Origin: Flavobacterium sp.
GTDB lineage: Bacteria; Bacteroidota; Bacteroidia; Flavobacteriales; Flavobacteriaceae
Length of the DNA stretch: 64,000 nucleotides
Direction: 5' to 3'
Assembly (NCBI RefSeq): GCF_024642105.1
Contig: NZ_JAHEBT010000056.1
Location: 22,531 to 86,530 of the forward strand
A program made the position numbers and the translations under genes. Positions 1 to 64,000 of the stretch are shown here, piece after piece (within the stretch, counting starts at the first letter, position 1; every line of letters starts with the position of its first letter). The notes beneath the pieces were generated by a model. It ran no database searches and was not told where the DNA came from. It saw nothing but the letters and a program-made list of their open reading frames with translations.

Positions 1-1
1 A

Positions 2-808
2 TTGAGCGATCATATCTTTTCGGGAGAATACCATACGTCTTTTAAGGGACGTGGAATGACTTTTAGTGAAGTACGTCAATACCAATATGGAGACGATATC
101 CGAGCCATTGACTGGAATGTAACCGCGCGTTATAACGAGGCGCATGTCAAGGTTTTTGAAGAAGAACGTGAATTGACGATGATGTTAATGGTCGATATTT
201 CGGGTTCGGAGAGTTTTGGTTCCAAAAATCAGTTTAAAAAAGACATTGTAACTGAAATTGCCGCCACGATGGCTTTTTCGGCAACGCAAAACAACGATAA
301 GATTGGATTGATTTTGTTTTCAGATGAAATCGAATTGTACATTCCACCTAAAAAAGGGCGATCGCATGTATTGCGAATCATTCGTGAACTCATCGAGTTT
401 GAACCTAAAAGCAACAAGACCGATTTGGCGCAAGCCCTAAAATTCTTATCGGGAACGCAGAAAAAGAAAGCCATTGTTTTTGTTATTTCTGATTTTATGA
501 CACAGGAATACGAACAAACATTAAAAATTGCTTCTAAAAAACACGACATTACAGGAATTCGAGTGTACGATATTCGTGAAGAAAAAATGCCTAATTTAGG
601 AATGGTGCCTATGTTAGACGCCGAAACAGGAGCAGTACAATTAGTAGATACAGGTTCTAAATCAGTTCGTATGAATTATGAAAAATACTATCACGATCGC
701 GTGGCGTATTTTAAAGAAACCTTTAGTAAATCAGGTTCTGGAGTAGTGAATACCAGAGTTGATGAAAGTTATGTAACCAAATTATTAGGGTATTTTAAAT
801 CGAGATAA
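2..808 (+). CDS. DUF58/VWA-domain protein of the MoxR-bat operon (5' end truncated by the window edge)
   Basis: Motifs FSEVRQYQYGDDIRAIDWNVTAR and MLMVDISGS; lies directly upstream of batA-E. Confidence 0.9.
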   Translation: MSDHIFSGEYHTSFKGRGMTFSEVRQYQYGDDIRAIDWNVTARYNEAHVKVFEEERELTMMLMVDISGSESFGSKNQFKKDIVTEIAATMAFSATQNNDKIGLILFSDEIELYIPPKKGRSHVLRIIRELIEFEPKSNKTDLAQALKFLSGTQKKKAIVFVISDFMTQEYEQTLKIASKKHDITGIRVYDIREEKMPNLGMVPMLDAETGAVQLVDTGSKSVRMNYEKYYHDRVAYFKETFSKSGSGVVNTRVDESYVTKLLGYFKSR

Positions 809-829
809 AGATTGTATCCAAACTCATAA

Positions 830-2455
830 ATGAAAAAAATAGCATACATAGTATTTTTTCTAATTTCCACTTCGCTTTTTGCACAAAAAGTGACAACGGC
901 TTTGGACACGACACGCAATAAAATTGGAGCCGAGTTCAAATTGACGTTGAAGGCTTCTGTGGATACTTCGGCAAGAGTGGTTTTTCCTAATTTGAAAAAT
1001 ATAGGCGCCTTGGAGGTGATTCGTTCGTATCCGATTGATACGATTCGAAATAACGACCGCTATGAATTAATCAAAAAATACGGCTTAACCCAATTCGATT
1101 CTGGAAAATATACGATTCCAAGAGTACAAATACTGATTAATAAGAAACCGTTCTTATCCGATTCTCTTTTGGTTGAGGTGGCCAATGTGAAAGTAGATAC
1201 ATTGCAACAAAAAATGTATGATATCAAGGATATTGTGGCTGCTGAAAGTCATTGGGGTAATTGGTGGAAATACTTGTTAGCGATTATTATCTTAGCAGGA
1301 ATAGGTGCTTTGGTGTATTGGTATCTTAAGAAAAAACAACAAAAATCTATTGAAGCAGAAGTGTATAAAACACCCATTGAGAAAGCAACGTCTTTGTTGA
1401 CCATTTTGGAGCAAAAAGAATTATGGCAAAACGGCGAAATCAAGGAATATTATAGCGAATTGACCGATATTGCCCGAAATTATATTGAAGAAGCTATCGA
1501 AATTCCAGCGATGGAAAGCACCACTTCGGAACTGATTACGGCTTTGAGAGCAGCTTCAGTAAAAAAGAAAATGACGCTTTCGCAAGAAACTATCGAAAAT
1601 TTAGAGCGCGTTTTAAAACAAGCCGATTTGGTGAAATTTGCGAAATCTAAACCGCTTGATTTCGAAATTACCGAGGACAGAAACAAAATCCAAAAAGCGA
1701 TTTTGACTTTGGATAAAGCGATACCTGTGGAAGTGCCTGAAGAAGAAGATTTGTTGCTAAACGAAGCACAAAGACAGCACCAAATCCAATTGCAATTAAA
1801 GAAAAAGAAAGCCAAACGAATTCGTACTGCGATTGTTTCAGTAGTGCTTTTGGTTGTTGTAGTAACTGGATTTTTTGTCGCCACTCGAGGATTTGGGTAT
1901 GTTATCGATACTGTTTTTGGTCGTGAAACCAAGGAATTATTAGAAGGAGAATGGGTAAAAAGTGAATACGGGAATCTAGGAATTTTAATTGAAACCCCTC
2001 AAGTGTTACAACGAGTAGATGCCGAAAAAGTGTTGCCAAAAAACACTATGGCATTGATTAAAGAAATGCAATTGTTTCAATATGGAGACATGATGAATAG
2101 TTTTTACATCATGGTTTCTACGAGTCAATTCAAACAACCAACCGATATTGATTTGGCGAAAGCCATGGAAGGGAACTTAAAAATAATCGAAGCACAAGGA
2201 GGTCAAAACATCATTGTAAAACAAGAAGATTTTGAAACCGAAAGTGGCGTGAAGGGTCTAAAGGGGTATGGAACAATGACGATGCTTAATCCGTTGACAA
2301 AGTCGAGCGAAAAAGTATATTATGAGATTTTATATTTCAAACAAAATCAAGGATTACAACAAATTATGATTGTGTATCCTGAAGGAGATCAATACGGAAG
2401 TGCCATTGCAGACCGAATGTTACAATCAGTTGAACTAAGACAAGTAGGTAATTAA
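830..2455 (+). CDS. Bat-operon membrane protein (BatD-like/DUF4381-like)
   Basis: Signal peptide, Ig-like N-terminal region and two TM helices (WWKYLLAIIILAGIGALVYWYL; IVSVVLLVVVVTGFFV). Its stop overlaps the batA start. Confidence 0.7.
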   Translation: MKKIAYIVFFLISTSLFAQKVTTALDTTRNKIGAEFKLTLKASVDTSARVVFPNLKNIGALEVIRSYPIDTIRNNDRYELIKKYGLTQFDSGKYTIPRVQILINKKPFLSDSLLVEVANVKVDTLQQKMYDIKDIVAAESHWGNWWKYLLAIIILAGIGALVYWYLKKKQQKSIEAEVYKTPIEKATSLLTILEQKELWQNGEIKEYYSELTDIARNYIEEAIEIPAMESTTSELITALRAASVKKKMTLSQETIENLERVLKQADLVKFAKSKPLDFEITEDRNKIQKAILTLDKAIPVEVPEEEDLLLNEAQRQHQIQLQLKKKKAKRIRTAIVSVVLLVVVVTGFFVATRGFGYVIDTVFGRETKELLEGEWVKSEYGNLGILIETPQVLQRVDAEKVLPKNTMALIKEMQLFQYGDMMNSFYIMVSTSQFKQPTDIDLAKAMEGNLKIIEAQGGQNIIVKQEDFETESGVKGLKGYGTMTMLNPLTKSSEKVYYEILYFKQNQGLQQIMIVYPEGDQYGSAIADRMLQSVELRQVGN

Positions 2456-3456
2456 TGGAAAAAATAAGCTTTTTAAATCCAGAATTTTTTTGGTTGTTGC
2501 TGTTGATTCCAGTAGCAGGCGCTTGGTTGTATTTGAAAAGAAACCAACAAACGGCTACTTTAAAAATAAGTTCAACCGCAGGTTTTAAGGGATCAAAGTC
2601 TTTTTTTGTAAAGCTGTATCCGTTTTTAGGCGTTCTTCGATTATTGGCATTAACAGCTTTAATTGTAGCTATGGCAAGACCTAGAACGGTTGATGTTAGC
2701 AACAAAACCAAAACGACAAAAGGAATTGATATTGTGATGGCAATTGACGTTTCTGGGAGTATGTTAGCCAAGGATTTGAAACCCAACCGAATGGAAGCGT
2801 TAAAAAAAGTAGCTTCTAGTTTTGTTGATGAAAGACCTAACGATAGAATCGGATTGGTGGTGTATGCCTCAGAAGCCTATACAAAGACTCCGGTAACGAG
2901 TGATAAAGCCATTATTCAGCAAGCGATTGAAAGCATCAAATACGATAACGTATTGCAAGACGGAACCGGAATCGGAATGGGATTGGCAACAGCCGTCAAC
3001 CGTTTGAAAGATAGCAAAGCCAAAAGCAAAGTGATTATTCTGTTAACGGATGGTGTAAATAACGCCGGATTTATTGAGCCCGAAACGGCTTCGGATATTG
3101 CTAAACAATACGGAATCAAGGTATACACGGTTGGAATTGGAACTAACGGAATGGCAGAGTTTCCGTATGCGATTGCACCCAACGGACAGTTTTTATTCCG
3201 TATGATGCAGGTAGAAATTGACGAACAGTTGATGAAAAATATTGCCCTCAAAACAGACGGAAAATATTTTAGAGCGACGAGCAATAATAAATTAGAAGCA
3301 ATATATGCCGCCATCAATAAACTAGAAACCACTGAAATTCAGGAGTTGAAATTTTATGATTATGACGAGAAATTTCGCCCGTTTGTTTGGTTAGCAGGTT
3401 TCTTTTTGTTGTTAGAAATTGGATTGCGAAATTCGGTTTACCGATCATTTATTTAA
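2455..3456 (+). CDS. batA: BatA, VWA-domain protein
   Basis: N-terminal FLNPEFFWLLLLIP BatA motif; MIDAS DVSGS; LLTDG; operon position. Confidence 0.92.
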   Translation: MEKISFLNPEFFWLLLLIPVAGAWLYLKRNQQTATLKISSTAGFKGSKSFFVKLYPFLGVLRLLALTALIVAMARPRTVDVSNKTKTTKGIDIVMAIDVSGSMLAKDLKPNRMEALKKVASSFVDERPNDRIGLVVYASEAYTKTPVTSDKAIIQQAIESIKYDNVLQDGTGIGMGLATAVNRLKDSKAKSKVIILLTDGVNNAGFIEPETASDIAKQYGIKVYTVGIGTNGMAEFPYAIAPNGQFLFRMMQVEIDEQLMKNIALKTDGKYFRATSNNKLEAIYAAINKLETTEIQELKFYDYDEKFRPFVWLAGFFLLLEIGLRNSVYRSFI

Positions 3457-3460
3457 ATTA

Positions 3461-3549
3461 TTTAAACACAAAGGGCACAAGGAAATCACAAAGATCACTA
3501 ACAGTTTTGAATAAAAGCTCAAATATACATAGCGAACTTTGTGTTTAAA
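3461..3549. repeat. MITE-like element with perfect 13-bp terminal inverted repeats
   Basis: TTTAAACACAAAG (3461-3473) and CTTTGTGTTTAAA (3537-3549); the left arm has periodic CACAAAG-like units. Confidence 0.7.
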
Positions 3550-3565
3550 AAATGAGAAATCAATA

Positions 3566-4600
3566 ATGGAATTAGACGAAAAAATATATTTGTACTTACT
3601 ACTGCTACTGCCGCTTTTGGTGTTGGTTTTTCTTTTCAATATGTATTGGAAGAGAAAAAAACAGCGCGAATTTGGTGATTTGGAACTGGTGCAGCGATTA
3701 AGTCCGGACAGTTCTGTTTTTAAACCTATTTTAAAATTAGTGGTGTTGCTTTTGGCTTTAACAGGTTTGATTTTAGGCTTGGTCAATCCAAAAATTGGCA
3801 CTAAAATGGAAACCGTAAAACGAGAAGGAATCGACATTGTTTTTGCCATAGACGTTTCTAAAAGTATGCTGTGCGAAGATGTAGCACCAAGTCGTTTGGA
3901 AAAAAGTAAGCAATTGGTTTCCCAAATTATCAATCAATTGGGTAACGACAGAATTGGAATTGTAGCTTATGCGGGCAGTTCGTTTCCAGTTTTGCCCATT
4001 ACAACCGATTATAGCGTTGCCAAAATGTTTCTGCAAAGTATGAACACCGAAATGGTTTCGTCTGTAGGAACGTCTTTGGATGAAGCAATAAAATTGTCGG
4101 CCACGTATTTTGATGATAAAAAAACGAGCAAATTATTGATTTTAGTTTCCGATGGAGAAGACCATTCGGAAGGTGCCGAAGCCGCTGCGGAAGAAGCCAA
4201 TAAATTAGGCATTAAAATCATTACGATAGGGGTAGGAACTCCAAATGGCGGAACCATTCCGTTACGACGTAATGGGGTTTTAGAAGGTTTGAAAAGAGAC
4301 AATAACAACGAAGTGGTAATCACTAAGTTGAATTCTGAAAGTTTGACTGCTATCGCCAAAGCTACCAAAGGAGGCTATGTGAATGGTGCCAACACCAAAC
4401 AGGTTATTGACTATGTGAAAAACGCCCTGAATAATATTGAAAAAACCGAATTTGAGGCGACTCAAATGGCCGATTTCCAGTCGCAATTTCAGTGGTTTTT
4501 GGGATTTGCATTCGTGTTGTTGTTTGCGGATGTTTTTCTATTGGAACGCAAAACCAAATGGGTGAATCAACTCAATTTGTTTAATGAAAAGGAACAATAA
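3566..4600 (+). CDS. batB: BatB, VWA-domain protein
   Basis: MIDAS DVSKS, DRIGIVAYAG, LVSDGEDH. ATG 3566 preferred because the ORF-track start at 3539 lies inside the repeat. Confidence 0.9.
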   Translation: MELDEKIYLYLLLLLPLLVLVFLFNMYWKRKKQREFGDLELVQRLSPDSSVFKPILKLVVLLLALTGLILGLVNPKIGTKMETVKREGIDIVFAIDVSKSMLCEDVAPSRLEKSKQLVSQIINQLGNDRIGIVAYAGSSFPVLPITTDYSVAKMFLQSMNTEMVSSVGTSLDEAIKLSATYFDDKKTSKLLILVSDGEDHSEGAEAAAEEANKLGIKIITIGVGTPNGGTIPLRRNGVLEGLKRDNNNEVVITKLNSESLTAIAKATKGGYVNGANTKQVIDYVKNALNNIEKTEFEATQMADFQSQFQWFLGFAFVLLFADVFLLERKTKWVNQLNLFNEKEQ

Positions 4601-4601
4601 A

Positions 4602-5375
4602 ATGATTAAAAAGGTATTTCTATCTATTTTGCTCGTGTTTTCTTTGGCGATTACAGCCCAAGAGAAAGATGCTCTTTTGCCCAAAGCAAATGAAGACTTT
4701 GCAGCAAAAAAGTATGCCGATGCCGAAGCCAATTATAGAATTTCACATTCTAAATTCCCAAGAAGAACGGTAGCTTCGTACAATTTAGGAAATGCGATTT
4801 ACCGTCAAAACCAATTTTCTGAATCCAAAATCGCATTCGCTAATGCGTTAAAAAATATCAAAACGCGTCCGCAAAAACACAAAGCCTTTCACAATTTGGG
4901 GAATGTGTTTATGAAAGAGAAGAACTATTCACAGGCTGTCGAAGCTTATAAAAATGCGCTTCGCAACAATCCTGAAGATGAAGAAACGCGTTACAACTAT
5001 GCTTTGGCTAAAAAAATGTTGAAAGACAATCCGCCAAAAGACGATAAGAATAAAGATAAAAACAAGGACAAGAACAAAGACAAAGATAAAAAGGACGACA
5101 AGAAAGACGGAGAGAATAAAGATAAGGACAAGGATAAAGGCGACCAAAATAAAGATAAAAAGGACGACAAAGGCGATAAGGATAAGAACAAGTCGGATAA
5201 AAAAGATGATCCGTCTAAAAATCAAGGACAGCCAAAACCCAATCCAGGGGGAATTTCGCAACAGCGAGTTCAGAATTTGTTGGATGCCGTGAATAACGAA
5301 GAAAAGAAAGTTCAGAATAAAGTCAATGCCCAAAAAGTAAAAGGAAAACCAGTTCAAACAGAAAAAGATTGGTAA
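4602..5375 (+). CDS. batC: BatC, TPR protein with D/K-rich linker
   Basis: Signal peptide, TPR repeats (YNLGNAIY, FHNLGNVFM), low-complexity linker, C-terminal TEKDW. Confidence 0.88.
   Translation: MIKKVFLSILLVFSLAITAQEKDALLPKANEDFAAKKYADAEANYRISHSKFPRRTVASYNLGNAIYRQNQFSESKIAFANALKNIKTRPQKHKAFHNLGNVFMKEKNYSQAVEAYKNALRNNPEDEETRYNYALAKKMLKDNPPKDDKNKDKNKDKNKDKDKKDDKKDGENKDKDKDKGDQNKDKKDDKGDKDKNKSDKKDDPSKNQGQPKPNPGGISQQRVQNLLDAVNNEEKKVQNKVNAQKVKGKPVQTEKDW
5040..5210 (+). repeat. Low-complexity Asp/Lys/Asn-coding tract in batC
   Basis: Purine-rich degenerate DKNK/DKDK codon repeats. Confidence 0.85.
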
Positions 5376-5409
5376 GTAATTTGAAATAAGAATACCATTT
5401 TAACAACCA

Positions 5410-7167
5410 ATGAAAAAATACATACTCCTATTATTAATCAGTTTTCAAGGACTATTGGCTCAGGTACAATTTGAGGCAAAAGTCAGCAGAAACACGCTCG
5501 GTTTGAACGAAAGACTTCGAGTAGATTTTATAATGAATGTAGATGGGGATAATTTTATTCAGCCTAATTTTGAAGGCTTCCGAGTGATTGCAGGACCAAG
5601 TCAGCAAATCAGTCAATCATGGATTAACGGACGAAGTTCTTTTGAGAAAATATATTCTTATTTTTTGTTGCCTTTGCAAAAAGGGAATTTGGTAATCAAA
5701 CAAGCGGTGATTGAATTCAATGGGCAATTGTATAAAACTGCTCCTATTCGAGTTACAGTTACCAATCCGGTGCAACAACAAGCCGATCCAAACGATCCGA
5801 ATGCACCACAAATATCAGCTGATAATAACATTTATCTTGTAGCCGATATTTCTAAAACTAATCCGTACATCAATGAACCGATTACGGTGGTGTATAAATT
5901 GTATTTTAGTTACAATATTGGAATTACCAATTGGCGCGAGTTGAATAAGCCTAAATACAATGACTTTTGGAGTCAGAACATTGACATCAAACAATTAGTT
6001 GCCGAAGAAGGGATGTTCAAAGGACAACGCTATCGCTTTGTAACCTTGCGAAAAACAGTGCTATACCCTCAAAAATCAGGCCGTCTAAAAATCGAACCTT
6101 TGGCGTTAGATATAGATGTACAATTGCCAACTAATCGTAGGGATATGTTTGGTCGCGTAATGATTACCGAAGGCAACAAACGCGTTTCGGCAGGAACCAA
6201 AACAATAAATGTAAAAGCACTTCCTGAAGCGGGTAAACCAGAAGGTTTTACAGGAGCGGTGGGTAACTTTGATTTTAAAGTAACGCCAACAAAAACCAAT
6301 TTGAAAAACGGAGAAAGTTTGGATTTAGTGGTGAGTGTAAGCGGAAAAGGGAATCTAAAATTATTTGATTTACCCAAACCCGTAGCTCCGAATGCGCTCG
6401 AAATGTATGATGCGGTTCACAAAGAGAATGTTGATACAGGCTTGTCAGGAATGACGGGTAAAATATCGGATAGCTATACGATTGTGCCTCAGTACAAAGG
6501 AAAATATCCAATTAAACCGATGCAGTTTAGCTATTTTGACTTGAGTTCAGGAACTTACAAAACGCTAACATCAGAAGAAATATTAATTAATGTATTGGAC
6601 GGACCTACAGCAACACAAGCTGTGGCGTCAAATGCAGGTGCGAATAAAAACAAAATTGAAAAGTCAGAACAATTCAAATTCATCAAATTAAAAACAAAAT
6701 TAACGCCTTTACAACCTAATGATTTCTTTGGGTCGTTATGGTATTATGTATTGTTGTTATTGCCATTTATTGCGTTGCCAATAGTAGTGCTTCTTAGAAG
6801 AAGAAAAGAAGCATTGGATGGTGATGTGACTGGAAACAGAATCCGAATGAACAACCGATTGGCTAAAAAATATTTGTCAGAAGCCAAAAAACAAATCAAC
6901 AACAAAGAACCGTTTTATGTGGCTTTGGAAAAAGCAATGCACAATTTCTTGAAAGCCAAATTACACCTTGAAACTTCGGAAATGAGTAAAGACAATATTC
7001 AAGAATTGTTGTTGTCTCGCAATGCCAATCCAGAAGTGGTTACTGATTTTATTGCCTTAACTGAAAACTGTGAGTTCGCTCGTTATGCACCCGCCTCAAG
7101 CACGTCTATTCAGAATGATTTTGATAAAGCGGTAGTTATTATTTCAGAATTGGAAAAACAGATATAA
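5410..7167 (+). CDS. batD: BatD family protein
   Basis: Signal peptide, repeated Ig-like domains, C-terminal TM and CEFARYAP motif; operon position. Confidence 0.9.
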   Translation: MKKYILLLLISFQGLLAQVQFEAKVSRNTLGLNERLRVDFIMNVDGDNFIQPNFEGFRVIAGPSQQISQSWINGRSSFEKIYSYFLLPLQKGNLVIKQAVIEFNGQLYKTAPIRVTVTNPVQQQADPNDPNAPQISADNNIYLVADISKTNPYINEPITVVYKLYFSYNIGITNWRELNKPKYNDFWSQNIDIKQLVAEEGMFKGQRYRFVTLRKTVLYPQKSGRLKIEPLALDIDVQLPTNRRDMFGRVMITEGNKRVSAGTKTINVKALPEAGKPEGFTGAVGNFDFKVTPTKTNLKNGESLDLVVSVSGKGNLKLFDLPKPVAPNALEMYDAVHKENVDTGLSGMTGKISDSYTIVPQYKGKYPIKPMQFSYFDLSSGTYKTLTSEEILINVLDGPTATQAVASNAGANKNKIEKSEQFKFIKLKTKLTPLQPNDFFGSLWYYVLLLLPFIALPIVVLLRRRKEALDGDVTGNRIRMNNRLAKKYLSEAKKQINNKEPFYVALEKAMHNFLKAKLHLETSEMSKDNIQELLLSRNANPEVVTDFIALTENCEFARYAPASSTSIQNDFDKAVVIISELEKQI

Positions 7168-7200
7168 CAATTGATAATTCAAAATTAACAATTGATAATT
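7168..7200. repeat. AATTGAT/AATTAAC heptamer-type repeat
   Basis: CAATTGATAATT occurs twice, starting right after the batD stop; same family as 39169-39227. Confidence 0.55.
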
Positions 7201-7208
7201 AAAACAAA

Positions 7209-7952
7209 ATGAAACATTTAGTTTACATATTTTTATTCATCACTTCTTTTGTATTCGCTCAAAGCGGATTTGAAAAAGGAAATGTTTTGTATCAAAAAGG
7301 GCAATATGAACAGGCTATTCAAGCTTATGAAAGCGTGTTGGATAACCACCAACAATCAGCTGAATTGTATTTTAATTTAGGAAATTGTTACTACAAATTG
7401 AATAAAGTAGCGCCGTCTATTTACAACTATGAGAAGGCTTTGGTATTACATCCAGAAGATACTGACATTGCCAATAATTTAAAATTCGCACAGAAATTAA
7501 CTATTGATGAGGTAAAAGAAGTCCCAAAAGTAGGCTTTGCCAAACTACTTCGTGATTTTACTGCTATTTATCATTACAATACTTGGGCATGGATTTCGGT
7601 AGTGTTTGGATTGCTGTTTTTAGGCTTTTTCATCGGGTATTATTTTTCGCCAGCCACCCTGTCAAAACGCATTTTCTTTTTGGGAATGTTTGTATGGATT
7701 CTGTTCTTGTTAATTAGTCTAGGGGCGGCTATTTTTGAAAAAAACCATTTTGTAAACGAACGCCCAGCCATCGTTTTTGCGGAAGCAACTGAGGTGAAAA
7801 ACGAACCCCAAAAAGCAAGTCCGGCCACTTTTGTAGTCCACGAAGGGACTAAAGTTTTTGTCGAAGAAACCTTGGGCAAATGGAAAAAAATTCAATTGAC
7901 AGACGGGACTGAAGGTTGGATTGAATCCGCAGCCATTAGAGAAGTAAAATAA
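7209..7952 (+). CDS. batE: BatE, TPR + SH3 domain protein
   Basis: TPR (LYFNLGNCYYK), two TM helices, C-terminal SH3b-like VHEGTKV...DGTEGWI. Confidence 0.9.
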   Translation: MKHLVYIFLFITSFVFAQSGFEKGNVLYQKGQYEQAIQAYESVLDNHQQSAELYFNLGNCYYKLNKVAPSIYNYEKALVLHPEDTDIANNLKFAQKLTIDEVKEVPKVGFAKLLRDFTAIYHYNTWAWISVVFGLLFLGFFIGYYFSPATLSKRIFFLGMFVWILFLLISLGAAIFEKNHFVNERPAIVFAEATEVKNEPQKASPATFVVHEGTKVFVEETLGKWKKIQLTDGTEGWIESAAIREVK

Positions 7953-7962
7953 GAGTTTAGGG

Positions 7963-8466
7963 TTATTTCTTGGTTGCTTTTTGGTACAATTTCTGAATAG
8001 AAGGAAAAACAAAATCAGCTGTTTTTTGAATTGGATTAAAGAAAATAGAACGATCTAAAGTTTCTTTTTTGGCCAAAAAATGATTGTAATTGATTTTTTC
8101 GAAAACACTAAACAGGATACTTACAATTAAAACCGTTTTCAGCATTCTGAAAAACCCACCACCCGCTTTGTTGATCCATCCCAAATAAGCAAAACTCACC
8201 AACTTAGTCAAGAACTTTCCGGCTAAAGATATTCCAATTATTACTGCCAAAAAAGTGATTATGAATGCAATAACTTGAATAGAATACGGATTCCATTTTA
8301 CGACTCCTGCTAGCGCAGTTTTTGCCATAGAGGAAAATTGGAAAGCTAAATAAATTCCTGCAATTAAAGAAAAAAAGGAAGCCAGTTCTACAAAAAGTCC
8401 GTTTTGAATTCCTTTGAATGCAGCATAAATCAATAATGCCCCAATAATAATGTCTAAAAATCCCAT
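7963..8466 (-). CDS. CvpA (colicin V production) family membrane protein
   Basis: MGFLDIIIG...KGIQNGLFVEL and INKAGGGFF motifs. ATG 8466 chosen because the GTG at 8487 lies in the promoter. Confidence 0.85.
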   Translation of the reverse strand: MGFLDIIIGALLIYAAFKGIQNGLFVELASFFSLIAGIYLAFQFSSMAKTALAGVVKWNPYSIQVIAFIITFLAVIIGISLAGKFLTKLVSFAYLGWINKAGGGFFRMLKTVLIVSILFSVFEKINYNHFLAKKETLDRSIFFNPIQKTADFVFPSIQKLYQKATKK

Positions 8467-8486
8467 AGTTGTATTGTATAAAAGCA

Positions 8487-8494
8487 CAAAGATA
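8487..8494 (-). promoter_or_regulatory. Bacteroidota -7 promoter element
   Basis: TATCTTTG on the minus strand upstream of the CvpA gene. Confidence 0.6.
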
Positions 8495-8533
8495 AAAGAA
8501 TTGAGTATTGTCTGTTGTCAATTTTCTACTTCT

Positions 8534-8541
8534 TATCTTTG
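8534..8541 (+). promoter_or_regulatory. Bacteroidota -7 promoter element
   Basis: TATCTTTG upstream of the 8603 gene, divergent from the CvpA promoter. Confidence 0.6.
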
Positions 8542-8570
8542 CGGCTCAAATTTTGGTTTCGTTTTGCACT

Positions 8571-8600
8571 TCGTAAATCGTAAATCGTAAATCGTAAATC
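8571..8600 (+). repeat. Tandem heptamer (TCGTAAA)x4
   Basis: Four exact copies ending 2 nt before the ATG at 8603. Confidence 0.9.
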
Positions 8601-8602
8601 CA

Positions 8603-8959
8603 ATGTCAAGAGACGCACAATTGAAAGAACGCTGGGAACAGCTTGTAGTTATATTATCCGATCGGTTTTCGCAAGGCGAAGATTTGGATTTGGACGCCAT
8701 CATTTACTTAATCGGAATCCAGGAATTGGGTCAGGTGCATCGCGAGTTCAAGAAAGACGAAAAATTGAATTTAATGCACATTGCCATTTGCCGATTATTA
8801 GAGCCGTATGGGTATTATGAATTTGAATTTTTTGACGAAGAAGGTTGGCCTCATTACAAAGTAAAAGAAGAATTACCGCCATTAAAAGCAGGGGAGCAAT
8901 CGGTATTGATGAAAGAGGCGATTGTGAATTATTTTCTGGAAAGAGAATTAATTAAATAA
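8603..8959 (+). CDS. Conserved hypothetical protein
   Basis: Clean 118-aa ORF with an upstream promoter; no recognisable catalytic motif. Confidence 0.75.
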   Translation: MSRDAQLKERWEQLVVILSDRFSQGEDLDLDAIIYLIGIQELGQVHREFKKDEKLNLMHIAICRLLEPYGYYEFEFFDEEGWPHYKVKEELPPLKAGEQSVLMKEAIVNYFLERELIK

Positions 8960-9019
8960 TAGTGACTCGTATCCAATAACTAATCACTAAACAAGGTTTT
9001 ACTTTTCACTAAAAAAACG

Positions 9020-9027
9020 TAATTTTG
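9020..9027 (+). promoter_or_regulatory. -7 promoter element of pheS
   Basis: TAATTTTG about 20 nt upstream of the ATG. Confidence 0.6.
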
Positions 9028-9046
9028 CACCTTTACCAAAAGACTG

Positions 9047-10066
9047 ATGATAGATAAGATAAAAGAATATATTAGCGAAGCACAAGGATTTTCCTCACAA
9101 GATCCAGCAGAACTAGAAGCTTTCAGAATTAAATTTTTAGGAAGTAAAGGACTTTTAAAAGAGTTGTTTGCCGAATTTAAAAATGTTCCTAACGAACAGA
9201 AAAAAGAATTTGGACAAGTAATTAATTTATTGAAAACGTCTGCCGAAGATAAAGTAAAATCCATCCAAGAAGCCTTAGAAAGTAAAGAAGAAAGCAAAGG
9301 AGTGTATGGTGATTTAACTCGTGCTGCAGAGCCGGTTTTGATTGGGTCGCGTCATCCAATTTCTTTGGTTAAAAACCAAATAATCGATATTTTCTCAACT
9401 GTAGGCTTCAACGTGTCTGAAGGTCCAGAAATCGAAGACGATTGGCACAATTTTACTGCTTTGAACTTGCCAGAATACCATCCGGCTCGTGATATGCAGG
9501 ATACTTTTTTTATTCAAACCAATCCTGATATTTTATTGCGTACGCATACTTCATCTGTTCAAGTGCGTTATATGGAAAATAACAAACCGCCAATTAGAAC
9601 AATTTCTCCTGGGCGTGTTTTTCGTAACGAAGCGGTATCGTCACGTTCCCACTGTATTTTCCATCAAGTAGAAGGCTTGTATATTGACAAAGACGTTTCT
9701 TTTGCTGATTTAAAACAAACCTTATTGTATTTTACAAAAGAGATGTTCGGAAAGTCAAAAATTCGTTTGAGACCCTCTTATTTTCCTTTTACAGAACCAA
9801 GTGCCGAGATCGATATTTATTGGGGCTTGAAAACCGAAACCGATTACCGTATTACCAAAGGAACAGGTTGGTTGGAAATTGGAGGTTGCGGAATGGTGGA
9901 TCCGAATGTATTGAAAAACTGCGGTATCAATCCTGACGAATACAATGGTTTTGCTTTCGGAATGGGAGTAGAGCGTATCGCCATGTTGTTGTACCAAATT
10001 GGAGATATTCGAATGTTTTACGAAAATGACGTTCGTTTCTTAGAACAATTCAAATCAATAGTATAA
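9047..10066 (+). CDS. pheS: Phenylalanine--tRNA ligase alpha subunit
   Basis: HPARDMQDTFF, LRTHTSSVQVR, FHQVEGL, YFPFTEPSAE, GFAFGMGVERIAML. Confidence 0.98.
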   Translation: MIDKIKEYISEAQGFSSQDPAELEAFRIKFLGSKGLLKELFAEFKNVPNEQKKEFGQVINLLKTSAEDKVKSIQEALESKEESKGVYGDLTRAAEPVLIGSRHPISLVKNQIIDIFSTVGFNVSEGPEIEDDWHNFTALNLPEYHPARDMQDTFFIQTNPDILLRTHTSSVQVRYMENNKPPIRTISPGRVFRNEAVSSRSHCIFHQVEGLYIDKDVSFADLKQTLLYFTKEMFGKSKIRLRPSYFPFTEPSAEIDIYWGLKTETDYRITKGTGWLEIGGCGMVDPNVLKNCGINPDEYNGFAFGMGVERIAMLLYQIGDIRMFYENDVRFLEQFKSIV

Positions 10067-10076
10067 TTTATAATTC

Positions 10077-10111
10077 GCCCTTTTTGAAGTAACATTTAGA
10101 AAGGGTTTTTT
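10077..10111 (+). terminator. Possible intrinsic terminator of pheS
   Basis: Weak CCCTTT/AAAGGG stem followed by a T-run. Confidence 0.4.
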
Positions 10112-10208
10112 ACAATATGAAATCGCCATTAACCATAAGTTTGCGCAAGCAAACACCAATAAATAAAGCGATTACATATATGTCCGCTAAAAATTAACTT
10201 TTGCATAT

Positions 10209-10616
10209 ATGAAAAAAGACATCATCATCCCCGAAGTAGAAAATGTTTTTATGGCAGTCGTTCAAGAATGGAGCGATGATTTCATGGAAAAAGTGTGGTA
10301 TGCCTATTTAGTCAACGATTCTGATTTTCAATTAGACGGCGTAATGGTCGTTTCTAAAGCATTTGGAACCTTAGACGGAGAGATGAAAAAAACATCCGTT
10401 TTACGTCATGCTTTTGCGGAAATTCCTGAGGTTTCTGTGGCCAAAATCGAGATGATTGAAAAAAGCCTTTTGGCTTTAAACAATGAATTTATGGTGACCT
10501 TTTTTATAGGGAATACTTTGTATGACAAGAAATTTATTTTCAAAGCGAATTCTATTCAAGAAGCCAATCAAGAAGAAGTGCCAATTCTATTTGTAGAGGG
10601 TGTAATTGTTCGATAA
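10209..10616 (+). CDS. Conserved hypothetical protein
   Basis: 135-aa ORF with typical composition; function not recognised. Confidence 0.75.
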   Translation: MKKDIIIPEVENVFMAVVQEWSDDFMEKVWYAYLVNDSDFQLDGVMVVSKAFGTLDGEMKKTSVLRHAFAEIPEVSVAKIEMIEKSLLALNNEFMVTFFIGNTLYDKKFIFKANSIQEANQEEVPILFVEGVIVR

Positions 10617-10832
10617 TTATTTACCCTCTCTACGTTTTTTAGCGGTCCAGCTAGAGTAGCCCAATATAAAAATCCCAAAAACAATATAACCCACGGCTCT
10701 AAAATAGTAGCCGTTGTCTGCTAATTGGGTGGCTAGTGGTGTTGTGCCAGACAGGTACCAAGTAGAGAAACCGATCATAAAAAGTCCCCAAAAAACACCT
10801 GTTTTAAGCTGATATTTCCATCTTTCGCTCAT
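10617..10832 (-). CDS. Small two-TM membrane protein
   Basis: 71 aa with two hydrophobic helices, 11 nt downstream of the gpsA stop. Confidence 0.65.
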   Translation of the reverse strand: MSERWKYQLKTGVFWGLFMIGFSTWYLSGTTPLATQLADNGYYFRAVGYIVFGIFILGYSSWTAKKRREGK

Positions 10833-10843
10833 AATAATTGTAT

Positions 10844-11839
10844 TTAATCCAGTTGATCTGTCAAGTTTTTGAATACTTTTTTGGCATTTTTTCCTTCGTA
10901 TAAAATGCTGTATACCGCATTAATAATTGGGGTGCTGGCTCCGTAACCTTGATTCAATTGATACGCACTTTTAGTGGCATAATACCCTTCGGCTACCATA
11001 CTCATTTCCATCATCGCACTCTTTACGGTATAACCTTTTCCAATCATATTTCCGAACATTCTGTTTCGAGAAAAAACAGAATATCCTGTAACCAATAAAT
11101 CGCCCAAATAAGCCGAGTCATTGATGTTGCGTTTCATTTTATGTACTTTTTTGATGAATTTCTTCATTTCCCGAATAGCATTACTCATCAAAACCGATTG
11201 GAAGTTATCTCCATAGCCTAAACCATGAGCAATTCCTGCGGCTACTGCATAAATGTTTTTTAACATCGCTGCATATTCAGTACCAATAATGTCATCGGTA
11301 ATTTTAGTTTTGATGTAATTGCTGGATAAATTTTTGGCTACAATGGTCGCTTTTTCAGGATCTCCACACGCAATAGTCAGGTACGAAAGTCGCTCTAATG
11401 CCACCTCTTCGGCATGACAAGGCCCTGTAATTACACCTATATTATAATAAGGAATGTTATAATTGAAATGAAAATGTTCACCCACAATTAAACTCGTTTC
11501 AGGCACAATACCTTTAATGGCAGAGAAAATGATTTTGTTCTCTAGCGAAGTAGTCAAATTAGCCAATTCAGCTTCCAAAAAAGCAGATGGAATAGCAAAA
11601 ATCAGATAATCGGCATAAGCAACCGCTTCGTTAATATCGTGGGTTAATCGTAGTTTATTGGTGTCAAACTCCACCGAACTTAAGTAATTCGGATTGTGTT
11701 TTTCTGTTTTGATATGTTCAATTGCAGCTTCGTTACGCATGTACCAAGAAATTTCTGGTAAATTAGTACATAACATTTTCGCAATGGCGGTAGCCCAACT
11801 ACCTCCACCAATCACTGCAAATTTTAAATTTTCGGCCAT
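10844..11839 (-). CDS. gpsA: NAD(P)H-dependent glycerol-3-phosphate dehydrogenase
   Basis: VIGGGSWATA, AIKGI, TGPCHAEEV, LKNIYAVAAG, GDLLVT..SRNRMFG, VAEG. Confidence 0.95.
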   Translation of the reverse strand: MAENLKFAVIGGGSWATAIAKMLCTNLPEISWYMRNEAAIEHIKTEKHNPNYLSSVEFDTNKLRLTHDINEAVAYADYLIFAIPSAFLEAELANLTTSLENKIIFSAIKGIVPETSLIVGEHFHFNYNIPYYNIGVITGPCHAEEVALERLSYLTIACGDPEKATIVAKNLSSNYIKTKITDDIIGTEYAAMLKNIYAVAAGIAHGLGYGDNFQSVLMSNAIREMKKFIKKVHKMKRNINDSAYLGDLLVTGYSVFSRNRMFGNMIGKGYTVKSAMMEMSMVAEGYYATKSAYQLNQGYGASTPIINAVYSILYEGKNAKKVFKNLTDQLD

Positions 11840-11858
11840 TTTATGTATTGGATTTAAT

Positions 11859-11866
11859 CAAAAGTA
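11859..11866 (-). promoter_or_regulatory. -7 promoter element of gpsA
   Basis: TACTTTTG on the minus strand. Confidence 0.6.
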
Positions 11867-12070
11867 GGTAAAAAAAACAAAAAACACCAATTTATTCTAA
11901 TTGGCATTATCAGAAGTGATAGGCTTTAGCAATACAACGACTACATTTTTATTTATTTTTTTACACTGCTGCACAATAAAAAATAATAGTTTACGTTGTA
12001 AACTATTATTAATGAAGTTTTTATAGTTAAAAATGCACTTTGAGTTAGTTAGTTTTGTTTTTGTATTTTG

Positions 12071-12107
12071 AAAAGGCGTCCCACAGTAGTTAGTAGAACG
12101 CCTTTTT
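12071..12107 (-). terminator. Intrinsic terminator of the alcohol dehydrogenase gene
   Basis: AAAAGGCGT...ACGCCTTTT stem directly downstream of the stop. Confidence 0.6.
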
Positions 12108-12116
12108 GATTTTAAA

Positions 12117-13280
12117 CTAATAGCTCAATTCAACAATCTTACGCAGTTTGTCTAAAGTAAGGTTTTGTCTTTCTCCTAATGCTTTCCAACCTCTTTCTTC
12201 AAATCGATTTACGATAAAATCAGCTGTGTTTTCAATGTTAACAGCATTTTCAGAAATTTTGGTTTTCATTCCCATGGTGTGGTAAAAAGCTACGGTTGCT
12301 TCAATCGCTTGACGGGCAATTTCTTCCTCGGTTCCAGTCAATTGGAACACTCTTTTTCCGTATTGCGCTAATTTTTCTTTTTTGGTTTCAAATAAAACGC
12401 GGAATAGATTAGGGCCAATAATAGCCAATGTTCTGGCGTGGTCAATATTGTATAAAGCTGTTAATTCATGTCCAATCATGTGTGTCGCCCAGTCTGACGG
12501 AACGCCTTTTTGAATCAATCCGTTTAATGCCATGGTACAACTCCACATGAAGTTAGAGGCCAAGGTATAATCGGTTGGATTTTCGACTACTTGAGGCCCA
12601 ACTTCAATTAGGGTTTGTAAAATGCTTTCGGCAATTCGATCTTGTAAATAGCCTTCGTGCGGATAGGTTAAATATTGTTCCAAAACGTGAACATAAGCGT
12701 CAATAACACCATTTTGTAGTTGCCTTTTTGGTAAAGAAGCAATTACGCTTGGATCACAAATTGAAAACTTTGGAAACATAGCCGAACCACCAAAATCGCG
12801 TTTTTCTTGCGTTGCTTTTATAGAAACCACTGACCCTGAATTCATTTCACTTCCTGTAGCAGGCAAAGTTAGAACCGTTCCAAAAGGAACCACATCAGCA
12901 CCTTCTTTGAAGATGATTCTTTGGTGTAGAATGTCCATTGGATTGCCTTCAAATTTAACGGCAGCCGAGATGAATTTTACTCCGTCTATTACGCTTCCGC
13001 CACCCACAGCCAAAATGAAATCTATTTTTTGTTCGCGAATGATTTCCACAGCTTTCATCAACGTTTCATAATACGGGTTGGCTTCGATTCCGCCAAATTC
13101 CACCACATCAAAACCGTGTAGTGCCGTTTTTACTTGATCGTAAATTCCATTTTTAAAAATACTTCCACCGCCATAAGCGACTAATACTTTCGATTCTTTA
13201 GGAATTAAAGTACTTAATTTTTCTATTTCTCCTTTTCCAAAAATTAATTTGACAGGATTGTATAATTCAAAATTTAACAT
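12117..13280 (-). CDS. Iron-containing alcohol dehydrogenase (YqhD/Bdh-like)
   Basis: YGGGSI, AVGGGSVIDG, TLPATGSEMN, DWATHMIGHELTA, HARTLAI. Confidence 0.92.
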   Translation of the reverse strand: MLNFELYNPVKLIFGKGEIEKLSTLIPKESKVLVAYGGGSIFKNGIYDQVKTALHGFDVVEFGGIEANPYYETLMKAVEIIREQKIDFILAVGGGSVIDGVKFISAAVKFEGNPMDILHQRIIFKEGADVVPFGTVLTLPATGSEMNSGSVVSIKATQEKRDFGGSAMFPKFSICDPSVIASLPKRQLQNGVIDAYVHVLEQYLTYPHEGYLQDRIAESILQTLIEVGPQVVENPTDYTLASNFMWSCTMALNGLIQKGVPSDWATHMIGHELTALYNIDHARTLAIIGPNLFRVLFETKKEKLAQYGKRVFQLTGTEEEIARQAIEATVAFYHTMGMKTKISENAVNIENTADFIVNRFEERGWKALGERQNLTLDKLRKIVELSY

Positions 13281-13352
13281 GAGTATAAGTTTTTATTAAA
13301 GGTACTAAATTAGGAAGTAACAGCTTGGTAAACAACTGTTAATAGTGCCGTT

Positions 13353-13943
13353 TTATTTTTTGTAAAAATTATTGTGATCAATGTATTCCCAAACTTTTGG
13401 AGGTAGTAAAGGCAGTACATTTTTTCCTTTTTTGATATGTTCTCTAATAGATGTAGAAGATATTTCTACTACTGGAGCATTAATTAGATGGATTTTTGGA
13501 TGGTTTGTAAAAAGTGTGTTTTCGGTAGCGTCATCGGCGGAGTCTAGTCGTGGATAGACATAGATTTCGTGATGTGCCAAAATAGCCTCGTAATTTTTCC
13601 ATTTGTGGAACGACTTCAAATTGTCTTCGCCCATAATTAAAGAGAACGTATGCTCGGGATATTTTTCTTCCAAATGAACCAAAGTATTCACGGTATAATT
13701 AGGTTGTGAAAGCTTGAATTCAATATCCGAAGGTTTAATTTTCGGAAAATCTTCCGTTGCCAAAAACACCATTTCTAATCGGTGATGGTCAGCCAGCAGT
13801 GTGCTTTTCTTTTTCAACGGATTGTGTGGGGTAACCACCATCCAAACCTGGTCTAAATCGGCATGCTCCGCCATGTGATTGGCAATAATTAAATGCCCCA
13901 CATGAATTGGATTAAACGTTCCGAAATAGAGACCTATTTTCAT
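13353..13943 (-). CDS. nadD: Nicotinate-nucleotide adenylyltransferase
   Basis: GLYFGTFNPIHVGH, LIMGEDN, ISSTSIR; ATG 13943 preferred. Confidence 0.96.
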   Translation of the reverse strand: MKIGLYFGTFNPIHVGHLIIANHMAEHADLDQVWMVVTPHNPLKKKSTLLADHHRLEMVFLATEDFPKIKPSDIEFKLSQPNYTVNTLVHLEEKYPEHTFSLIMGEDNLKSFHKWKNYEAILAHHEIYVYPRLDSADDATENTLFTNHPKIHLINAPVVEISSTSIREHIKKGKNVLPLLPPKVWEYIDHNNFYKK

Positions 13944-13958
13944 TTTATCTTCTTTTTT

Positions 13959-14026
13959 AGGCAATAGGCAATAGCCATAAGTGATTAGCTAATAAACTAA
14001 TGCCTTTTGGCTAATGGCTTTTGCCT
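13959..14026. repeat. GGCAATA/GGCAAAA heptamer-type palindromic element overlapping the gmk stop
   Basis: AGGCAATAGGCAATAGCC...GGCTAATGGCTTTTGCCT; 7-nt periodicity with inverted ends. Confidence 0.6.
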
Positions 14027-14595
14027 TCGTTGATGAAATTTTTCACTAATTGATACGCTTCGTCTAAAGCTACCTCTAAGTCGTAATTTTTTATGATTAC
14101 ATCAAATTGTGGCGCAGTAGCTAATTCTACGTGGGCTTTTGCAATACGCATATTGATTTTTTCTTCGCTTTCGGTAGAGCGCTCTTTCAACCTGCGTTTT
14201 AGTTCGTCAACGCTTGGTGGTTTCACAAAAACGGCTAAGGTTTCTTCTGGGAATTTAGATTTAATACGCAAACCGCCAGCTACATCAATATCAAAAATCA
14301 CATTTTTGCCTTTGGCCCAAATGCGCTCCACTTCGCTTTTTAAAGTTCCGTAAAAATTATCGCGGTACACTTCTTCCCATTCTACAAAATCTTCATTTTT
14401 GATGTGTTGTTTGAATTGGTCTAACGACATAAAATAATAGTCCTTACCATTCACTTCTTCACCACGCGCTTCGCGAGTAGCCGCTGAAATGGAGAACTCT
14501 AAATTCAAATCGGCCTGCGCCAATAAATGCCTAACTATAGTAGTTTTTCCCGAACCTGATGGAGCTGAGAATACGATTAATTTTCCTTTTTTCAT
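14011..14595 (-). CDS. gmk: Guanylate kinase
   Basis: P-loop APSGSGKT, ATREARGEE.NGKDYYF, FDIDVAGG. Confidence 0.97.
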   Translation of the reverse strand: MKKGKLIVFSAPSGSGKTTIVRHLLAQADLNLEFSISAATREARGEEVNGKDYYFMSLDQFKQHIKNEDFVEWEEVYRDNFYGTLKSEVERIWAKGKNVIFDIDVAGGLRIKSKFPEETLAVFVKPPSVDELKRRLKERSTESEEKINMRIAKAHVELATAPQFDVIIKNYDLEVALDEAYQLVKNFINEGKSH

Positions 14596-14601
14596 TTTAA
14601 A

Positions 14602-14642
14602 GTCATTGCGAGGAGTTGCGAGGCACGAAGCAAAGCAATCTC
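14602..14642. repeat. GTCATTGCGAG...AAGCAATC REP-like element
   Basis: Shares both ends with 20009-20040. Confidence 0.7.
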
Positions 14643-14665
14643 ATCCTCTTTTTTAGTTGGTGCTC

Positions 14666-14727
14666 TGTCATCCTGAACTTGTTTCAGGATCTCAATTTTC
14701 AGATTCTGAAACAAGTTCAGAATGACA
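14666..14727. repeat. TGTCA-tagged REP doublet (inverted pair of hairpin units)
   Basis: TGTCATCCTGAACTTGTTTCAGGATCT...AGATTCTGAAACAAGTTCAGAATGACA; siblings at 22243 and 24966. Confidence 0.85.
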
Positions 14728-14732
14728 AAAAA

Positions 14733-15593
14733 TTACAAAACGTTTAAAACCTGCTCCTTAATTTTCTCCAATTCGTCTTTCATTTGAACGACTAATTTTT
14801 GCATTTGTGCGTGATTCGATTTAGAACCCATGGTGTTGATTTCGCGTCCCATTTCTTGGGTAATAAAACCTAATTTTCTACCATTAGCTTCCGTTCCTTT
14901 GATCGTTTCTAAGAAATAATCCAAATGATTCGTTAAGCGCACTTTTTCTTCGGTAATATCTAATTTTTCCAAGTAGTAAATCAATTCTTGTTCGAAACGA
15001 TTTTCATCTACGTTTACTTTTAATTCGGCAATGGCAGTTTGCAAACGGTCCTTAATGGCTTGAACACGTTCTGGATCCAGTGCCAACGCTTCGTTCATGT
15101 ACTGGCGAATATTCGCAATACGCAATTGAAATTCTTTTTCAAGCGATTGTCCTTCGTCTTTTCTAAAGTTCAAGATGTTTTGCAACGCTTCGTTGATAGC
15201 GGTTTCGATTTGCGACCAATCCTTTTCGTCAATTTCTTCACGCTCAATTTTCATGGTATCCGGCATGCGAATTGCCATTTTCATCAATTCTACTTCATCA
15301 GCTTCAGTATAAACGGCTCTTAATTGTTCGATATACCCTTTCACAATTGGCACATTGACTTTGGTTGAAGTTTGTTCGGCCGTACTTTCGATGAAAATCG
15401 AAAAATCGACCTTACCTCTTTCTAATTTCAGTGCAATTTGGTTGCGCAAACCCAATTCCATTTCGCGGTAAAGCGAAGGGATTCTTACATTTAAATCGAG
15501 TCCTTTACTGTTTAATGATTTTACTTCTACCGTGATTTTTTTGGTTGGTAATTGCAACGTAGCTTTACCAAAACCAGTCATTGATTGTATCAT
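14733..15593 (-). CDS. yicC: YicC/YloC family endoribonuclease
   Basis: MIQSMTGFG, EVKSLNSK, DITEEKVRL, GRKLGFITQEMGREINTMGSKS. Confidence 0.95.
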   Translation of the reverse strand: MIQSMTGFGKATLQLPTKKITVEVKSLNSKGLDLNVRIPSLYREMELGLRNQIALKLERGKVDFSIFIESTAEQTSTKVNVPIVKGYIEQLRAVYTEADEVELMKMAIRMPDTMKIEREEIDEKDWSQIETAINEALQNILNFRKDEGQSLEKEFQLRIANIRQYMNEALALDPERVQAIKDRLQTAIAELKVNVDENRFEQELIYYLEKLDITEEKVRLTNHLDYFLETIKGTEANGRKLGFITQEMGREINTMGSKSNHAQMQKLVVQMKDELEKIKEQVLNVL

Positions 15594-15630
15594 ATATGAA
15601 TTGTGTAATAGCTACAAATGTATTGAAATT

Positions 15631-16530
15631 TTAGGATTTCTTCATTGTAACCAGATAAACCCCACTAAAAATTAGCGCTGCCGAGATTATTTTAACGCCA
15701 TTCAATTCGTCTTTTCCTAATCCAATGGCAAAAATGGTAGCAAACAGCGGCTGCAAATACACAAAAACAGCTACTGTAGTTGGACTTAATTCTTTCATGG
15801 AAAGCAGGTTCAATAAATAATTTAGGAAAGTTGAAAAGAACACGACGAAGCCAATTTTCCAAAAAACAGGCATGGGTACAACAGCCCAATTGACAGTTTG
15901 AAAAACATCCCAGCCAAAAGGCAAAACCATTAGAAATCCGATTAAATAAATCCATTTTACAAAAGTAAAAGCGTTGTAGGTATGCATTAATTTTTTGACA
16001 ATGATGAGGTAAAAACCGTAAGAAATAGCATTGATTAAGACTAATAAATTGCCCAAACCTGCATTGGTAGCGTTACCAACCGACTTGCCATACAGAATAA
16101 GGAAAGTAGTTCCAATCAATCCTAATAGGAGTCCTGTAATCATTCGTTTTCGTAAGCGCTCTTTCAAAATAATCGCCGAAAGCACCAAAACAATCATAGG
16201 AGTGGATACCATAATTACGGCGGCACTGATAGGAGAAGTGAGGCTTAACCCTTTGAAAAAACAAAGCATATTCAAGGCTATTCCGAAGAAAGCGGCTGCG
16301 ATTACTCTAGGGAAATCCGCACGGCTTATTTTTTCGGAAGGGATTTTACCGCTGAATTTTAGCACCACCCAGATTAACCAAAATAAAATGGTGGACCCGC
16401 CTGCCCGAAAAACGATAAATCCGTAAGCATCCACATACTGAGGCATCACATCTTTGGCGATGGTAAAGGTCATTCCATAGATGATAGAAACAAAAGTAGC
16501 GGCTAGTAAAGCGAGATTTCGTTTAGACAT
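15631..16530 (-). CDS. DMT/EamA family transporter
   Basis: About ten TM helices in two EamA repeats; YLQPLFATIFAI. Confidence 0.9.
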   Translation of the reverse strand: MSKRNLALLAATFVSIIYGMTFTIAKDVMPQYVDAYGFIVFRAGGSTILFWLIWVVLKFSGKIPSEKISRADFPRVIAAAFFGIALNMLCFFKGLSLTSPISAAVIMVSTPMIVLVLSAIILKERLRKRMITGLLLGLIGTTFLILYGKSVGNATNAGLGNLLVLINAISYGFYLIIVKKLMHTYNAFTFVKWIYLIGFLMVLPFGWDVFQTVNWAVVPMPVFWKIGFVVFFSTFLNYLLNLLSMKELSPTTVAVFVYLQPLFATIFAIGLGKDELNGVKIISAALIFSGVYLVTMKKS

Positions 16531-16880
16531 TAGCGTAATGCGTTGTGAACTTGGAGTATATTTTGTTGGCTGTTGCCAATGTAGATGGCTCCGTTAATAA
16601 TAAAAACGGGGCGACTCAAAAAAGTATAGTGTTCCAAGAGGTATTTCTTAAAATCGGTTTCGGTAAGGGCTTTGTCCTTTAATCCTAAAGACTTGTATAA
16701 TTGTGCTTTTTTGCTAAAAAGGGCCTCGTAACTGCCCGAAAGTTGGTACATTTCGTCTAATTGTTCTTCAGTAATAGGGTCTTGTTTGATATCGTGAAAA
16801 ACCAAATTATGGCCTTCTGGCAAGGCTTTAATTATTTTTCGGCAGGTGTCGCAAGAAGCGAGGTAGTATATTTTGTTCAT
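16530..16880 (-). CDS. ArsC/Spx-like thioredoxin-fold protein
   Basis: CDTC motif and the LSRPV motif. Confidence 0.85.
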   Translation of the reverse strand: MNKIYYLASCDTCRKIIKALPEGHNLVFHDIKQDPITEEQLDEMYQLSGSYEALFSKKAQLYKSLGLKDKALTETDFKKYLLEHYTFLSRPVFIINGAIYIGNSQQNILQVHNALR

Positions 16881-16966
16881 ATTGAAACGCGATTACTTTT
16901 TTGCAAAGAAAATTCATTTGATACTTAAAATGATTATTTTTAGCAAAAATTTCAAATCAAAACCCA

Positions 16967-17422
16967 ATGGAACAAACATTCGAACTGAACAGAACTAGCC
17001 GAAAATTAATCGCTCCCTTTTTAGAGGACTACACTTTAGACCAATTAAATGCAATTCCGGAAGGATTTAGCAATAATTTATTTTGGAATATTGCCCACGT
17101 TGTAGTGACTCAGCAGTTGTTAATTTACAAGCTTTCCGGTTTGAACATGTTAGTTTCTGACGAATTGGTAGACAAATACAGAAAAGGAACTAAACCAGAA
17201 CAAGCCGCGACTCAAGCTGAAGTTGACGAAATAAAATCCCTTTTATTTGATACTATAGACCAAACGCAAGCCGATTATGGTAGTGGTTTATTTACTGAAT
17301 TTACTGAATATCCTACCTCTAGTGGATTTGTCTTGAAAAATGTCAAAGACGCGATGGCGTATAATAATTTTCACGAAGGACTTCATCTTGGAATTATAAT
17401 GAGTATTCGCAAGTTGCTGTAA
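16967..17422 (+). CDS. DinB family protein
   Basis: NNLFWNIAH and NNFHEGLHLG histidine motifs. Confidence 0.88.
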   Translation: MEQTFELNRTSRKLIAPFLEDYTLDQLNAIPEGFSNNLFWNIAHVVVTQQLLIYKLSGLNMLVSDELVDKYRKGTKPEQAATQAEVDEIKSLLFDTIDQTQADYGSGLFTEFTEYPTSSGFVLKNVKDAMAYNNFHEGLHLGIIMSIRKLL

Positions 17423-17594
17423 AGTATTTTTTCTTGAAATAATAAAACAATCATTTTATGTAAAAATTGCGAAAACTATATCGTTTTCGTAAATTTTATT
17501 ATTGTAAGTGTAAATTTCTTTAAAATAGCTTGTTAAAACGATAAATCTGCAAAAAAACTCGTTAAATGGCGTGGATTTATTCTTCAATTACATC

Positions 17595-17602
17595 TATCTT
17601 TG
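17595..17602 (+). promoter_or_regulatory. -7 promoter element of gdhA
   Basis: TATCTTTG about 80 nt upstream of the ATG. Confidence 0.5.
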
Positions 17603-17681
17603 TTTGTAGTTACGAAATCGATTTCTTAAAAACCGATTTGAACTTAAAATCAATTGTATTGACCTAAATTTAGTGCTAAAG

Positions 17682-19025
17682 ATGGAAGAAAAAATAAATC
17701 AATTTATGGCTTTGGTAGAAGCCAAAAATCCAAACGAACCTGAATTCATTCAAGCCGTTAGAGAATTTGCTGAAACAGTAATTCCGTTTATCTCCGAACG
17801 AAAAAAATACGACGGAAAAAACATATTACTTCGTATTGCCGAGCCAGAGCGTTCTATCATTTTTAGAGTGCCGTGGGTGGATGATAAAGGAGAAATTATT
17901 GTAAATCGCGGATTTAGAATCCAAATGAACTCGGCTATTGGACCGTATAAAGGCGGAATTCGTTTTCATCATACCGTGAATTTATCGGTTTTGAAATTCT
18001 TGGCTTTCGAACAAGTATTCAAAAATAGTTTGACTACACTACCAATGGGTGGTGGAAAAGGAGGCTCTGATTTTGATCCAGAAGGAAAATCGGATGGTGA
18101 AATCATGCGTTTCTGTCAATCGTTTATGACGGAATTGTGCCGTCACATTGGACCAGATTTGGATGTTCCTGCGGGAGATATCGGAGTAGGAGCAAGAGAA
18201 ATTGGCTACTTATTTGGACAATACAAACGCATTCGCAATGAATTTACGGGAGTATTAACCGGAAAAGGATTGGCTTACGGAGGTTCATTAATTCGTCCAG
18301 AAGCAACAGGATACGGTGTAGTATATTTTACAGAGCAAATGTTGCGTACCATTGGTCAAGATATCAAAGGGAAAACCGTAGCGATTTCAGGTTTTGGAAA
18401 CGTGGCTTGGGGAGTCGCTTTGAAAGTGAATGAATTAGGTGGAAAAGTCGTGACCATTTCAGGTCCTGACGGGTATATTTATGATAAAGACGGAATTTCA
18501 GGTGAAAAAATCGACTTTATGTTGGAGTTAAGAGCGCGTGGCGATAACAAAGCCGAAGCCTATTTAGAGAAATATCCTAACGCCGAGTTCCACAAAGGCA
18601 AAAGCCCTTGGGAGGCTAAAGTAGATATCGCGATTCCATGTGCGACTCAAAATGAGTTGAACGAGCAAGATGCTAAAAATTTAATTGCTAACGGTGTGAT
18701 TTGTGTAACCGAAGCGGCGAATATGCCTTGTACTTTAGAAGCAATCAAATTGTTCCTAGAAAACAAAGTGCTTTTTGCTCCAGGTAAAGCCGCTAATGCG
18801 GGTGGAGTTGCTGCTTCTGGTTTAGAAATGACGCAAAATTCCATTCGTTTGAACTGGACGAGCGAGGAAGTAGATGCGCGATTAAAAGACATTATGGTGG
18901 GGATTCACAATCAATGTAAAAAATATGGTGCAGAAGAAGATGGGTATGTTAACTATGTAAAAGGAGCCAATATCGCTGGATTTGTGAAAGTAGCTGATGC
19001 AATGCTTGCACAAGGGGTGGTATAA
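17682..19025 (+). CDS. gdhA: NADP-specific glutamate dehydrogenase
   Basis: GPYKGGIRFH, LPMGGGKGGSDFDP, DVPAGDIGVG, RPEATGYG, GFGNV, APGKAANAGGV. Confidence 0.97.
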   Translation: MEEKINQFMALVEAKNPNEPEFIQAVREFAETVIPFISERKKYDGKNILLRIAEPERSIIFRVPWVDDKGEIIVNRGFRIQMNSAIGPYKGGIRFHHTVNLSVLKFLAFEQVFKNSLTTLPMGGGKGGSDFDPEGKSDGEIMRFCQSFMTELCRHIGPDLDVPAGDIGVGAREIGYLFGQYKRIRNEFTGVLTGKGLAYGGSLIRPEATGYGVVYFTEQMLRTIGQDIKGKTVAISGFGNVAWGVALKVNELGGKVVTISGPDGYIYDKDGISGEKIDFMLELRARGDNKAEAYLEKYPNAEFHKGKSPWEAKVDIAIPCATQNELNEQDAKNLIANGVICVTEAANMPCTLEAIKLFLENKVLFAPGKAANAGGVAASGLEMTQNSIRLNWTSEEVDARLKDIMVGIHNQCKKYGAEEDGYVNYVKGANIAGFVKVADAMLAQGVV

Positions 19026-19044
19026 GACTATTAATTCAAATGCT

Positions 19045-19082
19045 AAAAAACCTTCTTTCGATTTTCGGGAGAAGGTTTTTTT
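19045..19082 (+). terminator. Intrinsic terminator of gdhA
   Basis: AAAAAACCTTCT...AGAAGGTTTTTT hairpin. Confidence 0.75.
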
Positions 19083-19173
19083 ATATGTAGTATATTTGTA
19101 CGTTAATAATCAAAACATTGATTTTTTAAATCCTAAATAGTAGCCTTTTTGATTTAGGTTAATTAAAATTGGA

Positions 19174-19239
19174 CCACGGATTTTACAGATTATACTGATT
19201 TTCACGGATAAAATCCGTTGAATCCGTTAAATCTGTGGC
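19174..19239. repeat. Gene-less element with the ends of the GxxExxY cassette (nonamer-periodic MITE)
   Basis: ACGGATTTTACAGATT (19176-19191) is identical to 44781-44796; the right arm matches 45213-45240 at 23 of 28 nt. Confidence 0.8.
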
Positions 19240-19294
19240 AAAAAACAGTTAATAAATGAGTTTGATTTTTCACCAAATAGTACTATTTCAATAA

Positions 19295-20008
19295 ATGCAA
19301 GTCAAAACCAAAGCGATTGTTATTTCGGCATTAAAATTTCAGGAAAAAAGCCTGATTGTAAAATGCTTTACCCTGACGCACGGTTTGAAATCGTATTTTG
19401 TTCGAGATGCTTTTTCGTCTCGAAAATCGAATCAAAAAATCGCCTATTTCCAGCCCTTGAGTATTTTAGAAATTGAAGCGGTGCATAAGAATAAAGGTAC
19501 TTTGGAAAATTTTAAAGAAATTAAAATTGCCACGCCTTTTCATTCGATTCATACCGACATTGTTAAAAGCACCATTGTGTTGTTCTTGTCGGAGATTTTG
19601 CACCATTCCATACACGAAGAAGAAAAAAACGAAGCGCTTTTTACGTTTATAGAAGCGGCGTTGCAGTGGCTCGATAATCACAATGAAACGGCTAACTTTC
19701 ATTTGATTTTATTACTCGAAATGACCAAATATTTTGGTTTTTACCCTGATGTAACTGACAGGGATCAGGCTTTTTTCGAATTGGTAGAAGGTGTTTTTTC
19801 TCCTTTTCATGCCGTGAGTTCGTTGACGGAACACGAAACCCTTTTGTTTAAAAAACTGATTGACTTAAAATGGGATTCGGATCAAAAGATTTTTCATGTT
19901 ATTGAAAGACAAATTCTCTTGAAAATCCTAATGGATTACTACAGCTATCACTTGGACGGCTTTAGAAAACCCAAATCCTTGGACGTATTGAAGGAGGTTT
20001 TTGCATAA
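19295..20008 (+). CDS. recO: DNA repair protein RecO
   Basis: N-terminal OB-fold (KAIVIS...EKSLIVKCFT..GLKSY..FQPLSIL) and a helical C-terminal domain. Confidence 0.9.
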   Translation: MQVKTKAIVISALKFQEKSLIVKCFTLTHGLKSYFVRDAFSSRKSNQKIAYFQPLSILEIEAVHKNKGTLENFKEIKIATPFHSIHTDIVKSTIVLFLSEILHHSIHEEEKNEALFTFIEAALQWLDNHNETANFHLILLLEMTKYFGFYPDVTDRDQAFFELVEGVFSPFHAVSSLTEHETLLFKKLIDLKWDSDQKIFHVIERQILLKILMDYYSYHLDGFRKPKSLDVLKEVFA

Positions 20009-20040
20009 CGTCATTGCGAGGAGGAACGACGAAGCAATCT
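20009..20040. repeat. CGTC-tagged REP-like element
   Basis: CGTCATTGCGAGGAGGAACGACGAAGCAATCT starts at the first base after the recO stop. Confidence 0.75.
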
Positions 20041-20182
20041 AACACAGATTTCACGAATTTCTCAGATTGGTTGAGTACTTCTTATTAAAAGTACCCACAC
20101 GGAAGGATTTGTGTGAAAGTGACTGTTTTTCAATTCTCTTAAATTTTAATGATCTGTGGTAATCTGTGCAATCTGTGTTAGA
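20038..20182. repeat. Nonamer-periodic MITE-like element with 13-bp perfect terminal inverted repeats
   Basis: TCTAACACAGATT (20038-20050) and AATCTGTGTTAGA (20170-20182); arms built of ACAGATT-like 9-nt units. Confidence 0.75.
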
Positions 20183-20238
20183 ATTTAGTATTTAATTTCC
20201 CTTTAAAAATCACACATTAATCAGTATCAATAACTTTT

Positions 20239-20264
20239 AGCTATTGCCTTTTGCCTTTTGCCTA
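20239..20264. repeat. TTGCCT(A/T) heptamer half-element
   Basis: CTATTGCCTTTTGCCTTTTGCCTA; same family as 13959-14026. Confidence 0.55.
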
Positions 20265-20272
20265 TAAATCAT

Positions 20273-20280
20273 TACTTTCG
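20273..20280 (+). promoter_or_regulatory. -7 promoter element of ileS (TAnnTTCG variant)
   Basis: TACTTTCG about 25 nt upstream of ATG 20305. Confidence 0.5.
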
Positions 20281-20304
20281 CAACTCGATTTAGAAAAGCA
20301 TACC

Positions 20305-23300
20305 ATGAGCACAAAATTTACTGAATACAAAGGACTTGACTTGCCAAAATCGGCAGAAGAAGTGCTGGATTTTTGGAAGAAAGAAACGATATTTGAGAAA
20401 ACGGTAACTACCCGTGAGGGGAATCCGCCGTACGTGTTTTTTGAGGGGCCGCCTTCGGCAAATGGCTTGCCAGGAATTCACCACGTGATGGCACGTGCTA
20501 TTAAAGATATTTTTTGTCGCTATAAAACTCAAAAAGGGTTCCAAGTAAAGCGTAAAGCAGGTTGGGATACCCACGGTTTGCCGGTTGAATTAGGTACCGA
20601 AAAAGAATTGGGAATTACCAAAGAAGACATTGGTAAAACCATCACCGTAGAAGAATACAACGAGGCGTGCAAACGCACCGTGATGCGCTATACTGACGTT
20701 TGGAACGATCTAACGGAGAAAATGGGGTATTGGGTAGATATGGAAGATCCGTATGTGACGTACAAACCTAAATATATGGAAACCGTGTGGTGGTTGTTGA
20801 AACAAATCTACAACAAGGATTTGATGTACAAAGGGTACACCATTCAGCCGTACTCGCCAAAAGCAGGGACAGGATTGTCTTCGCACGAGGTGAATCAACC
20901 AGGTTCGTACCGCGATGTAACGGACACTACCATTGTAGCACAGTTCAGAAGCCCCCTAACCCCCGAAGGGGGAATTGGTAGCAATTCAATTTTAAAAGCA
21001 TTTGGTCTTAGCTCCCCTCCTTTGGAGGGGCTGGGGGAGGCTTTTTTCTTGGCTTGGACGACAACACCTTGGACTTTGCCATCGAATACCGCTTTGACTG
21101 TAGGTTCAAAAATTGATTATGTGTTGGTGAAAACCTTCAATCAATATACGTTCTTACCAACGAATGTCATTTTGGCTAAAAACTTGGTGGGAAAACAATT
21201 TGGCAAAACGTTTTTCGAATCGGCAGAAGCTGCTGATTTTGAAAATTTCAAAGCAGGAGATAAGAAAATTCCATTTCAAATTTTGGCGGAAGCCAAAGGA
21301 GCGGACTTGGTTGGAATTCGTTACGAGCAATTGATGCCGTTGGCTTTGCCGTATCAAAATGCTGAAGATGCGTTCCGTGTGATTGCAGGAGATTTCGTTA
21401 CTACCGAAGACGGAACAGGAATTGTACATACCGCGCCTACTTTTGGTGCAGATGATGCTAAAGTGGCGGCAGCAGCTACTCCCGAAGTGCCGCCAATGTT
21501 GGTTTTGGACGAAAATGGTACGCCAGTTCCTTTGGTGGATTTACAAGGTAAATTTGTAAATGGACTAGGTGATTTATCAGGTAAATACGTTAAAAACGAA
21601 TACTATAACGAGGGTGAAGCACCAGAGCGTTCTGCCGATGTAGAAATTGCGATTCAGTTAAAAGAAGAAAATAAGGCGTTCAAAGTGGAAAAATACGTCC
21701 ACAGTTACCCACATTGTTGGAGAACGGATAAGCCTATTTTATATTACCCATTGGATTCTTGGTTCATCAAGATTACCGAAGTGCGTGACCGTATGTTTGA
21801 CTTGAACGATTCCATCAACTGGAAGCCAAAAGCTACAGGTGAAGGTCGTTTTGGAAACTGGTTGAAAAACGCTAACGATTGGAATTTATCGCGTTCTAGA
21901 TATTGGGGAATTCCGTTGCCAATTTGGAGAACCGAAGACAAACAAGAAGAAATCTTGATTGGTTCGGTTGAAGAATTGTACCACGAAATTGAAAAATCAA
22001 TTCAGGCGGGTTGTCAAAAAACAAATCCGTTTGCTGGTTTCGAAATTGGAAACATGTCGGAAGCGAATTATGATTTGATTGATTTGCACAAAAATGTAGT
22101 GGACGAAATCACTTTGGTTTCTGCTTCAGGAAAACCAATGCAACGCGAAAGCGATTTGATTGACGTTTGGTTTGATTCAGGCGCAATGCCTTATGCACAA
22201 TGGCATTACCCATTTGAAAATAAAGAACTTATAGATGGCGTTTGTCATTCCGAACTTGTTTCGGAATCTAAAGAGGAGAACCTGAAACAAGTTCAGGTTG
22301 ACAAGCGTATGTTTCCAGCTGATTTTATTGCTGAAGGAGTCGATCAAACCCGTGGTTGGTTTTATACTTTGCACGCTATTGGAACTTTGGTTTTTGACAA
22401 AATCGCGTATAAAAATGTGGTTTCTAACGGATTGGTATTGGACAAAAACGGACAGAAAATGTCGAAACGTTTAGGAAATGCCGTTGATCCTTTTGAAACT
22501 TTGAAAGAATATGGTCCAGATGCGACGCGTTGGTACATGATATCCAATGCGAATCCTTGGGATAATTTAAAGTTTGACTTGGAAGGAATTGCTGAGGTGC
22601 GTCGTAAGTTCTTCGGGACCTTATACAACACCTATTCGTTCTTTAGTTTGTATGCCAATATCGATGGTTTTACCTATTCAGAAGCTGAGATTCCGTTGGC
22701 AGAACGCCCAGAAATTGACCGTTGGATTATATCAGAATTGAATACGTTGATTAAAGATGTCGATGGTTTTTATGCTGATTATGAACCAACCAGAGCGGCT
22801 CGTGCGATTTCTGATTTTGTTCAGGAAAACTTGAGTAACTGGTACGTTCGTTTGTGCAGAAGACGTTTTTGGAAAGGGGAGTATGCGCAAGATAAAATCG
22901 CTGCTTACCAAACCTTATACACTTGTTTGTTAAGTATAAGTAAATTGGCTGCACCAATTGCGCCATTTTATATGGATAAATTATACAGAGACTTAACACA
23001 AGCGACACATTCAGAAGGTTTTGAGAGTGTACATTTGGCAAAATTTCCAGAATACGTTGAAAACTTTGTTGATAAATCGTTGGAAAGCAAAATGCAAAAA
23101 GCCCAAACGATTTCATCATTGGTATTGTCGCTTCGTAAAAAAGAGATGATTAAAGTGCGTCAACCTTTGCAAAAGGTAATGATTCCGGTACTTGACAACA
23201 ATCAAAGAGCTGAAATCGAAGCAGTATCAGACTTGATAAAAGCGGAAGTAAACGTAAAAGAAATTGTGCTTTTAGACGATGCTTCGGGGATTTTGGTCAA

Positions 23301-23814
23301 ACAAATTAAACCTAATTTCAAGACATTAGGACCTCGTTTTGGAAAAGACATGGGCTTGATTTCTAAGGAGATACAAGGATTTTCGCCAGATCAAATCAAT
23401 GAATTGGAACGCGAAGGAAGTTTAGCTATTGTTATTGCGGGAAATACCGTATCTTTAACTATAGAAGATGTAGAAATTACATCGCAGGATATTGAAGGTT
23501 GGTTAGTGGCTAATTCTAACGGAATTACAGTAGCGTTAGACATTACCATTTCGGCAGAATTGAAACAAGAAGGGATTGCGAGAGAATTGGTCAACCGAAT
23601 TCAAAATATCCGTAAAGATTCAGGGTTTGAAGTAACAGATAAAATTAAAGTGACGTTACAACACAATGCCGAATTACAAGCAGCCGTAGTGGCTAATGAA
23701 GAGTACATCAAGTCAGAAACCTTAACCGAAAGTTTGGTTTTTGAAAATGAAGTAGCTAACGGATTAGAAATAGAATTTGACGATATAAAAACAAGAATAA
23801 TAATCACTAAATAA
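20305..23814 (+). CDS. ileS: Isoleucine--tRNA ligase, type 2, with two in-frame repeat-derived inserts
   Basis: FFEGPPSANGLPGIHH, GWDTHGLPVE, AWTTTPWTLPSN, DWNLSRSRYWG, FIAEGVDQTRGW, KMSKR. Confidence 0.98.
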   Translation: MSTKFTEYKGLDLPKSAEEVLDFWKKETIFEKTVTTREGNPPYVFFEGPPSANGLPGIHHVMARAIKDIFCRYKTQKGFQVKRKAGWDTHGLPVELGTEKELGITKEDIGKTITVEEYNEACKRTVMRYTDVWNDLTEKMGYWVDMEDPYVTYKPKYMETVWWLLKQIYNKDLMYKGYTIQPYSPKAGTGLSSHEVNQPGSYRDVTDTTIVAQFRSPLTPEGGIGSNSILKAFGLSSPPLEGLGEAFFLAWTTTPWTLPSNTALTVGSKIDYVLVKTFNQYTFLPTNVILAKNLVGKQFGKTFFESAEAADFENFKAGDKKIPFQILAEAKGADLVGIRYEQLMPLALPYQNAEDAFRVIAGDFVTTEDGTGIVHTAPTFGADDAKVAAAATPEVPPMLVLDENGTPVPLVDLQGKFVNGLGDLSGKYVKNEYYNEGEAPERSADVEIAIQLKEENKAFKVEKYVHSYPHCWRTDKPILYYPLDSWFIKITEVRDRMFDLNDSINWKPKATGEGRFGNWLKNANDWNLSRSRYWGIPLPIWRTEDKQEEILIGSVEELYHEIEKSIQAGCQKTNPFAGFEIGNMSEANYDLIDLHKNVVDEITLVSASGKPMQRESDLIDVWFDSGAMPYAQWHYPFENKELIDGVCHSELVSESKEENLKQVQVDKRMFPADFIAEGVDQTRGWFYTLHAIGTLVFDKIAYKNVVSNGLVLDKNGQKMSKRLGNAVDPFETLKEYGPDATRWYMISNANPWDNLKFDLEGIAEVRRKFFGTLYNTYSFFSLYANIDGFTYSEAEIPLAERPEIDRWIISELNTLIKDVDGFYADYEPTRAARAISDFVQENLSNWYVRLCRRRFWKGEYAQDKIAAYQTLYTCLLSISKLAAPIAPFYMDKLYRDLTQATHSEGFESVHLAKFPEYVENFVDKSLESKMQKAQTISSLVLSLRKKEMIKVRQPLQKVMIPVLDNNQRAEIEAVSDLIKAEVNVKEIVLLDDASGILVKQIKPNFKTLGPRFGKDMGLISKEIQGFSPDQINELEREGSLAIVIAGNTVSLTIEDVEITSQDIEGWLVANSNGITVALDITISAELKQEGIARELVNRIQNIRKDSGFEVTDKIKVTLQHNAELQAAVVANEEYIKSETLTESLVFENEVANGLEIEFDDIKTRIIITK
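20950..21042. repeat. G/C-rich double-hairpin element inserted in-frame in ileS (31 codons)
   Basis: CCCCC-GAA-GGGGG and CCCCTCC-TTT-GGAGGGG hairpins in inverted arms; translates as SPLTPEGG...SPPLEGLGEA. Confidence 0.8.
22243..22303. repeat. TGTCA-tagged REP doublet inserted in-frame in ileS (20 codons)
   Basis: TGTCATTCCGAACTTGTTTCGGAATCT...AGAACCTGAAACAAGTTCAGGTTGACA; homologous to intergenic 14666-14727. Confidence 0.9.
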
Positions 23815-23821
23815 TGGAGTT

Positions 23822-24202
23822 ATGGTAGATGAAATTGCAAGATACTCAGATGCTGATTTAGCAGAATTCAAAGAATTAATTCAAAAGAAAATACAAAAAG
23901 CTCAAGAAGATTTAGACTTGATTAAAAGTGCTTATATGAATGATTTGAATAATGGAACAGACGATACGTCTCCAACATTCAAAGCGTTTGAAGAAGGTAG
24001 CGAAACCATGTCTAAAGAAGCCAACTCACAATTAGCTATTCGTCAAGAAAAGTTCATTCGTGATTTGAAAAATGCGCTTTTCCGTGTTGAAAATAAAACC
24101 TACGGAGTGTGTAAAGTGACAGGAAAATTAATTAGCAAAGAACGTTTGTTAATTGTGCCTCACGCTACAATGAGTATCGAAGCTAAAAACATGCAACGAT
24201 AA
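23822..24202 (+). CDS. TraR/DksA family transcription factor
   Basis: Coiled coil followed by YGVCKVTGKLISKERL..VPHAT. Confidence 0.85.
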   Translation: MVDEIARYSDADLAEFKELIQKKIQKAQEDLDLIKSAYMNDLNNGTDDTSPTFKAFEEGSETMSKEANSQLAIRQEKFIRDLKNALFRVENKTYGVCKVTGKLISKERLLIVPHATMSIEAKNMQR

Positions 24203-24225
24203 GAAATCGCTGTAAAAGCATACCT

Positions 24226-24288
24226 TTCCAAATTTCAAGAATTTCTGATTAGAAATCTTGGGATTTGGAATTTTTATTTTTGGAATTT
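24226..24288. repeat. TTCCAAA/TTTGGAA heptamer-type palindromic element
   Basis: TTCCAAATTTCAAGAATTTCT and AGAAATCTTGGGATTTGGAA form an imperfect inverted pair, followed by an extra TTTGGAATTT. Confidence 0.55.
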
Positions 24289-24291
24289 ATT

Positions 24292-24299
24292 TACTTTTG
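24292..24299 (+). promoter_or_regulatory. -7 promoter element of lspA
   Basis: TACTTTTG, 4 nt before ATG 24304. Confidence 0.55.
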
Positions 24300-24303
24300 C
24301 CGC

Positions 24304-24921
24304 ATGAAACAGAATTCAATGTCATTACGAAGCGCTTACTTTCTTGTTGTTTTTATACTACTTATAGACCAAGTATCTAAAATTTACATCAAAACCAACT
24401 TCATTTTAGGTGAAGAAGTGGAGGTGTTTTCTTGGTTTAAAATTTATTTTATTGAAAACGAAGGAATGGCATGGGGAACCAAAATTCCAGGAGAATATGG
24501 CAAACTAATTTTGACGGTATTCCGTTTATTTGCAGTTGCAGGAATAGGGTACTGGCTTTGGGATTCGGTAAAGAAAAGACACAGTTCTAATTATTTGATT
24601 GTGGCCATTGCTTTGATTATGGCGGGAGCTTTCGGAAATATTTTAGATTCGGTTTTTTATGGTGTGTCGTTTGATGATAGCCAACAAAATGTAGCTACTT
24701 TATTTTCAAATAAACCGTATGGAACTTGGTTTCATGGGAAAGTGGTTGATATGTTTTATTTTCCTATTTGGCAAGGTAATTTACCTACTTGGTTACCAAT
24801 TTGGGGTGGCAAAGAATTTACATTTTTCAACGCTATTTTTAATATTGCCGATGTGGCTATTTCTACCGGGGTTGGAATTTTGCTTTTCTTCAATAAAAAA
24901 GCATTTCACAAGTACGAATAG
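24304..24921 (+). CDS. lspA: Lipoprotein signal peptidase
   Basis: IDQVSK, ENEGMAWG, GAFGNILD, GKVVDM, FNIADVAI. Start is 24304 or 24319. Confidence 0.95.
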   Translation: MKQNSMSLRSAYFLVVFILLIDQVSKIYIKTNFILGEEVEVFSWFKIYFIENEGMAWGTKIPGEYGKLILTVFRLFAVAGIGYWLWDSVKKRHSSNYLIVAIALIMAGAFGNILDSVFYGVSFDDSQQNVATLFSNKPYGTWFHGKVVDMFYFPIWQGNLPTWLPIWGGKEFTFFNAIFNIADVAISTGVGILLFFNKKAFHKYE

Positions 24922-24965
24922 TTTGTGATACAGATATAAAAGGAGGCTACAAACAGGGTTATTCT

Positions 24966-25046
24966 TGTTAAACTGAACTTGTTTCAGTTTCTTTCGACTA
25001 CTTTTTGATAATTCATTATGGATTCCGAAATAAATTCGGAATGACA
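24966..25046. repeat. TGTCA-tagged REP doublet between convergent genes
   Basis: TGTTAAACTGAACTTGTTTCAGTTTCT...GGATTCCGAAATAAATTCGGAATGACA. Confidence 0.8.
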
Positions 25047-25088
25047 AAAATGCTGCTTTTTTAGCCCCCTCTTTAATTTTTGCTTATT

Positions 25089-25499
25089 TTATAAGTTATA
25101 AAAATCTCTTACCTTGGCAACAATCTGATTGATTGTCATTTTATCTGCAGTAGTAACCCCTTTTAACTTGTCTGGAGTGATAATTTTTTCGTCTTGAATC
25201 CTTTTTTTTAATTCGGTTTTAGCACCTGCAGGGCCAAACACATACAATTCATCTGATTTTTTGACATAGTCAATTACCGAGTCCATAAAGTAATTGGTTT
25301 GTTCTTTTTTGCGGTTATTCAATTGAGTTTCGTTAGCACTGTGATGATTCCCAGCGAATGTACCTTTGTTTCCTTCGCGGTTGTGGTGCGATTTATTTTC
25401 AATGTCCGAATCAATTTCGGTAATACTTTCTTTTTTGCCATCTAGGCTAACAATAATAGCTTTTGAGCTGTCAATCCAAATTCCTGTTTGTCGTTTCAT
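25089..25499 (-). CDS. Hypothetical protein, probable eRF1-domain-2/host-attachment-like fold
   Basis: GIWIDSSKAIIV at the N-terminus and LYVFGPAGAKTEL resemble baeRF-type proteins (recognised from memory). Confidence 0.55.
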   Translation of the reverse strand: MKRQTGIWIDSSKAIIVSLDGKKESITEIDSDIENKSHHNREGNKGTFAGNHHSANETQLNNRKKEQTNYFMDSVIDYVKKSDELYVFGPAGAKTELKKRIQDEKIITPDKLKGVTTADKMTINQIVAKVRDFYNL

Positions 25500-25640
25500 G
25501 ATTCTTCATTTTAAGTTAAAATACTGTTTTACTTAAAGTTAGAAAAAAATAAAAGAGCTTGGAATTAATTAACGCGCTATTAACGCTTTGGTTGCGGTTA
25601 AGGTGAAAAGGATTAATTTCCAAATACAGAGTGTTTTTTT

Positions 25641-25672
25641 AAATCGGTGGCAATTTGTGAAATCTGTGTTAG
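25641..25672. repeat. Right-arm remnant of the nonamer-periodic MITE family
   Basis: Ends in AATCTGTGTTAG, identical to 20170-20181. Confidence 0.5.
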
Positions 25673-25676
25673 TGAA

Positions 25677-27038
25677 TTACCCAAATAATTCCCCTGCCAC
25701 ATCTTCAATTTTAGCCACTAGACGAATTTTAATTCCAGGATTTTTCAACGCAATTTTATTGTATTTGGACACAAAAATGGTCGAAAATCCTAATTTTTCG
25801 GCTTCTTGAATGCGTTGATCCACTCGGTTTACGGGACGAATTTCACCAGAAAGACCTACCTCGCCAGCAAAACAAAAATCTTTATTGACAGGAATGTCTT
25901 CATTGGAAGATAAAATAGCGGCAACCACCGCTAAATCAATAGCCGGATCGTCCACGGAAATACCTCCAGTGATGTTTAAGAAAACGTCTTTGGCACCCAA
26001 ACGGAAACCGGCTCGTTTTTCTAAAACTGCCAAAATCATATTCAGTCTTTTGGCATTGTATCCAGTCGTGCTACGTTGAGGCGTTCCGTACACGGCGGTG
26101 CTTACTAAAGCTTGTATTTCGAGCATCAAAGGGCGCATACCCTCTAAAGTAGTGGCAATGGCAGTTCCTGATAATTCTTCGTCTTTGTGCGAAATCAAAA
26201 TCTCCGAAGGATTGGACACTTCGCGTAAGCCGCTGCCTAACATTTCGTAAATTCCGATTTCAGCAGTAGATCCAAAACGATTTTTTAGCGAACGCAAAAT
26301 GCGGTACACATGATTTCTGTCGCCTTCAAATTGCAAAACGGTATCGACCATGTGTTCCAAAATTTTTGGACCTGCAATGGTGCCGTCTTTGGTAATATGA
26401 CCAATTAAAATAACAGGAATATTGGTTTCTTTAGCAAATTTAATCAACTCAGCCGTTGTTTCTCTAATTTGAGAAATACTGCCTGGTGTGGATTCAATAT
26501 AATCGGTATGAAGTGTCTGAATCGAATCAATAATGACAATTTCAGGTTGGATGGCTTCAATTTGTTTGAAGATATTTTGTGTTTTGGTTTCGGTCAGAAT
26601 ATAGCAATTATCGCCGTTTGGTGTAATGCGCTCCGCACGCATTTTAATTTGTTTTTGACTTTCTTCACCCGAAACATAAAGCGTTTTATAAGGTAAACTG
26701 AGGGAAATTTGAAGCAAAAGTGTACTTTTTCCGATACCCGGTTCACCTCCCAAAAGAATCAAAGATCCAGGAACAATACCACCTCCTAAAACGCGGTTGA
26801 GTTCATTGTCAGTCGTGTCTAAGCGAATTTCTTGGGTAGAATCGATTTCATTTATTCGCAAAGGTTTTGGTGCTTTTCCAGCAACTGTCGGTTCGCTTTT
26901 CCAAGCTACTTTTTCTTGTTTTTGAACAATCTCTTCGGCAATGGTGTTCCATTCTTTACAGGCGTTGCATTGTCCTTGCCATTTGGCATATTGTGTTCCG
27001 CAGTTTTGACAGAAAAAAGTAGTTTTGACTTTCGACAT
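25677..27038 (-). CDS. radA: DNA repair protein RadA/Sms
   Basis: CQNCG...CNAC zinc finger, GGEPGIGKST, KNRFG, Lon-like C-terminus. Confidence 0.98.
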   Translation of the reverse strand: MSKVKTTFFCQNCGTQYAKWQGQCNACKEWNTIAEEIVQKQEKVAWKSEPTVAGKAPKPLRINEIDSTQEIRLDTTDNELNRVLGGGIVPGSLILLGGEPGIGKSTLLLQISLSLPYKTLYVSGEESQKQIKMRAERITPNGDNCYILTETKTQNIFKQIEAIQPEIVIIDSIQTLHTDYIESTPGSISQIRETTAELIKFAKETNIPVILIGHITKDGTIAGPKILEHMVDTVLQFEGDRNHVYRILRSLKNRFGSTAEIGIYEMLGSGLREVSNPSEILISHKDEELSGTAIATTLEGMRPLMLEIQALVSTAVYGTPQRSTTGYNAKRLNMILAVLEKRAGFRLGAKDVFLNITGGISVDDPAIDLAVVAAILSSNEDIPVNKDFCFAGEVGLSGEIRPVNRVDQRIQEAEKLGFSTIFVSKYNKIALKNPGIKIRLVAKIEDVAGELFG

Positions 27039-27120
27039 AATTCTTGGAATAAATTGAATTCAAATTTACAGTAAAGAATGTTCTAATAAAAATAATATAA
27101 ATAAGGGTTAATGAAATAAC

Positions 27121-27150
27121 AAAAAAACCACTCCTTTTGAGAGTGGTTTT
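27121..27150 (-). terminator. Intrinsic terminator of panD
   Basis: AAAACCACTC...GAGTGGTTTT hairpin with flanking A/T runs. Confidence 0.75.
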
Positions 27151-27172
27151 ATTTATATAAAGGGGATTTCGA

Positions 27173-27523
27173 TTATGTCAAGGAATTATCATTTTCATTA
27201 GGAAAAATAATCCACGGCTTGAAAGTTTTAGCTTCTTCAAACTCGAGTGTCGCATACGAAATAATAATAATGATATCGTCTTTTTGTACTTTTCGAGCGG
27301 CTGGCCCGTTTAAAGTGATGGTGCCGGAGTTTTTTTCTCCTTTAATAGCATAGGTTTCAAAACGTTCGCCATTGTTTACGTTCACGATAGCTACTTTTTC
27401 GCCTTCAATAATGTTAGAAGCTTCGAGTAAAGCCTCGTCAATAGTGATGCTCCCGATGTAATTTAAATCGGCTCCGGTTACTTTAACGCGGTGTATTTTT
27501 GATTTTACTACTTGAATTTGCAT
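27173..27523 (-). CDS. panD: Aspartate 1-decarboxylase
   Basis: KSKIHR, YIG|SITID autocleavage site, NGERFETY, LNGPAAR. Confidence 0.98.
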   Translation of the reverse strand: MQIQVVKSKIHRVKVTGADLNYIGSITIDEALLEASNIIEGEKVAIVNVNNGERFETYAIKGEKNSGTITLNGPAARKVQKDDIIIIISYATLEFEEAKTFKPWIIFPNENDNSLT

Positions 27524-27527
27524 GGTG

Positions 27528-27535
27528 CAAAAGTA
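27528..27535 (-). promoter_or_regulatory. -7 promoter element directly upstream of panD
   Basis: TACTTTTG-CACC-ATG. Confidence 0.55.
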
Positions 27536-27537
27536 AA

Positions 27538-28386
27538 TTAATTTAGTGAAATGGTATCAATCAATCGAATATTGTTAACAAAAACCGCAATAAATGCGCG
27601 GTAATTCTTATGTTTTTCTTTGGTTGTGCAAGGCAATAGTGTCTCTTCATCGGCGATGACAAAGTATTCCAAGTCAAATAATGGGTGGTTTTCAAAAGTC
27701 TGTTGTACCAATTGATTCACACTTTCTACAGTTCCATTTTGAAATTTCTCTTTGGCCTGAAGTAGTGTTTGGTAAATTAAGCTTGCTTGGTTTCGTTCTT
27801 CAGCCGACAAGCGCTCGTTTCTTGAACTCATGGCAAGTTGATTGGCTTCTCTATAAATAGGACAACCAATGATAGTGACTGGTAACTGATTTTTGACTAC
27901 TAATTTTTTGACAATTTGCAATTGTTGGAAATCCTTTTCTCCAAAATAAGCATTCGTTGGCGTTACAATTTCAAACAGCTGTTTCACAATTGTGCCTACT
28001 CCATCAAAATGTCCGGGTCTAAATTTGCCTTCCATTTGGTTTTCTAATCCGTCAAAATCAAAAGATTGAGAAACAGGATTACCATCGTAAATATCTTCAA
28101 CAGAGGGTGCGTACACCATAATTTCCGGATTCAAAGCGGTAATTTTTCTTACATCTTCTTCTAAAGTTCGAGGATATTTGGCTAAATCTTCCGGGTTATT
28201 AAATTGGGTTGGATTGACAAAAATGCTCACCACCGTATAGTCGTTTTCTTGTAAAGAAAGTTCCATTAAAGCTAGGTGTCCAGCGTGCAAAGCGCCCATT
28301 GTTGGGACAAATCCAATAGTGGAATGTGCTGATTTAATAGGTTTTAGGTGTGCTATTAAGGGTGCTTTTCCGTAGAAAATGTGCAT
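27538..28386 (-). CDS. panC: Pantoate--beta-alanine ligase
   Basis: GFVPTMGALHAGH, SIFVNPTQF, RPGHFDGV, FGEKDFQQ, AMSSRN, RLID. Confidence 0.98.
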   Translation of the reverse strand: MHIFYGKAPLIAHLKPIKSAHSTIGFVPTMGALHAGHLALMELSLQENDYTVVSIFVNPTQFNNPEDLAKYPRTLEEDVRKITALNPEIMVYAPSVEDIYDGNPVSQSFDFDGLENQMEGKFRPGHFDGVGTIVKQLFEIVTPTNAYFGEKDFQQLQIVKKLVVKNQLPVTIIGCPIYREANQLAMSSRNERLSAEERNQASLIYQTLLQAKEKFQNGTVESVNQLVQQTFENHPLFDLEYFVIADEETLLPCTTKEKHKNYRAFIAVFVNNIRLIDTISLN

Positions 28387-28408
28387 GATGGATGTTTTAA
28401 ATGGAGTG

Positions 28409-28455
28409 CAAACTTAACATATTTGTTATAAAGTGCATAAATTTTTGTAATTTTG
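28409..28455. promoter_or_regulatory. Divergent -7 promoter pair (panC and the glgA-like operon)
   Basis: TAAGTTTG on minus (28409-28416) and TAATTTTG on plus (28448-28455). Confidence 0.55.
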
Positions 28456-28493
28456 CTCGGTTTTTATTGCCAAAAAATTAAGTAAATTATAAT

Positions 28494-29300
28494 ATGAAAG
28501 ACAAGAGGATATTATATGTATCATCTGAAGTAGTTCCTTATCTTGCTGAAAATGAGGTTTCTTTGATGTCCTACGATGTGCCGAAAATGATTAATGATCA
28601 AGGCGGACAGATTAGAATTTTTATGCCAAGATATGGAAATATCAATGAGAGAAGACATCAATTGCATGAGGTAATTCGACTTTCAGGGATGAATTTGGTA
28701 GTAAATGATTTGGATATGCCATTGATTATCAAGGTGGCATCAATTCCAAAGGAAAGAATACAGGTGTACTTTATTGATAATGATGAGTACTTCAAAAGAA
28801 AATCCACATTTTCAGACGAAGAAGGAAACTTGTACCCAGACAATGATGAACGTGCTATTTTCTTTGCAAAAGGAGTAGTAGAAACGGTTAAAAAATTGAA
28901 TTGGGTTCCGGATATTATTCATGTTCACGGTTGGATGGCAGCAATGTTGCCTATTTACATGAAGCATTTTTATAAAAATGAAGCCTTATTTTCAGATACT
29001 AAAATAGTTACTTCTGTATACAGTCAATCATTTGAGGGAACGTTAGATGCAGAAATGATTAACAAAGTGAAATTTGATAATGTACCATTAGAGTCTATTT
29101 TGGATTTGGAAGTGCCTGATTACGAAAACATTATTAAAGCAACTGTAAAACATTCAGACGCAGTTATTATTGCTTCTGAAAATCTATCGCCAAGTTTAAC
29201 AAAATTTATAGAATCTTCAGGAAAACCTTTTTTACCTTTCCAATCGAAAGAAGTATTTGCAGAAGCGTATACTAATTTCTACAAAAATGAAGTTCTTTAA
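28494..29300 (+). CDS. Stand-alone glycogen/starch synthase N-terminal domain protein
   Basis: ILYVSSEVVPY, RIFMPRYG, PDIIHVHGW; only 268 aa and lacks KTGGL. Confidence 0.8.
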   Translation: MKDKRILYVSSEVVPYLAENEVSLMSYDVPKMINDQGGQIRIFMPRYGNINERRHQLHEVIRLSGMNLVVNDLDMPLIIKVASIPKERIQVYFIDNDEYFKRKSTFSDEEGNLYPDNDERAIFFAKGVVETVKKLNWVPDIIHVHGWMAAMLPIYMKHFYKNEALFSDTKIVTSVYSQSFEGTLDAEMINKVKFDNVPLESILDLEVPDYENIIKATVKHSDAVIIASENLSPSLTKFIESSGKPFLPFQSKEVFAEAYTNFYKNEVL

Positions 29301-29322
29301 AAATTAAACTTTAAAACAAAAC

Positions 29323-30891
29323 ATGTACAATACTTCTTTTTTTAAGAAAATACTTATAGTAGCTGGTGTTCTTTTCTTATATTCTTGTGATAAAGATTAC
29401 AATGAGATTGGTGCAGATTTACTAGGAGATAATCATTTTGATTTTTTACAATATACTTCAAATGTAGTTGCCTATAATCAGAAAATAGGACCAGTTGACG
29501 CGAGTAATCTCGCTGTAAATGCATTAGGGATTTATAATGACCCTGCTTTTGGTAAAACAACAGCTCATTTTGCAACACAATTAAATTTGGGAACTTTAGC
29601 TCCTACTATTGGCGCGAATGCAGTTGTAGATAGTGTGTATTTATCAGTACCATATTTCAGTACTTTAAAATCAACTAATACTGATGGTAGTCATGTGTAT
29701 GAATTGGATTCTATTTATGGAGCACAAGCACCCATAAAATTGAGTATATACGAATCGAATTATTATATGCGAGACTTAGATCCAGCGAGTGGATTTCAAG
29801 AAGCACAATCCTTTTATACAGACCAAACGGCTATTTTTGAAAATGCCAAAGTAGGTTCTCGTTTGAATAATTCAACTAGTGTGTCTCAGAATGATGCTTT
29901 CTTTTTTGACCCTAAAGAAATTGTACAAAAAACTACTGCCACTGACGGAAAAGTTACTACTACGCGTTCTGTGCCAGCCATGCGTTTGAAATTAAACAAT
30001 AGTTTTTTTGCATCTAAAATACTGAGTGCACCTGCTTCTAAATTAGCTACAAATGATGTGTTTAAAGATTATTTTAGAGGATTGTATTTTAAAATAGAAA
30101 GTGTGTCGGGAAGTTCAGGCAGTATGGCGTTGATGAATTTTAAAGCGGGAAAAATTACAATAAGCTATACGGAAGATTTAGTTACCAATGGAGTAACAAC
30201 AAGGGTTCCTAAAACTATGGATCTTAATTTAACAGGCAACTCTGTGAATCTATTAGATCAAACAGATGTAAATTCATCCTATACAAATGCAGTAAATAAT
30301 CCTAATACAGCTTCAGGAGATGCTAATTTGTATTTGAAAGGTGGAGAAGGTGCTATGACGGTCATTGATCTTTTTAAAACCCCAGGAGAGTTAGATTTAA
30401 TACGAAGTAAAGGTTGGTTGATTAATGAAGCTAACCTGATTTTCCATATCGATGCTGCTAAAATGGCATCAAGTAATGAACCCAATCGTGTTTATTTATA
30501 TGATTTAACCAATAATCGTCCAGTAGTTGATTATTATTTAGATGTAACAAATGCCTCTGATGCTAAAAAATCTAAATATGTTTTTAGTGGATTAATCAAT
30601 AAAGAGGCGGTTACTAATGGAAGAGGTCAAACCTATAAAATTAGAATTACCAATCAGATTAGAAACTTAGTAAAATATGCCGATTCGACGAATGTTAAAT
30701 TAGGCTTAGTGGTTACTGAAAATATTGCAGACGCCTCTTTCTCAAAATTGAAAACAGCAAATGCATTTTCTTCAAAAGTGGCAAAATCATCTGTTATGAA
30801 TCCGCTTGGAACAATTCTTTATGGAAGTCACCCTTCTGTTCCGGAAGATAAAAGATTGAAACTTCAAATTTATTATACAAAACCTAATTAG
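29323..30891 (+). CDS. DUF4270-like lipoprotein
   Basis: Lipobox LFLYS-C; FRGLYFK, LYLKGGEG and C-terminal RLKLQIYYTK. Confidence 0.75.
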   Translation: MYNTSFFKKILIVAGVLFLYSCDKDYNEIGADLLGDNHFDFLQYTSNVVAYNQKIGPVDASNLAVNALGIYNDPAFGKTTAHFATQLNLGTLAPTIGANAVVDSVYLSVPYFSTLKSTNTDGSHVYELDSIYGAQAPIKLSIYESNYYMRDLDPASGFQEAQSFYTDQTAIFENAKVGSRLNNSTSVSQNDAFFFDPKEIVQKTTATDGKVTTTRSVPAMRLKLNNSFFASKILSAPASKLATNDVFKDYFRGLYFKIESVSGSSGSMALMNFKAGKITISYTEDLVTNGVTTRVPKTMDLNLTGNSVNLLDQTDVNSSYTNAVNNPNTASGDANLYLKGGEGAMTVIDLFKTPGELDLIRSKGWLINEANLIFHIDAAKMASSNEPNRVYLYDLTNNRPVVDYYLDVTNASDAKKSKYVFSGLINKEAVTNGRGQTYKIRITNQIRNLVKYADSTNVKLGLVVTENIADASFSKLKTANAFSSKVAKSSVMNPLGTILYGSHPSVPEDKRLKLQIYYTKPN

Positions 30892-30900
30892 ACTCAGATT

Positions 30901-32748
30901 ATGTGTGGAATAGTTGGATACATTGGTTATAGAGAAGCTTATCCTATTGTTATTAAAGGATTGAAAAGATTAGAATACCGCGGTTATGATAGCGCGGGTG
31001 TCATGTTGTACGATGGAGAAGAATTGAAACTGTGCAAAACTAAAGGTAAAGTGTCTGATCTTGAAGCGAAAGCAGCAACAGAGATTACAACCAACGGCAC
31101 TATAGGAATAGGCCATACACGATGGGCTACTCATGGTGTTCCCAATGATGTTAACTCACATCCACATCTTTCTAATTCAGGGGATTTAGCCATAATCCAC
31201 AATGGAATTATTGAAAATTATGCGCCTTTAAAAGAAGAGTTGCTTAAAAGAGGATATGTTTTCCATTCGGATACGGATTCAGAAGTATTAGTTAATCTGA
31301 TTGAAGAAATTCAAATCAAAGAAAATTTAAAATTAGGAAAAGCAGTTCAAGTTGCTTTAAATCAAGTAGTAGGGGCGTATGCAATTGCTGTTTTCGACAA
31401 AAAAAATCCAGATGAAATTGTTGCAGCTCGTTTAGGGAGTCCGCTAGCAATTGGTGTGGGAGAAGGAGAGTATTTTATTGCTTCAGATGCTTCTCCATTT
31501 ATTGAATATACTTCAAATGCTATCTATTTAGAAGATGGCGAAATGGCTAATATTAGGTTGCACAAACCAATGAAAATTAGAAAAATCAAAGACGATACTT
31601 TGGTTGATCCTTATATTCAAGAGCTTCAAATGAATTTGGAACAAATTGAAAAAGGGGGTTATGATCATTTTATGTTGAAAGAGATTTATGAGCAGCCTAG
31701 TGTAATCAAAGATACCTACAGAGGAAGATTACATGTCAATGAGGGAATAATTCAAATGGCTGGTGTGGAAGATAATTTGGAAAAATTTCTTAATGCCGAC
31801 CGAATCATCATAGTGGCTTGTGGAACTTCATGGCACGCAGGTTTAGTTGCTGAATATGTTTTTGAAGAATTTACAAGAATTCCAGTTGAAGTAGAATATG
31901 CTTCAGAATTCAGATATAGAAATCCAATTATTAGCAGCAAAGATGTAGTTATTGCTATTTCTCAATCAGGAGAAACAGCTGATACAATGGCAGCAATTAA
32001 ATTGGCAAAAGAACACGGAGCTTTTGTATTTGGCGTTTGTAATGTGGTTGGTTCTTCAATCTCAAGAGAAAGTCACGCGGGTGCTTATACGCACGCTGGA
32101 CCTGAGATTGGGGTAGCTTCAACAAAAGCATTTACTACTCAAATTACAGTATTGACAATGATTGCGTTGCGTTTGGCTAAAGCCAAAGGAACGTTGTCAA
32201 ACTCTGACTTCCACATGTATCTGCAAGAATTAGAAATAATTCCTGAAAAAGTAAAAGAAGCTTTGGAAACGAATGAAAGCACAAAAGAAATTGCAGCTAC
32301 ATTTAAAGAGGCACACAATTGCTTGTACTTAGGGAGAGGGTATAATTTTCCAGTTGCTTTAGAAGGCGCATTAAAATTAAAAGAGATATCTTATATTCAT
32401 GCTGAAGGGTATCCTGCAGCTGAGATGAAACACGGACCAATCGCTTTAATTGATGAGCAAATGCCAGTAATTGTAATTGCACCAAAACAAGGGCATTATG
32501 ATAAAATTGTAAGTAATATTCAGGAAATTAAATCAAGAAGTGGTCGAATTATAGCTGTTGTGACTAAAGGAGACACTCAAGTTCGAGAACTAGCTGATTA
32601 TGTGATTGAAATTCCGGAAACTTCAGATGCTTTATCGCCATTAATCACTACAATTCCATTGCAGTTGTTGTCGTACCACATTGCGGTTATGAGAGGCTGT
32701 AATGTAGACCAGCCAAGAAATTTAGCTAAATCGGTTACCGTGGAATAA
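30901..32748 (+). CDS. glmS: Glutamine--fructose-6-phosphate transaminase
   Basis: MCGIVG, LEYRGYDSAG, GHTRWATHG, SQSGETADT, PRNLAKSVTVE. Confidence 0.99.
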   Translation: MCGIVGYIGYREAYPIVIKGLKRLEYRGYDSAGVMLYDGEELKLCKTKGKVSDLEAKAATEITTNGTIGIGHTRWATHGVPNDVNSHPHLSNSGDLAIIHNGIIENYAPLKEELLKRGYVFHSDTDSEVLVNLIEEIQIKENLKLGKAVQVALNQVVGAYAIAVFDKKNPDEIVAARLGSPLAIGVGEGEYFIASDASPFIEYTSNAIYLEDGEMANIRLHKPMKIRKIKDDTLVDPYIQELQMNLEQIEKGGYDHFMLKEIYEQPSVIKDTYRGRLHVNEGIIQMAGVEDNLEKFLNADRIIIVACGTSWHAGLVAEYVFEEFTRIPVEVEYASEFRYRNPIISSKDVVIAISQSGETADTMAAIKLAKEHGAFVFGVCNVVGSSISRESHAGAYTHAGPEIGVASTKAFTTQITVLTMIALRLAKAKGTLSNSDFHMYLQELEIIPEKVKEALETNESTKEIAATFKEAHNCLYLGRGYNFPVALEGALKLKEISYIHAEGYPAAEMKHGPIALIDEQMPVIVIAPKQGHYDKIVSNIQEIKSRSGRIIAVVTKGDTQVRELADYVIEIPETSDALSPLITTIPLQLLSYHIAVMRGCNVDQPRNLAKSVTVE

Positions 32749-32772
32749 TACATTAAAATTTAATAACTACAC

Positions 32773-32800
32773 AAAAAGCAAGATATTTCTTGCTTTTTTT
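32773..32800 (+). terminator. Intrinsic terminator of glmS
   Basis: AAAAAGCAAG...CTTGCTTTTTTT. Confidence 0.8.
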
Positions 32801-33030
32801 ATTTTGATGTTATTGCAATTTTTTTTCTACTATTTATTCATTTTTGTTTGTATAGCGTGACTTTTTAATTGCGTAAGAAACAATTTGTTATTAATTGTTT
32901 AATTAAGGAGACTATCAATTAATTATAAATGGAAAGAATCGTTATTAAATATGAAATTTTTACCCTATAATTTTAATAATAGCCAAAAATATTTGTATTT
33001 TGGTCGCATAAACCAACAAAATTTTAACCA

Positions 33031-35847
33031 ATGAGAGTATACTTGCTTTTTTTGACCTTGTTTTTTTGTAGCATTTCATTTGCTCAAAATTCAATTTCAG
33101 GTTCTGTTTCAGACAGTAACAATCAACCCATTCCAGGAGCCAATATTAAAGTTGTTGGAGACAATTCAGGAACAATTAGTGATGTTGACGGAAAATTTAT
33201 TTTAAGCACATCAAAAAAATTCCCATACCAAATAGAGATTACAGCTTTAGGTTTTGGAGCTAAAAAAATCACGGTTTCGGGAGCAAATCAAAAAGTAATC
33301 GTAAAACTTTTAGATGAAGAAACTAAATTAAATGAAATTGTAGTTTCGGCTTCAAGAACACCAGAGCGTGTATTAGAATCTCCTGTAACCATTGAGAGAA
33401 TGGGGATTGCTGATATTAAGAAAACGGCTTCTGCCACTTTTTATGAAGGATTAGAAAACTTGAAAGAAGTTCAAATGAACACTAGTAGTATGTCGTTCAA
33501 ATCGATCAACACTAGAGGTTTTGCTACAGTTGCTAATGTTCGTTTCATGCAATTAGTAGACGGAATGGACAACTCCTCTCCGTTGTTGAACTTCGTGATT
33601 GGTAATATGATTGGTGTTTCTGAGATTGATGTTCAGAGTGTTGAACTGTTGCCTGGAGCATCATCTGCTTTATATGGAGCGAATGCATTCAATGGGATTT
33701 TGTTTATGAACAGTAAAAGCCCATTTACAAGCCAAGGAATCAGAGCTTATGCTAAATATGGTCAAACAAGTCAGCAAGCAGCAGGTGTTAACGATTATGT
33801 AGATTATGGAATACGTATGGCAAAAGCGTTCAATCCTTATTTTGCTGCCAAAGCTAATTTTACTTATATGAAAGCGACCGATTGGTATGCGACTAATTAT
33901 GATGATAAAACAACTTTAGGAAGAGATAGAAGTCATATCAATTATGATGGAATTAATGTGTACGGAGATGAAGTTTCTACTAATTTAAAAGGAGTTGGTA
34001 ATGCATTGGCTTCATTGGGAAGAATTCCTGCTGGAGCAGTTAATTTATTACCAAGTACTAATGTGAGTAGAACGGGATACAATGAGGTTGATTTAACAGA
34101 TAACAAAGCATCTAATACGAAAATTGATTTCTCATTACATGTAAGACCTTTTGGGAATGAAAATTTAGAGGTAATATGGCAAAGTAAATTTGGTTTTGGA
34201 AATGCCGTTTACCAAGGCGCCAATAGATATTACTTGAACAATTTTTTTATGCAACAGCATAAATTAGAATTCAAAGGTAAAAATTTCTTCTTAAGAGGTT
34301 ATACTACTACAGAAGACGGAGGGAAGTCGTATGATATGTTGTTTACAGGGATTAATGTTAACCGTAAATGGAAAGCAGATAGTCAATGGTTTGGAGAATA
34401 TGCAGGAGCTTATATTCAATCTACTTTAGGAGGGATGACTCCAGAAAATGCGCACAAAGTAGCAAGAACAGTTGCAGATACCGGAAGATTATTACCTGGA
34501 ACAGCTGGTTTCAAAAGTGCTTTTGATCAAGTAACTAATGAAGCAAGCGTATTGTCTGGATCAAAATTAGTTGATAATTCTCGAATTTACCATTCAGATG
34601 CCAATTATAACTTTAAAGATATTATCAAATTTGCAGAAATTCAAGTTGGAGGTTCTTATAGAGCATATCAATTGAATTCTCATGGTAGAATTTATACTGA
34701 TGCGTCTGGACCAATCAATTACAACGAATATGGTGCTTACACTCAGTTAACTAAAAAATTAATGGACGACAGATTGAAATTTACAGGTTCTGTTCGTTAT
34801 GATAAATCTAAAAATTTTGATGGTAATGTTTCACCAAGAGTTTCTTTTGTGTATTCAGGAGGCGAAAGCAGAAAGCATAATTTTAGAGCTTCTTTTCAAA
34901 CAGGTTTTAGAAATCCATCCACTCAAGATCAATACATTGGGTTTAATGTAGGTAGCGCAATCTTGTTAGGGTCAGCACCAGACAATTTGACTAGATACAA
35001 AGAAACATTACCTGTTTCGACTACAACGGGACAGTTTTTTGCAGGTGGAACATCGGTTAATATTACTGGTTTGAATGCTTACAACAACTCATATACTGCA
35101 GCTTCAGTTGGAGCTCTTACAGCAACAGGGAATCCAGCTTTATTGAAAAAAACAAATTTAGCGTTTGTGAAACCAGAAGAAGTTAAAGCTTTTGAGATAG
35201 GATACCGTTCATTTATCAAAGACATGTCGGTTGACATCAATGGATATTATAATACCTATAATAACTTTATTGGGAACTTAAATGTAGTAGCCCCATTATA
35301 TGGTAAAGCACAAGATGCTCCAAATCCTGCAGGTGGTGCAACTGATTTAGGAACACAGTCTTTACATGCCTTACAAAACGGAAATTATAGAGCATTCCAG
35401 TTGTATACGAATACGGGTGTAGAAATTAAATCTCTTGGTTTTGGTTTAGGATTGGCTAAAAAAGTGTACAAAGATTTTGAAGTAGGCGTTAATTATAATT
35501 ATGCTGAATTTAATTTTGATCAATCTCAAGATCCTAGTTTTGAAGCTGGATTTAACACTCCAAAACATAGAGTAAAAGCGTCATTCGGAAACGAAAAATT
35601 ATTCGATAATTTTGGATTTAATGTAAGTGGAAGATGGAATAGTGAATACTTATGGCAATCTACAATGGTAGATGGAATAATTAAATCGGCTACAGTAATT
35701 GATGCGCAAGTGAATTACAACATGCCAAAACTGAAGTCTACGCTTAAAATTGGAGCAGCTAACATTGGTGGTAAAGAATATACACAGGTGTTAGGAGCAG
35801 GATCAATAGGTCAACAATATTTTGCTTCATGGACAATTAATCCATAA
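33031..35847 (+). CDS. TonB-dependent receptor
   Basis: Signal peptide, carboxypeptidase-regulatory-like N-domain (PIPGANI), plug (VVSASR, ELLPGASSALYGANA), beta-barrel. Confidence 0.92.
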   Translation: MRVYLLFLTLFFCSISFAQNSISGSVSDSNNQPIPGANIKVVGDNSGTISDVDGKFILSTSKKFPYQIEITALGFGAKKITVSGANQKVIVKLLDEETKLNEIVVSASRTPERVLESPVTIERMGIADIKKTASATFYEGLENLKEVQMNTSSMSFKSINTRGFATVANVRFMQLVDGMDNSSPLLNFVIGNMIGVSEIDVQSVELLPGASSALYGANAFNGILFMNSKSPFTSQGIRAYAKYGQTSQQAAGVNDYVDYGIRMAKAFNPYFAAKANFTYMKATDWYATNYDDKTTLGRDRSHINYDGINVYGDEVSTNLKGVGNALASLGRIPAGAVNLLPSTNVSRTGYNEVDLTDNKASNTKIDFSLHVRPFGNENLEVIWQSKFGFGNAVYQGANRYYLNNFFMQQHKLEFKGKNFFLRGYTTTEDGGKSYDMLFTGINVNRKWKADSQWFGEYAGAYIQSTLGGMTPENAHKVARTVADTGRLLPGTAGFKSAFDQVTNEASVLSGSKLVDNSRIYHSDANYNFKDIIKFAEIQVGGSYRAYQLNSHGRIYTDASGPINYNEYGAYTQLTKKLMDDRLKFTGSVRYDKSKNFDGNVSPRVSFVYSGGESRKHNFRASFQTGFRNPSTQDQYIGFNVGSAILLGSAPDNLTRYKETLPVSTTTGQFFAGGTSVNITGLNAYNNSYTAASVGALTATGNPALLKKTNLAFVKPEEVKAFEIGYRSFIKDMSVDINGYYNTYNNFIGNLNVVAPLYGKAQDAPNPAGGATDLGTQSLHALQNGNYRAFQLYTNTGVEIKSLGFGLGLAKKVYKDFEVGVNYNYAEFNFDQSQDPSFEAGFNTPKHRVKASFGNEKLFDNFGFNVSGRWNSEYLWQSTMVDGIIKSATVIDAQVNYNMPKLKSTLKIGAANIGGKEYTQVLGAGSIGQQYFASWTINP

Positions 35848-35879
35848 TTGATTTAATAATTTTTTAAAAAAATACAATC

Positions 35880-37436
35880 ATGATAAAAAATTTCAAATGG
35901 CTATTTCTGGTTTCGTTGACCTTTGTAGCTTGTACTAATGATGACGATGTTGTTGTTGAAGAACCAGTTTCAGCAGGAACAGCTAATTTTTCAAAATATA
36001 TAGCTTTAGGAGATTCTTTCGCTGCTGGTTATAGCGATGGTGCTTTGTTTATTGAAGGTCAAAAAGGAGCTTATCCTAATGTCCTTTCTCAACAATTTGC
36101 TGCAGCTGGAGGTGGTACATTTAGTACGCCTTTTATGGCTGATAATGTAGGTGGACTTTTATTAGGTGGAAATCTTGTTGCAGGACAACGTTTGTATTTC
36201 AATGGAGCAGCTCCAGTAGCTGTTTCAGGAGCGCCATCAACTAATATAGCAACTAAGTTAACTGGGCCTTTTAATAATTTAGGAGTGCCTGGTGCTAAAA
36301 GTTATCATTTAGTTGCTGCGGGTTATGGAAATGTGGCTGGTGTTGCAGCAGGATTAGCTAATCCATATTATGCTCGTTTTGCAACCTCAGCGACTTCTAC
36401 TGTTTTATCTGATGCTGTAGCGCAAGCGCCAACCTTCTTTTCTCTATGGATTGGCGGTAATGACGTATTAGGTTATGCTACTTCTGGAGGTGTTGGAGTA
36501 AACCAAACAGGAAACAATAATGCAGCAACTTACGCTTCAAATGATATTACAGATCCAGGGGTTTTTGCTTACGCGTATAATGCTTTGATTACAAATTTGA
36601 CTGCTAATGGTGCTAAAGGAGTTGTGGCTAATTTACCTTATGTATCTACTTTGCCTTATTTTACAACAGTGCCTATTAATCCATTATCTACATCAGTTCT
36701 TGGTGGAGGAAATGTAGCTGTAGGCCAAGCAACTATTTCTGCCTTAAATACACAATTATATGGTCCCCTAAAACAGGTATTGACTGTTTTTGGTGCGGGA
36801 GATAGAATTAACTTACTTTCTACAACTGTAGCGAATCCTCTTTTGATTAAAGACGAATCTTTAACGAATTTATCGGCTCAATTAACAGCTGCTTTTACTC
36901 CTTCTTTAGGGGCGCAAACAGCTGCTTTTTACGGAGCCGTTTTTGGCCAAGCTCGTCAGGCTACAGCTACTGATTTAGTATTGTTGCCAACACAATCTGT
37001 TATTGGAGCTGCGCCAACTGCAACTACTTCAGGATTAGGTATTGCGCCACCATCGCCATTAAATAAATTTGGGATTACTTTTCCTTTACAAGATGCACAT
37101 GTGTTAATTCCTTCTGAAACAGCTGAAATTAAAATTGCTACAGATGCTTACAATACAAGTATCAGAGCAATTGCTGATTCAAAAGGGTTGGCTTTTGTTG
37201 ATGCTAAAGCGATTATGGATAAATTGTCAACTACAGGAATAGTGAGTAATAATTTTACAATGACAGCTACGTATGTTTTTGGAGGTTCTTTTTCTTTGGA
37301 TGGAGTACATCCAAGCCCTAGAGGTTATGCATTAATTGCTAATGCTTTTATTGAAGCTATCAATACAAAATATTCTTCGACTTTGAAAAAAGTAGATCTA
37401 GGCAATTACAGAATTTTATTCCCTGCTAGTTTGTAA
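35880..37436 (+). CDS. SGNH/GDSL hydrolase lipoprotein
   Basis: Lipobox TFVA-C; blocks GDSFAAG, GVPGA, IGGND, DGVHP. Confidence 0.88.
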   Translation: MIKNFKWLFLVSLTFVACTNDDDVVVEEPVSAGTANFSKYIALGDSFAAGYSDGALFIEGQKGAYPNVLSQQFAAAGGGTFSTPFMADNVGGLLLGGNLVAGQRLYFNGAAPVAVSGAPSTNIATKLTGPFNNLGVPGAKSYHLVAAGYGNVAGVAAGLANPYYARFATSATSTVLSDAVAQAPTFFSLWIGGNDVLGYATSGGVGVNQTGNNNAATYASNDITDPGVFAYAYNALITNLTANGAKGVVANLPYVSTLPYFTTVPINPLSTSVLGGGNVAVGQATISALNTQLYGPLKQVLTVFGAGDRINLLSTTVANPLLIKDESLTNLSAQLTAAFTPSLGAQTAAFYGAVFGQARQATATDLVLLPTQSVIGAAPTATTSGLGIAPPSPLNKFGITFPLQDAHVLIPSETAEIKIATDAYNTSIRAIADSKGLAFVDAKAIMDKLSTTGIVSNNFTMTATYVFGGSFSLDGVHPSPRGYALIANAFIEAINTKYSSTLKKVDLGNYRILFPASL

Positions 37437-37461
37437 TAGAATCCATTTATTATAATAAATC

Positions 37462-37493
37462 AAAAAACCACTGCATTTGTGTAGTGGTTTTTT
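37462..37493 (+). terminator. Intrinsic terminator
   Basis: AAAAAACCACT...AGTGGTTTTTT. Confidence 0.8.
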
Positions 37494-37555
37494 GTTTGTA
37501 AGTAAAATTATCCTGATTTTTTATAAAAAAATTATTGATTTTATATTTTAAAAAT

Positions 37556-37563
37556 TATCTTTG
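37556..37563 (+). promoter_or_regulatory. -7 promoter element of atpD-atpC
   Basis: TATCTTTG followed by CAC. Confidence 0.6.
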
Positions 37564-37645
37564 CACTCTGAAAAAAAGCATTTAATCGGCGACTCTCGGT
37601 TAAGTGAATTTCATAAACCTAAATAGCTATTTAATAAATACATAA

Positions 37646-39160
<1,515 letters not shown>

Positions 39161-39168
39161 TAAATGTG

Positions 39169-39227
39169 CAATTAACAATTGATAATTGACAATTAATTAT
39201 CCATTGTCAATTATTAATTATCAATTA
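39169..39227. repeat. AATTGAT/AATTGAC heptamer palindromic element between atpD and atpC
   Basis: AATTGATAATTGACAAT...ATTGTCAATTATTAATTATCAATT. Confidence 0.7.
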
Positions 39228-39234
39228 TTAAAAA

Positions 39235-39516
39235 ATGATTTTAGAAATAGTATCACCAGAGGCAAAGTTATTTTCAGGAGAGATTACGTCATTGTACCTT
39301 CCAGGAGTAGATGGAGATTTTCAAATCTTGAATAATCACGCGCCAATTGTTTCTTTGCTTAAGAAAGGTACAGTAAAAATTGCAGCGCCAAGTTTTACGC
39401 TTTCTAAAGAAGCAGCATCTAAATTAACGAGAGTAAATGACCAATTGTATACTTTAGCAGTAGAGTCAGGAACAATCGAAATGAAAGATAATAAAGTAAT
39501 TCTATTAGCAGACTAA
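39235..39516 (+). CDS. atpC: F0F1 ATP synthase subunit epsilon (short form)
   Basis: LEIVSPE..LFSG, FQILNNHAPIVS; follows atpD. Confidence 0.93.
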   Translation: MILEIVSPEAKLFSGEITSLYLPGVDGDFQILNNHAPIVSLLKKGTVKIAAPSFTLSKEAASKLTRVNDQLYTLAVESGTIEMKDNKVILLAD

Positions 39517-39533
39517 TACGAATTTGATTGTAT

Positions 39534-39564
39534 AAAAAAAGCCTAACATTTGTTAGGCTTTTTT
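39534..39564. terminator. Bidirectional intrinsic terminator
   Basis: AAAAAAGCCTAAC...GTTAGGCTTTTTT between convergent genes. Confidence 0.85.
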
Positions 39565-39575
39565 GTTTTTGATAC

Positions 39576-40025
39576 TTATAGTTTTTGAGTGCAATACTTT
39601 TTATTGTGTTTCCCTGCAATGACTAAAGCTCCTGCAACTAACACTAAGTTTTTGATAATGTATTGACCAACTAAAGTCGGACGATAGGGGAAAGCATCAA
39701 AACAAGCATCTGTTAGTATAAAAAGAGGGAAAATAGTAGCTACCATGTGTAGCAACAATAACAAAACAGTAATAGGTACAAATCGTTTAATTAATAGTCC
39801 CAAACCAATTAGTACCTCGCAGATTCCAAGTACAGGAATAAATATTTCCGGTTTGAACCAAAAAACAGTGTGTTCTACCAGATCCCCAGCGGGACTTAGT
39901 CCAATTATTTTTAAACCGCCAAACCAAATGTAAACAATAGCTAAGGCAATACGCATTATGATAACACTGTGTTTTTCTATTTTTTCGCTAAATGAAAAAT
40001 AAAATGAATTAAATAATTGTGTCAT
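39576..40025 (-). CDS. DoxX-like membrane protein
   Basis: MRIALAIVYIWFGGLK and GQYIIKNLVLVAG; about four TM helices. Confidence 0.75.
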   Translation of the reverse strand: MTQLFNSFYFSFSEKIEKHSVIIMRIALAIVYIWFGGLKIIGLSPAGDLVEHTVFWFKPEIFIPVLGICEVLIGLGLLIKRFVPITVLLLLLHMVATIFPLFILTDACFDAFPYRPTLVGQYIIKNLVLVAGALVIAGKHNKKYCTQKL

Positions 40026-40143
40026 AGGAGTATATTTTTAAAAATTTGTATTTAATTTAATCTCAAGCAAATACTAGATATTTGCTTGAGATTAGTTGAA
40101 AATAAAACAAACCACGTATTAAAATTTTCAACTTAAGTATGAT

Positions 40144-41688
40144 TTATTCTGCACCGTCAATACGGGCTCTTGTAACTGCAAATCCACCAACAGTTTCACC
40201 TAAAAGCAATCCTTTTTCACAATCACTTCTATAATGAATGGCCCCAAACAAACGTGAGTTGGATGCGTCTTTTGCTAAAGCTTTGAATTCTTCTGCTTTA
40301 GCAGGAATTATATGTGATAATACAGTAGCTGCCGCTCCACTAAAAGTAGAATGCCCGGATACATAGGCTGGAAAATTTGGAACACCAGTTAACGTTTTTA
40401 TAGAGGAATCCATTTGTGTCGGTCTTGGATTAAAATAGTAATATTTAGCATCCCAACAACTGATAGCCGCATCCATTAAAGAAAGGTTTAGCAGAGCCAT
40501 ATTTCTAGCCCAACGTACTTCGCTATAATTTTGTGGTACGAAAGCATCAGCAGCAATAGCATTCCAATGTCCAGGAGGAGTATAAGTTCCCACTCCGTCA
40601 GCCCAAAACGTAACAATTTCCATTTGTTTTCTAGTCGCATTTTGACTGAATGATTTTACTTCTGCTAATTCCGTAGCAAATTGGGTTGATCTCGTTGACG
40701 GAGGCGGTACAGGACGACTTGCTACTACATCAGATGATGACATTAAAAACGAACGAACATTTCCAAATAAAGGCAACATAGGAGGTCTAACAGGTAAATC
40801 CAAAGACAACCAAGGCGTTTCTCCTGTAGCAGTTGTTTGGGTTTGTAGCTGTGTCCAAATGGTCTGATTTCCTACAGCAGCTCCCATCCCGTCACCAGCC
40901 GCTCTTGAAATGTATTTTGCAGCAATCTTTCTACCCAAGGTAATTCCGGCTTCCACATCACTTCGTACGTTAGCCCCACTGATAATGCGATATAATTTTT
41001 CTTCCTCTGCTTTTCCGTCGATATACGCAATTTCAGTAGGAAATAATAATTTTAACAATTCTACTGTAACTCCCGCCAATACGCCGTCTTCAGATGGATA
41101 AGAAGGCAAGCTGCTCTTTGGAATTAACACATTTAAGGTGTTATCTGCTACATACGGGGCCACTCGATTATATAATTTTTTATAATGCCAGGCAGCTACC
41201 AAAGCATCATATTGAGCTGCACTTACGTAGGCATAAGCACGTGCGGCATATGGCGGATTTGAAAAAGGGAAAGGGGTGTTTGCAAATGGATTAGCTGCGG
41301 AAGGAGTTGGATAACTTCCATCTGCATTTTGATAGGGTGGTAGATTATGTCTGGCAACTAAGGTGCGCATAATCTCGTTCCAGCGTAAAACACTTCCAGC
41401 ACTCCAATATTTAATAATAGCTTTTTGTTCATCGGTAATATTGGCTTGATAGCTTTTAATTTCGTTTAATTCTCTAGTAAAGGAAGCATTTGTAGTCGCT
41501 ATAGGAGCATCTAAGCTGAATTCGTCTGGAGCAGATAGTAAAATTGTTCGCCAAGTCCCTGCTAAATCATCTTTATTAGAAGAAATTAGCGATGGATAGC
41601 TTTCAGAACGATCATAAATTTCATTGCTGCAAGAAGAAAGTAGGGCTAATGAAATAAAGCCAAAAAGAGTTATAATTATATTTTTCAT
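40144..41688 (-). CDS. PAP2/vanadium haloperoxidase-like lipoprotein
   Basis: Lipobox LLSS-C; catalytic motifs KYYYFNPRP, YVSGH, SRLFGAIHYRSD. Confidence 0.85.
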   Translation of the reverse strand: MKNIIITLFGFISLALLSSCSNEIYDRSESYPSLISSNKDDLAGTWRTILLSAPDEFSLDAPIATTNASFTRELNEIKSYQANITDEQKAIIKYWSAGSVLRWNEIMRTLVARHNLPPYQNADGSYPTPSAANPFANTPFPFSNPPYAARAYAYVSAAQYDALVAAWHYKKLYNRVAPYVADNTLNVLIPKSSLPSYPSEDGVLAGVTVELLKLLFPTEIAYIDGKAEEEKLYRIISGANVRSDVEAGITLGRKIAAKYISRAAGDGMGAAVGNQTIWTQLQTQTTATGETPWLSLDLPVRPPMLPLFGNVRSFLMSSSDVVASRPVPPPSTRSTQFATELAEVKSFSQNATRKQMEIVTFWADGVGTYTPPGHWNAIAADAFVPQNYSEVRWARNMALLNLSLMDAAISCWDAKYYYFNPRPTQMDSSIKTLTGVPNFPAYVSGHSTFSGAAATVLSHIIPAKAEEFKALAKDASNSRLFGAIHYRSDCEKGLLLGETVGGFAVTRARIDGAE

Positions 41689-41689
41689 T

Positions 41690-42592
41690 TTATTTTGTAT
41701 TGAAGTTGATGATATAAAAGAATCCTGCGTATACAGTATTCGTTTGACCTACATTACGTCCGTCTAGGACACGATTGAATCCGCCTACAATTGATAGCGC
41801 TTCTTTTTTAGGGAAAGTATACTTGGTATGAACACCAACTTTAAGTGCATTCATAGTATTGCTAGGAAATGGCATATTGTTTTTTGTAATATCAAAACCA
41901 CCTTGAGTCACTTGATTATCTACAATAGCTTCGGCAATCAAACGATTAGAACGATACCCCATTCTAAAATTAACATTGATTACATCAGGCATGACTACCT
42001 CATTAGAATAAACCATTTCGGTTGTGAAATAGGCATTTCGATCAATTGTAATTTTAGCTCTTTTTAAATAAGCACCAGATAGCGTGGTGAAAAAGTGACC
42101 TCTTTGATAATCTCCCATCAAACGAAAAGTTCCTGTTCTACTTTGTAAACCAATGCTTAATGGTAGAAAGTCAGCAGCATAGTTTGTTGTTGGAATCGAA
42201 ATCCCTGCAATAGTGTATAAAGAATAAGTAGCTCCTCCAATAGTCTTTTCGATTGGCATGTATTTCACCGTTGCTGAAAAATCTTGCAATCCATTTTGCC
42301 CTTTTAAAGTACCTGCAGAAGCCTTGCTAGTAATATAAGGCAAACTCACAATAACGTTCAATTTATCAGAAAGACCATAGTTAGCATTTACGCTGATATT
42401 GTTATTCGAGACTGTTCCTAAATTTTGATTGTCTCTTTTGAAGCTGCCTTCCCAATAGTTGTTCCAAGCACTGTACTGATAGACTGCTCCGGTACAAAGT
42501 TGATTTTTACTCATCATAATACCGTCGATTTCGGTTTGAGCGTTGGCGAATAAAGAGCCTAATAGTAGGCAACAGAAGTAAATTTTTTTCAT
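41690..42592 (-). CDS. Putative outer-membrane beta-barrel protein
   Basis: Signal peptide from MKKIYF, alternating beta-strand pattern, aromatic-rich C-terminus; 1 nt from the next gene. Confidence 0.6.
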   Translation of the reverse strand: MKKIYFCCLLLGSLFANAQTEIDGIMMSKNQLCTGAVYQYSAWNNYWEGSFKRDNQNLGTVSNNNISVNANYGLSDKLNVIVSLPYITSKASAGTLKGQNGLQDFSATVKYMPIEKTIGGATYSLYTIAGISIPTTNYAADFLPLSIGLQSRTGTFRLMGDYQRGHFFTTLSGAYLKRAKITIDRNAYFTTEMVYSNEVVMPDVINVNFRMGYRSNRLIAEAIVDNQVTQGGFDITKNNMPFPSNTMNALKVGVHTKYTFPKKEALSIVGGFNRVLDGRNVGQTNTVYAGFFYIINFNTK

Positions 42593-42913
42593 TTTTTTAG
42601 TAATTGGTTGGGTCTTAAAAATGAATATTCTGTACTCTATTTTTCTGAGAATTAGAGTAGGCATAAGCTTCCTATTAATTTAGGATAGCTCAATAGAATA
42701 TTTATTTTTAAGAAAAATAAATAGAAAATGTAATAATGAATTAGACGTGTAGAATTACCCTTAAAAAAGGGTTTACGCCAAAGGTTTACACCAATTTACC
42801 AATGATGAAAATGTATTAAAATATTTGATTTCAAATGCACTTGTATTAGTCATATAAATACAACTATTCCTGCTGAAAAATCAATCAATTCGTAAATGGG
42901 TTAAAACCGAAAA

Positions 42914-43453
42914 TTAAATAAAATCCGGAGGGGAATAAGGTAAGGAAAGATGTCCTGGATTAGTAAAGTCAACTCCATTGGTTGTGAATAAACTAATAGA
43001 AGCAACTGCTTTTGTTTGCATAGGAATGCTCACTTCAGGATTGTCGATATAATCTTTGATAAACGATTTTAATAATTTTTTTACTGGAGAATCTTTCGAA
43101 GATCCACTATTGAATAATTGATTATCCACAATGTCATTCAAGTCTTTACTAACTGTATTTTCGTTGGTATTAGGCAAGTAATACAAACTCAAAACATTGT
43201 CTTTTACTTGTTTTTTAAAGATGTGATAGCTTTTGTTATTGATAATTACATCTTCATTCACTTCTTCAAATTCGGTATCATCGGCGAAGGAATACAAAGA
43301 AGCATTCAAACGCATTACACGAAAATCAGTATGACTCGTTTTTTCCATACGCGCTACCCATGCTTGCTGTTCTTGGTAAGCAAACATTAAATAATAACCT
43401 ATCATGTTATAGAACAAGGTTACGATTAAAAAAAGGGTGGCTATTCTTTTCAT
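42914..43453 (-). CDS. Hypothetical protein with an N-terminal TM/signal segment and a C-terminal PP motif
   Basis: 179-aa ORF ending SLPYSPPDFI; upstream TACTTTCG promoter-like element at 43459-43466. Confidence 0.7.
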   Translation of the reverse strand: MKRIATLFLIVTLFYNMIGYYLMFAYQEQQAWVARMEKTSHTDFRVMRLNASLYSFADDTEFEEVNEDVIINNKSYHIFKKQVKDNVLSLYYLPNTNENTVSKDLNDIVDNQLFNSGSSKDSPVKKLLKSFIKDYIDNPEVSIPMQTKAVASISLFTTNGVDFTNPGHLSLPYSPPDFI

Positions 43454-43538
43454 TGTGCCGAAAGTAGAAAACTATTTGATTGGCTTGCCCTTTTAAGATT
43501 CTATTTTAACATTTTTTTAACAAAAACAAAGTGATTCC

Positions 43539-43562
43539 AAAATCGAAACCGATTTCGATTTT
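43539..43562. promoter_or_regulatory. Palindrome upstream of bioF (candidate operator)
   Basis: AAAATCGAAA-CCGA-TTTCGATTTT between divergent genes. Confidence 0.35.
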
Positions 43563-43616
43563 TCCAATCATACAAGTTTCTAAATTTCAAGAAACCAAAA
43601 GATCAAAAAATTGCCT

Positions 43617-43624
43617 TATTTTTG
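43617..43624 (+). promoter_or_regulatory. -7 promoter element of the bio operon
   Basis: TATTTTTG, 6 nt before ATG 43631. Confidence 0.5.
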
Positions 43625-43630
43625 TCGAGT

Positions 43631-44779
43631 ATGAAAAAATTACCTGTAACTCTTTCAGATAAATTAGCACTTCGGTTGCAAAACAACGCACTAAGGCAGT
43701 TGCCAAAAGCTTCTGGCTTGGTTGATTTTGCTTCGAATGATTATTTGGGTTTTTCCAATTCCAGTGTAATTTTTGAAGCTACACATCAGTATTTGTTAGA
43801 CCATAATCAGAAACAAAATGGCGCTACCGGTTCCCGACTGCTTTCGGGGAATCATACTGTTTATCATACTGCTGAAGACTATATTGCTCAATTTCACCAA
43901 GCACCAGCAGCCTTAATTTTCAATTCGGGATATGATGCGAATGTGGGATTTTTTAGTGCCGTTCCTCAAAAAGGAGATTTGATTTTGTACGATGAATTGT
44001 GTCATGCGTCCATTCGTGACGGAATCCAATTATCGAATGCAAAAGCCTATAAATTCCAACACAATGACTTGGAAGATTTAGAACGATTGTTAGTTCGACA
44101 TCCGGATACGACTATTTATATTGTTACCGAATCGGTTTTTTCAATGGATGGTGATACGCCTAATTTGGAAGAATTAGTCCAATTGGCTGAAAAACACAAA
44201 GCCTATGTAGTGGTTGATGAGGCACATGCTTTGGGAGTTTTAGGCGAAAAAGGAGAAGGGTTGGTGCAAAGTCTAAATTTACAAGAAACTGTTTTTGCTC
44301 GAATCATGACTTTTGGCAAAGGATTGGGTTGCCATGGAGCTGCCATTCTAGGAGGAGAGGATTTAAAAAGTTATTTGGTTAATTTTGCTCGGAGTTTTAT
44401 CTATACAACGGGTTTATCACCCCATTCGGTTGCGACTATTTTGACCGCTTACGAGCAGTTGGAGAAAGCAACGGATAGCCAACAACTATTAAAAAATAAC
44501 ATCGCTCATTTCAATCAAGAAAAGAATCGGTTGAGTTTAAAACCGTTGTTTGTTCGAAGTAAATCGGCTATTCAATCGGCTATAATTCCGGGGAATGAAA
44601 GAGTCAAAGGCATAGCACAACAACTGCAAAGTAAGGGGTTTGATGTGAAACCCATCTTGTCTCCTACTGTTCCAGAAGGGCAAGAACGCTTACGGTTTTG
44701 TTTGCACAGCTTCAATTCAGAACAAGAAATAACCGAAGTATTGCGATTGTTGAGTACTTTTGTTTTTAGCCACGGATAA
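43631..44779 (+). CDS. bioF: 8-amino-7-oxononanoate synthase
   Basis: FASNDYLG, GATGSRLLSG, DELCHASI, TESVFSMDGD, VDEAHA, TFGKGLG, RPILSPTV-like tail; last codons come from the inserted repeat. Confidence 0.93.
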   Translation: MKKLPVTLSDKLALRLQNNALRQLPKASGLVDFASNDYLGFSNSSVIFEATHQYLLDHNQKQNGATGSRLLSGNHTVYHTAEDYIAQFHQAPAALIFNSGYDANVGFFSAVPQKGDLILYDELCHASIRDGIQLSNAKAYKFQHNDLEDLERLLVRHPDTTIYIVTESVFSMDGDTPNLEELVQLAEKHKAYVVVDEAHALGVLGEKGEGLVQSLNLQETVFARIMTFGKGLGCHGAAILGGEDLKSYLVNFARSFIYTTGLSPHSVATILTAYEQLEKATDSQQLLKNNIAHFNQEKNRLSLKPLFVRSKSAIQSAIIPGNERVKGIAQQLQSKGFDVKPILSPTVPEGQERLRFCLHSFNSEQEITEVLRLLSTFVFSHG

Positions 44780-45243
44780 AACGGATTTTACAGATTTACA
44801 CGGATTATTATGACTACTTTATTACATAAAACAATTACCGATGCAGTCTTAAAAATATACTTTGATGTATATAATCAACTTGGATCTGGGTTTCTTGAAA
44901 AGGTGTACCAAAATGCAATGTATTTTGAATTAAAGAATAAAGGGTTTAAAGTAGAAGCTCAAAAACAAATTAAAGTATATTTTAGGAAACAACTTGTTGG
45001 GGAGTATTATGCCGATTTAATAGTTGAAGATAAGGTTATTGTTGAATTAAAAGCGACTGAATTACTTATGAATGTCCATGTGGCTCAAACATTGAATTAC
45101 TTAAAGGCGACAGAAATTGAAGTTGGGTTATTATTAAATTTTGGTGAAGAACCTGAATTCAAACGCATGATATATACAAACAACAGAAAAATTAATTTAA
45201 AAAATCAGTGATAATCCGTTTCATCCGTTTTATCCGTGGCTAA
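44766..45243. mobile_element. Putative minimal mobile cassette: GxxExxY gene between 41-bp inverted repeats
   Basis: TTAGCCACGGATAAAACGGAT (44766-44786) is the exact reverse complement of 45223-45243; the full arms match at 34 of 41 nt. Confidence 0.7.
44810..45211 (+). CDS. GxxExxY protein (PD-(D/E)XK-like nuclease fold)
   Basis: GFLEKVY motif (44888-44908), ADLIVEDKVIVELKA, GLLLNFG; 133 aa. Confidence 0.92.
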   Translation: MTTLLHKTITDAVLKIYFDVYNQLGSGFLEKVYQNAMYFELKNKGFKVEAQKQIKVYFRKQLVGEYYADLIVEDKVIVELKATELLMNVHVAQTLNYLKATEIEVGLLLNFGEEPEFKRMIYTNNRKINLKNQ

Positions 45244-45244
45244 T

Positions 45245-45865
45245 ATGAAATTATTTATAACAGGCATTTCGACCGATGTAGGCAAAACAATTGCTTCGGC
45301 AATTATTGTGGAAGCGCTCCACGCGGATTATTGGAAACCCATCCAGGCAGGCGATTTGGAACACTCGGATACGCATAAAGTACAAGATTTGATTTCGAAT
45401 ACACAATCACAATTTCATCCGAATAGCTACGCTTTGCAAACTCCGGCAAGTCCTCATTTAGCTGCTGCAAAAGACGGAATAACTATCGATTTGAACCAAA
45501 TTCAAGAACCTCAAACCAAGAATCACTTGGTCATTGAAGGAGCGGGAGGCATTTTGGTTCCGCTTAATGAAACACAATCGGTGGTGGATATTATTCAATC
45601 GGATTATAAAGTAATTGTGGTGTCGCGCCATTATTTAGGCAGTATTAATCATACTTTATTGACGGTAGAAGCCCTACAAAACCGAAAATTATCCATTGCA
45701 GGAATTATTTTTTCTGGCGAAGAAAATACAAGTTCTGAATCTATAATTTTAAACAGAACAGGTTTGCCGTGTATTGGCAGAATTGCCCAAGAACCGTATT
45801 TTGATACCAACGTCATAGTAGAATATGCCGATTTATTTCGAGAAAACCTTTTGAAATTGCAATAA
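45245..45865 (+). CDS. bioD: Dethiobiotin synthase
   Basis: ITGISTDVGKT, WKPIQAG, IEGAGG, LGSINHT. Confidence 0.96.
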   Translation: MKLFITGISTDVGKTIASAIIVEALHADYWKPIQAGDLEHSDTHKVQDLISNTQSQFHPNSYALQTPASPHLAAAKDGITIDLNQIQEPQTKNHLVIEGAGGILVPLNETQSVVDIIQSDYKVIVVSRHYLGSINHTLLTVEALQNRKLSIAGIIFSGEENTSSESIILNRTGLPCIGRIAQEPYFDTNVIVEYADLFRENLLKLQ

Positions 45866-45867
45866 CA

Positions 45868-47166
45868 ATGTCAAAATTCAATAGCAAAAATCCAATGAGT
45901 TTAACCGAAAAAGACAATCAATTCCTTTGGCATCCCTATACACAGCATAAGACCGCTTCGGCTCCTATTGCCATTACAAAAGGGAAAGGCGCATTGTTGT
46001 GGGATGAAAACGATAAAGAATATATTGATGCGATTGCGTCTTGGTGGGTGAATCCGTACGGACATTCTAATACCTACATTGCTGATGCGATTTACAAACA
46101 ACTGACTACTTTAGAACACGTGCTTTTTGGCGGATTTACGCATGAACCTGCTGTAGTTTTGGCTGAAAAATTGATGGCGATTTTACCCAAAAATCAACAA
46201 AAATTATTCTTTTCAGACAATGGATCTACCGCTGTAGAAGTGGCGATTAAAGTGGCGTTGCAGTATTTTTTCAATAAAGGAGAAAAGAAAACAACGATAA
46301 TTGCTTTTGAAAATGCCTTTCATGGCGATACTTTTGCGGCTATGGCAGCGAGTGGTATTTCTTTTTTTACAGATGCTTTTCAAGGAATGTTTATTGATGT
46401 AATTCGGATTCCTGTTCCTGTTGTTGGACAGGAAGAAGTTAGTTTTAACGCTTTGGCGAAAGCCCTAAAAATCCACCATTGTGCTGGATTTATCTACGAA
46501 CCTTTGGTACAAGGTGCCGCAGGAATGGTGATGTATGAACCCGCTGCTTTGGATACCTTAATTCGAATGTGTAAAGAAAATAAGGTGTTGACCATTGCTG
46601 ATGAAGTGATGACGGGATTTGGCAAAACAGGAAAAACCTTTGCATCGGATTATTTGGTAGAACAGCCCGATATGATGTGTTTGTCCAAAGCCTTAACAGG
46701 CGGTACGATTCCGATGGCAATTACGACCTTTACCCAACCTATTTTTGATACTTTTTATGACGAAGATATTAATAAGGCCTTGTTTCACGGACATACGTTT
46801 ACGGCGAATCCGACAGGTTGTGCGGCGGCTTTAGCGAGTTTGAAATTGTTGCAAACTCCTGAAATGCAAGCCAATATTTTGCGAGTAAATGCGAATCATT
46901 TGGCTTTTGAAAAACGGGTTAAATCACATCCAAAAGTAGTAACTACCCGAGTGTTAGGCGTTATTTTTGCTTTGGAAATCAAGACGGAATCGGCTGCAAG
47001 TTATTATGGAAATTTGCGTAACAAACTCTATAATTTCTTTATTGAAAACGGGGTGGTATTACGTCCTGTGGGCAATATTGTGTACATTTTGCCTCCTTAT
47101 ATAATTACGGACGAGCAATTAGAAAAAGTCTATCAAGTGGTCGAAAGTGCTCTTGAAATAGTGTAA
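45868..47166 (+). CDS. bioA: Adenosylmethionine--8-amino-7-oxononanoate transaminase
   Basis: WHPYTQH, DAIASWWVN, DNGSTAVEVAIK, IADEVMTGFG, LSKALTGG, HGHTFTANP. Confidence 0.96.
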   Translation: MSKFNSKNPMSLTEKDNQFLWHPYTQHKTASAPIAITKGKGALLWDENDKEYIDAIASWWVNPYGHSNTYIADAIYKQLTTLEHVLFGGFTHEPAVVLAEKLMAILPKNQQKLFFSDNGSTAVEVAIKVALQYFFNKGEKKTTIIAFENAFHGDTFAAMAASGISFFTDAFQGMFIDVIRIPVPVVGQEEVSFNALAKALKIHHCAGFIYEPLVQGAAGMVMYEPAALDTLIRMCKENKVLTIADEVMTGFGKTGKTFASDYLVEQPDMMCLSKALTGGTIPMAITTFTQPIFDTFYDEDINKALFHGHTFTANPTGCAAALASLKLLQTPEMQANILRVNANHLAFEKRVKSHPKVVTTRVLGVIFALEIKTESAASYYGNLRNKLYNFFIENGVVLRPVGNIVYILPPYIITDEQLEKVYQVVESALEIV

Positions 47167-47168
47167 TT

Positions 47169-48341
47169 TTGCATAAAAATAGTCCTTTGTCACCAACTAT
47201 CTCCATAACGGCCATTGCTTCTGTTTCTCCTTTGGGGAATGAACCAGAAATTATTTGGAATAAGTATCAAAATCCTAACCCGTGTTTTCAAAGTCGGTTT
47301 TTAGATCAAAAAGAGACTTGGGTAGGTCCTTTGGATGAAGATTCAAAAGCGCAAGTTGCGGCTTTGAGACAATCCGATATCAAATACAAATCCTTAGACA
47401 ATTCCGTTTTGTATGCTATGTTGGCTTCTCGTAAGGCCATTGCCAAAGCGGGTTGGTCAAAAAACGATGTTTTCGGAATTAATATCGGTTCGTCTCGTGG
47501 TGCCACCGATTTATTTGAACAACATTTTCAAGAATACATCACAACGGGCAAAGCACAAACCTTGGCTTCACCCACCACTACTTTAGGGAATATTTCCTCT
47601 TGGGTAGCGCACGATTTACAAACTGATGGTCCAGAAATTTCGCATTCTATCACTTGTTCTACGGCTTTACATGCGGTCTTGAATGGTGTAGCTTGGTTGC
47701 GTTCGGGAATGGCAGATAAGTTTTTGGTTGGCGGTAGCGAAGCTCCTTTGACTGATTTCACAATTGCCCAAATGCGTGCCTTAAAAATTTATTCTCGAAG
47801 CGAAGAACACTACCCGAATCGTGCGTTGGATTTAGATAAAACGCAAAATACCATGATTTTGGGTGAAGGTGCTGGCGTTTGTTGTTTGGAAATTGGGAAA
47901 AAAGAAAATGCTTTGGCTTACATTGAAGGCATTGGTTATGCTACCGAAATTTTAGAACACAATATTTCCATTTCTGCGGAGGCAGATTGTTTTCAAAAAT
48001 CCATGAAAATGGCTTTGGCAAACACAGATGTATCCGAAGTAGATGCCATCGTAATGCACGCTCCTGGAACTATTAAAGGCGATTTGACGGAATACAAAGC
48101 CATTGAAAAAGTATTTGGCAGCAAGCTTCCTTTATTGACCACCAACAAATGGAAAATAGGACACACGTTTGGTGCTTCGGGCATTTTGAGTTTGGAGTTG
48201 GCTATTCTAATGCTGCAACACAATCAGTTTGTGGGCGTTCCTTTTGTAAAAGCGGAAACACCAACAAGACCTATCAAAAAAGTACTGGTAAATGCCGTTG
48301 GTTTTGGAGGTAATGCGGTGAGTGTGTTGTTGTCAATTTAA
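47169..48341 (+). CDS. FabB/FabF-type beta-ketoacyl synthase-like protein in the bio operon
   Basis: Cys-His-His triad (ITCST, MHAPGT, KIGHTFGASG) and NAVGFGG; TTG start 2 nt after the bioA stop. Confidence 0.85.
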   Translation: MHKNSPLSPTISITAIASVSPLGNEPEIIWNKYQNPNPCFQSRFLDQKETWVGPLDEDSKAQVAALRQSDIKYKSLDNSVLYAMLASRKAIAKAGWSKNDVFGINIGSSRGATDLFEQHFQEYITTGKAQTLASPTTTLGNISSWVAHDLQTDGPEISHSITCSTALHAVLNGVAWLRSGMADKFLVGGSEAPLTDFTIAQMRALKIYSRSEEHYPNRALDLDKTQNTMILGEGAGVCCLEIGKKENALAYIEGIGYATEILEHNISISAEADCFQKSMKMALANTDVSEVDAIVMHAPGTIKGDLTEYKAIEKVFGSKLPLLTTNKWKIGHTFGASGILSLELAILMLQHNQFVGVPFVKAETPTRPIKKVLVNAVGFGGNAVSVLLSI

Positions 48342-48355
48342 ATTGTTTTTTTATT

Positions 48356-48489
48356 GTGCCTTTAGGTACAGAATAAAGTAGTTTGTGTAGCATGATTTTT
48401 CAAGAGTGCCGTTAGGTACGAAATCCCGTACCTACGGCACGGAAACTCAAGCTTGGATTTTTTTACCTCTATGTTGTACCTAACGGCAC
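48356..48489. repeat. Nested four-unit GTGCC(G/T)TTAGGTAC palindromic element
   Basis: Forward units at 48356 and 48406; reverse units at 48427 and 48475. Confidence 0.85.
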
Positions 48490-48497
48490 AAAAAAAT

Positions 48498-48974
48498 TTA
48501 ATTTTTCCCAGCTTCTAACTCTTTCACTTTCTCGTACACTACATTACTTTCGTAGCCTTTTCTCAATAAAAAATCACAACATTTTTTACGTTTTTTGAGT
48601 CCGCTGGATTCTTTGATGGAATGCCAATTTCGTTCGGCCAAAGCATTGAAATTCGTTTCGTATTCTTCAGGGGTAATTTCTTTGAGTGCCAAATTGATAT
48701 TGTAAGTTGTGATGTTTCTCAATTTCAATTCGTTGACGATGCGCACTTTGCCCCACAACTTAATGCGGTGTTTTCCTCGGGCAAAACTGCAGGCAAACCG
48801 ACTTTCGTTGAGGTAGTTTTCTTGGATTAAATGAGCCAAAATTTCGTCAATTTCTGCCGAATCCATTTTCATAGTGCGTAATTTTTGCACCACTTCATCG
48901 TGGCAACGCTCCTGATAGGCACAGAAATGTTCTATTTTATGAATCGCTTCTTTAACGGAATTGACTTCGCTCAT
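48498..48974 (-). CDS. recX: Regulatory protein RecX
   Basis: CAYQERCH.EV, NYLNESRFA.SF.RGK...WGK, FLLRKGYE. Confidence 0.9.
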   Translation of the reverse strand: MSEVNSVKEAIHKIEHFCAYQERCHDEVVQKLRTMKMDSAEIDEILAHLIQENYLNESRFACSFARGKHRIKLWGKVRIVNELKLRNITTYNINLALKEITPEEYETNFNALAERNWHSIKESSGLKKRKKCCDFLLRKGYESNVVYEKVKELEAGKN

Positions 48975-49138
48975 GAGGTAGTTTTTATACTCGAAAAGTA
49001 AGTATTTTATTTGGATTGCCATCTTTCGGTTTATCAAAAATCACTAAATGTGGGTATTTTAATGTGTCTGTTTTTAGGTTAAGTTTGTGATTACTAGTTA
49101 AATTAGTATTTAAAATCATAATTTAAAGCGCCCCCTTT

Positions 49139-52100
49139 ATGTTATACTTTACCCAAATTACACCTAAAAAAAGGGTGGCCTTTGTGCTATTCTTTTTTCT
49201 TTCTTGTTTTGGCTACAGCCAAGAAGTGCAACTCGACCCCCACTTTAATTCGTATGATGATGGACTTTTGGGCGATGGTTTTGACGGAACCGTGCGAACA
49301 TTGTCTCTTCAGACCGACGGAAAATTAATCGTAGGAGGTGAATTTCTAAATTACAATGGCAGCGCCACTCCGTATCTCTGTCGATTACAGACGGATGGTT
49401 CCAAAGATATTGGATTTAATTTAGGTACTTCTTTCAATAGTAAAATTTATACTTCGCTTATCCAGCCTGATGGCAAAATTATAGTGGCAGGAGCCTTTAC
49501 TACTTGTAATGGAATTCCAGTGGGGCGCTTGGTGCGGTTGAATGCAGACGGTTCGAGAGATACTACTTTCGACACTTCTATTGCGGCGAGTAGTGGTACT
49601 ATTTATGGATTGGCATTACAGGCTGATGGTAAATTACTCGTGGTAGGAAGTTTTACCAAATTCAATGGAATTACTGTAAACAGAATTGCAAGAGTTTTAC
49701 CTCATGGCGATTTGGATACTAGTTTCGTTACAGGGACAGGAACTACGAGTACAATTGACGATGTGGCGATTGCTCCTGATGGTAAAATAGTGCTTTCGGG
49801 AACGTTTAGTTCTTTTAACGGGAATGCTAATTATTCCAAATTAGTTCGGTTGCATTCAGATGGAAGCATTGATACCACTTTTTCTATAGGGACTGGTTTT
49901 GATGATGCTATTGAAGCTATTGCGATTCAGGCGGAGGGTAAAATTGTAGTAGGAGGTAGCTTTCTGAATTACAATGGAACGCCTCAAAATAGAATTGTTC
50001 GTTTGAATACGAATGGAACCGTCGATACCAGTTTTCTGTCTGGAACGGGTTTTAATAATGGAGCAGTTCATGCGATTCATAGTACTTCTGGCGGATTTCT
50101 GGTAGGCGGTAGTTTTAGCGGTACTTATAAGTCGACAGCTGTTAATCGTCTGGTTTTCTTAAATTCAAACGGAACACTGAATACCAATTTTGATATTGGC
50201 GCAGGCCCAGCCTCAGCAACTGTGTACACTTTAACTGAATCAATAGATAGCTTTTTTGTTGGAGGTTCTTTTTCTTTTTTTGATGATTTGAAACAGGGGA
50301 AGTTAGCTAAAATTAGTACCGTTGGCGAATTGGATTCAGGGTATTTAACCGCTGGAGTAGGATTTGATAAAGCAGTAGACAAAATAGTTCCTTTAGTAAA
50401 TGGAAGTTATATTGCTTTTGGAAGTTTTACTCAATTTAATGGAAAATCCATTAATCGAATTGTAAAACTGACGGCAAACGGTGAGCTGGACACTACTTTC
50501 AATCCCAATCAATCTGGATTTGATAGTACAGTCAAAGAAGTAGTGGTACTGCCAGACGGAAAACTTCTAGTAGCGGGAAATTTCACTAAATATAATGATA
50601 TTCCTGTCAAAAGAATGGTTCGTTTGGATCTGAATGGTGATATCGATACGTCTTTTAATGTTGGTTCTGGTTTTAATTATATGGTCTATACTTTGGCTTT
50701 GCAGCCTGACGGCAAAATTATTGTGGCGGGTAGTTTTACCACGTATAAAGGAGTAGCTGTTAAAAAAGTGATTCGGTTACAGCTAAACGGTGATTTGGAT
50801 ACTAGTTTTAACATTGGAACAAATCCTAATGCTACACCAAATCTATTATTGATTCAACCCGATGGAAAGGTTGTAGTGGGAGGAGATTTCGCTACTTTTA
50901 ATGGAGTTGGATCGAATAAATTAATTCGGTTAAATTCAAATGGTTCGGTTGATTCGAGTTTTTCTGTTGGGACAGGATTTGTAGGGACTATTTATACTAT
51001 GGCGTTACAAAATGACGGGAAAATTCTTGTGGGAGGTTCACTATCCAAATACAACGGACAAACGATTGGCAAAATAATACGACTTAATTCTAATGGAACC
51101 GCAGACGCAACGTTTAATTCAGGAACTGGTTTTAGTGGAGGAACAGTGCGTTCCATTGTTTTACAATCTAATGGAAGGATTTTAGTAGGCGGTTCTTTTT
51201 CGGGGAATTATAAGGGTACTTCTGTAAAAAGAATGGTGCGCTTATTGCCAGATGGGACTTATGACACTTCTTTTCCAGTCATTCTAAATGGGCAACTGAA
51301 TAGTATTTGTTTGGTTCAAGGTGGAGCGGTTATTGGAGGTAATTTCAATTCGGTTTCCGGAATTTCGAAGCATCGCATCGCGAAGTTGTTATTTTGTCAA
51401 GAAGGCACAATTTGGGACGGGAAAAATTGGAGCAATGGTTTGCCAACGAAGGATAAAACGGTTATTTTTAATAGCAATTATGAGATTTCGACTGATACTA
51501 AAATGTGTTCTTGTGTAGTCAATTCAGGAATAACAGTTACGGTTGCAACTGCAGCTACTTTAGAATTGGTGTCCAACTATTCCGGAAGCGGAAATTTAGT
51601 TTTTGAAAATAATGCTTCTTTATTTCAAACGGATGATTCCGTTGTAAATACAGGGGTTGTTCAGTTCAAGCGAAAAACCACACCGGTTCGTAAAACGGAT
51701 TATACCTATTGGTCCTCGCCAGTGGCAGGTCAACAATTGAAATTACTTTCTCCGAATTCGCCTTCTTCTACCTTTTATTCTTTTAATTCTCAGTTAAATC
51801 ATTGGAAAAATGAATCATACAATACAAATATGATTATAGGCAAAGGCTATATTTTTCAAGCGCCTCAAAGTTTTTCAGCAACGACTCCGGCAATTTTCGA
51901 AGCTGCTTTTTCTGGAATACCCAATAATGGTTTGGTTTCACTTCCTATAGCTCAAACGAAAACGCCCAATTTGATAGGAAATCCGTATCCTTCATCACTG
52001 AATGCCGATGCATTTATTCTAGAGAATCAGAATGTGCTACAGGGTAGCTTGTATTTTTGGACACACAATACCCCAATTGATAATGGCCAATATACCTCTG

Positions 52101-52993
52101 ATGATTATGCCGTGTATACTATTTTGGGAGGAGTAGGAACAGCGGCTAAAAATAGCGGGATAAATAACACAATTCCAAATGGTAAAATTGCATCCGGTCA
52201 AGCTTTTTTTGTTTTAGGGAACAATCAGCAGGGAGATATTGTCTTTAAAAACGCAATGCGATTAAAAGGAGAGAATAGTGTATTCTTTAAAAATAGTTCA
52301 AATAAATCAGTAGCTTCTTCCCACTTTGAAAAACACCGAATTTGGCTCAATTTATCCAACGCACAAGGTCTTTTTAAACAAATTTTATTGGGGTACGCCA
52401 CAGGAGCAACTAATGTGAAAGATATACTATTTGACGGACTTTCGTTGGATAGCAACGAATGGTTGGATTTTTATAGTCTAAACGAAGGAGATAAAAACAG
52501 TATTCAGGCAAGAGCCTTACCATTTGATGATTCGGATTCAGTTTCGATAGGCTACCGAGCCAAACAAGAAGGGAATTATACGATTAGTTTGGATGATTTT
52601 GATGGACTGTTTGCAAATCAAAACATTTTTTTGGAAGACAAAGAACAAACTAAAATATTTGATTTAAAGAAAGAAGCCTATTCATTCACTACTACCAAAG
52701 GCACGTTTGACAATCGGTTTGAGTTGCGTTTTCAATCTAAAAATGCTGTTCCCTCAGCAATTTCCGCTGAAGTTCAAATTGTAACTCGAAACAATCAAAT
52801 TCAGATAAATTCGTTAAAAGAGACAATCAATAAAGTGTCGCTATACTCGATGGATGGTAGGCAATTGTATCAAGTGCAACAATTGAAAACAAAAACGCAT
52901 TTTATTGAAGCAGCATTTTGGAAAACAAAAGTGCTTATTGTTCAAATTACATTGGAAACAGGAGCAGTAGTCAGTCGTAAAGTGTTGTTGTAA
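49139..52993 (+). CDS. T9SS-secreted delta-60-repeat beta-propeller protein
   Basis: 14 QPDGKIIVAG.F-type repeats, a C-terminal Flavobacterium-type domain and a T9SS CTD ending SRKVLL. Confidence 0.82.
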   Translation: MLYFTQITPKKRVAFVLFFFLSCFGYSQEVQLDPHFNSYDDGLLGDGFDGTVRTLSLQTDGKLIVGGEFLNYNGSATPYLCRLQTDGSKDIGFNLGTSFNSKIYTSLIQPDGKIIVAGAFTTCNGIPVGRLVRLNADGSRDTTFDTSIAASSGTIYGLALQADGKLLVVGSFTKFNGITVNRIARVLPHGDLDTSFVTGTGTTSTIDDVAIAPDGKIVLSGTFSSFNGNANYSKLVRLHSDGSIDTTFSIGTGFDDAIEAIAIQAEGKIVVGGSFLNYNGTPQNRIVRLNTNGTVDTSFLSGTGFNNGAVHAIHSTSGGFLVGGSFSGTYKSTAVNRLVFLNSNGTLNTNFDIGAGPASATVYTLTESIDSFFVGGSFSFFDDLKQGKLAKISTVGELDSGYLTAGVGFDKAVDKIVPLVNGSYIAFGSFTQFNGKSINRIVKLTANGELDTTFNPNQSGFDSTVKEVVVLPDGKLLVAGNFTKYNDIPVKRMVRLDLNGDIDTSFNVGSGFNYMVYTLALQPDGKIIVAGSFTTYKGVAVKKVIRLQLNGDLDTSFNIGTNPNATPNLLLIQPDGKVVVGGDFATFNGVGSNKLIRLNSNGSVDSSFSVGTGFVGTIYTMALQNDGKILVGGSLSKYNGQTIGKIIRLNSNGTADATFNSGTGFSGGTVRSIVLQSNGRILVGGSFSGNYKGTSVKRMVRLLPDGTYDTSFPVILNGQLNSICLVQGGAVIGGNFNSVSGISKHRIAKLLFCQEGTIWDGKNWSNGLPTKDKTVIFNSNYEISTDTKMCSCVVNSGITVTVATAATLELVSNYSGSGNLVFENNASLFQTDDSVVNTGVVQFKRKTTPVRKTDYTYWSSPVAGQQLKLLSPNSPSSTFYSFNSQLNHWKNESYNTNMIIGKGYIFQAPQSFSATTPAIFEAAFSGIPNNGLVSLPIAQTKTPNLIGNPYPSSLNADAFILENQNVLQGSLYFWTHNTPIDNGQYTSDDYAVYTILGGVGTAAKNSGINNTIPNGKIASGQAFFVLGNNQQGDIVFKNAMRLKGENSVFFKNSSNKSVASSHFEKHRIWLNLSNAQGLFKQILLGYATGATNVKDILFDGLSLDSNEWLDFYSLNEGDKNSIQARALPFDDSDSVSIGYRAKQEGNYTISLDDFDGLFANQNIFLEDKEQTKIFDLKKEAYSFTTTKGTFDNRFELRFQSKNAVPSAISAEVQIVTRNNQIQINSLKETINKVSLYSMDGRQLYQVQQLKTKTHFIEAAFWKTKVLIVQITLETGAVVSRKVLL

Positions 52994-52997
52994 AAGA

Positions 52998-53029
52998 AAA
53001 AGCTTCCAACCTTAATGGTGGAAGCTTTT
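52998..53029. terminator. Bidirectional terminator hairpin
   Basis: AAAAGCTTCCA...TGGAAGCTTTT between convergent genes. Confidence 0.75.
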
Positions 53030-53049
53030 ATATACTTCAATGCTATTTT

Positions 53050-54135
53050 TTATTTTCCTTTTACAGAGGCTTCTAAATTTCTTTCGATAGTATGACCTGG
53101 ACGCGACCATTTTGGTTTTTCGCCTAAGGCAGCATATTGAGAATCTTCGGCTTCTACTGTTGGTGGTTGTACCATTTTAGTAAATGGTTTTTGTGGTTTC
53201 AATCCCAATAATTCAAACATTTTCATGTCTTCATTCACATCAGGATTTGGAGTGGTCAATAATTTATTTCCTGCAAAGATAGAATTGGCACCCGCGAAGA
53301 AACACATCGCCTGACCTTCGCGACTCATATTGGTTCTACCTGCCGATAAACGAACTTGTGTTTCAGGCATTACAATTCGAGTTGTAGCTACCATTCGAAT
53401 CATTTCCCAAATTTCAACGGGTTCTTCGTCTTCCAAAGGTGTTCCGTCTACCGCCACCAAAGCATTAATTGGCACTGATTCCGGTTGTGGATTTAAAGTA
53501 GAAAGTGCTACCAGCATTCCTGCACGGTCTTCGATACTTTCTCCCATTCCGATGATACCACCACTACAAACAGTTACGTTAGTTTTACGAACGTTTTCTA
53601 TAGTTTGCAAACGGTCTTCGAAACCGCGTGTCGAAATCACTTCTTTATAATATTCTTCTGAAGTATCTAAATTATGATTGTAAGCATACAAACCTGCTTC
53701 GGCTAATCGCTGTGCTTGGTTTTCGGTAATCATCCCCAAAGTACAACATACTTCCATGTCCAATTTATTGATGGTACGCACCATTTCTAACACTTGGTCA
53801 AATTCGGGTCCGTCTTTTACATTGCGCCAAGCGGCTCCCATACATACACGAGAAGATCCAGCTGATTTAGCGTTCAAAGCCTGTGCTTTTACTTGGTTCA
53901 CCGTCATTAAATCATTTCCTTCTACGTTGGTGTTGTAACGTGCTGCCTGAGGGCAATACCCACAATCTTCGGAGCATCCACCTGTTTTGATGGACAATAA
54001 AGTTGAAACCTGTACCACGTTTGGATCGTGATTTTCTCTATGAATTGTGGCTGCATCATACAACAAGTCCATTAAAGGTCTATTGTAAATAGCGATAATT
54101 TCTTCTTTTGTCCAATCGTGTTTTGTAATGCTCAT
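53050..54135 (-). CDS. bioB: Biotin synthase
   Basis: CSEDCGYC radical-SAM motif, RVCMGAAW, YNHNLDTS, PESVPIN, VRLSAGR. ATG 54135 chosen because the TTG at 54156 is in the promoter. Confidence 0.97.
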   Translation of the reverse strand: MSITKHDWTKEEIIAIYNRPLMDLLYDAATIHRENHDPNVVQVSTLLSIKTGGCSEDCGYCPQAARYNTNVEGNDLMTVNQVKAQALNAKSAGSSRVCMGAAWRNVKDGPEFDQVLEMVRTINKLDMEVCCTLGMITENQAQRLAEAGLYAYNHNLDTSEEYYKEVISTRGFEDRLQTIENVRKTNVTVCSGGIIGMGESIEDRAGMLVALSTLNPQPESVPINALVAVDGTPLEDEEPVEIWEMIRMVATTRIVMPETQVRLSAGRTNMSREGQAMCFFAGANSIFAGNKLLTTPNPDVNEDMKMFELLGLKPQKPFTKMVQPPTVEAEDSQYAALGEKPKWSRPGHTIERNLEASVKGK

Positions 54136-54153
54136 GGGTGTAATTTTATGTGT

Positions 54154-54161
54154 CAAAAGTA
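54154..54161 (-). promoter_or_regulatory. -7 promoter element of bioB
   Basis: TACTTTTG on the minus strand. Confidence 0.55.
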
Positions 54162-54216
54162 ATCAAATAGTTTCAAACAAGCAATCGCACGTATTTAAAA
54201 GGGAGAGCTACTTGTT

Positions 54217-55146
54217 TTATAAATTTTGAAGGTACTGTTTTGAAAAATTTCGATCGTCTTCCAATTGTTTTGTTAGCAATTCAACCGACTCAAATTTCTT
54301 TTCTGAACGAAGGCGTTGTAAAATAGAAACTTTAATGTGACGATTATAAATATCAGCATCAAAATCGAAAAAATGAGCTTCAATAGTTCTGTTTTTCCCT
54401 TGAACAGTAGGGTTAAGGCCAATATTCATCATTCCGAAAACGTGTTTACCTTCTATTTCCGCACGGACTACGTAGACTCCGTTTTTTGGAACTAATTTGT
54501 AGGTTTCTTCTAACTCAATGTTGGCTGTTGGAAAACCAATGGTTCTACCTAATTGTTTCCCTTTTACAACAGTTCCGCTTAAAAAATAAGCATAGCCTAA
54601 ATATTCATTGGCCAAATGGATGTCTCCTGTTTCAAGAGCGGTTCTAATTTTGGTGGAGCTGATTGAAATTGCGTTGATTTCTTGGGCTGATATTTGCTCT
54701 ACTTCAAACCCATATTGTGTGCCAAAAGTGATTAAATCATCAATGTTTGCCGTTCGGTTTTTCCCAAATCGGTGGTCGTAGCCAATGATGATTTTTTGAA
54801 CATGTAGTTGATCTACTAAAACGGTTTTGACAAATTCTTCGGCACTTAACTGAGCGAAGCTTTCGTCAAAAGGATGGATAATTAGATTTTCAATTCCAAT
54901 TGTTTCTAATAACTCCATTTTTTCATTGATGGTGTTCAGTAATTTCAAATCGGATTTTCCTTGCAACACCATTCTTGGGTGTGGAAAAAAAGTAAGTACG
55001 GTACTTTCAAATTCTCCATTGTTGGTGTTTTGGGTCAATTTTTTTAGAATTGCCGCGTGACCAATATGCACCCCATCAAAAGTACCAAGCGTTAAAATGG
55101 TTTTCTTGTCAGAATGAAATTCGTTTATGGAATGAAAAATTTTCAA
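54217..55146 (-). CDS. ribF: Bifunctional riboflavin kinase/FAD synthetase
   Basis: LGTFDGVHIGH, GYDHRFG, ISSTKIR, GRTIGFPTAN, IEAH, LRSEKKF. Confidence 0.97.
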   Translation of the reverse strand: MKIFHSINEFHSDKKTILTLGTFDGVHIGHAAILKKLTQNTNNGEFESTVLTFFPHPRMVLQGKSDLKLLNTINEKMELLETIGIENLIIHPFDESFAQLSAEEFVKTVLVDQLHVQKIIIGYDHRFGKNRTANIDDLITFGTQYGFEVEQISAQEINAISISSTKIRTALETGDIHLANEYLGYAYFLSGTVVKGKQLGRTIGFPTANIELEETYKLVPKNGVYVVRAEIEGKHVFGMMNIGLNPTVQGKNRTIEAHFFDFDADIYNRHIKVSILQRLRSEKKFESVELLTKQLEDDRNFSKQYLQNL

Positions 55147-55170
55147 GTCAGTTTCCCTTTATTTTGGGTG

Positions 55171-55178
55171 CAAATTTA
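55171..55178 (-). promoter_or_regulatory. -7 promoter element of ribF
   Basis: TAAATTTG on the minus strand. Confidence 0.55.
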
Positions 55179-55346
55179 AACTAATCTATTTGAAATTTCG
55201 TTTCAAAATGAATTCCTTTTGAACTAAACTTTTAAACTATCAGTCAAAAGAAGATCAAATCCTGTTTTTTGAAATAAAATTCAGGATTTTGAACCCTAAT
55301 TTTAAATCAAAAAAACTAATTTTGGAATTCCAAAGACACCCAATCT

Positions 55347-58022
55347 ATGAAAAGATACTTTCTGTTTTTAATTCTTATCTTTTCTTTTTCGCTGGTACAA
55401 GCCCAAAATGTATCTCCGTGGAAAAGAATTTCTCGAGCCCAAATTTCCTTAACAGAACGTGCTAATATTAGAGAAAATCAGGAGAATTTAGTATTGTTTG
55501 AATTAGATGCATCAGCTTTAAAACAGTCCTTGCAACCTCTTCAAAATTCAGCTATTGTGAGCGAAATGGAAATCGAAATTCCAAATAAAAAGGGCGAATT
55601 AGAAAAATTTAAAATTCATGAATTTTCTAATTTTGAACCCGCTTTACAAGCTCAATTTCCAGATATTCGTTCGTATGCAGGGGTGGGTTTGACAGATAAA
55701 AATGCGTCTGTTTATTTCAGCATGTCTTCAAAAGGAATTCAAACGATGGTTTTGCGTTCCGATACTACTACTGAATTTATTGAACGTTTCTCGGACAGTC
55801 AGGATATTTATGAATTGTTTGATTCCAATACCAGAAAAAAAGGCGATTTACCCTTAAGCTGTTCAACGGCTGACGTGCTTTTAAACAAACAATTAGGTAA
55901 TAAAACTCTCGCTACCACAGCTAATAATGGGGTATATAAAACATTACGATTGGCATTGGCATGTACCGGAGAATATACTGCTTATTTTGGTGGAGTGACT
56001 CAAGCATTAGCTGCGATGAACGCAACTTTAACTCGCGTGAATGGTATTTTTAATAGAGATTTGGCGTTGCATTTAAATTTGATTGCCAACAATACAGTTT
56101 TATTGTATACGAATGCTGCCACTGATCCTTTCTCTCCCGCGTCTGTTGGGGCTAATGGCGCTTGGAACTTAGAATTGCAAAATGATTTAACAGCCAAAAT
56201 AGGAAATGCTAATTACGATATTGGACATTTATTTGGTGCTTCGGGAGGGGGTGGCAATGCCGGTTGTATTGGTTGCGTATGTCAAAATCCAATCTCATCA
56301 ACTGATTTAGCTAAAGGCAGTGGCTATACTTCTCCCGCTGACGGAAAACCTGAAGGGGATACGTTTGATATTGATTTTGTAGTACATGAGATGGGTCATC
56401 AATTAGGGGCAAATCATACTTTTTCTCATGAAACTGAAGGTACGGGTGTTAATGTAGAACCAGGTGGAGGTTCGACTATTATGGCCTACGCAGGAGTTAC
56501 TGATTACAATGTGCAGAGCCATTCGGATGATTATTTTGCTTATGTTAGTATTGCACAAATACAAAATAATTTAGCCACAAAATCCTGCCCAATAACGACT
56601 ATCTTGTCTAATAAAACGCCAACGGCTAATGCGGGGGCAGATTTTGTGATTCCTAAAGGAACGGCTTTTGTACTGAAAGGCTCGGGTCTAGATCCTAATG
56701 GAGATGTGTTGAGCTATTGTTGGGAAGAAAATGATTCGGCTACTAGTGCAACAGGAGCTAATAGTATCGCGTATTCGACCAAGACAGATGGCCCTCTTTT
56801 TAGGTCGTTGAGTCCCAGTATTTCTCCTATTCGGTATATGCCTGCGCAGAATAAAGTACTGACAAATAGGTTAAGTTCTACTTGGGAATCGGTTTCAGAT
56901 GTGGCTCGAACCTTGCATTTTACACTTACAGTACGCGATAATGCTGCTGATGGTTTGGCACAAACCAATACCGATGCTATGGTGGTTACGGTAGATGCTA
57001 CAAAAGGACCTTTTGAAGTGACTTCTCAAAATACTGCTGATTTGTCTTGGAAACCTTTAAGCCTTCAAACGATTACTTGGTCAGTGAATAATACACTCAA
57101 TTTACCGGGTTCGGCAAATGTCAATATCAAGTTGTCTGTTGATGGAGGACTAACTTTTCCGACAGTTTTAAAGGCGAATACACCCAATGATGGTTCGGAA
57201 CTTATTATTGTTCCTAATGGCATCACGGGGAAAAATTGCCGAATTTTAATTGAACCCACTGCCAATATTTATTATGCAATAAATAAAGAACCTTTTGCTA
57301 TTGGTTACACAACAGAATCTACCTGTGCTACGTATAATTTTTCAACACCTTTTGTAATTCCCGAATCGACATCGTACACTGCTAGAACAATTACGGTGCC
57401 TGCCACCACTACTACAGTTTCGGATGTGAATGTCGCTTTGAATTTTACACACCAATATTTGTCGGATGTTCAAATAGAATTACTTAACCCACAAGGGAAA
57501 ATAGTAAAGCTGTTTGAAAAAGGTTGTGGAGATACCAATGGCAGTTTGGTGCTTAATTATGATGACTTAGGCGGGGCAATTACCTGCGGTAAACAAACCT
57601 TACAAACCGTTGCGCCCTTTGATCCGTTATATTTGTTTAACGAGTTAAATCCATCGGGAACATGGACATTGCGAATTAGAGATGAATTTGTAGGAGATGT
57701 TGGAACATTAAATTCAGCTTCAGTAACTATTTGTACTAAAGCCTATACTTCTATGGCTCCAGTATCGGTTGATTTAAGTAACGTTTTGGTTTATCCCAAT
57801 CCTACTAAAGGAGATTTTTGCGTACTGTTCTCTAGCCAATATACTTCAGGAGTCACTATTTTAGTTCACGATTTATTAGGTAGAAAAGTGTATGAAAAAG
57901 ATTTTCCTAGCGCTACATTATTTAATGAGACAGTACAATTAGGCAATATCCAGGCTGGGATTTATCTTTTGACTATTGTTGACGGTTATAAAACCACAGT
58001 TAAAAAACTGGCTATATATTAA
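55347..58022 (+). CDS. T9SS-secreted reprolysin-like zinc metalloprotease with a P-domain
   Basis: HEMGHQLGANH, Met-turn STIMAYAG, proprotein-convertase P-domain (THQYLSDV), CTD VYPNP...GIYLLTI. Confidence 0.9.
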   Translation: MKRYFLFLILIFSFSLVQAQNVSPWKRISRAQISLTERANIRENQENLVLFELDASALKQSLQPLQNSAIVSEMEIEIPNKKGELEKFKIHEFSNFEPALQAQFPDIRSYAGVGLTDKNASVYFSMSSKGIQTMVLRSDTTTEFIERFSDSQDIYELFDSNTRKKGDLPLSCSTADVLLNKQLGNKTLATTANNGVYKTLRLALACTGEYTAYFGGVTQALAAMNATLTRVNGIFNRDLALHLNLIANNTVLLYTNAATDPFSPASVGANGAWNLELQNDLTAKIGNANYDIGHLFGASGGGGNAGCIGCVCQNPISSTDLAKGSGYTSPADGKPEGDTFDIDFVVHEMGHQLGANHTFSHETEGTGVNVEPGGGSTIMAYAGVTDYNVQSHSDDYFAYVSIAQIQNNLATKSCPITTILSNKTPTANAGADFVIPKGTAFVLKGSGLDPNGDVLSYCWEENDSATSATGANSIAYSTKTDGPLFRSLSPSISPIRYMPAQNKVLTNRLSSTWESVSDVARTLHFTLTVRDNAADGLAQTNTDAMVVTVDATKGPFEVTSQNTADLSWKPLSLQTITWSVNNTLNLPGSANVNIKLSVDGGLTFPTVLKANTPNDGSELIIVPNGITGKNCRILIEPTANIYYAINKEPFAIGYTTESTCATYNFSTPFVIPESTSYTARTITVPATTTTVSDVNVALNFTHQYLSDVQIELLNPQGKIVKLFEKGCGDTNGSLVLNYDDLGGAITCGKQTLQTVAPFDPLYLFNELNPSGTWTLRIRDEFVGDVGTLNSASVTICTKAYTSMAPVSVDLSNVLVYPNPTKGDFCVLFSSQYTSGVTILVHDLLGRKVYEKDFPSATLFNETVQLGNIQAGIYLLTIVDGYKTTVKKLAIY

Positions 58023-58037
58023 TCAATACAATCGTTT

Positions 58038-58712
58038 TTACTTGCCGTTAAATGCGGTCATGGTGTTTTCTAATCCCGCTGTTCCAAAAGATTTGATAAT
58101 TTCAGAAGCTAATTCAAGTCGTTCCGGAAGTTTCGTTTTTTCTTCTTCGTCCCAATCGCCAAGCACATAATCTACTTGTTGTCCTTTTTTAAATTGGTCA
58201 CTAATTCCAAAACGAAAACGCGTATAATTTTGGGTATTCAAAATCAAATTGATGTTTTTGAGTCCGTTATGACCGCCATCACTTCCTTTTGGTTTGATGC
58301 GAATGGTGCCAAAAGACAAATTCAAATCATCGGTGATTACTAATACATTTTCCAATGGAATATTTTCTTTGTCCATCCAAAATTTCACCGCTTTACCGCT
58401 TAAATTCATGTAGGTGTTTGGTTTTAGCAACAAAAAAGTACGTCCTTTGAATTTGTATTCGGCAAGAGCGCCCAATTTTACAGTTTCAAAAGAGAGACTT
58501 TCTTTTTTGGCTAAAAAGTCCAAAACTTTAAATCCAATATTGTGGCGTGTATTGACATATTCGGCTCCAATATTGCCTAAACCTACAATTAAAAATTTAT
58601 TACTCACGCTTTTCATATTGTTTTTTTGGTGTTCGTGAACCTCCGGTTTCATAGTGTCTGTATCACTTGCTGTTTTACTAGAGGCAAACAGTTGTGTTAT
58701 CCATTGAATCAT
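58038..58712 (-). CDS. pth: Peptidyl-tRNA hydrolase with an N-terminal extension
   Basis: IVGLGNIG..Y.NTRHNIGF, KPNTYMNLSG, DGGHNGLK, DYVLG. Confidence 0.96.
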   Translation of the reverse strand: MIQWITQLFASSKTASDTDTMKPEVHEHQKNNMKSVSNKFLIVGLGNIGAEYVNTRHNIGFKVLDFLAKKESLSFETVKLGALAEYKFKGRTFLLLKPNTYMNLSGKAVKFWMDKENIPLENVLVITDDLNLSFGTIRIKPKGSDGGHNGLKNINLILNTQNYTRFRFGISDQFKKGQQVDYVLGDWDEEEKTKLPERLELASEIIKSFGTAGLENTMTAFNGK

Positions 58713-58716
58713 GTTG

Positions 58717-58724
58717 CAAAAATA
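58717..58724 (-). promoter_or_regulatory. -7 promoter element directly upstream of pth
   Basis: TATTTTTG-CAAC-ATG. Confidence 0.55.
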
Positions 58725-58732
58725 AACTTATT

Positions 58733-58781
58733 TTTTAATTAAAGCTTCCAGCCTTTTAAAGGCTGGAAGCTTTAATTAAAA
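58733..58781. repeat. Perfect 49-bp palindrome (24-bp arms)
   Basis: TTTTAATTAAAGCTTCCAGCCTTT-T-AAAGGCTGGAAGCTTTAATTAAAA. Confidence 0.9.
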
Positions 58782-58790
58782 TTTACATCC

Positions 58791-58825
58791 AAAAAAAAAG
58801 CACCAGTTGTAAAACTGATGCTTTT
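58791..58825 (-). terminator. Intrinsic terminator of rplY
   Basis: AAAAGCACCAGTT...AACTGATGCTTTT with a long T-run on the minus strand. Confidence 0.75.
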
Positions 58826-58844
58826 TCGTATGATTGAAAAAAAA

Positions 58845-59450
58845 TTATTTTTTTCCTTTTGGTGCTTTTGCAGCTTTTGCAGCTTCTTGAGCCGCTTTCA
58901 TAGCCGCACGAGAAATTCTTACTTGACAAACCACTGTGTTGTCTGGGTGCATTAATTTGTATTTGTCAGAAACTAATTTCGTAACATACAATTTGTTCCC
59001 CATTTCAAGTGGAGTAATATCAGCTTCAACAAAATCTGGAAGATTTGATGGTAAAGCTTTTACTTTTAATTTACGAGTGTTCAAACGTAGAACACCTCCT
59101 GAAAGAACACCTTTAGAAGTACCAACAATTTTTACAGGAACTTCCATAGTGATTTCTTTGTTGTCAAACAACTGGAAGAAGTCAATGTGTAAAATTTTGT
59201 CAGTTACTGGGTGAACTTGAATGTCTTGAAGAATGGCATTGTATGATTTTCCATTACCCAAATCAATCACAACTGTGTGTGCGTTTGGAGTGTAAACCAA
59301 GTTTTTGAATGCTTTTTCTTCTGCTGAGAAATGTACTGCTTGATCTCCTCCGTATAACACGCAAGGAACCGCTCCAGCATTACGTAAGGCTTTAGTAGCA
59401 ACTTTGCCCACGCTTTCTCTTTCTGATCCTTTAATTGTAATCGATTTCAT
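58845..59450 (-). CDS. rplY: 50S ribosomal protein L25/Ctc
   Basis: [33 protein letters not shown]. Confidence 0.96.
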
Positions 59451-59477
59451 TGTAAAAAAATATAGTTATTAAAAATA

Positions 59478-60419
59478 TTACATAATAAACTTTCCACTAA
59501 TGGAATTGTTGTGATGCACCATGTGCATTACTTCTGCGAAAAGAGGCGCACAACTCAACACTCTGATCTTGTCCGATTTTTTCTTCAACGGAATAGAATC
59601 GGTAACTATTAACTCACTTAATTTTGAGTTTTCTATTTTTTCGTAGGCTTCTCCAGATAAGATTGGGTGAGTACAAATTGCTCTTACGCTCAAGGCTCCT
59701 TTTTCAATCATTAAATCTGCGGCTTTCGCCAAAGTTCCTCCAGTATCGATCATGTCGTCTACTAGAATTACGTTTCTGCCTTTCACCTCTCCAATCAACT
59801 CCATAGTGTCAATTACATTGGCTACTTTTCTTTGTTTGTAACAAACTACTACGTCAGATTCTAAAAATTTAGAGTAGGCGTAGGCTCTTTTTGATCCTCC
59901 CATATCAGGAGACGCAATCGTTAAATTTTCCAAACCTAAGCTTTTTACGTATGGTAAAAAGATGGTAGAAGCAAAAAGGTGATCTACTGGTTTTTCAAAA
60001 AAACCTTGAATTTGATCGGCATGCAAATCCATAGTCATTACTCTAGTTGCTCCAGCGGCATCCAATAAATTAGCTACTAATTTAGCTCCAATTGGCACCC
60101 TTGGTTTGTCTTTTCTGTCTTGTCTTGCCCAACCGAAGTAAGGAATAACTGCAGTAATATGTCGAGCTGATGCGCGCTTAGCTGCATCAATCATTAATAA
60201 CAATTCCATCAAATTATCGGCGCTTGGAAACGTTGAACACACAATAAAAACGCGTAATCCACGAATTGACTCTTCATAAGAAGGTTGAAATTCTCCGTCG
60301 CTATAGGTAGAGGTGATTACCTTTCCTAGAGGGACTCCGTAAGCTTCTGCTATCTGCTCAGCTAAATAGACACTTTGTGAACAGGCAAAAATTTTAGCTT
60401 CTGGTTCTTGGTGTGACAT
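59478..60419 (-). CDS. prs: Ribose-phosphate pyrophosphokinase
   Basis: YSDGE, PYFGWARQDRK, DLHADQIQGFF, SPDMGG, VDDMIDTGGT. Confidence 0.98.
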   Translation of the reverse strand: MSHQEPEAKIFACSQSVYLAEQIAEAYGVPLGKVITSTYSDGEFQPSYEESIRGLRVFIVCSTFPSADNLMELLLMIDAAKRASARHITAVIPYFGWARQDRKDKPRVPIGAKLVANLLDAAGATRVMTMDLHADQIQGFFEKPVDHLFASTIFLPYVKSLGLENLTIASPDMGGSKRAYAYSKFLESDVVVCYKQRKVANVIDTMELIGEVKGRNVILVDDMIDTGGTLAKAADLMIEKGALSVRAICTHPILSGEAYEKIENSKLSELIVTDSIPLKKKSDKIRVLSCAPLFAEVMHMVHHNNSISGKFIM

Positions 60420-60542
60420 TGATAATTTGTTGTTAATACACCGATACGTTTCATATAATGGAGCTTTATCATGTAATACTAGCTCTTATGTATGTATTTG
60501 CCTCGGCTGTAGTTAGTTAGTAAGTTGTGTTGTAACAGGCTG

Positions 60543-60624
60543 CAAATTTAGAAAATTTATTCAACTCTGAAAGGAAAAAATTAAGTATTTTTATTAGGGG
60601 TTTTAATTTTATTTTTTACATTTG
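60543..60624. promoter_or_regulatory. Divergent -7 promoter pair (prs and tRNA-Leu)
   Basis: TAAATTTG on minus (60543-60550) and TACATTTG on plus (60617-60624). Confidence 0.55.
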
Positions 60625-60711
60625 CACCGTGTTAAAGGAATCGATGGTTGATTTATAACAATCTCCTCTTTTATTGCGTTAAAATAACTGTTGTTATTTT
60701 ATGTCTGCTAA

Positions 60712-60791
60712 GCCCGGATGGCGGAATTGGTAGACGCGCTGGTCTCAAACACCTGTGGGAAACCGTGCCGGTTCGACTCCGGCTCCGGGTA
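60712..60791 (+). tRNA. tRNA-Leu(CAA)
   Basis: Acceptor stem GCCCGGA/TCCGGGT, D-loop GGAATTGGTAGAC, anticodon loop CTCAAAC, variable arm, T-arm GCCGG-TTCGACT-CCGGC; CCA not encoded. Confidence 0.95.
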
Positions 60792-60792
60792 C

Positions 60793-60823
60793 AAAAGCCT
60801 CTTCGAAAGAAGAGGCTTTTTTT
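60793..60823. terminator. Terminator after tRNA-Leu
   Basis: AAAAGCCTCTTC-GAAA-GAAGAGGCTTTT followed by T-run. Confidence 0.88.
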
Positions 60824-60870
60824 GTTGAATCAAGTAAAAATGGAATTTAATTTGGCCTTAATAGATTGTA

Positions 60871-61476
60871 TTATATTTTAAACGTATTAAAAAGTTTAGA
60901 TTTACTATTGATATTGAGTTTTCGGTAAATGTTTTTAATATGACTTCGCACAGAATCGATGGATAAATTATGTCGATCAGCTACTAATTTATAACTCAAT
61001 CCATCCAAGATATCATTTGTGATTGCTATTTCACATTGGGTTAATTTTTCCAAATCATTTTTCTTTTTTTGAAAATGTGCGATTACTTTTCGGGCAATTT
61101 TAGGAGTCATATAGGCTCCATCATCTTGAATTGCATCAAAAACTTCTTGGTAGTCCATTTGAAAACTTTGTTTATCAATATAGCCTATGGCACCCAATTG
61201 GATGGCATTAAAAATAGTGTCCGAGTCTTCCCTAATAGAATTGATAATAATATTAGATTCAGGGTACAAGGCTAGAATTTTTTTAATTGCATCAAGCCCA
61301 TTCATTTTGGGCATAATGATATCTAATAAATAAATATCGGCCGGTATTGGATTCTCTAAAAATTCGATTGGATTGGAAAAAACAGCTTCACATTGATAAT
61401 CAGCAAGCTCGTTTATTTTTTCTTTTAATAATACTGCGATTCGAAAATCGTCTTCGAAAATGATTACATTTTTCAT
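60871..61476 (-). CDS. NarL/LuxR family response regulator
   Basis: Receiver (IFEDD, LLDIIMP.MNG, GYIDK) plus LuxR HTH (GLSYK.VAD...SIDSVRSHIKNIYRKL). Confidence 0.9.
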   Translation of the reverse strand: MKNVIIFEDDFRIAVLLKEKINELADYQCEAVFSNPIEFLENPIPADIYLLDIIMPKMNGLDAIKKILALYPESNIIINSIREDSDTIFNAIQLGAIGYIDKQSFQMDYQEVFDAIQDDGAYMTPKIARKVIAHFQKKKNDLEKLTQCEIAITNDILDGLSYKLVADRHNLSIDSVRSHIKNIYRKLNINSKSKLFNTFKI

Positions 61477-61580
61477 AACATCCTAGTTAAAATAGTTCCC
61501 ACTTCATTGTGTAAATCCATGGCAATTCTATTCTTGGTCATTCTTTCTGTTCTTTGTGCTTTTTCTATTTTTAGCAATAA
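61473..61580 (-). pseudogene. Remnant of a HisKA_3 sensor kinase (H-box only)
   Basis: NRIAMDLHNEVGTIL H-box; no HATPase domain; its stop overlaps the regulator ATG. Confidence 0.65.
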
Positions 61581-62738
61581 AATCAATTGGCGAAAGCCCT
61601 GTAGATTCTTTAAAAACTGCAAAAAAGTTCGATTTTGAAGCAAACCCAGATTTGGCACCAATTCCTTCCACAGTTAAAACATCTAAATACTCGGAGAGTA
61701 ATAATTCCTTGGCATGCTCAATACGGTAATTAGTCCTAAGTTCTGTAAATTTAGTTTGTATAATGTTTTAAAACAATAATACACATGATGTTTAGGAATC
61801 GCTAAATCGTTAATAACGTCATCGATATTGAATTTTGGATTTAAATAAGGTTTCTCTTGTTCTATATAATTTAATATTTGTACCGCGGTTTCACAAAAGG
61901 GATCTTTAGCAATTTGATCAAATTCAATTTCTTTTATAGCGGCAGTTGCTTCTGTCTCTTTTTGAATTAGATTGGATTTTGATACACGGGGAATACCATA
62001 TAAAATATCAGGGAAAACCATAATTATTACAGGGATAATAGAATACGCAAACCCACTAAACAAACTAACAGAAAGCTGATTGAAAACTTCTTTTTTAATG
62101 TTGTCAGTAGTGATAAAGAAATAGATCATTATCATATAACTGAGACTAATTAGCAACGCAATCACCGAGATAGAAATGAGCCATTTCACTAACACTTTTT
62201 TTTGTGCCGCAGGAGATGAACTGCTTTTTTTCTTATTGTACTTCCATATTATAAATAAACAGATTAGGCTATAAATAAAAAGTTGAGTAGGCCTAGCAAT
62301 TACATTCCCAAAATTAGGGTAAAACGAATGAATATGGGCTGTTTTGATAGCATTAGGGTCGTCAATAAATTGTTGCGCAAGGGCCAGTTTATAATCGAAA
62401 CTTTTAAACATGAAAGGCAGCACTAAACCAAAACTGATTATAGTGGGTAAAAAATGTAAAATATCGATTGTACTTAATTTAGGAGCATCTTTTAAGGTAC
62501 TTCGAACATAAAAGAAAAGCATAGGTGGGGCTAAAAAATATAACGGAACAGATTGTACATTAATCAATGCCAATTGAAATGCTGAATCATTAAAAAACAC
62601 CAAGTGATGAAAGATACCATACACCCCTAACGGAATCAAAAATCCAATTAAATATAAAATACTTTTATTTATCCTTAAATTAAAGCTTAAGATAACAACA
62701 CATAGAAAAAGGGTTAATAAAGAAAAGTAATAAATCAT
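61528..62738 (-). pseudogene. Frameshifted multi-TM AraC-family regulator
   Basis: The ORF shifts frame near 61766-61773; the other frame continues NIIQTKFTELRTNYRIEHAK...SGFASKSNFFAVFK, matching the adjacent paralog. Confidence 0.8.
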
Positions 62739-62748
62739 GGGTAATGTA

Positions 62749-63912
62749 TTAGCTTAATTTTTGTTGTTGGATAAATTCGATAGGGGTTACGCCTGTTTCT
62801 TCTTTAAAAGTAGTGAAAAAATTAGTCTTGGATGAGAAACCTGAGGCATTCCAAATTCCTTCCAAGGACAAGGAGTCCATTTCTGAAGACAACAATAATT
62901 TTTTAGCATGCGCTATTCTAAAATTAGTTCGTAGTTCAATGAATTTTTTATTTAAATGCTTGTTGAAACATTCATATAATTGGTATTTTGGCACCCCCAA
63001 GTAAACCGAAAGATCGTCTAGACTAAAAGACGGGTTTAAGTACGGTTTTTCAGTTTCAAAATACAGTAGTATCTTTTCAGCTAAGTCAGCCATTTCAGTG
63101 GTTTTAAAAGCTGGTTTTTCTTTTTTAGGAACGCGACTAGCAGTTGTACTAATTTGAGAAACGGGTATCCCATAAAGCACTTGCGGATAAAACACCATTA
63201 CTAAGGGGATAATACTCAATATTAAATAAGCAATTAAAGTGTAATGATAATCGTTAATATCCGATTTTTCAAGTTGATTATTTCCAAAAAAAGTAAGGGT
63301 GATTAAAATGGTACACCCAGCCAGTACAATCGCACTACTTATTAAAAAACAAAGCCATCTAAATAAATTCTTCCTATTAATGGAGTCAATCGTTTTAAAA
63401 TGGTCTTTCCAATGTCGAAGCAAAAGAACACTATTGGCTATAATGTAGGACATAAATAAGAAGGCTCTAGTTGTAGTTACGATATAAAAGGGAAATAATA
63501 AGTTGGTGTTGGCAAATTTACTGTAATTAGGATTTGCATATAAAAGGCGGGCAGTTTCCATTTTTTCAGGCCAAGAAATGAGGTAAAAAGGCACCACATT
63601 TAAGCAATCTATTATAAAAGGTATAAAATGTAAAAAATCAAACCTTGTAAAACGCCACTCATTTTTCAAACTATTTCTTACATACAAGTAGAGCATTGCC
63701 CCAGGCAACAAAAAAATAGGAGAGAAATGACCGTGAAAAATAGCGATACCCAAAATAGAATCACTTTCTAAAATCATATAATGTTTAATCCCATACAAGT
63801 ATACCGGTAAAAGATAACCGGCTAATAAAAAACTATTTTTATTGCGATTGTAATTATACAATAGCATCACAAAAGTAATTAATGAAGAAATAATGGATAA
63901 ATAAAAAAGCAT
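62749..63912 (-). CDS. Multi-TM AraC-family transcriptional regulator
   Basis: About seven hydrophobic segments followed by an AraC HTH (YLNPSFSLDDL...RIAHAKKLL...SGFSSKTNFFTTFK). Confidence 0.88.
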   Translation of the reverse strand: MLFYLSIISSLITFVMLLYNYNRNKNSFLLAGYLLPVYLYGIKHYMILESDSILGIAIFHGHFSPIFLLPGAMLYLYVRNSLKNEWRFTRFDFLHFIPFIIDCLNVVPFYLISWPEKMETARLLYANPNYSKFANTNLLFPFYIVTTTRAFLFMSYIIANSVLLLRHWKDHFKTIDSINRKNLFRWLCFLISSAIVLAGCTILITLTFFGNNQLEKSDINDYHYTLIAYLILSIIPLVMVFYPQVLYGIPVSQISTTASRVPKKEKPAFKTTEMADLAEKILLYFETEKPYLNPSFSLDDLSVYLGVPKYQLYECFNKHLNKKFIELRTNFRIAHAKKLLLSSEMDSLSLEGIWNASGFSSKTNFFTTFKEETGVTPIEFIQQQKLS

Positions 63913-64000
63913 AGTTGTTTTTAATAAGTAAGTATTGATTTATTTTTTTATTTCTTGGGCCACCCATTGTTTAATAACAATTCAGCCCCTTTTAGTACTA

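Follow-up and report, generated by a model that had tools for sequence, protein, structure and literature searches.

The 390-residue ketosynthase encoded behind bioA in the biotin operon of a Flavobacterium is probably a stand-alone enzyme of biotin synthesis with a KAS II fold, which would condense a primer bearing a free ω-carboxylate with malonyl-ACP to yield 3-oxopimeloyl-ACP, independently of BioC and BioH. The first-pass annotation had proposed a dedicated condensing enzyme that supplies the pimeloyl precursor by an uncharacterised route. This proposal gained support from the membership of the gene in bio operons across orders, its mutual exclusivity with the pimeloyl supplier BioE, the absence of BioC- and BioH-like sequences near its copies and an arginine in the predicted acyl pocket. 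It had to be narrowed in two respects: a KAS II-type enzyme in a bio cluster has a precedent in DVU2563 (PMC10102598), and about 10% of the family members lie away from any bio gene.

The bio operon and its conserved neighborhood

The window, that is, the whole stretch of 64,000 nucleotides analyzed here, belongs to an uncultured Flavobacterium of fresh water or rivers; among named relatives, F. ammoniigenes-like ones are nearest, and matching DNA is found in river and lake metagenomes. The first gene of the operon is bioF (8-amino-7-oxononanoate synthase, 43622..44779, + strand; TIGR00858 with E 1e-106 and Pfam Aminotran_1_2), the product of which consumes the pimeloyl thioester. It is followed on the same strand by a gene of the GxxExxY / PD-(D/E)XK family (44810..45211; TIGR04256, PF13366), bioD (dethiobiotin synthase, 45236..45865; TIGR00347, 134.8 bits against a cut-off of 83.3), bioA (SAM:KAPA aminotransferase, 45868..47166; TIGR00508, 537.9 bits against a cut-off of 405) and the ketosynthase gene (47169..48341). 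The GxxExxY gene, which occupies the same position between bioF and bioD in ~21 of 80 Flavobacterium loci, is outside the biotin pathway. A spacer of 2 nt separates the bioA stop codon TAA (47164-47166) from the TTG start codon of the ketosynthase, and a second in-frame TTG at 47187 would give a 384-residue form, as in many relatives. The next gene, recX, is convergent to the operon, and bioB (biotin synthase, 53050..54156, - strand; Radical_SAM and BATS domains, CxxxCxxC motif CSEDCGYC) forms its own transcription unit 4.7 kb downstream of the ketosynthase gene. The first-pass annotation had described a 390-residue condensing enzyme starting 2 nt after the bioA stop codon, with bioF, bioD, bioA and bioB in the same window. 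The open reading frame coordinates agree with the bioA TAA, and the four bio genes were verified, bioF, bioD and bioA by NCBIfam and Pfam and bioB by its domains and motif.

Contigs from freshwater metatranscriptome runs, which come from ~95% identical relatives and may include DNA, cover the ketosynthase gene. Three of them cross the junction between bioA and the ketosynthase gene (e.g. X27, 46996-47213, and X28, 46598-47191), which fits co-transcription of the two genes in these relatives, DNA carry-over being possible. Promoter and terminator scans around the bio operon gave results no better than those on shuffled sequence. A palindrome with 10-bp arms upstream of bioF (43539-43562) was rejected as a shared biotin operator: it is kept only in the nearest relatives (L001-L003), and neither bioF of other genera nor bioB is preceded by it. 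Being so narrowly kept, it is unusable for placing stand-alone ketosynthase genes in a biotin regulon.

Linkage to bio genes recurs throughout the family. Among 80 Flavobacterium loci fetched with the ketosynthase protein, 78 were evaluable; all 78 hold bio genes, and in 75 the gene immediately preceding the ketosynthase gene, in the same orientation, is bioA. The median gap between bioA and the ketosynthase gene in this set is 127 nt, the 2-nt spacing being peculiar to the small-genome lineage. A diverse set of 79 loci (73 evaluable), fetched around a distant family member, spans numerous genera of Flavobacteriaceae as well as Pontibacter, Solitalea, Pedobacter, Bacteroidales MAGs and two high-GC MAGs, one labelled Acidobacteriota and one delta-proteobacterium; bio genes are present in 65 of the 73. 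Many of these loci are compact operons of the order bioB-bioF-bioD-bioA-KS or bioF-D-A-KS-bioB (KS, ketosynthase), in which the genes overlap or nearly abut. The order bioB-F-D-A-KS is found in Pontibacter, uncultured Bacteroidota and the high-GC MAGs, with a 4-nt overlap in locus L154, and five-gene bio operons with the ketosynthase span Flavobacteriaceae, Cytophagales and the two high-GC MAGs. The linkage is far beyond chance.

Clustering of the neighbors in the 79 diverse loci revealed that bioF, bioD, bioA, bioB and recX are conserved, along with genes unrelated to them, and that no methyltransferase, esterase, ACP, reductase or dehydratase is. The gap between bioF and bioD, which measures 2.5 kb in many Flavobacterium loci, is filled by TraB/GumN-like, ECF sigma and anti-sigma genes, and the gap between the ketosynthase gene and bioB in marine genera by NfeD- and flotillin-like genes; pimelate genes are absent from both.

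A KAS II-fold family and its acyl pocket

The protein contains both ketoacyl-synthase domains of Pfam (PF00109 at 2e-21 and PF02801 at 2.5e-17). Alignment against E. coli FabF pairs Cys163, His297, His332 and Lys327 with Cys163, His303, His340 and Lys335 of FabF, and the GFGG loop at residues 378-381 with FabF residues 399-402. The codons of the triad were read directly from the DNA (Cys163, TGT at 47655-47657; His297, CAC at 48057-48059; His332, CAC at 48162-48164). None of the 139 full-length family representatives departs from the catalytic Cys, His, His and Lys or from the GFGG loop. An AlphaFold2 model computed from 57 family sequences (pLDDT 91.5, pTM 0.93) was compared by Foldseek to known structures and resembles FabF, FabB and mitochondrial KAS with TM-scores of 0.82-0.87, at just 20-25% identity. 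The ketosynthase is a KAS I/II-type (FabF/FabB-type) condensing enzyme of the thiolase superfamily. The triad noted in the first-pass annotation is thus kept, as both the alignment and the codons confirm, and its assignment of the protein as FabB/F-like rather than FabH-like holds, given the Cys-His-His triad and the best structural matches to FabF and FabB.

Judged from its sequence, the ketosynthase belongs to a large family separate from FabF. It scores 142.2 bits against TIGR03150 (fabF), compared to a cut-off of 493.75, and stays far below the cut-off of all 17 NCBIfam ketosynthase models; NCBI labels its relatives merely as [quoted passage not shown]. Two related genomes (L140 and L160) have a separate canonical FabF alongside the ketosynthase, and the ketosynthase of the window is 23-24% identical to these FabF proteins. 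A search of 1.8 billion representatives yielded, at E<1e-30, 415 clusters (50% identity), and the top 150 all reach 240 bits or more. In the tree, the 139 full-length sequences form one group, set off from E. coli FabF by a very long branch, and they share the invariant motifs SSRGxT, SPxTT, S-x-TC, EAPLTxF and HxPGTxxGD. Compared to housekeeping FabF and FabB, the enzyme has a similar fold and length (~390-410 residues), the same Cys-His-His-Lys set and the GFGG gating loop, but differs from FabF in the replacement of Ile108/Phe202 by Arg/Met, in HAPGT instead of HGTST and in a diverged loop 2. An identity as a FabF orthologue, i.e. the housekeeping KAS II, is excluded by the fabF score below the cut-off together with the lost Ile108/Phe202 back gate.

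This gate is the most distinctive feature of the predicted acyl pocket. The family signature S108-S109-R110-G111-A112-T113 (47490..47507, + strand), identified by alignment, contains Arg110 (codon CGT, 47496-47498), which aligns with Ile108 of E. coli FabF and is Arg in 139 of 139 family representatives; Met202 aligns with Phe202 of FabF. The canonical FabF proteins of Galbibacter and F. dankookense retain Ile and Phe at the gate positions. In FabF, the I108-F202 back gate is located at C7-C8 of the bound acyl chain, and an I108F variant accepts short chains only; bound to the catalytic cysteine, a glutaryl methyl ester reaches roughly the length of a C7 acid (PMC9006962). A cationic Arg110 at the depth of a C5 diacid is what a design for binding a free ω-carboxylate would use; the same residue would also fit closure of the pocket against longer chains.

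Proposed chemistry and its precedents

We propose that Cys163 is loaded with a primer bearing a free ω-carboxylate (most probably a C5 glutaryl group carried by ACP or CoA), and that the carboxylate of this primer is held by the invariant Arg110 in place of the hydrophobic back-gate residue Ile108 of FabF, with Met202 standing for Phe202. His297, His332 and Lys327 would decarboxylate malonyl-ACP, and the Claisen condensation would give 3-oxopimeloyl-ACP, which the housekeeping FabG, FabZ and FabI would convert to pimeloyl-ACP for use by BioF. Chain length may be fixed by the Arg-closed pocket, which would keep a C7 product from being loaded again. BioF would be supplied by this means with neither the methyl-ester disguise installed by BioC nor a BioH-type esterase. 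We infer the substrate, the role of Arg110, the use of housekeeping reductases and dehydratase and the independence from BioC, the contact between Arg110 and the carboxylate being predicted from the alignment to FabF. FabF-type enzymes usually use acyl-ACP, not acyl-CoA, primers. A glutaryl primer is favored since only the condensing step appears to be specialized here, since the depth of Arg110 would suit a C5 carboxylate and since BioZ shows that housekeeping FAS II takes free-carboxylate C7 intermediates (PMC7645780).

BioZ, which condenses glutaryl-CoA with malonyl-ACP and leaves completion to FAS II (PMC7645780), is likely the functional analogue of the ketosynthase. It is a condensing enzyme encoded in alpha-proteobacterial bio operons without bioC, bioH, bioW or bioI (PMC7645780, PMC8024396, PMC12625853), and the ketosynthase loci, which were searched for BioC and BioH, share the trait of a bio operon without other pimelate genes. 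BioZ, a KAS III-type enzyme, falls into another branch of the thiolase superfamily, and the two proteins differ in fold and catalytic residues: BioZ has a FabH fold with a Cys-His-Asn triad, whereas the ketosynthase has a FabF/FabB fold with Cys-His-His and Lys. They also differ in the pocket, where two serines hold the glutaryl carboxylate in BioZ, compared to the invariant Arg at the FabF back gate in the ketosynthase. Identity with BioZ is excluded by the Cys-His-His triad and by the best structural matches, which are FabF/FabB and not FabH.

The extended bio cluster of D. vulgaris, DVU2558-DVU2565, was reportedly predicted by Rodionov in 2004. In this organism, the genome of which lacks bioC and bioH, the FabF-like gene DVU2563 was found by RB-TnSeq to be genetically required for biotin-free growth, together with a dedicated ACP, a reductase and dehydratases (PMC10102598). 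By gene content, the two systems are alike in having a KAS I/II-type ketosynthase inside a bio cluster, for which an elongation to pimeloyl-ACP free of methyl esters is proposed. However, Desulfovibrio has its own ACP, 3-oxoacyl-ACP reductase, two FabZ-like genes and an unlinked nitroreductase-like gene, whereas only the ketosynthase is present here; moreover, the route of Desulfovibrio is reported to be characteristic of anaerobes, in contrast to the ketosynthase family, which occurs in aerobic Bacteroidota. A Desulfovibrio-type FAS-like module was rejected on the grounds that no ACP, reductase or FabZ-like gene is a conserved neighbor in the 79 diverse loci.

The route proposed for Desulfovibrio also underlies an alternative that we consider possible but rather improbable, namely that the ketosynthase is self-sufficient over two rounds. 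Here, a malonyl primer would be extended to 3-oxoglutaryl-ACP and reduced, and the resulting glutaryl-ACP would then be elongated to pimeloyl-ACP. One remodelled KAS II, its own Arg neutralizing the ω-carboxylate of first the malonyl and then the glutaryl primer, might in this way turn an ordinary type II FAS into a pimeloyl-ACP factory with no dedicated ACP, reductase or dehydratase; elongation would end at C7, as pimeloyl would not fit into the Arg-closed pocket. The five-gene operons, in which nothing is conserved besides the ketosynthase gene and bioF, bioD, bioA and bioB, suggest no gene for primer supply, and they are not linked to any gene for glutaryl-CoA formation; methyl-ester-free elongation from malonyl-ACP is what the D. 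vulgaris study itself argues for (PMC10102598). However, an Arg110 at the C7-C8 gate fits a C5 carboxylate better than a C3 one, a malonyl-enzyme tends to decarboxylate, and the route would demand that FabG, FabZ and FabI act on 3-oxoglutaryl intermediates whose carboxylate is free. The apparent requirement of Desulfovibrio for dedicated ACP, KR and DH genes, none of which is found here, argues mildly in the same direction. A single condensation on a glutaryl primer is the reading that we favor.

BioE, BioC and the wider significance

Up to December 2025, the literature recognizes four pimelate routes, namely BioC/BioH, BioI/BioW, BioZ and BioE (PMC12704756). The routes listed as established in the first-pass annotation omitted BioE (PMC12704756, 2025) as well as the Desulfovibrio bio cluster (PMC10102598). 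BioE, the ferritin-like diiron oxygenase that defines this fourth route, is found in Weeksellaceae and other bacteria (PMC12704756, PMC12915131). It is unrelated to the ketosynthase in both protein and chemistry, cleaving long-chain acyl thioesters at C7-C8 in an O2-dependent reaction, yet in sister Bacteroidota lineages the operon position of the ketosynthase gene is occupied by BioE-like genes, and the two are mutually exclusive in the sampled loci.

This pattern emerged from samples that were not anchored on the ketosynthase, comprising 79 loci retrieved with a BioB query and further loci retrieved with a Pontibacter BioF query. In the BioB-anchored sample, the ketosynthase is present in 56 of 56 loci that hold bioA; the few loci without it are all “bioB-only” or truncated contigs. 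The BioF query yielded 15 clusters of the ketosynthase type and six bioF-D-B-A clusters without the ketosynthase (L262-L264 and L266-L268), which belong to Flavobacterium notoginsengisoli, Chryseobacterium, Dyadobacter and three Sphingobacterium. Each of the six has a protein of ~205 residues with two ExxH motifs encoded immediately upstream of bioF, in addition to a divergent MocR-type regulator, and this gene order is that published for BioE/BioL (PMC12704756; distribution in PMC12915131). The ~205-residue proteins have no match in Pfam, NCBIfam or the PDB, and are called BioE-like solely on the basis of their two ExxH motifs and the gene order reported for BioE/BioL. No such sequence occurs in any of the ketosynthase-type loci or in the window, and no MocR-type regulator adjoins the ketosynthase-type clusters. 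As the two-ExxH protein is confined to the six clusters without the ketosynthase, a BioE/BioL route at the window locus was rejected.

Taken together, these samples hold 71 bio clusters with the ketosynthase and six with the BioE-like protein, with neither a cluster that has both nor one that lacks both. The same holds for all 220 loci that contain bioA plus bioF or bioD, where 214 have the ketosynthase only, six BioE only, none both and none neither. Along with the bioA adjacency in 75 of 78 Flavobacterium loci, this count bears out the co-occurrence with bio clusters that the first-pass annotation had put forward as a check. Mutually exclusive occupation of one operon slot, seen even between members of a single genus, is the classic signature of non-orthologous displacement. 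Since BioE is a proven pimeloyl supplier, this pattern is the strongest argument that the ketosynthase yields the same product.

The exclusivity also bears on the view that the enzyme does not serve biotin synthesis at all, being instead a paralogous ketosynthase that makes a different lipid or polyketide, or backs up FAS in general, and merely travels with the bio genes. About 10% of the diverse loci carry the ketosynthase, with all invariant residues kept, without a bio gene within 10 kb: two in Capnocytophaga (L083, L137), one each in Solitalea (L090) and Pedobacter (L151), two in Flavobacterium (L140, L157) and one in Galbibacter marinus (L160). Three of these copies (L140, L157 and L160) lie beside a canonical fabF; the bioB of Galbibacter marinus was not among the best 80 matches listed in the BioB scan. 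Given such copies, the role of the family may not be strictly confined to biotin. However, although the rest of the cluster is extensively rearranged between families, orders and apparently phyla, the gene stays next to bioA, often with the start and stop codons of the two overlapping or separated by a few bases, and its surroundings contain no further conserved genes for lipids or polyketides. Set against these facts and the BioE pattern, a function outside biotin synthesis is unlikely.

Sequences resembling BioC and BioH were sought in the window and in related loci. The window contains no SAM-methyltransferase motif, no P450 motif and no alpha/beta-hydrolase elbow in any plausibly sized protein. 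Searches by tblastn with E. coli BioC and BioH gave no match in the window plus 159 ketosynthase loci, some 3.0 Mb in total, and no BioC- or BioH-like sequence was found in the 79 further bioB-anchored loci; the absence of bioC and bioH from the window, as first annotated, is therefore upheld by both homology and motif scans. That bioC and an esterase are encoded elsewhere, with the ketosynthase elongating malonyl- and glutaryl-ACP methyl esters poorly handled by FabF or FabH, is unlikely: Bacteroides of the same phylum do use BioC and BioG (PMC3494674) and E. coli bioH is unlinked to the bio operon, but bioC usually lies within that operon and was not met in ~3 Mb around 160 copies or in the bioB-anchored loci, exchanging a hydrophobic gate residue for a cationic Arg runs counter to the requirements of a neutral methyl ester, and strict exclusivity with BioE, a complete pimeloyl supplier, suggests that the ketosynthase fills the whole slot.

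Synthesis of the pimelate moiety is the variable, lineage-specific part of biotin synthesis and is unsolved for large bacterial groups; the fourth route, that of BioE, was published only in late 2025 and comes from a sister family of that of the window's organism. In the openly readable full-text literature that we surveyed, we found no FabF-type enzyme of biotin synthesis described for Bacteroidota. BioZ and the Desulfovibrio cluster are precedents for the idea, and the ketosynthase family itself appears to be undescribed in that literature. If the ketosynthase is indeed a pimeloyl supplier, a condensing enzyme would have been recruited into biotin synthesis for a second time, independently of the first and on a KAS II rather than a KAS III scaffold. 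Its cationic back gate would provide a simple structural rule for retuning a fatty-acid enzyme to a dicarboxylate, and the gene would be a compact one-gene part for biotin or pimelate engineering. Were the two-round reading to hold instead, the ketosynthase would define a fifth, oxygen-independent and self-sufficient route, in which methyl-ester masking is replaced by the enzyme's own arginine and which would be used by most Flavobacteriaceae, by Cytophagales and by some other phyla. In aquatic environments, Flavobacteriia reportedly count among the principal prototrophs for biotin and its principal producers (PMC9561691), and a pimeloyl-supplying ketosynthase would close the gap in their biotin pathway for hundreds of species.

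Ketosynthase loci beyond Bacteroidota and beside kynurenine genes

The ketosynthase family also occurs in bioB-F-D-A-KS and bioF-D-A-KS operons (KS, the ketosynthase gene) of high-GC MAGs beyond Bacteroidota, namely L152, a 60% GC MAG labelled Acidobacteriota, and L154, a 56% GC MAG labelled as a delta-proteobacterium. In the latter, bioA and the ketosynthase gene overlap by 4 nt. Besides these operons, a stand-alone family member, with no bio gene nearby, adjoins a kynurenine-pathway block (L086:1454-8383) that comprises kynureninase-, KMO-, ACMSD- and 3-hydroxyanthranilate dioxygenase-like genes. The kynurenine pathway can feed 2-oxoadipate and glutaryl-CoA, and this neighbourhood possibly bears on the source of the ketosynthase primer, for which glutaryl is favoured; it is a single case that might be coincidental.

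Partial and BioE-type bio gene sets

Three of the bioF-anchored loci, which belong to Crocinitomicaceae, Cryomorphaceae-like organisms and related MAGs, carry a bioB-bioF pair alone (L258:4033-6239, L259:6883-9080 and L261:5542-7732), with bioD, bioA, the ketosynthase and BioE all missing within 8 kb of the pair, which makes an odd partial pathway. At four bioB-anchored loci (L180, L216, L223 and L234), bioB is the lone bio gene within 8 kb and the ketosynthase is missing as well. The organisms are Sinomicrobium weinanense, Sungkyunkwania multivorans, an uncultured Bacteroidetes MAG (L223) and Polaribacter porphyrae; they possibly salvage dethiobiotin, like the organisms considered in PMC9561691.

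Within the genus, one species, Flavobacterium notoginsengisoli, possesses a bioE-F-D-B-A cluster of the BioE/BioL type, the diiron-oxygenase pimeloyl route, without the ketosynthase (L262:5347-11971). The BioF of this species shares just 41% identity with that of the window, which suggests that the entire bio cluster was replaced or horizontally acquired.

Variable elements of the Flavobacterium bio operon

Upstream of bioF in the window sits a palindrome, AAAATCGAAA-ccga-TTTCGATTTT (43539-43562), the conservation of which is limited to the closest relatives (L001-L003); it was found neither upstream of bioB nor in other genera. Between bioF and bioD lies a GxxExxY / PD-(D/E)XK gene (44810-45211). 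This insertion is a variable passenger within the bio operon, since ~21 of the 80 Flavobacterium loci contain it and the others lack it. In many Flavobacterium species, bioF and bioD are separated by a 2.5-kb insert (for example L012:5400-7780 and L057:5300-7770), which carries genes for a TraB/GumN-like protein, an ECF sigma factor and an anti-sigma-like membrane protein. The Flavobacterium bio operon is tolerant of unrelated cargo.
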